From the NCBI GenBank assembly GCA_009103225.1, contig RHPI01002699.1, positions 1 through 56,353 of the forward strand: a stretch of DNA of 56,353 nt, written 5' to 3'. Positions 1 through 56,353 of this stretch are shown here, piece by piece. The stretch is from Chlorokybus atmophyticus. Taxonomy: Eukaryota; Plantae; Mesostigma and Chlorokybus algae. Position 1 is the stretch's first letter, and each line of letters begins with the position of its first letter. A program made the translations under genes and the position numbers. The notes under the pieces were generated by a model, which saw only the letters and a program-made list of their open reading frames with translations, was not told the origin of the DNA and did no database searches.

Positions 1-82
1 CCCTAACCCTAACCCTAACCCTAACCCTAACCCTAACCCTAACCCTAACCCTAACCCTAACCCTAACCCTAACCCTAACCCT
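1..82 (+). repeat. Terminal telomeric array (CCCTAA)n, i.e. TTAGGG type
   Basis: 13 perfect CCCTAA units plus CCCT from base 1. C-rich strand on + is the orientation expected at a left chromosome end. Confidence 0.97.
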
Positions 83-626
83 GGCTCAACGATTAGGGCA
101 GGTGCAAAATGAGGCTAAGAGGGCCTTATTAGCAACCCAAAATCGTATGCGTCAATATGCCGATGCCAAGAGGGCAGAGGCCGTGTTTGAAGTGGGACAA
201 CTAACCCTAACCCTAACCCTAACCCTAACCCTAACCCTAACCCTAACCCTAACCCTAACCCTAACCCTAACCCTAACCCTAACCCTAACCCTAACCCTAA
301 CCCTAACCCTAACCCTAACCCTAACCCTNCATTGCCCTAACCCGAATCTTAAAATACATAATGTATTTCATGCCTCGCTATTGAGAACCTATCACTCAGA
401 TGGGTCGGTGCAGCCACCACCACCCCCAATGTTTATAGAAAGAGATTGGGAGTGTGAAATTGAGGGTATAATAACCCACAAAGGCCGGAAAGGTAGATCT
501 CCCAGTTTCTTTGTGAAATGGAAGGGCCATCCGTTCGAGGCATGTGAATGGGTTGACGAACCTAACATACGATCACCGCTTCTGATAAAGAAATATTGGA
601 GGGAGCTAACGGTTGCCCAAAGATGA
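83..626 (+). pseudogene. Gypsy integrase C-terminal/chromodomain fragment interrupted by telomeric repeats
   Basis: GPY/F-region motifs (RMRQYAD, FEVGQ, KIHNVFHASLL) and chromodomain (VKWKG...W). The KL-P-GPF segment is missing and telomeric repeats sit in its place. Confidence 0.88.
201..328 (+). repeat. Second (interstitial) CCCTAA tract inside the integrase
   Basis: About 21 perfect units ending at a single N (329), which is probably a contig join. Confidence 0.9.
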
Positions 627-787
627 AGTAGCTAGGTAGGTCTATTTTTAAAAATATATATGTTCCGCCTTTAAAAGTAGTTCCACGTTTTGACCTATTA
701 AGCTACTGATCATAGCTTGTTTTCCTAGGTTGGAAAGCGTGGTAAAAGAAATTGAGCAAAGACGCTCAATAACCAAAGGGGGGGCAT

Positions 788-934
788 TGTTACGGCCTAT
801 CTACTATAGCTGGTCATGTACAGTGTATATATAAGTTTAATTAGCGAGAGACAAAAGTTTAATAAACCTTGGTTGGATTATCTTGGTTTGTTATACAAGC
901 TATGAATGCGTGTGTTTGTGTTTGAGCTGTAACA
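788..934 (+). repeat. 3' LTR, 147 bp
   Basis: TGTTAC...GTAACA perfect 6-bp inverted ends, 3 nt after the PPT. Contains TATATATAAG (826-835) and AATAAA (861-866). Confidence 0.85.
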
Positions 935-1269
935 CAAGTGCAATGCATCGCTAATTATAGGCCTGGCTAGTTAGAGCATTGAAATGCATCTAATTACAAG
1001 TGGTTGACTAGGAATTACCCTATTCATGTATGTATGGGCGTCTTGAGTAGGAAGATAAAAGCGCATGGCTTCAGTATAATGATTTATTAACGCGATGTAG
1101 GCTTATGGGGTCAACATCATAGGAAAAAGCATGTGTAATTATAAGGTTCATTTAGGCCAATTCAGCGGCCTATTTGGATCAGTTGACTAGAGCGAAGTAG
1201 CCTACCTAGGTTCGCTGATTAACGACTTAGCGAAAAGCCTAAAATAGGGTTAATACCCCATCGCCGAAT

Positions 1270-1900
1270 GAATGCGGACTTTGCGAAATCGCTAAGTCCG
1301 CTACACGCATAAGTGGGGTTCGCAACAGCGAGTGGGAAACGCGGGGTTTGAGGCTAAGCAGGTAGGAGGACACTTCGTAAGTATTAGTCCTCGAATTAGT
1401 ATTAGGGTGAACAAAAAGGACTTCGCGAACGGAGTTCGCGAAGGGGTTGATTCACCTGCGAAGTGAATAAACATAGGGAACTGAATTAGTTCACTGGTTC
1501 AGTTACGAACATGAACTAAAGTAGTTCACTAGGGGTTCGTAAGTGAACTAAGTGAATCACCCTAATATGAGGGGACTAATAGAAGAGGGAGCCACAAGTG
1601 AATCACTGGTGAACTAAGTTAGTTCACTAGTAGAGTGATTCACAATGCCGGTAAGGTAGTGAACTAAGGTTGATTCATTAGTGAATTAACTGTTAGATCA
1701 CTTCGCGACGCGACGTCGCAATAGAAAATCGGGAAAGGCATTGGCCCCCTCCCGCGTGTGCCAATACGCAGCGCTATGGCAGCGCCGCCTACCATGGCCG
1801 CATGCACGGAAATCGCGGATTCACATTGTTGGTCACTTTGCAGAATGCCAGTGAACTAATGCCGGTTGAACCAAACTAATCACTTGGGTGAGTGAATGGG
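1270..1900. repeat. Subtelomeric array of short GTGAACTA/TAGTTCAC/GTGAATCAC/TTCGCGAA motifs with hairpins
   Basis: Many copies in both orientations. Nested stem-loop at 1598-1643 (GTGAATCACT...AGTGATTCAC enclosing GTGAACTAA-G-TTAGTTCAC). Hairpin at 1274-1301. Confidence 0.7.
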
Positions 1901-3892
1901 GATCTGGTAGAGGGCTTTGGGCCAAGTAGGTCTTAGCCAAGATAGTTCCTAGAGCTCACGGCGATAGAGTTTGCCATCAACAAAGAGCCAATCGCGGGTG
2001 GAGGGTAGCCGCCGCGCGACTTGAGTTCTGGGCTTTTGGGGCTAAGGTAGGGGTACCTAAGCTAGGTGACCATAACCCTAAATTTACCAAGTAGTTGTTC
2101 ATTCAACGAAAGGTGATTAAGGGAGTGTACAGTCACTACATGTAAAAGTGTGTGATCACTGTACATAGTTTTTGGTGTGATTTCCCATCCGCGCGTCGTA
2201 ACACTGAATGACCTTGCTCTACGTGCTCCCCAGCTGAGTCCTTGACTCCTGTAAGGCATGCACACCGCACGCAGAGAGCGCAAGCAAGGCAAATGCGAGT
2301 ACACAGAACGAAAGCGATGACTCGGTGCTGTGGATTGGATTGCAAGTCAACAAGCTCCTGGACAAGGATGCTGGTGAAATGCACACAGCTTGTCACGCGG
2401 TGTATGTGGGTATAAGGTGTTATAGCTAAGTAAGACGTGATTACAAACTGCAAGCACCGAGTGCGCAAAGGCAAGCAAGGACAGTCACAATCGAATAGTG
2501 GGTGAGGTTTGTGCAAGCATTGCGGCAGTGTGAGAGTGATGTAGTGTGCAGGTAGCAGATGCGATGGCCACTAGCATGGGAGCAAGAGTGTACACTTACA
2601 GGCGTACGGGTAAGGCAGGTTCGGCGGTTTGTCAGGGTAATTGGTATGCTTAACAACACACAAATAGCTTCCGCTGAATGAAAATATATTACAAAGATCT
2701 GCTTCACTGAGCCTTGGGTGCTCATCGACCCCAAGTTGGACCACTGGTCAGTCTCGGGCAGTGCTACCGCCGCTTCCGCTCCAGTCCGTCTACTTGCAAT
2801 TCAATGCCGACGCTTCCGGCGGGAGTTGCCTAAGTCTGCTGTCAACGAGGCCCGCCGCCATAGGGACTGCGTTCTTATTGGTGGAGGCCGGTGCTGGCAG
2901 TCGGCTGCCACGCGGCCCATTGACATGACGGGGCCGCACCCTGATTGGCGGTCTGAGGCCTACCGGTTGAATCTGGGTCGGTTGATCTAGATGTTAGTGA
3001 ACCAACCCTGATGCGCGGTAGGCTGCAAGAGGGAGATGCGTGTCGAGGGTTATCACCATGACAAATATCTTTGTACGTACCGTGGCGTGAAAGTTACGCT
3101 GAATTGAGTTTTGTAACACTTAACTGCAGGTTGCTACCATGTTGCAGCACATTTATTAATATTATAACTGTAACACATAAAAACGAACAACATGCAGCCA
3201 TAAGCGGCCACGTATGCAGAACTGTGCTTAATTTTACATTTATTGGCATGCGTTTAAACAATTGGATGAGCTTTGGACGGCCAGGATCATTTTAAGGCAG
3301 ATCTAACGGTGTAAAACGCTTGTACTCGCCGCCTAGCCCATGAGAAGCAGGCGGGCCGCACATACTGCCACGCAGCCCAGCAGTCGCGGGTGCCGTGTGA
3401 TGGCCCTTCAGCAGGTTGAATGCCGGCCGGCCGGCCGGCCCGACCAAACAGCCGCACCACTAGTTTCAGATTCTGCTCTCTTTATTCATTCCGAAGCCTC
3501 GTATATTAATGTATGTGCCAGCAAAGGACCGAAAGCAACATTACATACATGTACTGCAATGGCGATTGACCTGAGACGGTACTGACATTATAGTGTACCG
3601 TGCTGCGCACACGACCATGACTGGTAGGAGGACAGGATATATAGTGGCATGTGTGGACATCGTTGCGTCACAGGCCAACATGAGGAGGGACTGGTAGGCG
3701 GCCTGCATGAAAGTGTGAGGGACATGCACCCTTGCACAGGCATCCTTTCCTTCCAAGCGAGCATCTTGCGCCGCTACTTGAGCGGAAACGGCACCCGAGA
3801 GGTGGTTGCCCGCGTCCAATCCGGCTGCTGTCTCGCAAACGTCAGCTTTAAGAGAGAGAGAGCGCGCGCGCGACAGCAGAGACGCGTTCGCG

Positions 3893-6800
3893 ATGGCGAG
3901 CGGCGCGGCCGCGGCGCTGGTGGCGTCCACGCTGCTGCTGGTGTTGCTGGGGGTGTGCTGCTCGGGCGCCGCAGCGGCAGCGGGCGGCAAGGTGGCTGGC
4001 TTCCCGCACGGTCTGGCAGACCCTCCCCTGGCCCGCGCCACACCCTCCCCGTCTCCTGCTCATCCCCTGCGCCTGCACGCCTCCGGCGCCCGCGGCCAGC
4101 CCCAAGCCGGCCCCAACCCGCCTCAGGCAAGCCGCTCTCACATGGCATTGCCAGAGGCTGTGGCGTAGATATACCCGTGCGCATGTAGCATCGCATGCAT
4201 CTCATGCATGATGCATGCTCCAGAGTTGTGTTCTCCGTCTGGATGACTTGCTCTTGCACGTTTACCCACGTGCATGGGAAGGCAATGCGTCAGGCAACAT
4301 GCTCGCTCCTCATGTTTTGGTGCAGCATGCATTGCCGCAATGCAGAGAGAGAGAGAGAACGACAGGATTGTGTACCATACCTGCCGTTTTATTCCAGCAT
4401 GTGTTCCTCTGTGCTGGGGCAGACCAACGTATGGGGTCACTGTCATGATGCTTCCTCCGTTACAGCAGCTGCAATGCCTTGTCCTCTCTATGTGTTTTCC
4501 CAATACCGTTGTTACTCGTCCAATTGCAACCCGTTGCTGTCGTCCCATCAATTGTCAAAGGTACTCATGAGCGGGTTTTGGGCACCCGCAGGGTCCAACT
4601 GACGCGACCATTGCGAGCATCGCGACGAGTGTTGGCGGCGTCCACCATGTCCTCATCGACGCCATAGCCAAGCCTGGGCAGGCTGCTGCCCTGGTTCAGC
4701 AGCTGCAGCCACTGCGCGTCGTCGCCAGCTCCGTGTCCGTTGCAGGCGACTTCGTCAGCTTCCTACTGCCGCTTGACCAGGTGGCTGAGCTCAACATCCT
4801 CCAGGCGCTCAGCTTTGCCATGCGCTCAGCGGCCACCGCGCAAGCCGGCAGCGTCGCAGATCAGGGCGACACAGCCCAGCGCAGTGCCGCACTCCGAGCC
4901 AGTGTGGCGGGACTGACGGGTGCAGGAGTCAAAGTCGGTGTGCTCTCCGACTCTTACAACGTGAGTCCCAACAACAATTACTGCCTTGCACCGAGCGTTG
5001 CATCATACCTGCTCAATTTGTTCTCGGCTGATACAGGCATCGGGAGGAGCAGCGCAGGATGTCGGTAAGTCGTTGGCTTGCAAACGCTGTGTTCTCGTCA
5101 TCATTATCCACCCGCGAGCAGCCTTGCAGCTGCTGCTCATGCTGCTATGTGCACATGTCGACTAAGCGATCCTGTCTTCTCAGCCACTGGCGACCTTCCG
5201 TCCTCTGGGGTGACAGTGCTGAAGGACAATAGTGGTGGCTTAGACGAAGGCAGAGCAATGCTACAGATAGTGAGCGTCTGTTTCCCTAGGTTGTTGGTGA
5301 TGTTGGGATGCTGTGCTCACACTTCCCTTGCACATACCCCAGGTGCACGACGTAGCTCCAGGTGCGCAACTATACTTTTATTCCTCCTTTTTTGGTATCG
5401 CGGACTTTGCCAACGGCATCATAGCCCTTGCCAACGCTGGTTGCAACATCATCATTGACGACACCTTCAACTTCTTGGAGCCGTACTTCCAGGACGGAAT
5501 TGTTGGTCAGTGCGCGGCCAACATGCATTGCCTTTCGTTGCTTGCAAAGCAACCAGTACAGCCTCCCCTCATGCACGTCTGCTCTCTTGCCAGCTCAAGC
5601 TGTCGACCAAGTGAAGACGCAAAAAGGAGTTTCCTACTTCGCGGCTGCTGGAAACTATGTAAGCCAACCAGCTTGCACCATTGCCTGCGCACAAGCTGGA
5701 CTATTCTGATCATGAGCACGTGCTTACAATGCTCGCATGCAGGCGACTCAAGCTTGGGAGACAAGTACGTATGTTACACTGCTGTGTACATGTGTGATTG
5801 TATGCTCAATCTGGAGACGTTATTGCAAGCATGCATTCTGATATCGTAATCTTGACAAAAAGATCACCGTGCATGGCATGCCTGAGACTCGAAGCACTGA
5901 GTTCTCGGTTGTGCGCGCAGCCACCTGGACAGAAGATGCCAACCACCTCTACCTGTTTGATGCTGCCAATGGCTACAATGTGCAAGAGTTTGTGGTTCCT
6001 GCAGGGACAGCTACAACGATCTTCTTGCAAGTGAGCTTTATCGATCTGTAATTGTGCGCATCAGCGCGATCGCTTATCAGTCTACATGTGCACGTGCAGT
6101 GGGATCAGCCATACACAAACTCCGCAAACAACCTCGACTTGCTGGTGTACACGTATGACCCATCTACCGACAGCTTGGTTTTTTACGACGGGGACACAGC
6201 AGACAATACTGGCGGTGCCCCGATCGCTGTGAGTGTGCCCCTTCAGTTCTCTCTCTCCCTTGCTCTACGCCCTGCTCACGCCACTGTACAACACCTTGCA
6301 GGCGGTTCATCTGGATAACTCAGACGGTTATTACTACTACTTTGATTTCTACGTATATCTTGCAATTTATCACGCATCAGGCCCAGCACCATCAAGAGTG
6401 AAGTGAGCTGCATCCTCGCAGCTCCTGTTACCTCGATTTGTGTGGGTTGGTAACGTTTACTCAATTACACTGATCGCTCGCAGGTACGTGTACACGCCCG
6501 GGCCTCAGCCTGGGGGGCCAACGCAGTTCACGACGTATTCTCCAACTTCCTTCGGCCACTCTCAGGCTGCGGGCTGCTTCTCTACTGCCGCAGCATAGTA
6601 AGCACAGTGATACAGCTTCAGCTGTAGCTGATCATGCTGTAGCACTGACCATGATGACATGCTGACGAGCGCTGTGCCTGCATGCAATAGCTATGGCAAC
6701 ACCCCAGCCTATGGCGTCACACCTGCGAAAGTGGAGACATTTAGGTGCAAGAGCATTGCACAGACAGTGCCTCCCATTCTGTCTGTCCCTACACCTCAAA

Positions 6801-9130
6801 CCATCGCAGAGACAAGCCGCCCTCCCCCCGCCCCNNNNNNNNNNNNNNNNNNNNNNNNNNNNNNNNNNNNNNNNNNNNNNNNNNNNNNNNNNNNNNNNNN
6901 NNNNNNNNNNNNNNNNNNNNNNNNNNNNNNNNNNNNNNNNNNNNNNNNNNNNNNNNNNNNNNNNNNNNNNNNNNNNNNNNNNNNNNNNNNNNNNNNNNNN
7001 NNNNNNNNNNNNNNNNNNNNNNNNNNNNNNNNNNNNNNNNNAATAGTCACAGCTACATATCCCCCCCCCCAATGCATACACAGTCTGCAAATCTTTTTGT
7101 TTGTTGCAGCTCTCTCGGTGGAACTCCTACGCTCTTTACTCCCACAGGCACCAGGTCAATATTTTGCGATAGCCATTGCTGCCTTGCCATGCAGAGCATT
7201 GTAACATTGCCATGCCCTTACAGGCTTGCAACGCCCATTGTGCGCCAGAAGCCTGATAGCACTGCCCCTGGTAAGCATGCACTGGTACCAAGTTCTCATG
7301 TTGTGAGGTGGTGGTCATTCTTTGGTTGATGCTCTTTTGCTTGCAGTTGCTGAGTGTTGAACTTGCTTGTTCTGAACTTGCTTGCGTAGATGGCGCAGAT
7401 ACAACTTTCTTCTTTAACGGTCAAGACCGCAATGGTAACGGGCTGCCGGACTTCAGTGGAACATCTGCCGCTGGTACGCTAACACTATGTAGAGTGATCC
7501 GAACTGCTTGTCGTCTTCAGTGTTGTGGATGACCTGTTTTTCTAATCATGAGGTTGTCGCAGCTCCTCATGCAGGCGGTCTGGCGGCACTTCTGCTCCAA
7601 GCCAACCCAACGCTCACCCCAGACAAGATGTACGCCATCTTGCGCCTCACCGCCGACGACATGGACAACCCACTCACTGACGGATTTGACTACGGCTTCG
7701 ACTACAGCACAGGGTAAGTGCACTCCAGCCTCTCAACATGCGAGAGCCTTGCCTTGAGTGGCACGTTCTCCCTGTTGCAGAGTAGTGGTAGAAATAGTAG
7801 TACCTCATCGCATGTGATGACCTCCACGCCCTTATCACTACTGCTGAATGGCGCGCGCAGGTATGGTCTCCTCAATGCTATGAACGCATGGGTGGCAGCA
7901 GCGTGCCGCACTGCGTGCGGGAAGATCACTGTTACATGGCCGTTCTACCTTGATGCTGGTTGCGGAGCCGGCGGCTATCGACTCAAATGCTCTGGAGGAG
8001 TGCTGAGCTACACCAACCCCTCCGGGACATTCACTGTCCAACCTCCCCTGCGTACGGACTACCTTCTGCTGCGCTCTGTGACCCCTCTGCTTGCTGCCTA
8101 CGGCTGCCCCTCGGCGGGCAGCACGCAGAAATCCTTCTCCCAAGTAAACACGCCTTTCACAATCAGTGGCCTCAACGTTGTCATCGGATATGGCACTAAT
8201 GTCACGGCCAGTTTCACCTCGTATCGCGCCAACGGCACAACCATTCGCTCTGCAAACTGCAAGACAAGCCCCACGGGGGTGCCGAGCTACTGCAACGGCA
8301 CACAATGCTGCACGCTTCCCCTCACCACGCCCGCGCAGCGCATTGCGTTCTTGGAAGTCGGTAGCTGTGGAGGCGCTGACATCCTCTACCCTGCTGCTGT
8401 CGTTACCACACCCGTTGATGCCGCGAATGCCAAGAACAACTACTTCCTCAGATTGGATTTTACTGCATACGCAAGGTCTGTATGCTTTGACGTCTATGCC
8501 GCATTGCAAGGTGCGATACTCAGACTCACGGCATGACTTGCACCGCACTGCTATCAGGCCAAAGTCCACGCAAGCCTGTGATGCCAACTGGTGGTCAGCG
8601 ACAACCCATACGTGCCGATGGCCATACAATTTGCAGCCGACAACAAAGCTGCGCGACGCTTTTGCCAGTACAACTGCCAACAAGGCTATTGTGGACTCCA
8701 GATACGCGAACACAACCACGATGCAGCAGGCGCTGACATCCACTGCCTCTGGCAATGTGAGGAGTTATGCAACACTATCTTTTACTCAAGTAGCAATGCT
8801 CAGCACCTTTGAAGAATGATGAGTCTCAGCAATCCCACTGTCTGGTGCAGGCTACGTACAACAACCTGGCAGCTCAGGCCGCACCGGCGTTGCTGAATGC
8901 TTACCAAATTCGTTACCCTCTGTATGTCAGCGAAGTGCAGACTCAGTTCCTAAATGCGTTGAAGTCTACAGGCGATCGTAAGTACTCTACAATGCGCTGG
9001 TTGTGGGTTTGCCTTGTAATCATTGCAACTTGGGAGATTCATCTTTGGTATGTCCTCTGCAGCTGTGGGGCAAACCACTTCGTTCTCACGCCTAAACCTG
9101 AACAAGTGGTGTCCTCTTACAAACTGCTGA
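3893..9130 (+). CDS. Multi-exon secreted protein: signal peptide + bacterial-type S8 subtilase + GUB_WAK-like domain + PDF1-like C-terminal domain
   Basis: Signal peptide MASGAAAALVASTLLLVLLGVCC. Subtilase motifs GVKVGVLSDS (4946-4951), DEGRAMLQI|VHDVAPGA, YFAAAGN, QKPD..APDG, FSGTSAA|APHAGG (Ser 7464-7466), TG|YGLLNA. Exon 7861-8475 continues into CGKITVTWPFYLDAGCG...YRLKC...PFTISGLN...CNGTQCC. Exons 8558-8789, 8851-8977 and 9063-9130 splice in phase to WCPLTNC-stop. One intron contains an N gap (6835-7041). Confidence 0.85.
6835..7041. other. Assembly gap (N) flanked by poly-C
   Basis: Run of N. Confidence 0.99.
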
Positions 9131-9584
9131 AGTCCAAAAACACTGGTTCGCGGCTTGGACGATGATGGTATAGAACCTGAGTTTTCAATTACATACAAGA
9201 AAGGTAACAGAGCACACATTACGATGTGGAGCAGGCATACCAACCACTCCGCGTGCTTTTTGGCTTTGATAAGCAGCAGCAGTGAGTAGTAGTTATTAAG
9301 TGTTGTCAATGAGTAGCAGACCATGAAGCGTACAAGTCAAAAATTTTGTTTGCTATTTACTGTAGTTTGCGTGTCAGTCGCATCTACAATGCTATGCTAC
9401 CGTACTGTGACGATATTGTTCACATGACACGTTCAGTATCTACATCTGCTCGCACTTCTCCTTGGCTGTTGGCTACATATGTGCTCAAGCCCGTCATCTG
9501 GCTCGAGACGATGAACATATCGGGGTGCTACCCTCTTCACCACCGCCCATTGCACTCCCCGCACTGCCCACGCCCCTTAGCGCC

Positions 9585-9654
9585 GGCACCTGACCAAAGG
9601 TTTGATGCAGTAGTGTGGCGCCACACTACTGCATTAACTCTGCGGTCAGGTGCC
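9585..9654. repeat. 70-bp foldback with a perfect 30-bp central palindrome
   Basis: GGCACCTGACC-9nt-ATGCAGTAGTGTGGC|GCCACACTACTGCAT-9nt-GGTCAGGTGCC. Confidence 0.9.
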
Positions 9655-10328
9655 AACAAATGCTCCCGAGGTCGAACACTATGACACAATTGGTGGCACA
9701 ACCACACTTGCACGATGCATAGCTCCATGTGCGGAATGGCACCAGGAGCCCAATGCAGTACATGCATGAACGCGTGCACATGCGCGCTTCCTTACGCTCG
9801 CACAACCTTGGACAGCTACGCGAAGGGGCACCAGAACGCTTTACACACGAAGCACTGTGGCTAGCAGCGCCGGAACCCGGTGGCAAACCACCATCGCGCT
9901 CTCCTCCTCAATTACAACGCAAGTCTAGCCGTTGCCAACGCCCTCGCACGTAGCGCAAGCTGCCTCAGCCCGTCAGGCCACGATGCCATACTTAGGACCT
10001 GAGCAGGCCACGTGGTCTGTGCACCTACGCTCCCGCTACACCGCAACAGGAGGACTTCCACAAAGCTCTCGCAACCAGGTTGTAGAGTATGTACTAAATC
10101 GTCTGCAGCAGCCAAACATTACCATCACCACGCACACGATTGTTGAGGCCTTCCGCACGTAGTGCTAAAACAAGAAGGTACTATTCAACATGAGGCATGG
10201 CTGCTCCGAATGTTAGCTACTGCAAGGCGATGCAATCCATGCTTCGGGCGACGTGTGCTACATAGTATTGCCAAGATCTGCTCCACGACATCATCATGAT
10301 AGCTGCACAGATCAGGGGGAAGGGGGGG

Positions 10329-10430
10329 NNNNNNNNNNNNNNNNNNNNNNNNNNNNNNNNNNNNNNNNNNNNNNNNNNNNNNNNNNNNNNNNNNNNNNNN
10401 NNNNNNNNNNNNNNNNNNNNNNNNNNNNNN
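10329..10430. other. Assembly gap (N) flanked by poly-G
   Basis: Run of N. Confidence 0.99.
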
Positions 10431-12967
10431 GGGGGGGGGGGGGGGGGGGGGGGGAGCGGATCGGCCCAACCCCATGAACTTTTTTGTCTTGTCACTCAGC
10501 CGCCCTTACACAAGCCAACCCCAAACACGCCGCAAGCAATGACACGGCCGCCTTCATATCTCTTTGGACCACCAAAAAGCTGGTGTAGCCTCATGTCTGT
10601 GAGAGCAGGAGCGGGAGTTGGAGCTGGAAGGTCTTCTTCAGCTGGTTAAAAACGGGATTAGAGCTGCATCAAGTATGCGAGGAGGGCTAAACTTGGAGTG
10701 AAGTTTGCAAGCATCAAGCTGCCTGCGTAGGAGTGTTGTAAATCAAGTCTGAATTGAGTAAGCTTGATAGCTTGTTAGCTTATATATTGTGTAGCCTTGG
10801 CTGTATACACATGTACACTAGCTACAATGATGTAGTGAACGGACCTAGCCACAGTAGGGCAGGGTCTACAGGTCTGGTTTTGAGTCTGTCTTATGAGTTT
10901 CAAGTAGATCAGGGTTTGTAACCTTTGTATAGGTTTTGGATCAAGTTTTAGGCGCTGGGAAACCGTTCTAGGGTTTTCGAGTTGGAGCGTCAGACTTGGC
11001 ACCACCTGGCTGGCGGCGTGGGCGGCCTTGAGGGCACGTGGAGGACGACCTCAGGTGTATTTTATGCATGTACTAGGCTGGCTTAACTTAGCTAGCACGT
11101 GTATAGGTCAATTGAGCTGTTCTGAACGGGTCAGGAGCTTAGAATAGCGTTGGTCTTTGCACCAGTCAGTTTTGGGCTACTTGTATTATATTGGTAGGTT
11201 TAAACTGTGTGTAAGGTTGGTCTACATTGCTTGCATTTCCTTGTTGAGCTTGTTGCTGCGTTTTGCATGTGTGTTCACGTGTGTTTCATATTTAGTCCTC
11301 GCTTTATACATTGTAGTGCTTCAAGTCTGAGTGTGTGGGTGCTTGAGTCTGCATTTCTCAAGCCTTATCTACTTAACCTGTCAACAGACTGCGTGCAACC
11401 TATTCAACGTACGCAAGAGATCAGTCGGCTAAGCCCATTGGTAATCCCATGAAGACACCATGCAATGGCATTTCCATTTGTAGTCAACGCTTAGTGCAAT
11501 TGAAAAGGCATTCAATGGCGTGCAGGTTTACAAATGTCAACAGGATGCGGATTGGTTGCGCCAGCAGATAATACCATGCAAGTGCGGATGCTATAGCATC
11601 CGCAATTGCAGTGGTCGGTTAGTGCAATGTGAGTGATGGCTTTATTTAATATAGTTCATGTTGTACCAAAACAGCGTGCCAGCTGCTAGCTTGCATGCTC
11701 AAGTGCGTGAAAGAGTGTCTTGTATGCCACTTGCGTGCCAGTCAATAAGTTACATACCTGTTAAATATTCAATATGCATTACTGGCAGGTCAGCAGATCG
11801 ACCCATTTCAAGGCTCTCTACAAGCCCATCACAGTCAACGCAAGAGTATGCTCATCACATGTGACTGAGCAAATGGTCAAATTATGTGAGGAGCCGTCAT
11901 TTCTGCCCGCCGGCTCGCGCGTGCCCCAGCGAGATGTGCAACAGCTATACTGTTAGATGTGCAATCACTTTGCCACAGGCTGCAGCTAGGTTTTGGCGCA
12001 GCAATGTGCAAGTGATAGTGATTACGCAAGCTTAAGTCGGCCGCCGACTGTGTTGGAAGACAGCTCCAGCGCACATGTACATTGTTGTGCATTGTATACG
12101 CTTGCATGTATTAGCAAACAATGGATGTCGACGTGTAGCATATAAGAATTTCGCATCATGTTGTGTTATGTGGGCAACAACAATGACAATGTCATGTGCA
12201 TTGGCTGCTAGAGTTTAACTTGTTGTAATGCAATAAAAGCTGTGAACCCATTCAACAAGTTCATTATTCCACACATTGTTCTCCATTTTCAGTGACTGCA
12301 ATCTTACGATAAGCGAGGTACATGTATATAGTGGTAGCACAGCTTGGTATACATATTCATCACTCGCAGTAGCAATACTTGTGGTCTACTCGTGTCCACT
12401 AACCCATGTAGTTCGAGTAGTACTTATGCAAAGTTACTCGCATCAAGTATTGCTTACTACTGGTCATTAGTGGTTACAATACTACTACTGTTAGAATATA
12501 TGTAAATCCCCAATGAAAGTAGTGAGTGTTCCAGTAAAAATAACCAGTTGAATTGAAGGCCGGCAAAATGTGCGTCATGGACAAAATGGTGTTGACGAAG
12601 ACCAAGTTATATGAGAGCACCTTCTCGAATGGAATTGCTCCGGAAAATTCCTAACCACATATGTTACGAAAGCATTTCCAAGTAGTGTGTTGATGTACAT
12701 GTACAATATACGCGGTTGCAATTGAATGCAATTCTGCATTTAAATTATACATGAATTAATATATCATTTTAACGCAAGCGTCTCCATACGAGCTCTCACA
12801 AATAACTCGCATTAAAAACCCGCTTTCTAAGATGTCGCTGTTCGAACAGATGTTGAACCATCCACATTGCTCAAACCTTGCGTCATCACCATTTGCACAA
12901 GTGTATATCTCTACTATATAACGCTCGGAGGGATCAAGTTCTACGATTGCAAATAGTCACAGCTACA

Positions 12968-13045
12968 TATGTGATGTACGTCTAACTATGCGCATAGTTG
13001 GACATACGTCACATACGGTATGTGACGTATGTCGAAGTATGCGCA
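12968..13045. repeat. Alternating inverted triplication (U-U'-U, ~25-bp unit)
   Basis: Perfect palindromes AACTATGC|GCATAGTT (12984-12999) and GACATACGTCACATAC-G-GTATGTGACGTATGTC (13001-13033). Confidence 0.85.
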
Positions 13046-13089
13046 AGTACCAAGAATGATGTACATAGTAGCAAGTAGTGATTTTAAAT

Positions 13090-13280
13090 TGGGGATAGGG
13101 TTATGGTTTGATGGGGGGTCGGGGGTCGGGGTCGGGGTTCGGGTTAGGGTTCGGGTGGGGATTGGGGTGAGGGCTGGGGGTTGAGGTGGGGGTCGAGGTG
13201 GGGGTCAGTTCGGGGTGGGCCCCACGGACTAGGTCGGACCTGGGTTGGATTCGGGGGTCGGGTTAGGGTCAGGGTTTTAG
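13090..13280 (+). repeat. Degenerate interstitial telomere-like G-rich tract
   Basis: Units TTAGGG, TCGGGG, TTCGGG, TCAGGG and TTGGGG. G-rich on +, opposite to the chromosome end. Confidence 0.7.
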
Positions 13281-13703
13281 ACATGGAACAAAGGTGCCGG
13301 TTATCAAGGGGCCATATGGGAACAACTATTAATAAACTAAGGCTTGCCATTATCAACCCCGACATTGCTCAGCATAATCAAAGCTATCCACAGCTACCAC
13401 CGCCGCTGCCCCAACGTTTTTGAATTTGCTATGTGCAAAACAGATCCAATCGATATTACTTGTGCATTTGACTTGATTTCATTGTGCAACTCACATGTCT
13501 TGTGCACAGTGGTTCACAAGTATTCACACAATAAAAGTTGAGGTGCATATTGCGATAGTCCACTTAATACGCCGAACAACATAATTTTATGGTATTGCTT
13601 TTAACAATCGGTGAAGCGATACTTGAACTACTTAAGGCCTTGAAATGCGTTCGTTGTTGCATACATGTACTTGCGTATCAATTTCACGACATGAGAACTA
13701 TTA

Positions 13704-14330
13704 CACTAACGCCGAAAAAAAAAAAAATTGTACATTTTATGGTGACTGAACAAGGATTGAGGGACTGACGGGTGCCTGAGCCTGCCTACCGCTGCCTGAA
13801 ATTGTCGCAACTTTGACACAATGACTGACAAGGGACTGAGGGACTGACGGGTGCCTGACGTAACAAATTGCTCCATAAAGGGACATTTTAGGACGGCCGT
13901 TACTATCAAGCAACATATACCAACGGCAAGCGGTCGACCGATAAGTACAATCCACGGCGGCCTGCCCGTGACGGCAACACCGCACTTTAAGGTGACGGAC
14001 AATTGTGTCGATCGTCCCATTTGCGCGATGGCGACCTATCTGTATAGCAGATAATTCACGTTTTGGTCACATACAGTGACGGCCGACCGTTGGTCGTACC
14101 CTGACCGTCGAAAAGTATGTGTGACGGCCTGCCTACTTTGGCAAGCCAGTCACTATTAGTCCCTATCATGAGTGACGGCCGACCGCCGGTCGTGCACTTA
14201 ACGCGGCGGCGACCTACTTATTGTGTGTCAAGTATGATAAGCAGGTGACCGCCGGTCCCTAAAGGTCGGCAAGTCGAGACGGTGGTACCGGCCAGCAAGT
14301 CGAGACGCTGGTACAATGCAGCCGCCGTAC
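13704..14330. mobile_element. Probable CACTA-type terminus with subterminal repeats (likely one end of the Plavaka element)
   Basis: CACTA at 13704. Imperfect 37-bp direct repeat at 13743-13779 and 13822-13858. Recurrent GTGACGGCC(G) motifs, seen inverted (CGGCCGTC) at 19730-20020. No matching terminal inverted repeat found. Confidence 0.45.
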
Positions 14331-15067
14331 TATGTTAATGGTACGAACAGTGCCATTGTCGCAATGGCACTATCGTACCAGTAGTATAGTACGATAGTGC
14401 CATTACGACAATGATACTTTTGTACCATTATAATAATACGATAATGCCGTTGCGAGTCACATTTCGACAACGCGTTTGAAAACTTGGGCTGCCCAGGTTA
14501 TTCAAACGCTCAACGGCTTTAAGTTGAACAGAGCGTTGTGAGCGACGGCGGTGGCGGCGCCGGCGGCAACGGCTAACAGTAGGTGAGCTTGGTTGCTGTC
14601 TGACGTTGTACTACGTGCAACATTGCATGCCATCAAACCACCCTGCTTGCCTTAGGGCGGCCAGGCCAGGCCAGGCTAGGCCAGACCAGGCTAGGCGGCG
14701 GCAGCGGCGACGGAGAAAGAACGGCGGCGGCGGAGCTAGAGCAGGCGGTGCAGGAGCCGCAGCTCAGTATAAGGGTAGTACTAGCAGTAGTACCTAAGGT
14801 AGTAGTAGCAGTAGTGGTAGCAAAAGTGGTAGTCTGCTGACTAATTGTTGAATGTTGCATTTATTATGTGATTGAGATGACAGTTGTGCAGTGACAGCTG
14901 CCCGGTATCGTACACGTTCACATGCAAAAGTCTTAGCATATGATTAGCAATGCCTAGCTGACTGGTATGCTCAAAACTTGAAGTAGTGAAACAAGTACAT
15001 GTGTCACATGGCAGTGCAGTGAACGTTCACTCAATACTTGCCCTCATGCACATGGGCGCTGTCCTTG

Positions 15068-18000
15068 CTAAAAAATTGGGAGCAGCTGGATAATGCCTTT
15101 TACTTGCTCCAGAGTCATGACATCGAGATGTGAACCCCCTCGACGCTTTTCCCATTGCAGAGCGATGCACTTTGTGTCGCTCGCCACATCCAGCTTCATG
15201 TACCAGCGGACAAACACGACCTCCTTCCACATGCGCTCGCCGCTACCACCCCACACCACCACGCGCAAAAAAAGGAGTGCCTGAGCATACCACGTCACGG
15301 TCTCACCGTCCTCATCACTTTCCAACTCAAGTGTAGAGAACGAAAGCCGCCCATGGAACATCCAAGTTGCGCGCGCCATGCTGACTCCTGATGTCATGTA
15401 CACCGCTGCGCCTCCGCTCACCATGCAAACAGCACGCCACCCGTTGGCAAACTCTAGTTGTTCCCTTCTCAACCAGCTGTCCAGTGTGGCAGCTTGTCGG
15501 CAAATGGAGTCTTCAGGGCGACTTGGCGGCTACGCACAGGACCGCTCCAGTACGGGCTGGACTCCCTCATTGTTAGCACATCCATCCGTAGCAACTTGTC
15601 CGTCTTTTCCATTACATTACATTACAGCACTGCTGTCGCGCTTGCATCATGACCGATCGCATCTCGGGATCCACGACCATGCCATCCTCTCTCACATACT
15701 CCGCTCAACTCCATGCCTTTAAGATGCGTTCCTGGTAGTCCTGGTTGTTGCCACCACGCGCCCACTGTTTGATATTTCGGGCGTGCGTCTGCTCCATGCG
15801 GTTGGCGCTTAACCAATCTGGGTGTCCACTGCTGACAATTGCCGACCCAAAATGAGTAAGCTGATGCATCTTCTCGATCTTCCAACCTGACTTCTGTGCA
15901 GAATATGACGACAGCAGCGGATGCAACACTGCAGCTTTGAAGGCAGCCAGCTCGTTGTCGGCTGTGGTCAGGGTCTCTCTTGTGTGTTCATGCGCCTTGA
16001 GCAACTTCTTGTTCCACTGGGCAAGCGATGCGGCAACAATAGTGAAGAACTCGTTGCCCTCACTGTCGAGCAGCAAACCGTCTGCGAGCTCCTCGAGGAC
16101 CGGCAGCAGCTGCAGCACCGCCACTTTCTCCACCACCTGAAAGGAGTGGTCGGACAGGAAGAAATCTACTGTGCTTGTGGGTGCCTTGAAGTGCGAAACC
16201 CGAAGAGTCGCCTTGCATGCATTCAGCCTGTACACATCTGCTTGTGAGCACGTGTCGTTGGATTTTGTGTTCAACACAAAAGCAACACCAAAGACGTGCT
16301 TGGCCTGCAGAATCTGTCTCGTGGATGGACGTATTCGTTCCTTCGCAGCGTCGTACACAGCAGCAAGCAGGTGGTCAATGATGCCTCCCAGCACTTGCAT
16401 TGCGTCAGGGGCAAGACGAGAGTAGCAGTCAGCTCCCGGCACCTGCGACTGTCGCCAATCCCACAGTGCATTTTGTTGCCAAACCACATTGCCTGGTTTC
16501 ACGGAAAGCCATTCATCCTCACGAATGCCGATAAGTTGACCATTACCTCCTCGACATGCATGGAGTGCTGCTCTTTAAAAGCCTTGGCTGTCTGGCGTGC
16601 ATTCCTAACACCGCTATGCAGGTCCGCCCGCAGCTGACGCATTGCTGGTGTGTAGTAGGCCTCGGTTCTCAATTCCCGGTCCTCATCCATCTCCAGCAGA
16701 TTTGATTTGGTGACGAGACAAACATCGCAAGGATGTTGTGTTTGGTTGCCCGACACAGTGCATGCGAGTGTGGCAGTCTCCTACAACACGACAAACTCAG
16801 ATGTTCTACTGACAACATCCTCCATGCACTGTTTGCTGGCAGACTGCATCCGGTTACAACCATGCATGCCCACTACCTGCAAATCGCTGATGTAGTTGGC
16901 AAGCGCGGGCAACACACGACGCTCGATGCCATTCGGGTCGATGAGTTGCAGACCTTCCCAGCTCGCCCGCTTCATCCCCTAACACTACATTCAAAGCATC
17001 ATGAAAAATCTCATGTTTTCGAATGGAGAACGATTCCTTGCCCTGCGCCCAGGTGGGATGCCCGGCCACTGCGTGAACCACCAGCAGAAGCGCTATCATA
17101 GCAACCCCCATGTTGCTAACATACATGTCTAAACTGTAGTTGGCAAGAGATGCCATCAGAGGGTAGCAAGAGCGTTTGCCCGCGCTGTCCAGCGTCGTCT
17201 TGTCACTGTACAGAATGGCAGGCGCCAAGTGGGACGCTTCCCCCACCTCTCTCCTCAAATCCACCTCAACATCCTTCCACCAATCGCCCGTGGAAGGATG
17301 GCCAAAGGATGTGCTCGTCACCACTGTACTGGAGATTAAAGCCATTGGCGTCATTTGGGTTGTCATACAACCGCGCGAGCCAAATCTGCTCCGACCAAGA
17401 GCATTAACAGCCATGCTGGCATTAGACTCTATTGCATTTCACAGACCTTGACCGGCATATATGTGACACTAATGTCCCGATCCACAGGGTCTTCAGGCTT
17501 GCGCAGGTCAGCCGTCAAATAGTTTTTATATGGCAGCACACTCGCATGTGCATGTGACACATGGCTCTGATGGTTGAAGCACATGCACCGCACACAGTGA
17601 ACACACCTCAAACTGAGAGAAAGCAATTGTGGTCGGGAGGTAGCTGGCCACATGCACCGGTCTCCCACCGGAGCTCTTCCGCCAGGAAGTATGCATTTCG
17701 GATGCACTTGATGATCCGCCCCATGCCGGAGGCCAACAGGCCTTGGCCGTTGTTGCACTGCACGAATGCCACTGCAAGAGCATGCTCCGAGCCATACCAC
17801 CTGAATTCCAACGCGTGCAAAGGGACGCCTCCACTTTCATGTTGGCGTGCCACAGGTTTCTCAGGCATTCGCACACATTGAAAGCCCTCGTTCACTTCTT
17901 CCTCGTCATGTTGCTGCTGTGCGAGTGTCTCCTAGAGGGGTCCTTCAGCATCAAGCATGTGCGCATCTTGGAACTCCCCTGTTCAACATGACCTGCACCG

Positions 18001-18173
18001 TACTGTAATGAACGCTGGCCGACATACAACTTGATTTGCTTGCACACCCTGCTAACAATGTGCATGTACCCGAGCTGCGTGTGATGAAGCGCATGTGGCA
18101 ATACGGACAAAGAACTCCCATAGCTCACTACTGACGTAAACACAGGTGTTGCTAATGTAACCTGCATCATCAT
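15068..18173 (-). pseudogene. Plavaka-family transposase, intron-containing and decayed
   Basis: Motifs HPSTGDWW, PAILYSDKTT..AGKRSCYPLMASLAN, HEIFHDALNVVL, GLQLIDPNGIERRVLPALANYISD, HPCDVCLV, EKMHQLTHFGSAIVSSG...MEQTH..NIK, and C-terminal WYAQALLFL...VFVRWY. Frameshift near 16976 and in-frame stops. Confidence 0.8.
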
Positions 18174-18593
18174 ATACCAGTAACATGCACAGCCGCCGCC
18201 GTCGCCGCCACCACCGCCGTCGCCGCCACCGCCGCCGCTACCCTTGCATGCCAGAGGCGGGAAAATTGGCCGCCATCCACTGGCGTGACGGCTCCGTCAT
18301 ATCATTATTATGGTATGATCAAGCTATTGCATGTCCAAGGTGGGGTGAGTTTGCATAATATCCTAATTGAACCGTTTCAATAGTACGAAGATGCCTTTGC
18401 CAAAATGTACCATTGAAATGGTACCTTTGAACAGTGGCAATGGCAGTTGTACCATTGACAAGTGCTAGCAATGCTATTCCCTGCGCGTAAAACACCATTG
18501 ATGGCTCCGCCAAGCTATGCCCTTATAGGGCGGTGATGCCAAGGGTTAGGGTGTGGCGTTTGGTGAATCGTTGGCGGCGCTGCCAGGGGCGTA

Positions 18594-19484
18594 GTGGGCA
18601 TTGTCATCGAGGTCCGGGATGAAGCCCATATTTGCACGCGGCGAGCAAGGTGCCGTGGGGTGTCCTTGATGTCAAATCCCACCATGCCCACCAAGGGCAC
18701 AGCCAATGACAATAGTGAGTTGGGCGATATCATACAGGGCTTCCCCTCCAAGGGGGCAAAGGCACACCACAATACTGCCTTTAAGAACATCCGACCCACT
18801 AGCAGCTGCGACCACGCGACATGATTGAAGAGACCAAACAAGCCTGGCATAACCAAGGTGGGTTACGATGCACTGTCAATGCCACATGCTAGGGTTCTTT
18901 TATCTTGCACATGCACAGCCTCAAGTATCTTGTACATGACATACACCGTCAATATCACATGCACACCCTCATGCACAGCCTCTAGTGTCATGCATATGAA
19001 CAGCATGACCATTCTCACATATGCACAACCTATTTCTACTTGCGGGAGCTCACAAGTCGCAAAAGAGAAGCTGCGGAGTACCACGAACGGGTAATTCATG
19101 ACCTGGTTTTATGTTTCCAGCGGCAATTAAGCAGTATGCTTGCAGATTGCCATGTTGGTCACAGAGAACAAAGAGCAGCGCGGCAGGCTGAATGTCTGTC
19201 TGGCGGAGTGCGACAAAGCGGAAGACAAGGTAAGCATGTGTATGCTTATGGGTTGGCCCTCTGGCAGAACGCCACTCTTACAGCAGTACCAAATGCAAGT
19301 GGTCACTCTCATAGCGACCATCAAGCGCATGCGCGTGCACGGCGAGGTGCCGACATTCAAGTTGAAGGACGAAGTAGCCGCTGTATTGTCAGCGAGCGAG
19401 GCTGCAGATGAAGATGACTCCGATGTTGAAGCAGAAGACTTGTTGGAGGAGGAACAGGAAAAGGGGGTTAAGGAGGAGTTTTGA
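18594..19484 (+). pseudogene. Accessory gene divergent from the Plavaka transposase, with acidic C-terminus; unknown function
   Basis: Exon-like ORFs bounded by GT/AG, ending ...EAADEDDSDVEAEDLLEEEQEKGVKEEF-stop. Stop codon within the first exon. Confidence 0.4.
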
Positions 19485-20399
19485 AGCAGGCACCACGGGT
19501 TGACAAGCTGCGCATGAGTACGACAGCTAGACTCAATGTTGTAGGTAGTTTCATGCGCAACTTGGCTACTCAGTTGCAAGTGGACATACTTATCTCATTG
19601 CCAGTACGTTGCATATATCGTGGGCTTATAATTGCAAGACCAAACAATCAGTCCAAGGTTTGTACAAGTTGCATGGCATGTGAGTGTTGGCTTACGGCTA
19701 TTGCTGTCAGCTGTCTGTAACTATCGGCTAACGGCCGTCTGTGCACATCGACCAAAGGGTAACTGGTTGACAACTTGGCCGGAGTGCCACGGACAACCAC
19801 TTTCGGCCCGCAGCCGTCTGTGTCAGTCCACGTAAGTCAACGGCAAACTTAGCTGTCCAAAAGTCTCATCGTCGCAAAATGTTTCCCCTGCCGGCCGACT
19901 GAATATTGGCAACGGCCGTGCATCTGAGGATACTCATTTAGACTGTCAACCTTCAGTCTACCGGCGATCTCGACACAGGGACCTGAGCATAACGGCCGTC
20001 ACCATTAGTTGGCAGCCGTCTGCATAAAGGGACTGACCCTAATATAGGTACTTGACAGGTACTCAACAGTTAAGCAAAGGGGACTTGACCTAACCAACAG
20101 GTAACTGACTGGTACCTATCAGTTAGGTACCGGCGTGTACTGTACGCTAACTGAGCGAAATTGTCAGGTACTTTAAGGTACCTACCGTTAATGATGAGTA
20201 CTTTCAAGGTACCTGTTGGTACGGCTCAATCATGATTAGGTGTCACACGTGATTGTCGTCATTAGCTGTGCAAGAATGCGTGCCAAATAATACAAAAACA
20301 AAAAAATAAATAAATTACAATGTGACATACTGAGCTACTACTACTACTGCTAGTACAACTAGCAGTCGTAGCATTAAGCCTCAATACAATGCACCACAC

Positions 20400-21686
20400 T
20401 CAAGCCTCATGGTTCCATGACGCAGGAGGGTAGTCACAATGCATATCCATTGTTTCAAGCATGAGACACCCTATGCACTCCGCCATTGCAGGAGGAACTG
20501 CATTCCCTATCATAACGGCCAAGGTCATTTATAGCACTCCGAGCACTGTTTGCCATGCAGCAATGCCGCCCCTAGTGCTTGGAAGGCCACAGACCGGGTA
20601 CATTTGCTGTGGCGCGTTTGATGTCACGATCGTCTTCTTCGCGCTAGCGGACAGGTGCGGCGATAGCAATCCAATCGCCTTGCCCGCGTGCGAGCAGCGT
20701 GCTGGTGGGTAGCTACCACTGGCTGTGTTTCAAATAGACGGTGTCGGAAGGTTGATAGGCCAAGCATTGTGCCACAAAGGGAGATTGGGTCTGAATGAGG
20801 AAGCTGCTTCTTAGTACATTCTCAATCACAAAGTTGACCTGGCCTGCAAGCAACAGATGTCGGACGAGCGGTATCATATTCTAGTGTGTCCAGAATGTGC
20901 CGCCCATTGAGGAGTCGGGATAGCACTTGAGTAGGCCTGGCATGGTGTACTGGCCCATATGAGCTCGTACTCGCTCAGTTCTCCTGCACTCAAGGTGCAT
21001 ACATTGCGGTGTATAAAGGGCAGCGGGTACTCAGAGGAGGGACTTATGTCCATCCCGGTCACGTCAAAGCCTGCGTGATATAGATCGACAATGGCACCGC
21101 CACCGCCGCAAAATAGGTTGAGTGCCCTTGGTCTGCGTGTGCGTCCAAGCTTGTTGTCAAATGGCATGTATGTGATCAAGGCTGGCCGTGGTGCTGGCCA
21201 GGGACTAACAATGATACCGTCCGAGCTTGTTTTGCAACGATCATTCTCCCCTCTGGCGCGCAAAACATGGCGTGCCACGTCAACTGATGTGTACGCGAAT
21301 ACGGTGTGCCCTTTAATGTTGATGGTTTATGATCGATCACCGTCGTCGAATACAATACGGTGCTGCCCTGCAAAGCTATCCGCCATTGCACCATGCATAT
21401 ATGATGCGTCCTCAATCTTGCACGCCAAGAAGCAATGCTGACCTGACGCTTGCTTGAATAATAATAATAATTCCACAACGCCCGCGTACTATTCCCCATC
21501 TAGCGGCCAATGCACCATGACACTCACACCGATCAGCTGCTCGCATCCCATCCTTAACTGCGTTCCGCAGCCGATGCAGTGCGCTTTCCAATGGTCGATG
21601 GTCTGCCTCCTCCAGCGGCTAGGGGGTGGAACTGCCCACACCCACATCGCGGAAGACTGCTCTGAACGCGACAACAGCTTCAACAT
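20400..21686 (-). pseudogene. Tudor-like domain + phage/bacterial-type C5 cytosine DNA methyltransferase, decayed
   Basis: LIGVSVMVHWPLDGE*YAGVVE...HRIVFDDGD (Tudor), ALNLFCGGGG (motif I, ~21100), GFDVTGMDI...YPLPFI, IWASTPCQAYS (motif IV, ~20940), NFVIENV (VI), ISLCGTMLGLSTFRHRLFET, WQTVLGVL*MT...IGNAVPPAMAECIG (X). At least 3 frameshifts and several stops. Confidence 0.85.
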
Positions 21687-22059
21687 TGGGGCAGACTGCC
21701 GGCTTCAACTTGCAGCGGGTGGGGTAAGGTAGGTGCAGAAGCCACATCGGTTGTTGCACTGTGCTGTGGTCTCGCCGGTTGCGGCAAGAAGGATTGTTGC
21801 CCTGCAATCACCGATGCTGCTCGTGGAGGAGACGGCAGTGCATGAAGGACTAGTGCCGTGGAAGGTGGATGCGCTCTGACTGTGAGGGGAGCAAGTGCGG
21901 CAGGTGAGACCACTTGTGCATGCAACAAGGGGGGCTGTATATATGACCCATGATAACATGGCTCACAATGTTGCAATTAGTGAATATAAGCTTATGCATG
22001 TGCCTGACGCATCGGTACCAAGGCACAATCATAAAAGACAGCAACTTACCTCAATGGCC

Positions 22060-23110
22060 CGTGGGCTGCATGGAGCAGGGGAAGCCATGGGGGTTGACAA
22101 GGTGGTATTTGGTGCACCCTCCTCGCCACCCTCAATCGCAGACTCGTCACGGCGATCGTGAGCCATGGGCATAGGATGCGCCACTACCCCAATAGACATG
22201 TCGGGATATAACAGGCCAACATGCATGTTAAACTGATGCCGCATTGCCGCCGCGCTCATTAGCAAGTGGGATAAAAGGACCAGTTGATGGGATTGAATCT
22301 AGGCTTGCATAGGAGCTCCAACATGACCTAGTGTATTGCGGTGATGTCTACCCATCACATATGGATTAGCTGCATGCTTGCGACACTTCAATTGCAACAG
22401 TCAACTGCGTCACACCGTCATAAGTTGGTTGCTTCAAAAAGTCACCTACGGCATTGGTGGTTGATGCACGCATAGGTGCATGGACTGCATCATTGCTTGT
22501 TGATGCACTACTAGTTAAATGCCGGACGAATGGCCACGCGCTCCTGTGCTCAAACCAAGCCTATTCCGTTCGGCACGCGCGCGCGACTTCGCACGCTCAC
22601 GCACATCCTAGCATGCTAAGGTCGGCATGCATTGAAGGTGCATGCAGTCAACATGCACAGCGAGATTGGCAACAACATACCGCCGCCCAGCTCTGTCTAT
22701 TTGCTCTGGCTTCCGCACTGGGCTTGACTATGGGGTGGGTATGAGGGAATAGTGGAGGCCTGTAGCCACGCTACATGTATCACATGAACTGCGCCGTAAA
22801 CGTAGTGCTCTTGCAAGGAAATGCAGGTGACTTTTAAGCGTACCTCTGCATTCGTTTATGCTTGTCCCCAAAGTTGCAATTGGTCCCGCATGGTTCTGAC
22901 AAGGGGCTCCAAGGATTGCAGCTCTTGATCCACTCTTTGTTGCAGAAAGCGAGCCACCGAGCAGCTCTCTGTGTAAAGATGGTCCTGGATGGCTTGCCTA
23001 CTAGTTTGTCCAATGTTGGTGATGCATGTTGAAGAGCCCCATTGCTGACGCCTCCCATGATCCATGACATGGCGCCCGATATTTGCTGGCTTCGCTGCTT
23101 GAACTCTTAC
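22060..23110 (-). pseudogene. Possible decayed tyrosine-recombinase-like fragments upstream of the Tudor-MTase
   Basis: SRTIFTQRAARWLAFC..EWIK.CNP resembles an integrase N-terminal SAM-like helix. TGPFIPL...SYAHGSR gives an HxxR motif, followed by GWRGGCTKY. Heavily disrupted, and the HxxR-to-W/Y spacing is too short. Confidence 0.25.
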
Positions 23111-24057
23111 GACCACAACTTCTTGCAAGATGTGCCACGCCGCCGCCGCCGTCGCCTCCTCCTACTCCTGGTCCTCCGCCTCCTAGTCGAACCCGGTCCA
23201 CCATGCCTGACATTCGACCCGTTATCGACCTGATGCCCCTGCGTGCCATCATCCGGCCATTAATGAAGCTGTTTGGGTGAGTGCACGCTAACTCCCATTA
23301 GGGCTAGTCGAGCAATAACTAACCATAACTCTAATCCACGGATGGTACGACAGAGCGATTGTACGACAATGGCTGGGGTTGGACGAGAGATGCCTCTGTC
23401 GTACCATAAATGTTACGCCCAAGCCATTGCTACCCTTGGTTGTACGAAGCATGGATGGTACAAATGCATAAGTCGTACCATCCACCATACGAGAGAAGGA
23501 CGCACTACAAGTGCGACTCAAGTGCGGGACACTAAACATTTAAACCCGCCTCATTTTCGTTTTTGCGCCTCGTGCATTTGGGCGGGCCAACTGACGGCGG
23601 CCATGGTCACAAGGTACGCGACTTTTAGACCAATAGTACGCGTTTGGACGCGTACAGAGACCCCGCGTACCTAATACGCAGTCTGTACGCAGTCTGTACG
23701 CCAGTGTAACTGGGTTACGCTCCAGTTACGCTGAGATACAGCTTAGCACTGTATCTCAACCGTAACTGGTCAGTCTAGTGTAACTAGGCGGCGGTGCAGG
23801 CAACATAGTTGGCGGCAGCGGCGGCGTTAGCGGCGGCAGGCAGGTGGGAACGGCGCTCCTTTAGCTGCAAGCTTCATCTCTCAAGCTACTGTAGCTGCGC
23901 CTGATAGCCATTAGCTACAAGGTGTGTGCGTGGGTATGCACTGGTTGCCTGCATGCTTGGCTATGCGCCCATCATACATCATGCAGCCTGCAAGTCATAC
24001 CATCAACGTGCTATATGTGATTTGCATGTGTTCATAATAGTGTTTGTTTATGTTAGA

Positions 24058-26576
24058 ATGACGCAAAGTGCGCTGTGGAAGCACGTCGACATAATAGAGA
24101 AAAAGCCTCATGGCAACTTTCGTGTGAGGTGTGTTTATTGCGAGCACGAGTGGACAGGAAGTGTTTCACGTATTGGTGCCCATCTGAGTGGTGAACGTGG
24201 AGTCACCAAGTGCACAACCCCTCCCGAGGAGATCGTCTTGCAACTTACACAAGCCAAGAAAGACAAGGAGAAAGAGGGTGAGAAGAGGAGGAGGTTGGAC
24301 TTGCTAGATCAACTCACATCCGCCATTGGGGATGCTGGTGCAGGTACTTGAATGCATGCGTGCATGCATTGAAGCTTGGCAAGCAGTGGTGCTGCTCATC
24401 ACGCATCAAATCAATCACATTGTGCTATAGATTCAAGCGCCACCGTTCCTTCTAGTCAACAACAAACTCTTGATGCAACTTTCAAGCGTGGGGATAAAGC
24501 GCATGTGGATGAAGCCATTGCTCGGTTTTTCTTCAGCAATGGCATCCCCTTCAACGTGGCAAGGTCCCCTTACTTTATCGCAGCAATGAAAGCGGTTGGC
24601 AAGTTTGGCGCTTCATATACCCCTCCCTCATCCGAGGCGCTTCGCACAACCTTGTTGGAAAAGGAGTATGCTAGGGTGAATGGCGAACTTGCAGTCATCA
24701 AGGACTCAACACGAGAAACCTCATGCACAATTGCTAGCGATGGATGGTCGGACACGTCCAACCGTCCATTGTTGAATGTGCTCATGGTGAGTCCTAAAGG
24801 AGAAGTTTTTCTTCAAGCAATCAACACGGAAGGGAAGGAGAAGACGGCGGAGTATGTATCCGAGCAGCTGATCTCCACCATTGATGAAGTAAGTGGTGCA
24901 CTCGTTCATTGCCATTATAGATTGTGTACACAACCATGCTAAGTAACACATGCAAGCACTGACTGGCAGCACTTTATGAGCACATGCATCACACGCGCAT
25001 GCTCATGCTCGCACCCGACACAAGTACGCATGCGTGTGACACATGCATGCACTGACTGGCAGCACTTTGTGAGCACATGCATTACACGCGCATGCTCATG
25101 CTCGCACACAACACAAGTACTTATGCGTGTGACACATGCACGCACTGACTGGCAGCACTTTGTGAGCACATGCATCACACACGCATGCTCATACACGCAC
25201 ACAACACAAGTACTTATGTGTGTAACTTGCAGGTGGGGTCCGCGAATGTGATACAAGTTGTCATGGACAATGCAAGCGTGTGCGTAGCTGCTGCACGTCT
25301 GATCACTAGCGAATACCCGCACATCACATGGACGCCGTGCACCGCGCATTGCTTGGACTTATTGCTTGAGGATATAGGCAAGTTGGAGTGGGTTAAAAGC
25401 GTGGTGGCTGATGGCAAACGCATAGTGAAGTTCATTACCAACCACCATCGTTCCTTGGCCATCTTCCGCTCCAAAGCCAAGCTAGAGCTGCTCAAGCCAG
25501 GTGAAATAGCATGCGTGCATGTGTGTAGTTAGAGATCAACTTAGTACAAGCGCAAGATTAATGGTAGACAGCAACCATGTGAAATTGCAGCTGATTGCCC
25601 GCGCATGCATGCATGCTCATGTCATGCGCGTGCTTGTTTGCTCATAGCTACTTGTTGTGCAGGAGATACTCGCTTCGCAACGTCATTCATAACTCTTGCA
25701 AGGCTAGTCGAGGTCAAAGACGCTCTCGACGAGGTGGTGGTGAGCAGGGACTGGAAGGCTTGGGCCGACAAGGGTGTGCATAAGCAAGAAGCTGCTGCAG
25801 TCAGAGCGTTGATCTTGGCACCAGATTTCTGGTCACAAGTGGCATTAGTGAATGCGGTGTCGGCCCCCATCGTGGATCTGCTGCGTTTGGTTGATGGGAA
25901 CTTGCCCACCATAGGCAAAGTGTACGCCAAGATGTTTCGTGTTGGCGACCAGCTCAAGCATCTGAAGGGCATGACTGAACAACAACGACTTGATGTGCGC
26001 GCCTGTTGGAGGGACAGGTGGATCATGCTGCATAGTGACATGCATGCAGCAGGCTATGTGCTGGATCCCGAATATTGGGGTCATGAGCAGCACACCAATG
26101 AGGAAGTTATGGAAGGCTTTGCAACGATGGTGGAGAGGGTCCTGCAGTCCCATGACAAGGTTGACTTGGCGTTGCAACAGCTACACATGTACCGAAGTAA
26201 GATGGGGCTGTTCGGCAAAGAGGCAGTGCAACGAGCGGCTCTCACAATGCCCGCGCATGCTTGGTGGCACATGTATGGTGGTAGTGTACCCGAGTTGCAG
26301 CAGCTAGCGATGCGCGTGTTGGCTCAACCATCATCAGCTTGTAGCTGTGAGAGATCCTGGAGCACGTACGACTTCATCCACTCAAAGAGAAGGAATCGGC
26401 TGCAAGCACGCAGGGCAGAGAAGTTGGTGTTTGTCTTCACCAACTTGAGGCAGCTGAAGAAGATCCACAACCCACATTATGTGCAGGAGTTTGTTGAGTG
26501 GGAGGCAGACTCTGATGTGGACGTGTTGTCTAGTAATGATGATGAGGGGGGCGAGTCTGATGATTACTCGGTGTAA
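24058..26576 (+). CDS. hAT transposase (BED finger, DUF659, C-terminal dimerisation domain), 4 exons, 641 aa
   Basis: Exons 24058-24343, 24431-24888, 25233-25500 and 25663-26576 sum to 1926 nt in phase with GT-AG ends. Motifs CVYC...HL, IASDGW, VVMDNAS, PCTAHCLDL, GDTRF, SACSCERSWS. Confidence 0.93.
24946..25220 (+). repeat. 3 x 93-bp tandem repeat inside hAT intron 2
   Basis: CTGACTGGCAGCACTTT starts at 24959, 25052 and 25145. Confidence 0.92.
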
Positions 26577-26814
26577 CTAGGCAGACACATGTGATGGGCT
26601 ATGTCTGCACACATGCTTCGCTGTAACATAGTGTTCTCTGCTCATTGTTTACTGTTGTGCACATGTACGCAAGTAGCATGCTTGATGCTCGTGAAGCAAC
26701 ACGACAAAACTGCCACTGTAGCGTACTGCCACGTACTGGCATAAATGGGTACATGTATGTACGCGTACACCACCGCTCACGTACTAAACGCGTACTGTGT
26801 ACCATGTGACCATG

Positions 26815-28704
26815 ACGGCGGCAGCATTGGATGCGGCAGCGCCACCATCAGCTAAGCAGGCTGCACCCAATTATCAGTTAGAGAGAGATGCCTCGTGGTC
26901 CATCTGTAGGTGCACCTCGACGTGGAGGTCGGCACCCCAAGTCCACATTGCCCCCAGTGTTCAACCAGGCAACCGTCGCCAACCAGCAGCAGCTACTCTT
27001 GGCCAACCTATCGCACCAACACCCCGCGCTAACGCCCAGCCCATCACAACAACTCCATCTGACACATCAGTCGCAGGGGCAAGCTAGAATGCATACGTAC
27101 TTGATGCACTGTGCATGTTGCTTCTTGCTCAACTTCAAACTTTGATCCTGCTTCTTTCATGACTGGCACAGTGACTCGCTGCATGCGTTTTAAATACACT
27201 GTGCACGTTGCTTCTTGCTTAACTGTGAGGATTGCATCTTTCATGGCTGGTAGCATGACTCACGTGGTTGTGCTTGCAGAGGGTCGATTGGAACCCCCAA
27301 CCCAAACGCATTGGCCATGGCGTAGCAACCTCGGCCGTCAGCAACCCTTCCCCAAGCAAGTTGAAGGTTGGCAACGAGGTAAGCACTGTGTGACATTGTG
27401 ACAATGTATGTAACGGACAGCATTCGTGAGATGCCGTTGTTGAAGTCACAAACGGCCACTGGGCAGAGAGTCACGGTTAGCCCAAGGAGGACACTATTCG
27501 TAACGCCATGTGTGAGGTGCTTTGAATGCTTCATGACCTTACTGCACCGTGATATTGACCAACCTGCCCGTGACAGGTAGTTAGCTTGACCATAATGACG
27601 AGGCCGATGCGGCCAAGTTCTATGAGGTGTACTGGACGCCCAAGGAGTGCCCCTTCTATTGAAGTGTCGCCCTTGAACAAAGCTACGCAGGTCCGTTTGA
27701 GAACGTCACCAAGGTCAACCGTGTCCTTGAGAAGGAGTACAAGTGGACACTGTTTAACAGCGACAAGCGCAAGTGAGTTGGGTCCCTCACCACCATGTCT
27801 GCTATGCAACACTGCCTTCTTACTCAGCCTCCATACACACGTACGCATCTCGCCTATTGTGACCGATCCAATCAGGCACATCGACGCCCCAGTGGACCCC
27901 AAGACCCCAAGAGCCCAGATGCGCAACGCGCTCTAAAGTAAGTCACAGGCACTATTCTAGTGCAGGCTCAACTCAAACTATATCGTGACTAATGCCTTGT
28001 TGTATGACTCTCGCAGACAAGTCATGGCGGGAATTTAAGGTGACCGACAATGCAAACCTGAAGCGGAGGAGATGCATCCATGAATGGGGCAATCCCTATA
28101 ATCTGGCAATGACCGTGCAATGCTGGTCTTACGCCGTCACTACACCTGGTAGCCTGCAGCTGACAATCAATCACCTCGCATACCTGTTGCTTACGGTGAG
28201 CACTCTGAACTGAATTACTAGCAATTTAGGAATGCTGTAGCCCCAAACTACAGGCTTACAGACGCGCTGCAATGCATAGTGGCTTCCAATGCCACTAAAA
28301 CATGCATGTAAACTACGCAGGTGGAGCGCATCCCAAAGGGCAAGGATGGAGACCCTCTCCTAGCTGCCAGCATCGACACACATGAAGAGTACCTCAGCGA
28401 AATCAACACCGTGATCATGTCAATGAAGCGGGAGACGAGGCAACAATACGCAGCCCTCCAGCCATTCACCCTTATAAAACGCCGCACTGCATCTTGTATC
28501 AAATACCTGAAAGATCCCAATCGGCGCCAGCCGCAAGAGATAGTAACTCGTGACTCGCTTGCTAAGGCAGAAGCGGCATTAAATTGGCTGGCGCAACTGC
28601 TTGAGGAGGAGGAAGAGCAAGCTCTTGCGTCCCCTCTACATTCCCCAGCGCGTGGTGCTTTGTTCCATGATAACGTGCAAGGCGATGATGGAGAGGAGCT
28701 GTAG
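26815..28704 (+). pseudogene. Multi-exon orphan gene of the inverted-repeat element, 5' end interrupted by the hAT
   Basis: GT/AG-bounded exon-like blocks: TAAALDAAAPPSAK..., RVDWNPQPKRIG..., DEADAAKFYEVYW...EKEYKWTLF, DKSWREFKVTD...HEWGNPY, VERIPKGKDGDP...DDGEEL-stop. Internal stops and frameshift. Confidence 0.45.
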
Positions 28705-29109
28705 CGCAGTTGGTAGTCCGTTTAGCTAGTAGTGTACACAGCTGCAAGGCTCTTGTGACTTAGTGTTGTGCATCATAAACCAGCTCAGTCAATTGTCATT
28801 ATGCTCATGCATGTGAAAACTTGCATCCCTATGATATACAACAGAATTGCAGGCATTCAAGTCACATAATCCAACTACAATCCTTGGCAAGTGACTGAGA
28901 GACACTATACACACCTTTGATACCTGTACACAGCGCAGGCACATAATGATGATGGCAGTTAGTGACAATCGCGTGTAGTCATGCTATGCAAATACATATA
29001 ACGACAATTATGCATCAGTCACCTTTAGTTTCTGAAAGAATGCCTTATCTTGTCGACAATCACCTAATTGGTGCTTATGAATCAGGCTCAATCACCTGCG
29101 CTAGACTGG

Positions 29110-29321
29110 TGTGTAACCCTGCAGGTGCCTGTCACATAGGCTGAGTCACCTAAGTTAGACTAATGTGTAACTTGCAGGTGCCTGTTAATCAGTTATAGTC
29201 ACCTGTTAAAGCCTGATGTGTAACTTACAGGTGCCCGTAATGAGGTCTAGTCAACTGGTAAGGCCTGATAAATTAATTTCAGGTGCCCGTAAATTAGTAT
29301 TAGTCACCTGTTATGGCCTGA
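29110..29321 (+). repeat. 4 x ~53-bp degenerate tandem repeat abutting the right inverted repeat
   Basis: Units start at 29110, 29164, 29217 and 29269 with consensus TGTGTAACTTGCAGGTGCC...AGTCACCT...GCCTGA. Confidence 0.8.
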
Positions 29322-32300
29322 TAAGTAACAGGAATTATACTCAGGTCCCTGTATTGGGATTACAGGTGGATTGAGCCACGACAGTCTCAATAAGCATATT
29401 CTGGTGCACGGCCGTTGCCAATATTTAGTCGGCCGGTAGGGGAAACATTTTGCGACGAATAGGCGTTTAGCGGAGGGGTAAACCATTTTTCAACAACATC
29501 GTTCGCACGATGTGCCGGATCGTCGCACATCACACGCATATGGCCTTTGAGTAGAACTTCAACAAGCACACAACTGCGATGGTATAGATTATACGTACAC
29601 TCTAAATGTGCAGACGATCTGACAGAGCTTACGAGTGTATTTAAAGAGGTCCAAAGAGGTCTAATATAGATCAGTGAGAGCATGTGATATGCAACGGTTT
29701 GAGCCTGACATACAAGTTACCACAACATATTGAAGGCCTTGAAGGCCTTTCCATCAGGTTAGCCGGTAGGCCAAACAACAACTTAGGTGCACAGCTTTCC
29801 ATACATTTTTGTCGGTGGTTAGATGCAACATTTTGCAATGGATAAACATATACTATGTTATATAACATATGTTTCTAATATAGAAATAAGCAACCCATTT
29901 CTACAAGGTAAAAAACGCTATTTAAGTTGAAACGTTCTAAAGCAGTTGCTTGATGTTTCAGGGTGTTTATATTTATGAGTTTTAGACGAAGTTGTCATAT
30001 ATTTTGAATGTCTTTCGCATCACAGTTCCGAGGACTGTCATTGAGTGATTTGCAGAGTTGAAACATAATAAACACACTATATGTGGGGTGGGTCAACTGG
30101 CAATAAGCATTATTGATTGCTTTGTTTCATTGATTGACGATGTACATGTGCTGTCACAATAACCTCTTTTAACAATTGTCAAGAGTTGCAGCTATAATGG
30201 GTGGTTTATTAATTCTCATGACTTGCAAGTTCTCACGTGTGGAGCAGAGGCTTCAACAGGATTGGCCATCCTTGTTGGGCAGGCGCTGTTGGGGCACCCG
30301 GCGGTACCCCAACGGGACATTGCCATGCAAGTGGGGAGGAATGTCACGCATAACATGCAAAGCTTCAAATTATGCGGCATGATCACTCTCAGGTGCTATG
30401 TTGTGATATAGTATAGCACGACAATATAAGAGATTAACACTTTGGGTGTGTGCCATACCTAAGTGGTTTGCTCGTATAGTTTGTCCTGCAGCTCATCAGC
30501 TTGTGGGCAAAATGAACCATGCAATGCGTTGCTACTCAATTAGCACAGAGCTAGTCAATGTGAGCGTGTGTATGTTTACATGCAAGACACTGTCACATGT
30601 TGTGGCAAGTGTTTTTCTATATATGCTGTTGTACACAACAATGTTGCGTCACATGGTGTGAGCGCTCACACGCAGAGGCTAGCCTATCAGTGACATATGC
30701 AAGGGTGACAAGCCATGTGGTGAGCGATTCTCATCATGCACATGTCTGTGAGAAAACTAGTATGTATGCACATGGAAAGTGCAGCTACATGTCATATGAA
30801 GCATGAGCAGTGACTTGACATATATGGCATAAGCATGGTATGATTTGGCTGAGTGAGTCACATTGGGTGTGACACGTTGCCATGGCCAATCACGCACCGT
30901 GTAGATGTCAAGTGAACGCTTAGCACACGATGCAATCAGGCATATGTTCTTTGAGGATAAGGTGTGGTCAAGTGAGAAAACATTGAAGAGGGGATTCGAC
31001 AGCAGAGCAGGTTGCCTATGAGCGGGCTTACGAGCATTGGCACGCAGAAGACAAGGACAACTGTTGTTGTGCACGTCACGTGCACAACAACTGTTGCACC
31101 TCAGCGGTTGTGGCTGGCGCTGGCAACAATTCTGTTGTGCGTGCTTTGGGCAAATTAGGCCTCACGTCACATGATTAAAGCTATTGCTCTTCTCTGAAGC
31201 GATGCACATGACTAGCAATGTCACTTCAACCGTCGCGTATAATAAGTTGCGCCCTCCTCAAAAGACTCGAAGGATGCCTAGATTTCTGCCATCTTTGAAA
31301 AAGGCTTTGATGCCAGCATTCGAGTACCACCTATCAAAGTTCGCGGCATCAACGCACACAAGTTCATACTTTTGGTATTCTTCTGATTTCTCCTCATTTA
31401 TTATGGTGATCGTCTTGCCTACACACAACGCATACCATCAACATAACAGTCCATGCATCGTAGGGACTGAAAGCTTTTTATTCACGACTACGTAATAAAG
31501 ACCAATAAAATGGTTCTCACCAACTTTGTGAGTTAAACTCTAACCAGAGTTCAAGCCATTCACATTGTCGGGCTTCCCGTCTGCTAAATCAGCGATGAGC
31601 AATACGCCAACACACACGCACATAAACATCAACAATGCAACTTAATCAACAACACGCACGCACAAATAAACGACATGCATACAGTGCGCAACGCGTTCGC
31701 TTACCGTTTGACAATTGAGCGCGAAAGAAGTTGCTGTGCGATTACGGTGAGTAGAAGCGGATGCACGCCATGGAGATATATGATATAGCCTTGTGGTTGA
31801 ACCCTGAGCTAGAGAGCTGACGTCATAAAACGGCCACTATGCATTGCCACAGTAAAATGCAGACAAGCTAGCTTTGCCAAAAATAGCATTGTCATGCCTT
31901 GAACAGTATTGGCCTTGCCCCATGTGTCATGATGTAGGAAGAGTGAGGGTGACGTGTGTTATTGCAGTTGATATGTAAAACACTCGCACCAAACACTTGA
32001 GCAGTCTGCTACACAATTGCAGCTTGCCATGCAAACATGTAGCAAACTTTAATTATTGCATGCACGGTTGTCTTGACCTACGAGCAACAGTCAAATTAAA
32101 GATATGTAAGAAATGCCAAATGGGTTGACACGACGACAACATTGACAACAACATACAAGTTTGTCTTATAAAGACCAAAATCGCAGCACTCTTGAGTGGC
32201 CTCTGGCCATTTAAGCTGATTTACTATGGGGAGAGAGGCGTAGATGCCACGACCACTACCTAAGAACAACGAAGCAAACTTACATATGCCATACCCACAG

Positions 32301-32666
32301 TGCATGCATTTCTTGATCAACGCTATTCCCTAATTGCAGACTCAACGGGTCATACACACAAGAGCCGGTTGCCACACTGGGGCGACGGTGCGTGCTTACA
32401 CGTGAGCGCAGTTGCGGCCGCCAGTGCCTTCCAGTCGCACACATCGTCGCCGTTCACAAGCCGCACTGCAAGTCCTTGGACTTCCTCAACACCCCCGCCG
32501 CCGCTTGCTGAGCCCCAAAGCAGCGCAGACCAAGCTCACCCGTGTAGGTAACATACATGCATCGACGATACATTACATGAGCACAAATAGCATGGGTCCA
32601 AGATTTAACACACAATCATTAGGTATACGTACAGGAAATCTGCCTACTACACCAAGTCCAATAAAG

Positions 32667-33960
32667 TCATGCCCGCCACATCGCCATATTCCGAGCTGGC
32701 CTAGCGTCTCGTGCTGGGGCTGCACGTACAGCACCCGCCGCCAAAGCCAAGATAGCGGATGCCTGAGAACGCTGCAGGACGACTGAAACACCCTGGCGAA
32801 ACTGGGCGACCAACCATTGAATGAAGCGACTCTCCAACTTGCGTGCATCAGCCAATCGGCGAGCGCATACGGACAGCAGCGCAACAGCCGGTGCTCCCAG
32901 CCAGCCATGAGTCTTGATGGCTAAAGGGATGAAGGTGTCGGATTCGGCGTGATTTTGGTAGTAGCCGTGCGCTCCGCTGCCATTACCCCCGCACATGGAT
33001 GGGATCGGCAAGCCGTAAAACTATCATGTCCAACAACATGCGACTGTCGCTGCCCGACTCGCAAGCTACAATATTCATACGCCTCCCCTGTTGCTTGTGG
33101 TCCAATAGTGGCCATACACCTGTCATCTCACATCTCACGACGTAACTCACCTCCCGTAAGATCGCAGCGAAGGTGTTACGAAGATCGTCATGAATAGCTA
33201 TGCGGTGCCCGTCCCGCATGCACATAGATAAGTGAGCATCTCTCGCACTCAGTAGCCGATGACCACAGGCGCAGAAACGAATGTGCGCGAGCACAGGGTG
33301 TGGTAAGGCCAAGGTGACGCATTGCAGTGCAATACTGAGCAGCGGACGTGCGCTAATCGAACCAACCCGGGACCGCCAACAATCAAGCACCTGCACCAAT
33401 GCCCGCTGTCGACTGCAGCCGGTGCACGCCGCCGTGGCTGCTGGCTAGGATGAAGGACTCTCGTGTACTAGCGTCGATGCATGAAGTCAAGTCCTGCTGA
33501 AGATGTCTACTCTGCGCGATCGCCAACGCCGCAAATGCTGTCTGCTGAAATGAATCGGGTGGTAATAATGATGCAAAGAGGCGAAGGTCGCGATGGACAG
33601 GCAAGTCTCCCACAAAAACATCGTCAATAGCAGCCCTCAACTGGTCGTCATCACGCACAACCGCTAAGCGCCAACGCATCACACTAGCCACCAACCCCCA
33701 GCCACTTATGAACGCCGCCGGTGCAACAGCAGCAACTGGAGCAGCGCACTCTCGGCTCGGACACATCGAGAGGGGCTGGCGCGTGCATCAACGTCAAGGA
33801 AGCGTCGCGGATAGTGCTATCAAGCTTGGACAATTGAGCAATGAAGGCCGGAGTGGGAGCCACCGTGCGCATCAGGTGTGAGGGGCGTGCGGCGACACAG
33901 CATGCATTCAGTTTTGAGACTATTGCCTCTTGTTCATCTTCAACTCTTGGGGGCAGCAGG
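32667..33960 (-). mobile_element. Decayed CRE-like non-LTR retrotransposon (RT thumb, CCHC finger, restriction-like endonuclease)
   Basis: CCVAARPSHLMRTVAP, APAAFISGW, RLQSTAGIGAGAW, CACG...HLSMC...RIAIHDDLRN...EVSYVVRCE, RRMNIV...LLDM, FIPLAIKTHGWLG, VSVVLQRSQA. Multiple frameshifts. Confidence 0.75.
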
Positions 33961-36470
33961 CGGCGCAGAAACAGGCCGAGCAGGGCACACAGCAAGGACT
34001 TGTTGTTCCAAAGGAGGACTACTATGGTAGACCGCTGCCGCCGCCGCTGGACGACGACAGCAGCGGGCAAGCAGCGGTGTCCGTTATGCTGTCGTCATCC
34101 TCCTCCTGCTTCTTCGTGTTGTTGTTCATGTGTACTGCATGCTGTTGATAGAGATAAGTCGTCAGCAGAGGCGCACAACCAGCAAACTCATACAAGCCAT
34201 ACAAGCCAGCAGCTGCCGTTGGCCATAGCTAACCTGTTTAAACCTATTGCAAAACTCAACACCAACCAAGGTGACCGAGTTTAGTGAGGAAGAGTAGCAG
34301 CAGGTTAACAAAACACATTCGACTAATGGTTTTGTCGACAGATACAACCTGCTGCCAGACTGCACCTGCTTGCACATATCGGTATCGATCGCGACTAGGT
34401 AATTCATTGTGTTTCGGCTTCACAACGCCACTGGTACTGACCTTTTATGCTGGTTGTGATGTGAACGAGTGGGGGCGAAAGATGCGGAGGAGGTTACAAG
34501 TCCTGATGAGCATGAAAGGAAGATGACGAAGGCAATGGTCATGCCGAAATCAGTTATGATCAGGACGATGACATCAAAGACGCGCAGGCGGAACTAGCAA
34601 GCGTTGTTGTTGCAGGCAGCGTGCCCAGTTCGTCCTTGGGTCAACATATACAGCAGACAGTATGCAGGCAGGCAGGCAGGCAGGCAGCATGCAAGCGCTG
34701 TACCATTCCTTGTTTGCTTTGACGCTGCGCTTACTATTTCTCACCACTTGATGGTTGTATGGATGCAGTACCGCATGTCAGGCTGTTGTATTGTTATTGC
34801 AGGGTCGTTGCCTTTGTGAGTTATGGTGTGGTCAAGTCGCATATGAGAGACACTACCTGTCCAACAGAAGTCTCCAGCGGTTGAAGGTATCAGCAGCGTG
34901 AACGCAGTAAAGGCCGCCAGAAACAACGCAAGCGGGCACTACTAAAGATACAGGTGACAATGTCTATTCCCAATCGTTGTCGTGTCATTATTGACCTTCT
35001 TCACATGTTATACTCTTAAGTACAACCGGAATCCATGCTTTCTTGTCGTGCAGTATACAAACTTGGTTACTGCCCAGTCTGTTTGTATGATGCGCAATCG
35101 TCCTATCCTCGTTGTTTATACTAGTGCTCTCCCCTACTAATGTTTCCCCCTTTCTATAATTCATTGTTATTTGAGAAAGCGGTTGTGGAAGGGAAGCCTT
35201 CCAGTGCTGTTTGCATGGGGCAGAATCATTGCACATCGAAGGCTAAGAAGCATCCTGATTCGCCCACTGCGCAAACACACAGTCAGAGTAGCAGGCGTTG
35301 TCTGAACTGGCCATAATCCGACAATCTGCTAACATGGTTGAATAGTATCGCAGTTTAGTTGGGACAACCAACACAGTTGTTGAGTTACTGTGTGGGCAAC
35401 TATGGAAGGTGGTGTTGCAGATGTCACTGTGTCAACGCGTGCATGTGCGCGAACACGTGTGCACACGTGCATGCATGTGTGTGCTTACCCTAAAAAGAAG
35501 GGATAACAGGATGAGGTGGACGTGATGCCCGCGATAGAAGGCTGCATGTTGAACTGCCACGCGATTGTTGTTGTAACGACATACGTTCACCATGAAGCCT
35601 GGCACCTATTCTATTGAGAAACAAACAGCCGGGAAGTGCTAGTCGTTTCCATACCTGCACAGCATTCAGCGGCCATGTCGAGTAGCAGCAACACAGATGG
35701 CCCATGGCTATGTGACAGCGGCTTCTTAACTGCAAGAAGTGTTGGCATTGTTGTAACGCAAGAGCTCAACAGCGCTATCAGAGCCATGCAGACGTCCAGC
35801 TGGAGGACATGAGAAGGAGGGGGGGCGTACTTGGCAGGCTGGCTGGCTGGGTGGCTGGCCTTTGGCTGCTGCCCAAGCAGCCAGGGCCAGCTCAGCAAGC
35901 TGCCTCTGAGGAGAGAAGACTTCAGCAGCAGGGCCTATGGCGCTGCTGCTGCTCAGCATGATGCGTGAACTACACGAAGGTGTCACATCACCCAGACGGC
36001 ACCACCGGGTCGAGTTGATGTGACATCCACCGTCGTGCTTGCGTGCATGGGACGTTAGGTTCTAGGTAGGCACGTGTGCCGCTGTTGGCGTACAAAGTGC
36101 GCCAAAGCTGCTACTGTATATGTGCATTAGCGCACGCTATTGTGTGCGTCTGCATTGCGTGCTGTATCACACCGCTGCTGAGCGGACTGGGTGTGGCGGG
36201 CTGCTCTGGGTTGGCAGTGCTAAAGCAGCAGCTTTGAGCTCCTGCCAAGCTATCTACAGACAAGGCTAGTTGGCATGGTTGCGCTTGGTTGCTTTGTCGT
36301 TCACACTTGTTGCATTTTTCTGTTTGTCACGAAGGTGCACTGTCTCAATGCTGGCTGTGCCAGAGCGCAGTTGCAGGAACGCACACCTAGAGTCTTCGGT
36401 GTTGCATTGCCTGTATCAGATTGACGTTTAAAACTTGCTCACTGCACCTGCATTGGCACAAGGGTTGAGG

Positions 36471-39400
36471 ATGGAGGCGAACGCAACGCTCACTGGTACC
36501 ACATCGGCGGCGGGTGAGCACATGCCTGCAAATTGTGCAAGCACCAGTGGCATCGTTTACGTCCTGCACAGTTATCGCTCCATTGCCCGTCTCCTTGTGC
36601 TCAACTTCCAAGCTGCAGTGTTGTTTGGCTACAGCTGCACGCACGTCACTGACTGCTTGTTTCAGTTGGTCTGCTAGCAACCCCATGTCTACAACGCTGT
36701 CTGTCTTGCTGCACAGGTGGTGGCAATGGTGTTAGCTCTTCAGCCTCCAGCACCACCACGCACGAGAAAGGTGTGCACACCCACAGCAGCCAGTCCGCGA
36801 TCCAGAGCGCGTGGGGCGGTTCGCGCGACGTCCGTTTGCTTCTCGACATGGTGGACCGTCTCCGCGACCTGAATATTGAAAGGGACTTCCCCATTCCACA
36901 AATTGCTGTCATGGGGGACCAGAGCTCGGGCAAATCCAGCGTGCTGGAGGCGCTGTCTGGGATACCGTTCCCGAGAGGAACGGGACTCGTGACGAGGTGC
37001 CCAACTATACTCACAATGACTAGAGCGCGCAACCAAGCCAAGGTGTGAGTGTTGTTCGATGCACGGTCGTGCTGCTTGTGGAGTGTAGTGCAATGTGTGT
37101 GTTGGTTTGCAGGTTTGGTCAGGTGAGGCGCGCTTGCAGCACAAGTCCGGCAGTTCTGGTGACACGAAACCAGTAGAGTTGACTGATCCCAGTGAAGTGG
37201 AGGGCGTCATCAAGCGCTTCACTGCGGAGTTGCTTGAGAGCGGAGGTACGGGGAACACCTTCTCAAGTGACACCATTGTCATCAAGGTACACTTGCCATT
37301 GCGTATCATCATCAGCTAGGGACGACACGGTGCGACCACATGCACATCTGATGCAACGATGCAATGCTTAGGTGGAGTCGCCCTCTGTACCAGACTTGAC
37401 GCTGGTTGACTTGCCTGGGATTGTGCGCACCACAACGGTTGGCCAACATGTGGCCGTAGTTGACCAGGTTAACGAGATGATTAATTGGTACCTAGAGCAG
37501 GTGAGCTGCCCACAGCCAACACAGCGTGTGGCATCTGTTGATGTTCGTCATAAGCGACGACCGCTCAACAGCATTGCTTTGCCAGGCACACACAATCATC
37601 CTCGCTGTTGTTCCAGCAAATGTGGACGTCGCTACTGTCGACATCCTCGAGCGAGCGCAGAAAGTAGATCCCGATGGCCACCGCACGCTGGCTGTCATGA
37701 CAAAACCCGACCTCGTTGAGGCAGGAGCTGAGCATGAAGTCATGTCCACTCTGAACAACGCGAAGAAACCGCTCAAGCTTGGGTGAGTGTCCACATGAAG
37801 TACAATGCAAGCTCACAGCTGAGTGATGCTATATGCATTGTGTCGCGTAGGTATCGCATGGTCAAGAATAGGAACAAGGCGCAACTGGACAGTGGCACGA
37901 CGCTTGAAGAGGCTCGCATAGACGAGCAAGAGTACTTCAAAAAGCATTCCGTTTTTGGCAGAGCTCGCTCAGATTTGCTGGGCTCTGCAAACCTCGCTCG
38001 CAGCCTCACTCAGTAAGCTCTTTGTGTTGCCTTGCTTAACACAAGGGTTACGAGTCATTGCACGCCAACATGCCATGACCGCTGCGCAGGCTGCTTGTTG
38101 CAAGAATAAAAACACTGCTTCCTGAAATGGTACGCCAGCTTGAGGAGCAGCTGCAGGAAGTTAGACAGGTATTATGCCAAATGCTTTGCACTTGCCTTGT
38201 CGTGATGTGCTTGTACTCTCCAACAACACATGGTAATTGCAGGCCATCAAAGAGTTGGGCCCGCGCCCTGTCACCGACGAAGAAAAACTCTCACAGTTCA
38301 ATCAAACTGCTCTGCAGTTTATGACATCTCTCAAGAGTTCATTAGAGGTACATTGGTCTTGACAGATTGTACAACATGGACTGTGACATGCAAGTAGGCC
38401 TTGGTAGCACAACTGCTGTGGCATACAACTACATTGACACTCGTTATGTGCGGCCAGGGCGACTACCGTCATCTGACTGACAACACCCTCTATTTGTATG
38501 CAAGACTGCACAATCAGCTCTTGGAAATGCAGACTACCATTGTTGAAACGCTGAATCCCAATTTTAATCCCGCGAACAAAGAGAGATTGAAGGAGCTTGA
38601 ACAGGAGATTGTAGCGCAGCGAGGCCGCGAGCTTGTTGGTTTGCGCTATGCGGTAGGTGCTTCGGATGATATCAGCAGTATTGACCTGATGCGCATGCTA
38701 CATGACACTGCCACTGACATCACTTGCTGCAGGTCTTTGAGAAATGTGTGCGCTCCTATGTCGACAGTTGGTACTCACCGACCTCGGATGCACTTGATGG
38801 CATTGTTGACATCATGAATGAGGTCAGATCAACACAGTACACAACTCTCACCGATGCAAGACTCAGCTGCTGACATATGCATTGGAACCTGTTATCAGGT
38901 TGCAGGCTCTCTGGCCGCAAGCTGCGCTGGCCCTTTCACACTGCTGCGCAATGTGCTGTTCAATGTCACGGAAGACATCGTGGCAGTGCGCAAAGAGAAG
39001 ACCCACAAGCGCCTGGTCAAGCTGCTCAGGGCAGAAAGGTGGCCTTTTGCTCTGGCGCCTCGCATGCATGCGCTGCTGAGGGAGTATCAGCAGCAAGACG
39101 ATGCTGGGGAGCCTGGTTCTGAAGCTGTCGTGGAGGTGAGACGGAGTTGTGTGGTCGCGCTCCGTGATGTGTCTGCATGTGAGTTGACTGGCGTGTGTGG
39201 CAGAGTCCCGAGAGCAATGATGATGCACACGCAAGGCAATTGGTGGAAGCCCTACGCGCATATTGGCAGGTTGGTCATTTCTAGCTAACAAACATGGGTT
39301 GCCGTATGCGTGTGACATGCATGGGCACAATGCTGGAGTACTGAATCGGTGGATGCTTGTACAGGTGTCCGCAGAACGTTTTGTTGATTATGCCAGCATG

Positions 39401-39583
39401 GCTATCCTGGACGGTATGCTATTTGAGTTGCCTCTTCGGATACAGATGCAGCTCATGCGCGAGCAAAGTCATGCCGGTAAGGTATTCGCTGAGGAATATG
39501 ACGTCGAATGCAAACGGGCTGAGACTAGTGCAAAGCTTCAGCGCTTGCAAGAAGCGAAGAAGGCCATGAAAGAAGTATTATAA
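36471..39583 (+). CDS. Mx/DRP4-like dynamin-family GTPase, about 13 exons
   Basis: G1 [32 protein letters not shown] (36911+), G3 DLPGIVR, G4 TKPD, GYRMVKNR, stalk RGRELVG, GED LRAYWQ|VSAERFVD...[15 protein letters not shown]-stop. Exons checked join in phase. Start codon tentative. Confidence 0.88.
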
Positions 39584-41153
39584 GCCTTGCTTGTGTACAG
39601 CCTGTATTTTTCAAGGCAAAGTTGGCTCCTGTTTTGCCTGTATCCGTATACAGTCACAGACTCATCAGCACACGTGTGCATAGTGCCCCCAGCCGATTGT
39701 AGTCAGAAGCTGCTCATCCATTCTTGAGAACGCGCATAACAGAGTCACATGCATCCTTGCTCACGCTCGTGGCAGGTGTGGGGGCAACCAACACCCACAC
39801 ACACTGACTCCAGCAGCGCCCTCCCCAGCCCTTGCGCGCACGTGTCACCAGATGTCGCATGCTTTTGGCATGCAAGACTCCGACAACTATGTATGGCGCG
39901 ATCGCAATAGCCCTCAGAAGGGGAGAGAGGGCCCAGCTGGAGAGCTGTATAAGCGCAGAGGCACGCAGTGTTGGTGCTGATGATGGGTACTTACAACTAC
40001 TCATCAAGCCTGCTGTTGGCGGCATCTTCTGTGCAAACATTCGCGAGAGAGACATAGAGGCAGTGACAGGGCTTGAAGGGCAAGCGGGAATAGTATCGTC
40101 CCCATCAATGTCATGTCCCAGTGGGCAAGTCGCTTGTACGCTGGCAGTATGTGAAGGGTTGTTTGCCTGCCTGCCTGCCTGCATGAGGCTGTCTTGTATG
40201 TCGCTATGCTGCCACGTCGTAAAGACTGCATCACGTGTGTATCTCATCCCCACTGACAGGCGCATGTCATGCATGTCAGTCATGGGCAGGCGTATGCTTG
40301 GGCCTTAAGCATAAAGCGTGTGTCGGGCGGGAGGGCTCTGCTTGATAGTACCCTCGCACAATATCCCCAATTCAAGCACCGGACCTTGAGCTCAGCTCTC
40401 AAAGCCCTGCCTGACACGGGTCCTGTCTATGGGTTAACAGTTTGCTATCAGACAGTGGGCCACTGCTACTCCTGCCTGTCCCTGTCTGGACTGACTGACC
40501 GAACACAGCTACCACAATTTTATGTCATGTAGGATGATCCGCTACTACTGTGTACATGCTGCCTGTCCAGCATGCCTGTCCAATTCCGGATCATCAAATC
40601 TTGCCGACCGCACTATGCATCAACATGCCTGTGAAGCCATAGCAAACAAAGAAGATTATCTCAGACACTTGCTATGTGGCTGGGTGCATGCAGCAGGAAG
40701 AGCTCAGTTTGTACGCGTCTGTGTGTACGTGCGTGTTTGGCCCTTTTGTGTTCTGTTGCGTGTTGTACTACTTGAACAGAGGAAAACGCGCCCAGTCTCC
40801 TGAGGGCAGGCAAGCAGGCATCTCGCAGCACTCAGGTGATGTGCAAGCCTTGTGCTTTCTTTCTTTGCTCTCAACTCAGAGCATCTTGAAACTTCTGTTG
40901 CTTGTTGTGGTTTTGATCAAAGATAGCTTTTTTCCTATCATCCCTGTCTCGACCCTCTTGTTGTTTCTACATGGCAGCGTGCTGCTGTGCAGGAACAAGT
41001 GTTGTTTATTGGTTTTCTTGTTTGCTTATGTCACCCTTCACCTTTGGCAAGATCAATCAAGTTTCTTCTTCAACAGGTGCGGGACCCGCCTCTCCTTGGC
41101 AAACAAGACCTGAGTTTTGTACACCTTACTTGTTCGCACTCTCCATCACCATC

Positions 41154-41581
41154 ATGCCACCTAACACAGTGCAGCAAGATAACACCCCAACCCAACCTGC
41201 CCTCACCCCGTCGGCTCCCACCCGCAACCTCATCAACACCCTCACCATCAAGACCCACAACAACACCCACAACAACCACGCGTACGTGACGCTGCTAACA
41301 GACAGCGGGTACATTCCTGGCGTTGGCCCGCAGCCTCGCGGCCGTTCGCAGCGCCCACATGCCTCTCCTTTGCCGGGTCACACCAAAGCCTCCTTGCGAC
41401 GCACGCCGCCAGCTGGAAGAAGAGGAGTGAGATCACAACAACAGTAACAATATCATCCAAGTTGTGGAGGTGCAGCACTTTGTACCCGTGCCTGAGGGAG
41501 ACTTCGATCACCTCGCGTATGCCGTGGCAACATACCTTGACTGCTGGCAAATGTAAAAAGTTGTTGTTGGTTCTGTGATAG

Positions 41582-41614
<33 letters not shown>

Positions 41615-42874
41615 GTAGTGCTGGGTGGTGTCCCCTCGTGTGCTGGTGTGCAGGGTGAAGTTGAGGCTGTGGCAGTTGGCGAGCTTTGAGCGGGTGGTGT
41701 ATATAGACGCAGACATGCTCGCGGTGCAGAACATTGACGACTTGTTCGACATCGCCATGCCACATGGTGCAAACAACAACACACTTGCACACACACGGGT
41801 GTCATTGTCCGAAGGGTATTGCATCTTGATGTGGTTGTATTGTGTGCAGACGGGTTGCTTGCGGCTCGTGACTGCTGGTGCGGGCATTGTAATAAAGACG
41901 AGCGCGAGGCTTGCCAATGCAAATGCGACAAAGGGGCAGCAAGCACCTTCATCGATTATGCGGTAATCATGCGGCTCACTTGTGCATAGATGATGCTCAT
42001 AGAGCAGAGACAGGGGCAAAAATTGTGTTTGTGACTCACTTTGTCGTGTCGCTCAGGGCAACCTGGACGTCACGGTGGGCGGCACCCACCTTGCCAGCTA
42101 CTTCAACGCCGGGTTGCTTGTGCTGGAACCCAACTGCGCAGTCTTTGAGGTACAGATTGACAATCCCCAACGCTGGCTCTGAAATGTGTACTGTATTTGC
42201 TTTGGTATCGCATATGCACTCAGGACATGGTGCGCCAGCTGTCGACGGGTACGACTTCACCAAGTACCGCCTTGCAGAGCAGGTGAGAAACAAAACGACA
42301 CATGCATCGTTATATAATTCATCAATACACAAATTACTTCACACAGTTACGCTTTGTAGTACTGCATCACTGAGCGCTCGTGTACACTTTGCAGGACTTT
42401 TTGAACGAGTACTACGCGGACCGGTGGACGGCGCTGCCGTACGCGTACAACGCGCTGAAGCTGTTGAGTCTCTGCCACAAGCGCATGTGGCGGGCGTCCC
42501 AACTCAAAGCCATCCACTTCAATGACTTCAAGCCCTGGAAACTGCCCAAAGTAAGCAAGTTTGTAAGAGTTTGGTTGCATGCTCAAAAACAACACGCGCA
42601 CGTACATGCGCGCATGCGCACACACACATACAAGCTTCTTGTGCTTCCCACACAGGTGCTCGGGTTGGGTGCGCGGCCGTACTGTGAGTACCACAACGCA
42701 CTGGCACCAACTCTGTTGAGCGACGAACGCATCATTGAGGCCATGCGTGCCGTCAAGTGGTCTGAGCCCGATCGCAATGTCACGAAGCCGCTGCTTCAGA
42801 TATACGTGTGCTGGTGGGCCACATTTGACCGCGCTGTCGATGTGCGCAAGTGTCTCATAGACTGCTTGCGGTAG
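41154..42874 (+). pseudogene. Glycosyltransferase family 8, galactinol-synthase/glycogenin-like; disrupted
   Basis: AYVTLL...GYIPGV, KLRLW...VVYIDADML.VQNIDDLF (DxD), YFNAGLLVLEP, AEQDFLNEYY...LPYAYN, IHF..FKPW, WW..FD. Frameshifts near 41327 and 42243, TGA near 41428. Confidence 0.8.
41582..41612 (+). repeat. (CAA)n microsatellite in GT8 intron
   Basis: About 10 CAA units. Confidence 0.95.
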
Positions 42875-43468
42875 AATGACAAATGCGTGCATCTCAGCTT
42901 TTGCCGAAGACACGTTGATCAGGAATAAGCGGTAGTAGTGAGGACAGGCGTAGAGGACCCCACCGTTCCCTCATGTTGCATAAGAGAGGCTTGTTTCCAG
43001 CAGTTTCCAATGCCATCGTGTGCATTCATCTCGGTGAGGTTAGCTTTACCATGGTTGTTACATGTGCACTGCTGTTCTACAGAGTTTGCTTCGCACAACT
43101 CCACGCTGTTATGTATACAAGCTCATGTTATGGCTAACGCACGGTGTCAGCAGGGCTTGCATTGCTACGTACATTGCAAGCGCAATGTTCAATGTACAAG
43201 CTTGCCAAAGACATGGACTAAGCATGCCAAGTGAGCTGGCAAGTACAGTAGTAGTATATGTAATGTGATGGTGTCCATCTAGAGGTGTAGAGTGCAATGG
43301 TGTCATTGTTGCCACACCCGAGCACTCAATGCGGGCACAACCTCCAAACAAGCAACCTGCTGTAAACAACCACCCTGGTGCTCTCTAACTGCTTATTGCA
43401 GATATATACTTTTACTCGTAGCCCATGCCGACAGGGCAATGGGCCTAGATATATGTCTACAGAAATCA

Positions 43469-46400
43469 CTACAGCAGCGCAGCACGCAGCTGGCGAATCC
43501 TGGCTAGCCAATCTGAACCAGTGAGCCCTTCATGCCGTACCAATGAACCTAAACAATACCCACCCGGTTGCGACCACCAGTCTTCGATGACCGCTTGCAG
43601 TTGCTGAGAAGCTGCCCATGCATCGGTAGCCTCCTTTTGGGCAGCTTGTAGCTTGGGTAGTAATGTTCTCGCCGCCGCTTCATCCAGGCTCTGCAATACC
43701 TGCGCATCACACACCGATGAGGATTGCCTGGGTAATCTGCTACCTGAGTGCGTGCAATGGTGTTGGGGCGCGGGCTGCCTACCGAAGACAATCGTACAAG
43801 TCGCGAGTCTGCATCAGCTTTCTGCGCCGCTTCCTCCAAGAGCTCTTGGCGAGCAATCTTTATTTGTTGATTACGATCCTCGCATGCCTATGCCCCAACC
43901 GACAAGTCAGCTGGTGACATGAGCAGTGCCAACAGTGACATTGGAAATTGTTTGTATTGTGGTGCACGGCATAGCCAAACCAGCCTACATACCTCATGGC
44001 ACTCAGCAACTGCCATAAGCAACTTCTCTGCAGAGTAAGCGGGCCCAACAAGCCCGTCAGCAGCCTCCAACACTTGCGCCCAAGCCGTGTTGTCCGCTGT
44101 TTGAGTACCAGTGCTCGCTTTTGATGACAACGCCAGAGCAACTTGCTGGTTGGTTGGGAGCATCGACCTGCCTTTATCCGGCACTCGGCACCAAGGGACC
44201 TGGCGGAGCTCTTTGCTCTCCCTTTCAGCCCATCTTGGCAACGCAGAGGCCTGTCCACGTATTGCTGCACTTTCATATGCACAAAGCTGATGTGCTTGAC
44301 TGCTATGCATCAAACGCGCCGTAGGCATGCACTGCGTAACACACGTCAAAAGGATGCATCTTGGAAGACTTGACCGAAAGCTAAGCAATAGTGCACTAGT
44401 TCAGCGCCTTTGGCGAACACTGAGGCTGAAATGCACCCACGCAAATTTGTAATTGTATGCACCTTTGCCATGTGCCTGCGCATGCAATGCTGCAGTTACA
44501 TAATGACCTTATGACTCAATGACATACCTGATGCCGAATGCTGTCTTGGATAGGGGCGAGCAGCACGTGTGCCTCTTGTTGACACATGGCCGACCGCGTC
44601 ACCCAGCTTTCCACCAGTTGCTAAAAACAAGTCTCTCATAAATCACTGCAATTGGTGAATGCAAGATGGGTGGCACCTGGCGAGCGTACCGCATTGGTAT
44701 ACACCAGCTGTTGTAGCCTTGCATCTGCTTGCTGCTGCGCTGCATCTGCAGCCTGAATAACCTGTATATGGACAAATCCTCAGCTCCATTAAAAATCATA
44801 GGCAGGGGACATCAACTATGCTTACCTGCAAGCACTGCTCCAACTTGGCCTTCACAGCCAAGCCCTCATTTCGCAACTGCGACAATCGCGCCTGCTCCTC
44901 ACGCAAAACTGTAAGTGTGGCTAAGGCTTGCGCTAGGTCCTCGTCAGCTGCCTGCATACACTGATTTTAGTCAAGTGCAGACAAAGCAACAAGTTGACAA
45001 ATTATAAAATCATAAAATAGCTACGGAGGAGTGAGCATATCACTTGACACACACAGCTATAGTTGCAGTAACAGGCCAACTTATGTGATGTGCACAGTAT
45101 GCTGACCCGCATCTATCATAACACTACTTGCTACCACGAGTTACTTCATACTGCAGTTTCAGCACGAGATATCGCTGAACTAATGGACAATACCATATCC
45201 ATCAAGCAACCAGCAAGTAGTCCTACCTCAAGGGTGCAATTGCAGAAGTAACGATGACGTGAAACTATGCGCTTTCCAATGAAGCCTTACCGTATGCTGA
45301 TTGCTTTGCACTGACTCCCTGGCAGCAGCTGCGTCTTGAGCTTCAACTTGAAGCCTCAAGGCTGCCGCTTGATTCCACAGCTGCTCGGTGGCAGCAAACT
45401 GAGCAGCATGCGCTGATTGCATCTGCATCAGCGCTTGCTCGATGCTTGTGCCTGATGCATCTATCAACTGATGTAGCTGTGGTTGTGCTACTCCTAACTG
45501 GTACAAGTGCCGTGCTTGATCTTCTGCAGCATCAGTAAGCGCCCTGACAAATTGTTCAGGGCCACAGGCAGCCGTGAGCTCCTTCACAGTATCTATCAGC
45601 AACAAGCTCGCACAATCCACTTCCGAATTCCGCAACCGCTCCTGCAACACCGTGCATGCTCTCCCTACTTCACCCCTGCATGCCTCCTCATCCATGCTCG
45701 CACGGCTCTGCACGCTGTCCAGCATCCCCTGCAGCTGAGCCTGCCGGTTGTTGAACTCCATCAACAGCATGCTGCAGCGGCGGTCCTGAGCATTGAGCAA
45801 TACCAGCTGCTGCTCAACGTCCCTTAGCTCAGCTTCCTCGGCATCCACTTGACATCTCTCAGTGTTGAGATCGTCCACCTGCTGCCTGAGCTCGGCCTGC
45901 GCGCGATCCGCCTCCAGCCTCGCATCCTGAAGCTCAGCCAGAGCGTCCGCCTTTTCTTTCAGCAACTGCTCGTGTGGGTCGTCCTGCAGCAGCCCGTGCA
46001 GGCGGAGGTTCTCGCGCACCGTGCGGGCCCTTTCTTCGGATCGCAGGTGCGACAGCAAGTACTCCCAAAGATCCACCGCATTGCCCCTGATGAAAATGCC
46101 AAGGCTCAACGCAACGCACGCTCATGCATGCGCGCACGCGCAGGCAATGCGCAGACGCATATAAACATGCAATCGAGCAGCTCATGAAGCAAGACTGTGG
46201 ATGGCAAAAATACTTGACTGGTGCAATGCGTAAGGAGAAATGCAACTTATACAGGCTATATCAAGTTTTAAAAGTGATATGACATTTCGGAACCAGCAGC
46301 CATCTATGAAAAGCATCTATAACAAGCAATGCAGCGCCGTCGTTAAGAACGTATAGGTTGAGGCAAATGAGGCATCAGCTTATGTTTGAGGTTCCTGTTG

Positions 46401-46601
46401 GCATTGTGTGTGCGTCTATACTTGCCGGCAGAGCCTTTGCAAGGCGGCGACGGTTGGCAGCGGTCCAGTGTAGCCGAGCTCGCAACCCGCCCACTTCAAC
46501 ACCCGCTGTGCCAGCGCCGCCTCGCTCCTCGACGAGCTCGTCGATGCCCCCGAAACCCCGGCGGCCGTCCCCCCGCCGGGCGGCGGCCGCCCTGCCCTCA
46601 T
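43469..46601 (-). CDS. AUG5: Augmin/HAUS subunit 5
   Basis: N-terminus LKWAGCELGY..PLPTVAALQRLCR|GNAVDLWEYLLSHLRSEERARTVRENLRLHG, a long coiled coil, and C-terminus DWWSQPG...GLTGSDWLARIRQL. This matches the recalled HAUS5 signature. First intron has a GC donor. Confidence 0.85.
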
Positions 46602-46628
46602 CGCCGCCGCTGCTGCCGCCGCCGCCCA

Positions 46629-46637
46629 AAACCCTAA
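46629..46637 (+). promoter_or_regulatory. Telo-box AAACCCTAA in the bidirectional AUG5/J-protein promoter
   Basis: Exact motif within the 229-bp gap between divergent ATGs. Confidence 0.5.
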
Positions 46638-46830
46638 ATTTCAAATCTGCGCTGCTTACTGTTTGGCGCCAACCGATCGCAACGGTTCAGTTAGAACACT
46701 TGGTGATGCATGAGCAAAAGCAGCTGTTCATTGAGCACATTGATGCGGATCGTTGTGCTCAGTGGTTCATCAAACCTCGCAATGCACCTGTACCAGATTG
46801 GAGTCAACGACACACCTGCCACGTGGCAGT

Positions 46831-49124
46831 ATGGCTCGCCACCTGGCGGCAGCGGCGAAGGGGGTGTTGGCGCTGGGCGCAGCTGGGCGCCGGCAAGTGC
46901 ATTCTGCCTCCTCCCACATGAAGCTCGATCTCTATCAGGTGCTGGGGCTCAAACCCGGGTGCCCGCAGGAGCACGTCAAGCCCGCCTTCTACCAGGTGCG
47001 TTTGCTTACGCATGTACGCCAGTTGGACTGTGACTGCTTGTGTTAAAGCCATCAAAGTGGGAGGCTGAAAGCTTGCTGCATTCTGCATGCTATATGCTGT
47101 GTGGTTGACAGCAACCCAGCTTGAAACTCTGTTTCATGTGAGTCAGATGGCCAAGAGGCTTCACCCTGACAGTGCCGGTGGGTCAGGCGAGAGCGCAGCA
47201 GCGTTTGTAGCGCTCGTTGCGGCCTACGAGGTACTGCCTTGTGTGGATTCGCTGTAGACCTACGTGTTACCTATAACTGCAACATGTCACTTGCCGCAGT
47301 TTCAAGCGTTGATTCTGCAAGTTGGCATGTGATTTTTGGCTGTCTGGTGGCACTACTGGTAGGTGTATGGTAGCTCTTTCACCGGCTGATGATGGTCGCG
47401 GCTGTTGCATGCATTGGGGGACCGCACTTTCAGGTTCTTGGCGATCCTCACAGGCGCAAGCGCTATGACGCCAATTACAAGCCTGCCATGCATAACGACA
47501 CTCCTCACTTCCATCAGCGAACTGCAGGGTAAGGCCCATGCACGCTTCCACACGTGCACTATGTCGCCAACAGCCATGCTTACAACAGCTGCAGCAGACT
47601 GAGAACAGCCTTGCACACGCTCACGTGTTTGGCAATTTGCTGCCAATGTTCAGCTATTTAAAAGAAGAGCATGCCATGTTTGCACCAGCAGGTGATCTTG
47701 CTGTGTATGCGTGCAGGACAACGGCAGCGGGTTCAACCGCGTCACATTCTGCAGATGCCTCGGACATTCCCCGCTATGAGAGCAGCGCGGGCAGCGACTT
47801 CTCTTCCGAACTGGATGCTGCCACAGCGAGTTGGCTGAGCCGCTACTCTACTGTAGCAGCATGGGTTTACCGCCACAGCGGCGTTGAGATTAAGATGACA
47901 AAGGAGTTCTATCACGCATTGCGACTTGCCTACGCTGGCCCTGAGGTCAGTTCTGTTTCTGAACACGACATAAACAGTGTTGTTTGATGCTTTCTTGTCT
48001 GCAGCTTCAAGTTAGAGAGAGCTTTCCACAGTACTTTGAGGCGGATGAACGCACCACGCAAGACTGCGATCACGTGCTTCAGATGGTGCGCGGGAGGGAT
48101 TTGCTTGGATATGTGAGATTGGAGCCGGATGTGGATTGCCTGTCAGCAAACCTGAAGACCCTCCCTGCATCGCGCTGGCATGATTGCAACGCACGTATGG
48201 ACGCATATGAGGAGGATTGTGAGCCATCCTCGTCGAGAAGAGAGTCTCATAAGCATGCGTCCTCGTCGCATGGTGATGAGGACTGGCATGAGTCATGTGA
48301 AGCAAACTTCTGCACATTGCAATTGGTCTGCGATGATGAAGTTATTGCGGTGTCAAGGCGAAAGCGCAGGAGGCATGCGAGAAATGGCTGGGAGGACTGC
48401 ATAAGTGTACTCGCACGGGATGTAGATACTGATGGCGATGCGTTTACCGAGGTTGCAACAGTAGTCGGCCCTTACCTCAATCGACAAAGTGGTGCACTTT
48501 CGCAAAGAAGTGTGTTCACTGCAAACGGCCGCATGACACATTCATTGCACGAGTTCACGACCCCTTTTGTAAGTATCTTGACACAGCTTGCGTGGCTCCC
48601 TGTGCAATGGCGTTTCTTAAGATGTGCTGCTACCAGGTGCGGCATATGCATTGGATGCGCATGTTGAGCAACGGCAAGGCTGCCTGCGAGTGCAGCTCCC
48701 AGCGCGCGAAGCTTCCACCTGCGCGGTATACCTGCGATGCACATGCTTGTGCTTGGTTGTATTGTAAGCAGAGGCCAATGAATGCTTTGCGTGGTCTGGC
48801 ATGTTGGTAAGTGTGCAATACCTTGATACTTTTGTGTTGGGAAGGTTGTGGCTGTTTGCCCCGCGGGAAGCTTCGCACAACGGGGGCGGTTGGTACTTTG
48901 AGCGCTACTCTTCGCAGGATTACGTGCGGCACCGCACGCCTTTTGCCAAGGCCATACCTATCGATTACACCAAGCCTTTCAGAGCCGACGCTGGCTCCCT
49001 TCATCCTGCGGCGTACGTGCTGGCGGCGGCATACAGCACACTTGATGCTGAAGCCGCGTGTCAACCTTCTGGTTTGCGCAGTGCTCTGGAGTGGGCGCAG
49101 AAGGCGTTTTGGCACAGACAATGA
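46831..49124 (+). CDS. J-domain (DnaJ-like) protein with predicted organelle-targeting N-terminus and plant-type C-terminal region
   Basis: MARHLAAAAKGVLALG..., DLYQVLGL...VKPAFYQ|MAKRLHPD...VAAYE|VLGDPHRRKRYD. Downstream HALRLAYAGP...FEADER, WLFAPR...GGWYFE, HPAAYVLAAAYSTLD. Confidence 0.85.
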
Positions 49125-49759
49125 TGTAAAGCACTGTTGCATGGCAGCTTTTACCTAGCGGTTTTTCTGCAGGGTTAGCGCAAGAATAATAATTCGTACT
49201 ATACCTGGCTGCCCGGTTAGGTTGTTGTACTTCATCATGGCGGCTGGCGTTCCGCATTGCAAGTCGAATGTGCGATACACCATGTGTAATGTTGTCACTT
49301 GCAGATGTGAAATCCACCATTGAATGTACACACGTGCATGATATCTCCACAGTGTCACGCTAGTCCCCACGCGATGATGCATACAAGCATAAAAGCATAC
49401 AAGGTCGTGTCGGTCCAGCACAGTTCAGTCTATGGTTCAAGGTCGTTGTGCCAAGCAAAATGCGACCGTAGCAACGCGTGTCACCGTGCAAATACATAAC
49501 ATGCAGGATAATTCATTGTAAATAGTAGCCCAAGTTCTCACTCGAGCTGCACGTGACAGAGAGCATGTCCAGTGTACTAGCACCCACTCATTGGCGGTTA
49601 CTGCGCATACAGTCATGTCCTAGACTTATCAGCTACGCACTTAACTCGCAATGGCTCCTACGTTGATGAGAACTGCATAAGAACCTAAAGATAAAGGGCC
49701 TTCTAAAGTGGGCCATCCGCTGCACAGATGTTTCTTGTGGCCCCCAAGTTGATGTGGGT

Positions 49760-52700
49760 TCATACCCAAGCCGCGGTTGCCGCCACCTTCTCAGCTTTGC
49801 CGTCACGTTGATGCACTTTGCGCAGACAAAGCACACGCAAATAGCGCACGCACCCACGCATTCCCACGCGCTGAAGTATTTCGCCAAATTCCAATTCAAG
49901 CCACAATCTTGTCTTGTGAATGCTTGCCTGTACAGTGTTGTCCTTCAAACACAGCCCGACTCTCACAGGTCCAGAGTGTAACTATTATCATGGCCAGCCA
50001 CAACCATGGTCTGCTTCATACCAACCACCAACACAACAGCCAAGGTCAAGCACATGAGCGGTTCCAGTGTGCAAACACATGGCATGCGCGCATGCGGGCG
50101 CGTCCGTGCGCTGGCATAGCCTGCTGAGTCTGGATTGCAAAAAGTCCCTATCCAAGCCACACTGCTTTGTGTGAGTCACTGTCCCCATTACATTGCTCTC
50201 CGCATCCCAACAGTAACGGGTGATAGGGTAATCTCTGTCAAGGATATCAAAAGCCACAATCATGGCCGGGTCTTCACACCTACCCATCAGCACAGCCGCA
50301 ACAATCTAGGGGCCCAGCACACAAGCACTGCCTGTGTGGGTGACCTGGAGACAAGTCGCGCACGACGCGTGTCCAGCTTCATGAATCATGAATGCGCGTT
50401 CAACGAGGAGCCTCTACATTCATCTGAATGGAGGCAATGCGCTCCACCACTACTAGAATGAACTACACTGTCGAGCTAACTACGCTCTATGACAAACCTT
50501 ATAATGCTATATAACACCAAAGCTATCCCCTGCAACCCTACCCTTCCTTCTAGCTGACAGGTGGCTGAGGGAGCCAACACTTGTCATAAACAACACATTA
50601 GCAACAGCGTGAACGTACGCGTGCATTGATGTGTGTGTCCCTAGTTGGGTTGTTGTGAACTACTACTGTAGGTCGGCGAGCGTGTCCAGGACGAGGACGA
50701 AAGCGTTGTGCGTGTTGAGCGTGATGCGTCGGTGGTCGAGGGCGGTGGAGCGGTGGTCGCTGCGCCAGTGAGCTGGAGTGGCCACTGCCGCGCACGCCGA
50801 TGCGGGAAGGGCCTCCTCTACAGCCACCACAGGGACCGTGTACAGCCACCTGATGACACATGGTGAGCTACAGTTACAACCGTGCCTGATGGGCGCTCTG
50901 TGCATGTATGCGTACATGTGTGCATGCGCGCGCACTCTACGCGTGCGTGCGCCCTGTGCATTTGTGTGCGAGCGTGCAAGTGCAATTGCGCATGAGCCTG
51001 TGCCTGTGCCTGTGCGCATGTGTATGCGAGGGGGCGTGCACGCGCCATACTTGCAGTCAAAACCTTTCAGATCAGTCTTGAATACCCACGGTTCTGCTGT
51101 GATTGCTGCTCATATTGCACAACACAGATGCTATTCTGGAAGTATAGCGTGCATGTATACACGAGTACACATGCGCATGCGCAAGGCCCTGAGCATAGGC
51201 GGAGATGTGTTCAACTTGTGCACGCTGTGCATCCGCTGGCTGAAGTCCCCACGTAGCATACACAGCCGTGATGACCAAACAGCATGCAACACTGCCTTAC
51301 CAACGTAGTTGCACAAGCTATACAATGCAGCACGTACGCGTAAAACATGCAGTATGGCACAGGACGCATAGAAGTGTGCATGCAGATGAAGTGTGCACGC
51401 ATGTTGATGCAGCAGGGGAAAGCACCTGTGTTTGGATGTTCGTGCGTTGAAGAGGAGGCGCACAAGAGCGATATCGAGGGACTCGCCGGTGTCGCTCTCG
51501 GGCGTATGCGAGCGAACCGGGGCGGACACGTCCCCCGCCGCTGTGGCGACCAGCCAGTCAGCGTGCGAGAAGCAACCCGCGAAGCCCAACAAGTTCCTGC
51601 GAACACGAACACATGAGCTGGTATTGATGGCCTGCATCCACACATACATACGCGCACACACGCACATGCATGCATATATGCAGGTGGCTTGCATAACAAG
51701 CAAGACACATACAGGCCAGGCTGGTAGGCAGCAAATGCATGGAGCATGTACATCGATATGATTGTTGCCCGTGATCACCCAACAGTTCCACCACCACCAC
51801 CACATGCAAATTCCAAAAACATGCGGCATGTGGTGGGCGGGAGGGGGAGAGGGGGGGGCGGGGGGGGCACACACACTACACGCGCGCATGCATGTCGACA
51901 TTGTCAGGACGGTTCACTTTCGCTCTCTCCCTCTCCCTCCACCTCTGTCGTGGTTGAAGATACACACGCGCACATGTGCGCACGCACATGCAGGTGCTTA
52001 ACGTATCAAGCAACCCACATGCAGACGAAGCTGATAGGCCGTCTGTGCGTAACTACAAATATGGAGCAATTACAGGGGGGGAAATCTCTATACGTATCTT
52101 TCCCACCCCCACCCCACCCATCCACCCCACACACGCGCGCACGCGGACACAAAAGCACACAAACACAAACAGTAACCAACATGCTGCACGTGGGGGGCAT
52201 GTGCGCCCACAAGCCACACATGCGTGCGCAAGCACCGGTGTGTGCGCGTGGTCACACTTTTGCACGCCAGCATGTGTACACGCGCAATCCAAGGACTCTC
52301 CCTCTCCCTCTCCCTCTCTCCCCGCCCCTCCCCTCCTCCGCTCTCTGACACATACCCACACGCATTGAGTGTAGCCCAGACTCGCACTCTTTCTCCCACG
52401 CACTGGTGCCTTCCCCGCATGCACATGCGTGCGTGCATGAGCCACCTCACCTGACATTTTGCGGTGCCATGTCGTTGAGTAGCAGTCTCAGCGTGCACTG
52501 CGAGGTAGCTTTATTCCACACGAGCAGCTTCTCCGCGGTCAACACCGCCACCGACGACGGCAGTAGCTCAAAGCCCGTGAGATCATCAAAATCCGGGTGC
52601 CTTCTCAACTCCTCGCTATGGACGTTGAGGACCACACGCTGCTGGGCCGTGTGGTACACCTGCAGGTTGCCGGAGGTGGGGTTCTGTCTCAGGAGACCGA

Positions 52701-53555
52701 AGTGAGCGTCGATGTCGTCGGTGGTGTCGGTGGTGATGAGGGCGCCCGAGCATTTGAACACGGCCGTGTCGTCGTAAGCGTCCATAGGGAGCCAGTCCTT
52801 CTCGGTTAGGCCGAGCATGTCCGGAAGACTGACCACACGGAAACGGTGCTCGCACCACCTGAAAAGGTGACCACGTTAGATGCTTCATGAGACTCTGCCT
52901 GTGCACCTGTGACACGCACGCATACAAACACGCACACACGCGCGCTCATGCACTCCCACGAGCGTTCATATGCTTGCAAGACCTAGAAACACGGAAACAC
53001 GTAGACAGCGCGCGGGTTGCCATGTAAGACAACGGACGACATCAAGGCAAGAATATGCAAACAATGACTTTTGGTGATAGACATGATTGAGTCGACATGT
53101 TGTACTAGATATGCCAAACAACCGCATTCCCCAGCTCTGTCTCTATAAACGGGACTGCTCTAGAAACAGTGGAAGTACTCTCGCCAATGAGTGTTTGCAG
53201 GTGTACTTTGTGCAGCAGACCGCCAGCATGAAGCCCCACCCATGGCCCATGCTATCGGGGTGGATGCAAACGTGCGGCGCTTCTGGACTGACACTGTGGA
53301 TGTACGTACGCGCGCATGCATGGACACAAGTGCACGCATACACGTGGTCACAGTGACCCCGAGGCTTCCACGGACCTTCCGGTGGCGTCGAGTCCTTCGT
53401 CTTTGTAGAGCAGTGCGTGCGTGGCGTTGGCGGCCAGGAGTCGGTTGCTTGGCGGGAGCGTCACATTCTGGCCCGGGCCGCCCCACACGCGCGCGCGGGT
53501 GTCGAGGTCCCACAGCTGCAGCTCACCGGGGGCGTTCTGCGCATGACACAACAGG

Positions 53556-53641
<86 letters not shown>

Positions 53642-55838
53642 CCTGGNCAAGGAATGCACGCCACGTGCATGGCCATCAGGTTAATGATGCATCTGATAGG
53701 GAGATTCAACTCCTCCTTGCTAACGGATCGCATGTTTAGGCCGGACGCAACTTTCCTCGGATGTAAGTATTGCGCACGCAGGCACGAAGCAGGGGGTGTA
53801 ATGCGGCGGAGGACCTAATTGTATCAATTGCCAAACAAATCCCTAATGCGCTTGAAGCTGCTTCGCGCCCGGGCATGGAGGGAGCCCTCCTTCCCCCTCT
53901 ACCCCTTTTCATCCCCCCGTCGCTTCAATCTTATAGGGTATTTGGCCCTGGAGGGCCACCCTCCTCCTGTGTGCGGCACAGGACAGTGTACGACCAAAGT
54001 TGGACCCGTCCCCACAGGTTGGTTCAAGTTGTGCGAGTTGCCGGAAGGTGAAAGGTTGATTGGTCTACCGGAGGCCAATTACTACTCCCGGTGGTGGAGT
54101 TGCACGCGAGCAAGAGCAAGACCGACTCAATAAAACCAGAAGATACCCACCAATGCTTCTTCGGTAGCTACGAGCACTCCCCCCGCAAAATGTCCAAAGA
54201 GTGCGCCGCTGCTGGGCGCGGGGCTGACGAGGGCCATGTCGATGCACTCGCAGGCATCGGCGTCCCCCTGGGCGTTCCACACATGAAGCCACCACCTGAT
54301 GGAGCCTGAGACCCCTGCATCATCAACGGAGGCGGATGGAACTATGTCGGTACGGGCGCCCATGAGCGTGACGATGCGGTGACCAAAGACCCTCGCGGCG
54401 TAGACGTCGGAGCCCGTCACATGTGCTTGGGGGTTTGTGGATATGAATGTGGGTGTAGGTGTGGGTGTGGTTGTCGGTGGTGTGGTGGGCGGGGGTCCGC
54501 AGGCGGGTGTCCACACATGGCGGCGCACGCTTACGTGAGGCTGCGGCCACCTGAGTAACCGCACGTACACCTTCTTCCAGGCGCTCTCGCTCACGGTTAA
54601 GAGAGGGAGCTCGTCGGCCGTGGCGAGGCCCTCGCGAACGCAGAAGCGCTTCCACAACACCGACTGCTCCGCCACAGCCTTCCACGCCCTGCAAAGTAAG
54701 CACCGCTGCGTCAAGCAATCAACAGTAGACTCCACTCTCTCTGCTTGCGTGCAGTGCAGTCATTGAGGAGTTAGTGAAGTGATGCCTCAGCAATCGTGTG
54801 GTGTTTTGCAGCCCAAACTCCGTCCCATTCCACTACAAAGCCACAAAACCGTGCCACGTAGGTCACCGGGCAGGTACAGGGGAGTAGCCCTCGCACATAC
54901 ACCCCTCAGGGGGCTCCCCAGCCCACCACCCTACCCCAACCCCCCACCCCGCCGGCGCGCGCACGCACACACAACTACAGAGAGGGGGAGCGCCACCCCC
55001 TGACGTTCCCGCACGCAGAGAGGGGGAGAGCNNNNNNNNNNNNNNNNNNNNNNNNNNNNNNNNNNNNNNNNNNNNNNNNNNNNNNNNNNNNNNNNNNNNN
55101 NNNNNNNNNNNNNNNNNNNNNNNNNNNNNNNNNNNNNNNNNNNNNNNNNNNNNNNNNNNNNNNNNNNNNNNNNNNNNNNNNNNNNNNNNNNNNNNNNNNN
55201 NNNNNNNNNNNNNNNNNNNNNNNNNNNNNNNNNNNNNNNNNNNNNNNNNNNNNNNNNNNNNNNNNNNNNNNNNNNNNNNNNNNNNNNNNNNNNNNNNNNN
55301 NNNNNNNNNNNNNNNNNNNNNNNNNNNNNNNNNNNNNNNNNNNNNNNNNNNNNNNNNNNNNNNNNNNNNNNNNNNNNNNNNNNNNNNNNNNNNNNNNNNN
55401 NNNNNNNNNNNNNNNNNNNNNNNNNNNNNNNNNNNNNNNNNNNNNNNNNNNNNNNNNNNNNCCCCCCCCCCAAATAACTGCACCCAAGGGAGGGGGGGCG
55501 AGGGCTGTGTACAGCAGGGCTAGGAAGTCGTGAGCCCCATTATGCACACATAAGGTGACAAGCTACAGCAGCGCAGAGAGTTTGAGCGAGCAAGCGCCGA
55601 GACCATGACAGATGGCTGCACCGTCTGCCAAGTACGCGGGGTGCGCAGACACGCATGAAGTAACTCGACTGTCCTTACTCAATTGCCTCAAGTTTCGACA
55701 GTCTCTGAGGCTTACTTGCAGACGCATGCGGCCCGCGCGACGGCATTGGGACCCGCAGATAACAAGACGCGCAGGAGGCAGTCCTCGGGAAGAGCTGCCC
55801 AGTTATGCACACCGCGCGGTGAAGCCTCCGGTGTTGTC
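49760..55838 (-). CDS. F-box protein with a divergent beta-propeller-like C-terminal region; both ends uncertain
   Basis: Exon 55716-55838 (NWAALPEDCLLRVLLSAGPNAVARAACVCK) splices in phase to the exon starting at 54688 (AWKAVAEQSVLWKRFC). Later exons include LQLWDLDTR and KLLVWNKATSQCTLRL. Introns are CA/TG-rich. Confidence 0.7.
53559..53638 (+). repeat. (AG)40 microsatellite, intronic
   Basis: Perfect dinucleotide run, with a single N at 53647. Confidence 0.97.
55032..55461. other. Assembly gap (N) in an F-box intron
   Basis: Run of N flanked by G/C-rich tracts. Confidence 0.99.
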
Positions 55839-56353
55839 CTGGTGAATATAAACACACAAGCATACAGTTAGTAGCGGTTGTCCAAGGCACCTATGTCATG
55901 CAAGGTGAGGGACGGTCAGATGGATTCCATCTGACTGTGTGACTAGCGGGTGTAGCCTTGCACGAGTCGCAAATGCTTTAAGACTAGGCATGTGAACTTG
56001 CAAAGCACCAATGCAAACACACCGCTCTGTAAGTCTTGCGGTTGGCTCATCGTGCATTCACCGGCACTACGAACGGTCCGTACAAATGTTCACTGTCTGA
56101 CTGTGCAACTTCAAGTTGACAACAACGGGGGTCAAGCGCAGCTGTTTGCAGAACACGCACAATATGTATGATGAGAGAGACTCGGCAATCCATAGCAGGG
56201 GAGATGCAGTGCAACAATGTCTGTCAACCGCTATGTTTGCAACCTGCATGGGTGTAATGGCCAAGGTGTAGAAATGTCAACTCAGTCTTCCAACCTTCAA
56301 CATGGCAAAGAACCGAACTAACATGGTGTTTGTGGTGGTGGGTGGGGGGGAGA

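What the first reader, a model, noticed from the sequence alone, without database searches (positions are those of the whole stretch)
3893..9130. Three-way chimeric secreted protein: bacterial-type subtilase + WAK pectin-binding domain + PDF1-like domain
Seen: the subtilase end (GYGLLNAMNAW) and the GUB_WAK-like start (CRTACGKITVTWPFYLDAGCG) lie in the same exon (7861-8475), so the fusion does not depend on a splicing guess. Three further in-phase exons give CDANWW...AFA...TMQQALT...NLAAQAAPALLNAY...YPLYVSEVQTQFLNALKS...QTTSFSRLN, which matches the protodermal factor 1 C-terminal consensus as I recall it. Known: GUB_WAK normally sits on WAK receptor kinases; plant subtilases use I9-S8-PA-Fn3. 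I do not recognise this architecture. Inference: a pectin- or wall-anchored protease without TM or kinase, possibly an early context for WAK ectodomains.
Basis: partly seen in the sequence, partly recalled or inferred. Interest (0 to 1): 0.86.

Follow-up and report, generated by a model that had tools for sequence, protein, structure and literature searches.

The report
Algal protease fused to wall-protein domains
A transcribed gene of the early-diverging streptophyte alga Chlorokybus encodes one secreted protein that joins a bacterial-type subtilisin-like protease to two domains otherwise known from land-plant cell-wall proteins (the WAK receptor ectodomain and the protodermal factor 1 C-terminal domain), so both wall domains existed, without any kinase, long before land plants.

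Summary
Window 3893-9130 (+) is one 20-exon gene for a 936-aa protein. It has a signal peptide, a bacterial-type S8 peptidase, a ~190-aa WAK-ectodomain-like module and a ~130-aa PDF1_C domain. There is no TM segment, EGF repeat or kinase.

- **Fusion:** The S8 end and the WAK start share exon 7861-8475. RNA contigs confirm 14 GT-AG introns, including those that tie this exon to the S8 serine exon and to the three tail exons.
- **Assembly gap:** The gap at 6835-7041 lies in an intron. The reading across it matches paralogues and bacterial homologues with no residue missing.
- **Identity:** The gene is Chlorokybus atmophyticus Chlat1 3551 (Chrsp234S03552). The public model skips an 18-aa exon.
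- **Paralogues:** Three Chlorokybus paralogues share the architecture.
- **WAK module:** Pfam GUB_WAK_bind scores 31.6 bits (cut-off 29.4). hhalign against WAK ectodomains gives E 2e-26.
- **Tail:** hhalign against PDF1_C proteins gives E 3e-17. Its pLDDT-91 model hits Arabidopsis PDF1 as the only significant Swiss-Prot match.
- **S8 core:** Nearest relatives are bacterial, at 38-45% identity.

Most likely this is an extracellular protease tethered to the wall or matrix. Pectin binding is unproven, and the catalytic base is unclear. I found no paper describing the architecture. I file it as a new variant of known kinds, of moderate to high interest.

The parts
3893..9130 (+). Whole coding region: 20 exons, 936 aa. 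Same gene as public model Chlorokybus atmophyticus jgi/Chlat1/3551, Chrsp234S03552 (P0022).
   Evidence: Gene model. RNA joints. Identical to P0022 apart from two model differences.
3893..4126 (+). Exon 1, holding the start codon and signal peptide (aa 1 to about 29). The donor is either a GC at 4127 or the GT at 4160 used by the public model (+11 aa). This is unresolved.
   Evidence: Only hydrophobic 19-aa windows are at aa 1-27. No RNA contig covers this part. Both donors keep the frame.
4592..7893 (+). N-terminal pro-region and S8 peptidase domain (aa 79-611, exons 2-17). It includes an inserted beta-sandwich at about aa 323-440.
   Evidence: Pfam PF00082 at 58-60 bits. 38-45% identity over about 540 aa to bacterial S8 peptidases. 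Introns 2-10 and 15-16 have RNA joints.
4949..4951 (+). Asp198, the presumed catalytic Asp in the motif VLSDSYN.
   Evidence: D in 113 of 121 family members.
5243..5254 (+). Invariant D-E-G-R (aa 231-234), at the place where canonical subtilases have the His motif.
   Evidence: Conserved in 120-121 of 121 sequences. The Pfam S8 match starts at G233. The mapping onto the His motif is from memory of subtilisin and is therefore an inference.
7464..7466 (+). Ser548, the catalytic serine in GTSAAAPH.
   Evidence: Invariant in 121 of 121 sequences. Aligned to the serine motif of solved S8 structures.
6691..6744 (+). Exon 12 (18 aa), which the public gene model omits.
   Evidence: Present in all paralogues and bacterial homologues. 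Flanked by AG/GT. No RNA evidence.
6835..7041 (.). Assembly gap, lying inside intron 12 (6745-7109).
   Evidence: Exons on both sides read continuously against homologues.
7861..8475 (+). Exon 17. It holds the last 11 aa of the S8 domain and the whole WAK-like module.
   Evidence: Open frame. RNA contigs bridge both of its borders.
7895..8475 (+). WAK-ectodomain-like module (aa 612-805, 10 Cys, 3 N-glycosylation sequons). The Pfam GUB_WAK_bind match lies at about 7904-8041.
   Evidence: 31.2-31.6 bits. phmmer hits to WAK-like proteins. hhalign E 2.4e-26 over 181 columns. Atlas neighbours are all GUB_WAK clusters.
8558..9127 (+). PDF1_C domain (aa 806-936), a helical domain with 4 conserved Cys. 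It is encoded by exons 18-20 (8558-8756, 8851-8977, 9063-9127), with the stop at 9128-9130.
   Evidence: hhalign E 3e-17. HMM of the non-Chlorokybus relatives: 55 bits. AF2 pLDDT 91.5. Foldseek hit to PDF1 Q9S728 and to plant and bacterial clusters.
9131..9320 (+). 3' UTR, at least this far.
   Evidence: RNA contig record 5 runs to 9320.

Best explanation
**What it is.** This is one genuine, expressed Chlorokybus gene. Its product enters the secretory pathway.

**Domain order.**
- An N-terminal pro-region.
- A subtilisin-fold (S8) peptidase core of bacterial ancestry.
- A cysteine-rich module homologous to the N-terminal ~190 aa of land-plant WAK/WAKL receptor ectodomains.
- A helical, four-cysteine PDF1_C domain.

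**How it most likely works.**
- It is probably an extracellular protease.
- Bacterial relatives carry interchangeable adhesion or anchoring modules after the S8 core (RTX, Ig-like, PKD/cadherin-like, T9SS tails).
- In Chlorokybus that position holds two streptophyte wall-protein domains. These probably hold the enzyme in the cell wall or mucilage, or aim it at a wall-bound substrate.

**How it most likely arose.** The protease core was probably acquired once from bacteria. It then gained introns and the WAK-PDF1_C cassette, and duplicated within the Chlorokybus lineage.

**Shown:** gene structure, transcription, domain homologies, bacterial affinity of the core, and conservation of the architecture in paralogues.

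**Inferred:** secretion, catalytic activity, wall tethering, the ligand and the order of events.
For: **Single gene**
- Same-exon continuity between S8 and WAK.
- RNA contigs bridge 7713/7861, 8475/8558, 8756/8851 and 8977/9063, plus ten further introns.
- A clean 936-aa frame.

**Architecture is conserved, so it is not an accident of one locus**
- P0003 (969 aa), P0004 (915 aa) and fragment P0001, on other scaffolds, have S8 + WAK + tail.
- The gene itself is P0022.

**Bacterial core**
- The best non-Chlorokybus hits are Spirosoma, Hymenobacter, Fibrella and cyanobacterial S8 peptidases at 38-45% identity and 87-100% coverage, each with varied C-terminal modules.
- The Chlorokybus copies form one clade (support 1.0). 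Its sister is a protein with Big_9/PKD/cadherin-like domains.
- None of the 120 relatives carries a WAK or PDF1_C domain.

**WAK module:**

**PDF1_C:**

**Secreted and soluble**
- A single N-terminal hydrophobic segment, 14 Cys in the two C-terminal modules and 6 N-glycosylation sequons.
- No EGF, TM or kinase.

**Catalytic residues:** Ser548 and Asn314 are invariant, and Asp198 is present.
Against: - **Catalytic base unclear.** The canonical His motif is replaced by an invariant DEGR across the whole bacterial clade. His241 is conserved in only 88 of 121 members. So activity cannot be read from the sequence.
- **Some paralogues differ at these residues.** P0003 and P0023 have Tyr at position 241, and P0004 has Asn at position 198. 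Some members may therefore be non-catalytic.
- **No binding data.**
  - Chlorokybus wall 'pectin' contains no endo-polygalacturonase-sensitive alpha-1,4-galacturonan (PMC10953000).
  - WAKs are dispensable for oligogalacturonide signalling in Arabidopsis (PMC11684076).
  - The ligand, if there is one, is therefore unknown.
- **Weak model of the WAK part.** AF2 confidence is poor there (pLDDT below 50 over much of it).
- **Incomplete RNA cover.** No contig covers exon 1 or 6565-7328, so a single full-length transcript is not demonstrated.
Confidence: 0.62

Rival explanations
1. Pseudo-protease, or a wall-binding or sensing protein. On this reading the S8 fold is a non-catalytic scaffold and the biologically relevant parts are the WAK-like and PDF1_C modules, acting as a structural or adhesive wall or mucilage protein.
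For: - The canonical His motif is absent. His241 is Tyr in paralogues P0003 and P0023, and Asp198 is Asn in P0004.
- The C-terminal modules are as well conserved among paralogues as the core, with a mean column identity of 63%.
Against: - Ser548 in GTSAAAPH, Asn314 and the DEGR block are invariant across 121 bacterial and algal members. That argues for a conserved chemistry in the clade.
- The window's copy keeps Asp198 and His241.
Confidence: 0.17
2. Precursor that is cut after secretion. On this reading the protease domain, or another protease, releases the WAK-PDF1_C cassette or PDF1_C alone as free wall proteins. The fusion would then be a delivery or maturation device rather than a tether.
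For: - Established knowledge, not tested here: subtilases commonly remove their own pro-regions and C-terminal extensions.
- PDF1_C exists as a small stand-alone secreted protein elsewhere (P0142, P0144, P0145).
- The S8-WAK junction (..NAWVAAAC..) and the WAK-PDF1_C junction (..TAYARPKSTQAC..) are short linkers.
Against: There is no evidence of processing. The linkers are short and conserved rather than long and disordered.
Confidence: 0.17
3. Artefact: an assembly mis-join at the gap, a gene-model fusion of neighbouring genes, or bacterial contamination.
For: - There is an assembly gap inside the locus (6835-7041).
- The core looks bacterial.
- No RNA contig covers 6565-7328.
Against: - The gap lies inside the S8 domain, not at the fusion point, and both sides fit homologues without loss.
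- The fusion point is inside one exon and is bridged by an RNA contig.
- There are 19 spliceosomal introns, 14 with RNA joints.
- Three paralogues on other scaffolds have the same architecture.
Confidence: 0.02

Closest known systems
Bacterial modular S8 family serine peptidases (Cytophagales such as Spirosoma, Hymenobacter and Fibrella; filamentous cyanobacteria), e.g. P0024, P0034, P0053, P0066, P0078, P0079
   Same: - The ~540-aa core is 38-45% identical, including the pro-region and the inserted beta-sandwich.
- The SDS(Y/F)N, DEGRAM and GTSAAAPH motifs are shared.
- The layout is the same: a core followed by variable C-terminal binding or anchoring modules.
   Different: - The window's gene is eukaryotic, with 19 introns.
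- It has a eukaryotic-style signal peptide.
- Its C-terminal modules (WAK-like, PDF1_C) are found in none of the 120 nearest relatives.
Land-plant WAK/WAKL (RLK-Pelle_WAK_LRK10L) receptor kinases, e.g. Marchantia MpRLK-Pelle_WAK_LRK10L-8 (BFI42041.1, P0008)
   Same: The N-terminal ~190 aa of the ectodomain is homologous. This covers GUB_WAK_bind plus the following region with the YC..CC and (A/S)I(I/L)YP motifs (hhalign E 2.4e-26, 29% identity).
   Different: - There are no EGF repeats, no transmembrane helix and no kinase.
- The module sits C-terminal to an enzyme instead of at the N-terminus of a receptor.
Arabidopsis PROTODERMAL FACTOR 1 (Q9S728) and Pfam PF27764 PDF1_C
   Same: The C-terminal ~120-aa helical domain is shared, with a conserved Cys near each end and the AALLNAY core. 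Support comes from hhalign at E 3e-17, Foldseek at probability 1.00 and TM 0.64, and TM 0.64-0.79 to plant and bacterial clusters.
   Different: - From memory, PDF1 is a small proline-rich wall protein of the L1 layer, whereas here the domain ends a 936-aa enzyme.
- The Chlorokybus domains have an extra Cys pair (C-x11-C ... C-x4-C).
- The function of PDF1_C is itself unknown, and no solved structure resembles it.
Plant subtilases SBT1-5 (I9 - S8 - PA - Fn3-like)
   Same: Secreted S8-fold proteins of streptophytes, with a proposed bacterial origin (PMC6713707).
   Different: - This is a different S8 lineage. No I9 or PA Pfam hits were found.
- No plant SBT appears among the 120 nearest relatives.
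[quoted passage not shown]

Membership tests
Peptidase S8 (subtilase fold, Pfam PF00082) | Profile match above the curated cut-off | tested here: met
   58.3-59.7 bits against a cut-off of 21.8, covering profile positions 73-288.
Peptidase S8 (subtilase fold, Pfam PF00082) | Catalytic Ser in the G-T-S-x-A-x-P motif, and the oxyanion Asn | tested here: met
   GTSAAAPH with Ser548 and AAGN with Asn314, both invariant in 121 homologues. Ser548 is aligned to the serine motif of solved S8 structures.
Peptidase S8 (subtilase fold, Pfam PF00082) | Catalytic Asp near the N-terminus of the domain | tested here: met
   Asp198 in VLSDSYN, D in 113 of 121 sequences. Its assignment as the catalytic Asp is by position only.
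Peptidase S8 (subtilase fold, Pfam PF00082) | Catalytic His in an H-G-T-type motif | tested here: inconclusive
   No HGT motif. An invariant DEGR lies where the motif is expected, and His241 is conserved in only 88 of 121 sequences. The Pfam match begins only at G233.
Plant subtilases (SBT: I9-S8-PA-Fn3) | I9 inhibitor prodomain and PA domain insertion; clustering with plant SBTs | tested here: not met
   No I9 or PA Pfam hits at E up to 1. The nearest relatives are bacterial.
WAK/WAKL receptor kinases | GUB_WAK_bind-type N-terminal ectodomain | tested here: met
   31.2-31.6 bits on the exon against a cut-off of 29.4, but 27.1 bits on the whole protein. hhalign against WAK ectodomains gives probability 99.7% and E 2.4e-26.
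WAK/WAKL receptor kinases | EGF-like repeats, a transmembrane helix and a cytoplasmic Ser/Thr kinase | tested here: not met
   No EGF or Pkinase hits. No hydrophobic segment beyond the signal peptide. The protein ends 131 aa after the WAK module.
WAK/WAKL receptor kinases | Binding of pectin or oligogalacturonides | not testable with these tools
   This needs binding assays. Chlorokybus lacks land-plant-type homogalacturonan (PMC10953000).
PDF1_C (Pfam PF27764, protodermal factor 1 C-terminal domain) | Sequence-profile match to the family | tested here: met
   - The local Pfam copy lacks PF27764.
- Indirect tests are positive. A precomputed PF27764 hit lies on paralogue P0001.
- Three of the five best profile hits carry PF27764.
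- hhalign gives E 3e-17 over 117 columns.
- An HMM of the non-Chlorokybus members scores 55 bits on the window's protein.
PDF1_C (Pfam PF27764, protodermal factor 1 C-terminal domain) | Same fold as the C-terminal domain of Arabidopsis PDF1 | tested here: met
   The AF2 model has pLDDT 91.5 and pTM 0.88. Q9S728 residues 183-298 is the only match with E below 1 among 550,129 Swiss-Prot models, at probability 1.00 and TM 0.64. Both structures are predictions.

The most novel reading that the evidence does not exclude
The WAK-type ectodomain and the PDF1_C domain are usually treated as land-plant wall or epidermis inventions. On this reading they were already present, and already linked as one cassette, in the deepest-branching streptophyte lineage. 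There they served as the wall-targeting tail of a horizontally acquired bacterial protease. The WAK ectodomain would then have begun as a targeting module of secreted enzymes and been captured by RLK kinases only later. Its apparent absence from the intervening algal classes would reflect loss or poor detection.
Probability: 0.3. Interest if true: 0.78.

Novelty: new variant of a known kind. Interest (0 to 1): 0.62.

Why it matters
**Origin of the WAK ectodomain.** A 2024 review, citing Dievart 2020 and Gong & Han 2021, states that WAK-type domain families are absent from Chara, Zygnematophyceae and Coleochaetophyceae and are therefore land-plant specific (PMC10868138). Here a clear homologue of the WAK ectodomain sits in Chlorokybus with no kinase, in at least four paralogues. 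That pushes the origin of the domain back to the base of Streptophyta, or else implies lateral movement. It also gives a kinase-free context in which to ask what the domain binds.

**What the domain binds.**
- Chlorokybus has no land-plant homogalacturonan (PMC10953000).
- The pectin-receptor role of WAKs is under dispute (PMC11684076).
- A WAK module from this alga is therefore a natural test of whether the ancestral ligand was pectin at all.

**PDF1_C.** The locus places PDF1_C, a domain of unknown function and with no solved structure, in a defined enzymatic context. The fold searches also show it as a C-terminal module of bacterial secreted proteins.

**Domain shuffling.** This is a clean case of a horizontally acquired bacterial enzyme gaining introns and host-type modules.

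Tried and rejected
- **Whole-protein searches with my own model.** A spliced protein has no reference, so I searched with exon 17 instead. That search found the public model P0022, which then served as the reference.
- **Word-indexed search with the tail of P0001** (region 307-437). It found only P0001 itself. A profile of the four tails was needed.
- **Local Pfam scan of the tail exons.** It gave nothing, because the local copy predates PF27764.
- **Foldseek of the WAK+tail model against PDB.** It returned only weak, meaningless matches such as viral capsids and tailspikes. The WAK part of that model is low-confidence, so I discarded them.
- **Foldseek of the tail model against PDB.** No match better than E 1.9.
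- **Search for WAK or PDF1_C domains in the 120 bacterial S8 relatives.** None found. The idea that the donor gene already carried PDF1_C therefore has no support.
- **Search for paralogues in the window.** None found.
- **Antisense ORF 7838-8755 (305 aa).** No Pfam hit. I treat it as the shadow of the coding exon.
- **Literature searches.** I looked for GUB_WAK in algae, WAK in Chlorokybus, and PDF1_C. No paper describes this architecture.
- **Bacterial promoter/terminator scan of the 3' end.** Irrelevant for a eukaryotic gene, and empty.

Full report
**Observation.**
- The stretch 3893-9130 on the + strand is a multi-exon eukaryotic gene.
- From the reading frames and the splice joints seen in RNA contigs, I built a 20-exon model with a clean 936-aa frame.
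- Run X1 holds contigs at 99% identity or more. They show GT..AG joints at 4960/5037, 5064/5184, 5269/5343, 5505/5594, 5658/5743, 5764/5921, 6030/6100, 6228/6302, 6402/6484, 7473/7563, 7713/7861, 8475/8558, 8756/8851 and 8977/9063.
- The key exon, 7861-8475, is open throughout. It carries the last residues of the subtilase domain and then the cysteine-rich module.
- One contig has 42 nt of the serine-motif exon joined to 7861-8167. Another has 61 nt of the exon's end joined to all three tail exons and to 190 nt of 3' UTR.
- The fusion therefore depends on no splicing guess, and it is transcribed.
- No contig covers exon 1 or 6565-7328, so a single end-to-end transcript is not shown.

**The assembly gap.**
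- The Ns at 6835-7041 lie between exon 12 (6691-6744) and exon 13 (7110-7154).
- The reading across them aligns without any missing or extra residue to three Chlorokybus paralogues and eight bacterial homologues.
- The gap is therefore intronic, and the two sides are in frame as far as homology can show. No read bridges it.

**Identity of the gene.**
- An exhaustive HMMER search with the WAK-like part of exon 17 found eleven proteins.
- The three best real matches are Chlorokybus atmophyticus proteins from EukProt/JGI Chlat1. A low-complexity tick protein also scored well and was ignored.
- A search with the S8 part of P0003 then returned P0022 (jgi/Chlat1/3551, Chrsp234S03552, 929 aa).
- P0022 is identical to my model except for two differences. 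Its exon 1 uses the GT donor at 4160 (+11 aa), and it skips exon 12 (-18 aa).
- Homology supports exon 12. The exon 1 donor remains open.
- The window is thus Chlorokybus, a member of the earliest-diverging streptophyte lineage.

**The three parts.**

(a) S8 core.
- Pfam Peptidase_S8 scores 58-60 bits.
- The 120 best relatives outside Chlorokybus are modular S8 peptidases at 38-45% identity over about 540 aa. Those with names are from Spirosoma, Hymenobacter, Fibrella, Rufibacter and cyanobacteria.
- These relatives carry RTX, Ig-like (He_PIG), PPC, DUF4215 or T9SS-sorting C-terminal modules.
- In a FastTree of 121 sequences the four Chlorokybus cores form one clade (support 1.0). Its sister is a protein with Big_9/PKD/cadherin-like domains. 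The tree is unrooted.

(b) WAK-like module (aa 612-805).
- GUB_WAK_bind scores 31.2-31.6 bits on the exon against a cut-off of 29.4. On the whole protein it scores 27.1 bits.
- phmmer finds WAK-like proteins of Marchantia (MpRLK-Pelle_WAK_LRK10L-8) and Diphasiastrum, plus unlabelled eukaryotic contigs, over 150-190 residues.
- One of those contigs (P0006) is followed by kinase exons.
- A profile-profile comparison gives probability 99.7% and E 2.4e-26 over 181 columns.
- The homology therefore covers the whole N-terminal WAK ectodomain, not only the 64-residue Pfam domain.

(c) Tail (aa 806-936).
- Paralogue P0001 carries a precomputed PF27764 (PDF1_C) hit.
- A profile of the four tails finds five proteins among 5.8 billion, and three of them are PF27764 proteins.
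- hhalign against those five gives probability 98.9% and E 3e-17.
- An HMM built only from the non-Chlorokybus proteins scores 55 bits on the window's protein.
- The AF2 model of the tail is confident, at pLDDT 91.5 and pTM 0.88.
- Its only match with E below 1 among 550,129 Swiss-Prot models is Arabidopsis Protodermal factor 1, residues 183-298 (probability 1.00, TM 0.64).
- The same fold ends many plant and bacterial secreted proteins in AlphaFold DB clusters.
- No solved structure resembles it.

**What is absent.**
- There are no EGF, kinase, I9 or PA hits.
- The only hydrophobic 19-residue windows are at the N-terminus.
- The protein is thus predicted to be secreted and soluble. This is an inference, because no signal-peptide predictor was available.

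**Conservation of the architecture.**
- P0003, P0004 and fragment P0001 share S8 + WAK + PDF1_C, with 63% mean column identity in the C-terminal 330 aa. All cysteines but one are conserved.
- P0023 (567 aa) ends right after the S8 domain.
- None of the 120 bacterial relatives has a WAK or PDF1_C domain.
- The simplest history has four steps:
  - one bacterial S8 gene entered the Chlorokybus lineage;
  - it gained introns;
  - it gained the two streptophyte-type modules;
  - it then duplicated.
- The order of these events is inferred.

**Mechanism.**
- By analogy with the bacterial family, the position after the core holds interchangeable adhesion or anchoring modules.
- I therefore read the WAK-PDF1_C cassette as a targeting or tethering tail that keeps a secreted protease in the wall or mucilage.

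**Two cautions.**
- The first is catalysis.
  - Ser548, Asn314 and a DEGR block (aa 231-234) are invariant, and Asp198 is nearly so. The expected His motif is missing.
  - His241 is conserved in only 88 of 121 members. It is Tyr in P0003 and P0023, and P0004 has Asn at position 198.
  - From my memory of subtilisin, DEGR lies where H-G-T would be. The base may therefore be Glu232, as in sedolisins. This is an inference and was not tested.
- The second is the ligand.
  - 'Galacturonan-binding' is a family name only.
  - Chlorokybus 'pectin' has no endo-polygalacturonase-sensitive alpha-1,4-galacturonan (PMC10953000).
  - WAKs are not required for oligogalacturonide signalling in Arabidopsis (PMC11684076).

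**Rivals.**
- A non-catalytic wall protein.
- A precursor that releases the cassette after secretion.
- An assembly or annotation artefact, which is nearly excluded.

**Comparison and novelty.**
- The gene is in the public annotation, and the database's precomputed domain tables list PF00082 and PF13947 for it.
- Six literature searches found no paper that describes a subtilase-WAK-PDF1 protein or a GUB_WAK domain in streptophyte algae.
- A 2024 review states that WAK-type domain families are land-plant specific (PMC10868138).
- The plant subtilase study that included Chlorokybus dealt with SBT1-7, a different lineage (PMC6713707).
- I file this as a new variant of known kinds: a modular bacterial-type S8 peptidase whose tail slot holds a kinase-free WAK ectodomain and a PDF1_C domain.

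**Limits.**
- I could not run a profile search for the WAK module across all algal genomes.
- 'Chlorokybus plus land plants only' is therefore not established.

Noticed in passing
window 6691-6744: The public gene model (Chlat1 3551 = P0022) skips this 18-aa exon just before the assembly gap. All paralogues and bacterial homologues have the corresponding residues, so the public protein is probably 18 aa short inside the S8 domain.
   Followed up: yes
window 5243-5254 (aa 231-234), and aa 241: Across 121 members of this S8 clade an invariant D-E-G-R lies where the canonical His motif is expected. The His at position 241 varies (H 88, Y 19, T 7, A 5). The clade may use a non-canonical catalytic base.
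   Followed up: partly
P0003 residues about 296-320; P0004; P0023: Paralogue P0003 has a 25-aa insertion inside the S8 core that no other member has. This may be a retained intron in its public model. P0003 and P0023 have Tyr for His241, and P0004 has Asn for Asp198.
   Followed up: partly
P0142, P0144, P0145 (L002 for P0144); AlphaFold DB clusters: PDF1_C is not plant-specific.
- Small secreted proteins from metagenomes carry it, one of them with a Tat-like RRR signal.
- Bacterial proteins with T9SS sorting, Ig-like or lipoprotein annotations carry the same domain at their C-terminus.
   Followed up: partly
window 8354-8608 (RNA run X2): A second RNA run of the same study holds a contig with the same 8475/8558 splice joint but 8 differences over 173 nt. 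This is probably the orthologue in a sibling strain or species.
   Followed up: no
window 102-626 (+) and 16854-17414 (-): A chromodomain ORF (Pfam Chromo, E 4e-9) and a Plavaka-transposase-like ORF (E 6e-12) flank the gene at a distance. The locus sits among mobile-element remnants.
   Followed up: no
window 3850-3870 and 4340-4352: Short (GA)n/(GC)n runs lie just upstream of the start codon and inside intron 1.
   Followed up: no
window 4127 versus 4160: Two in-frame donors are possible for intron 1: a GC donor in a good CAG|GCAAGC context, and the GT donor used by the public model. No RNA contig covers this part.
   Followed up: partly
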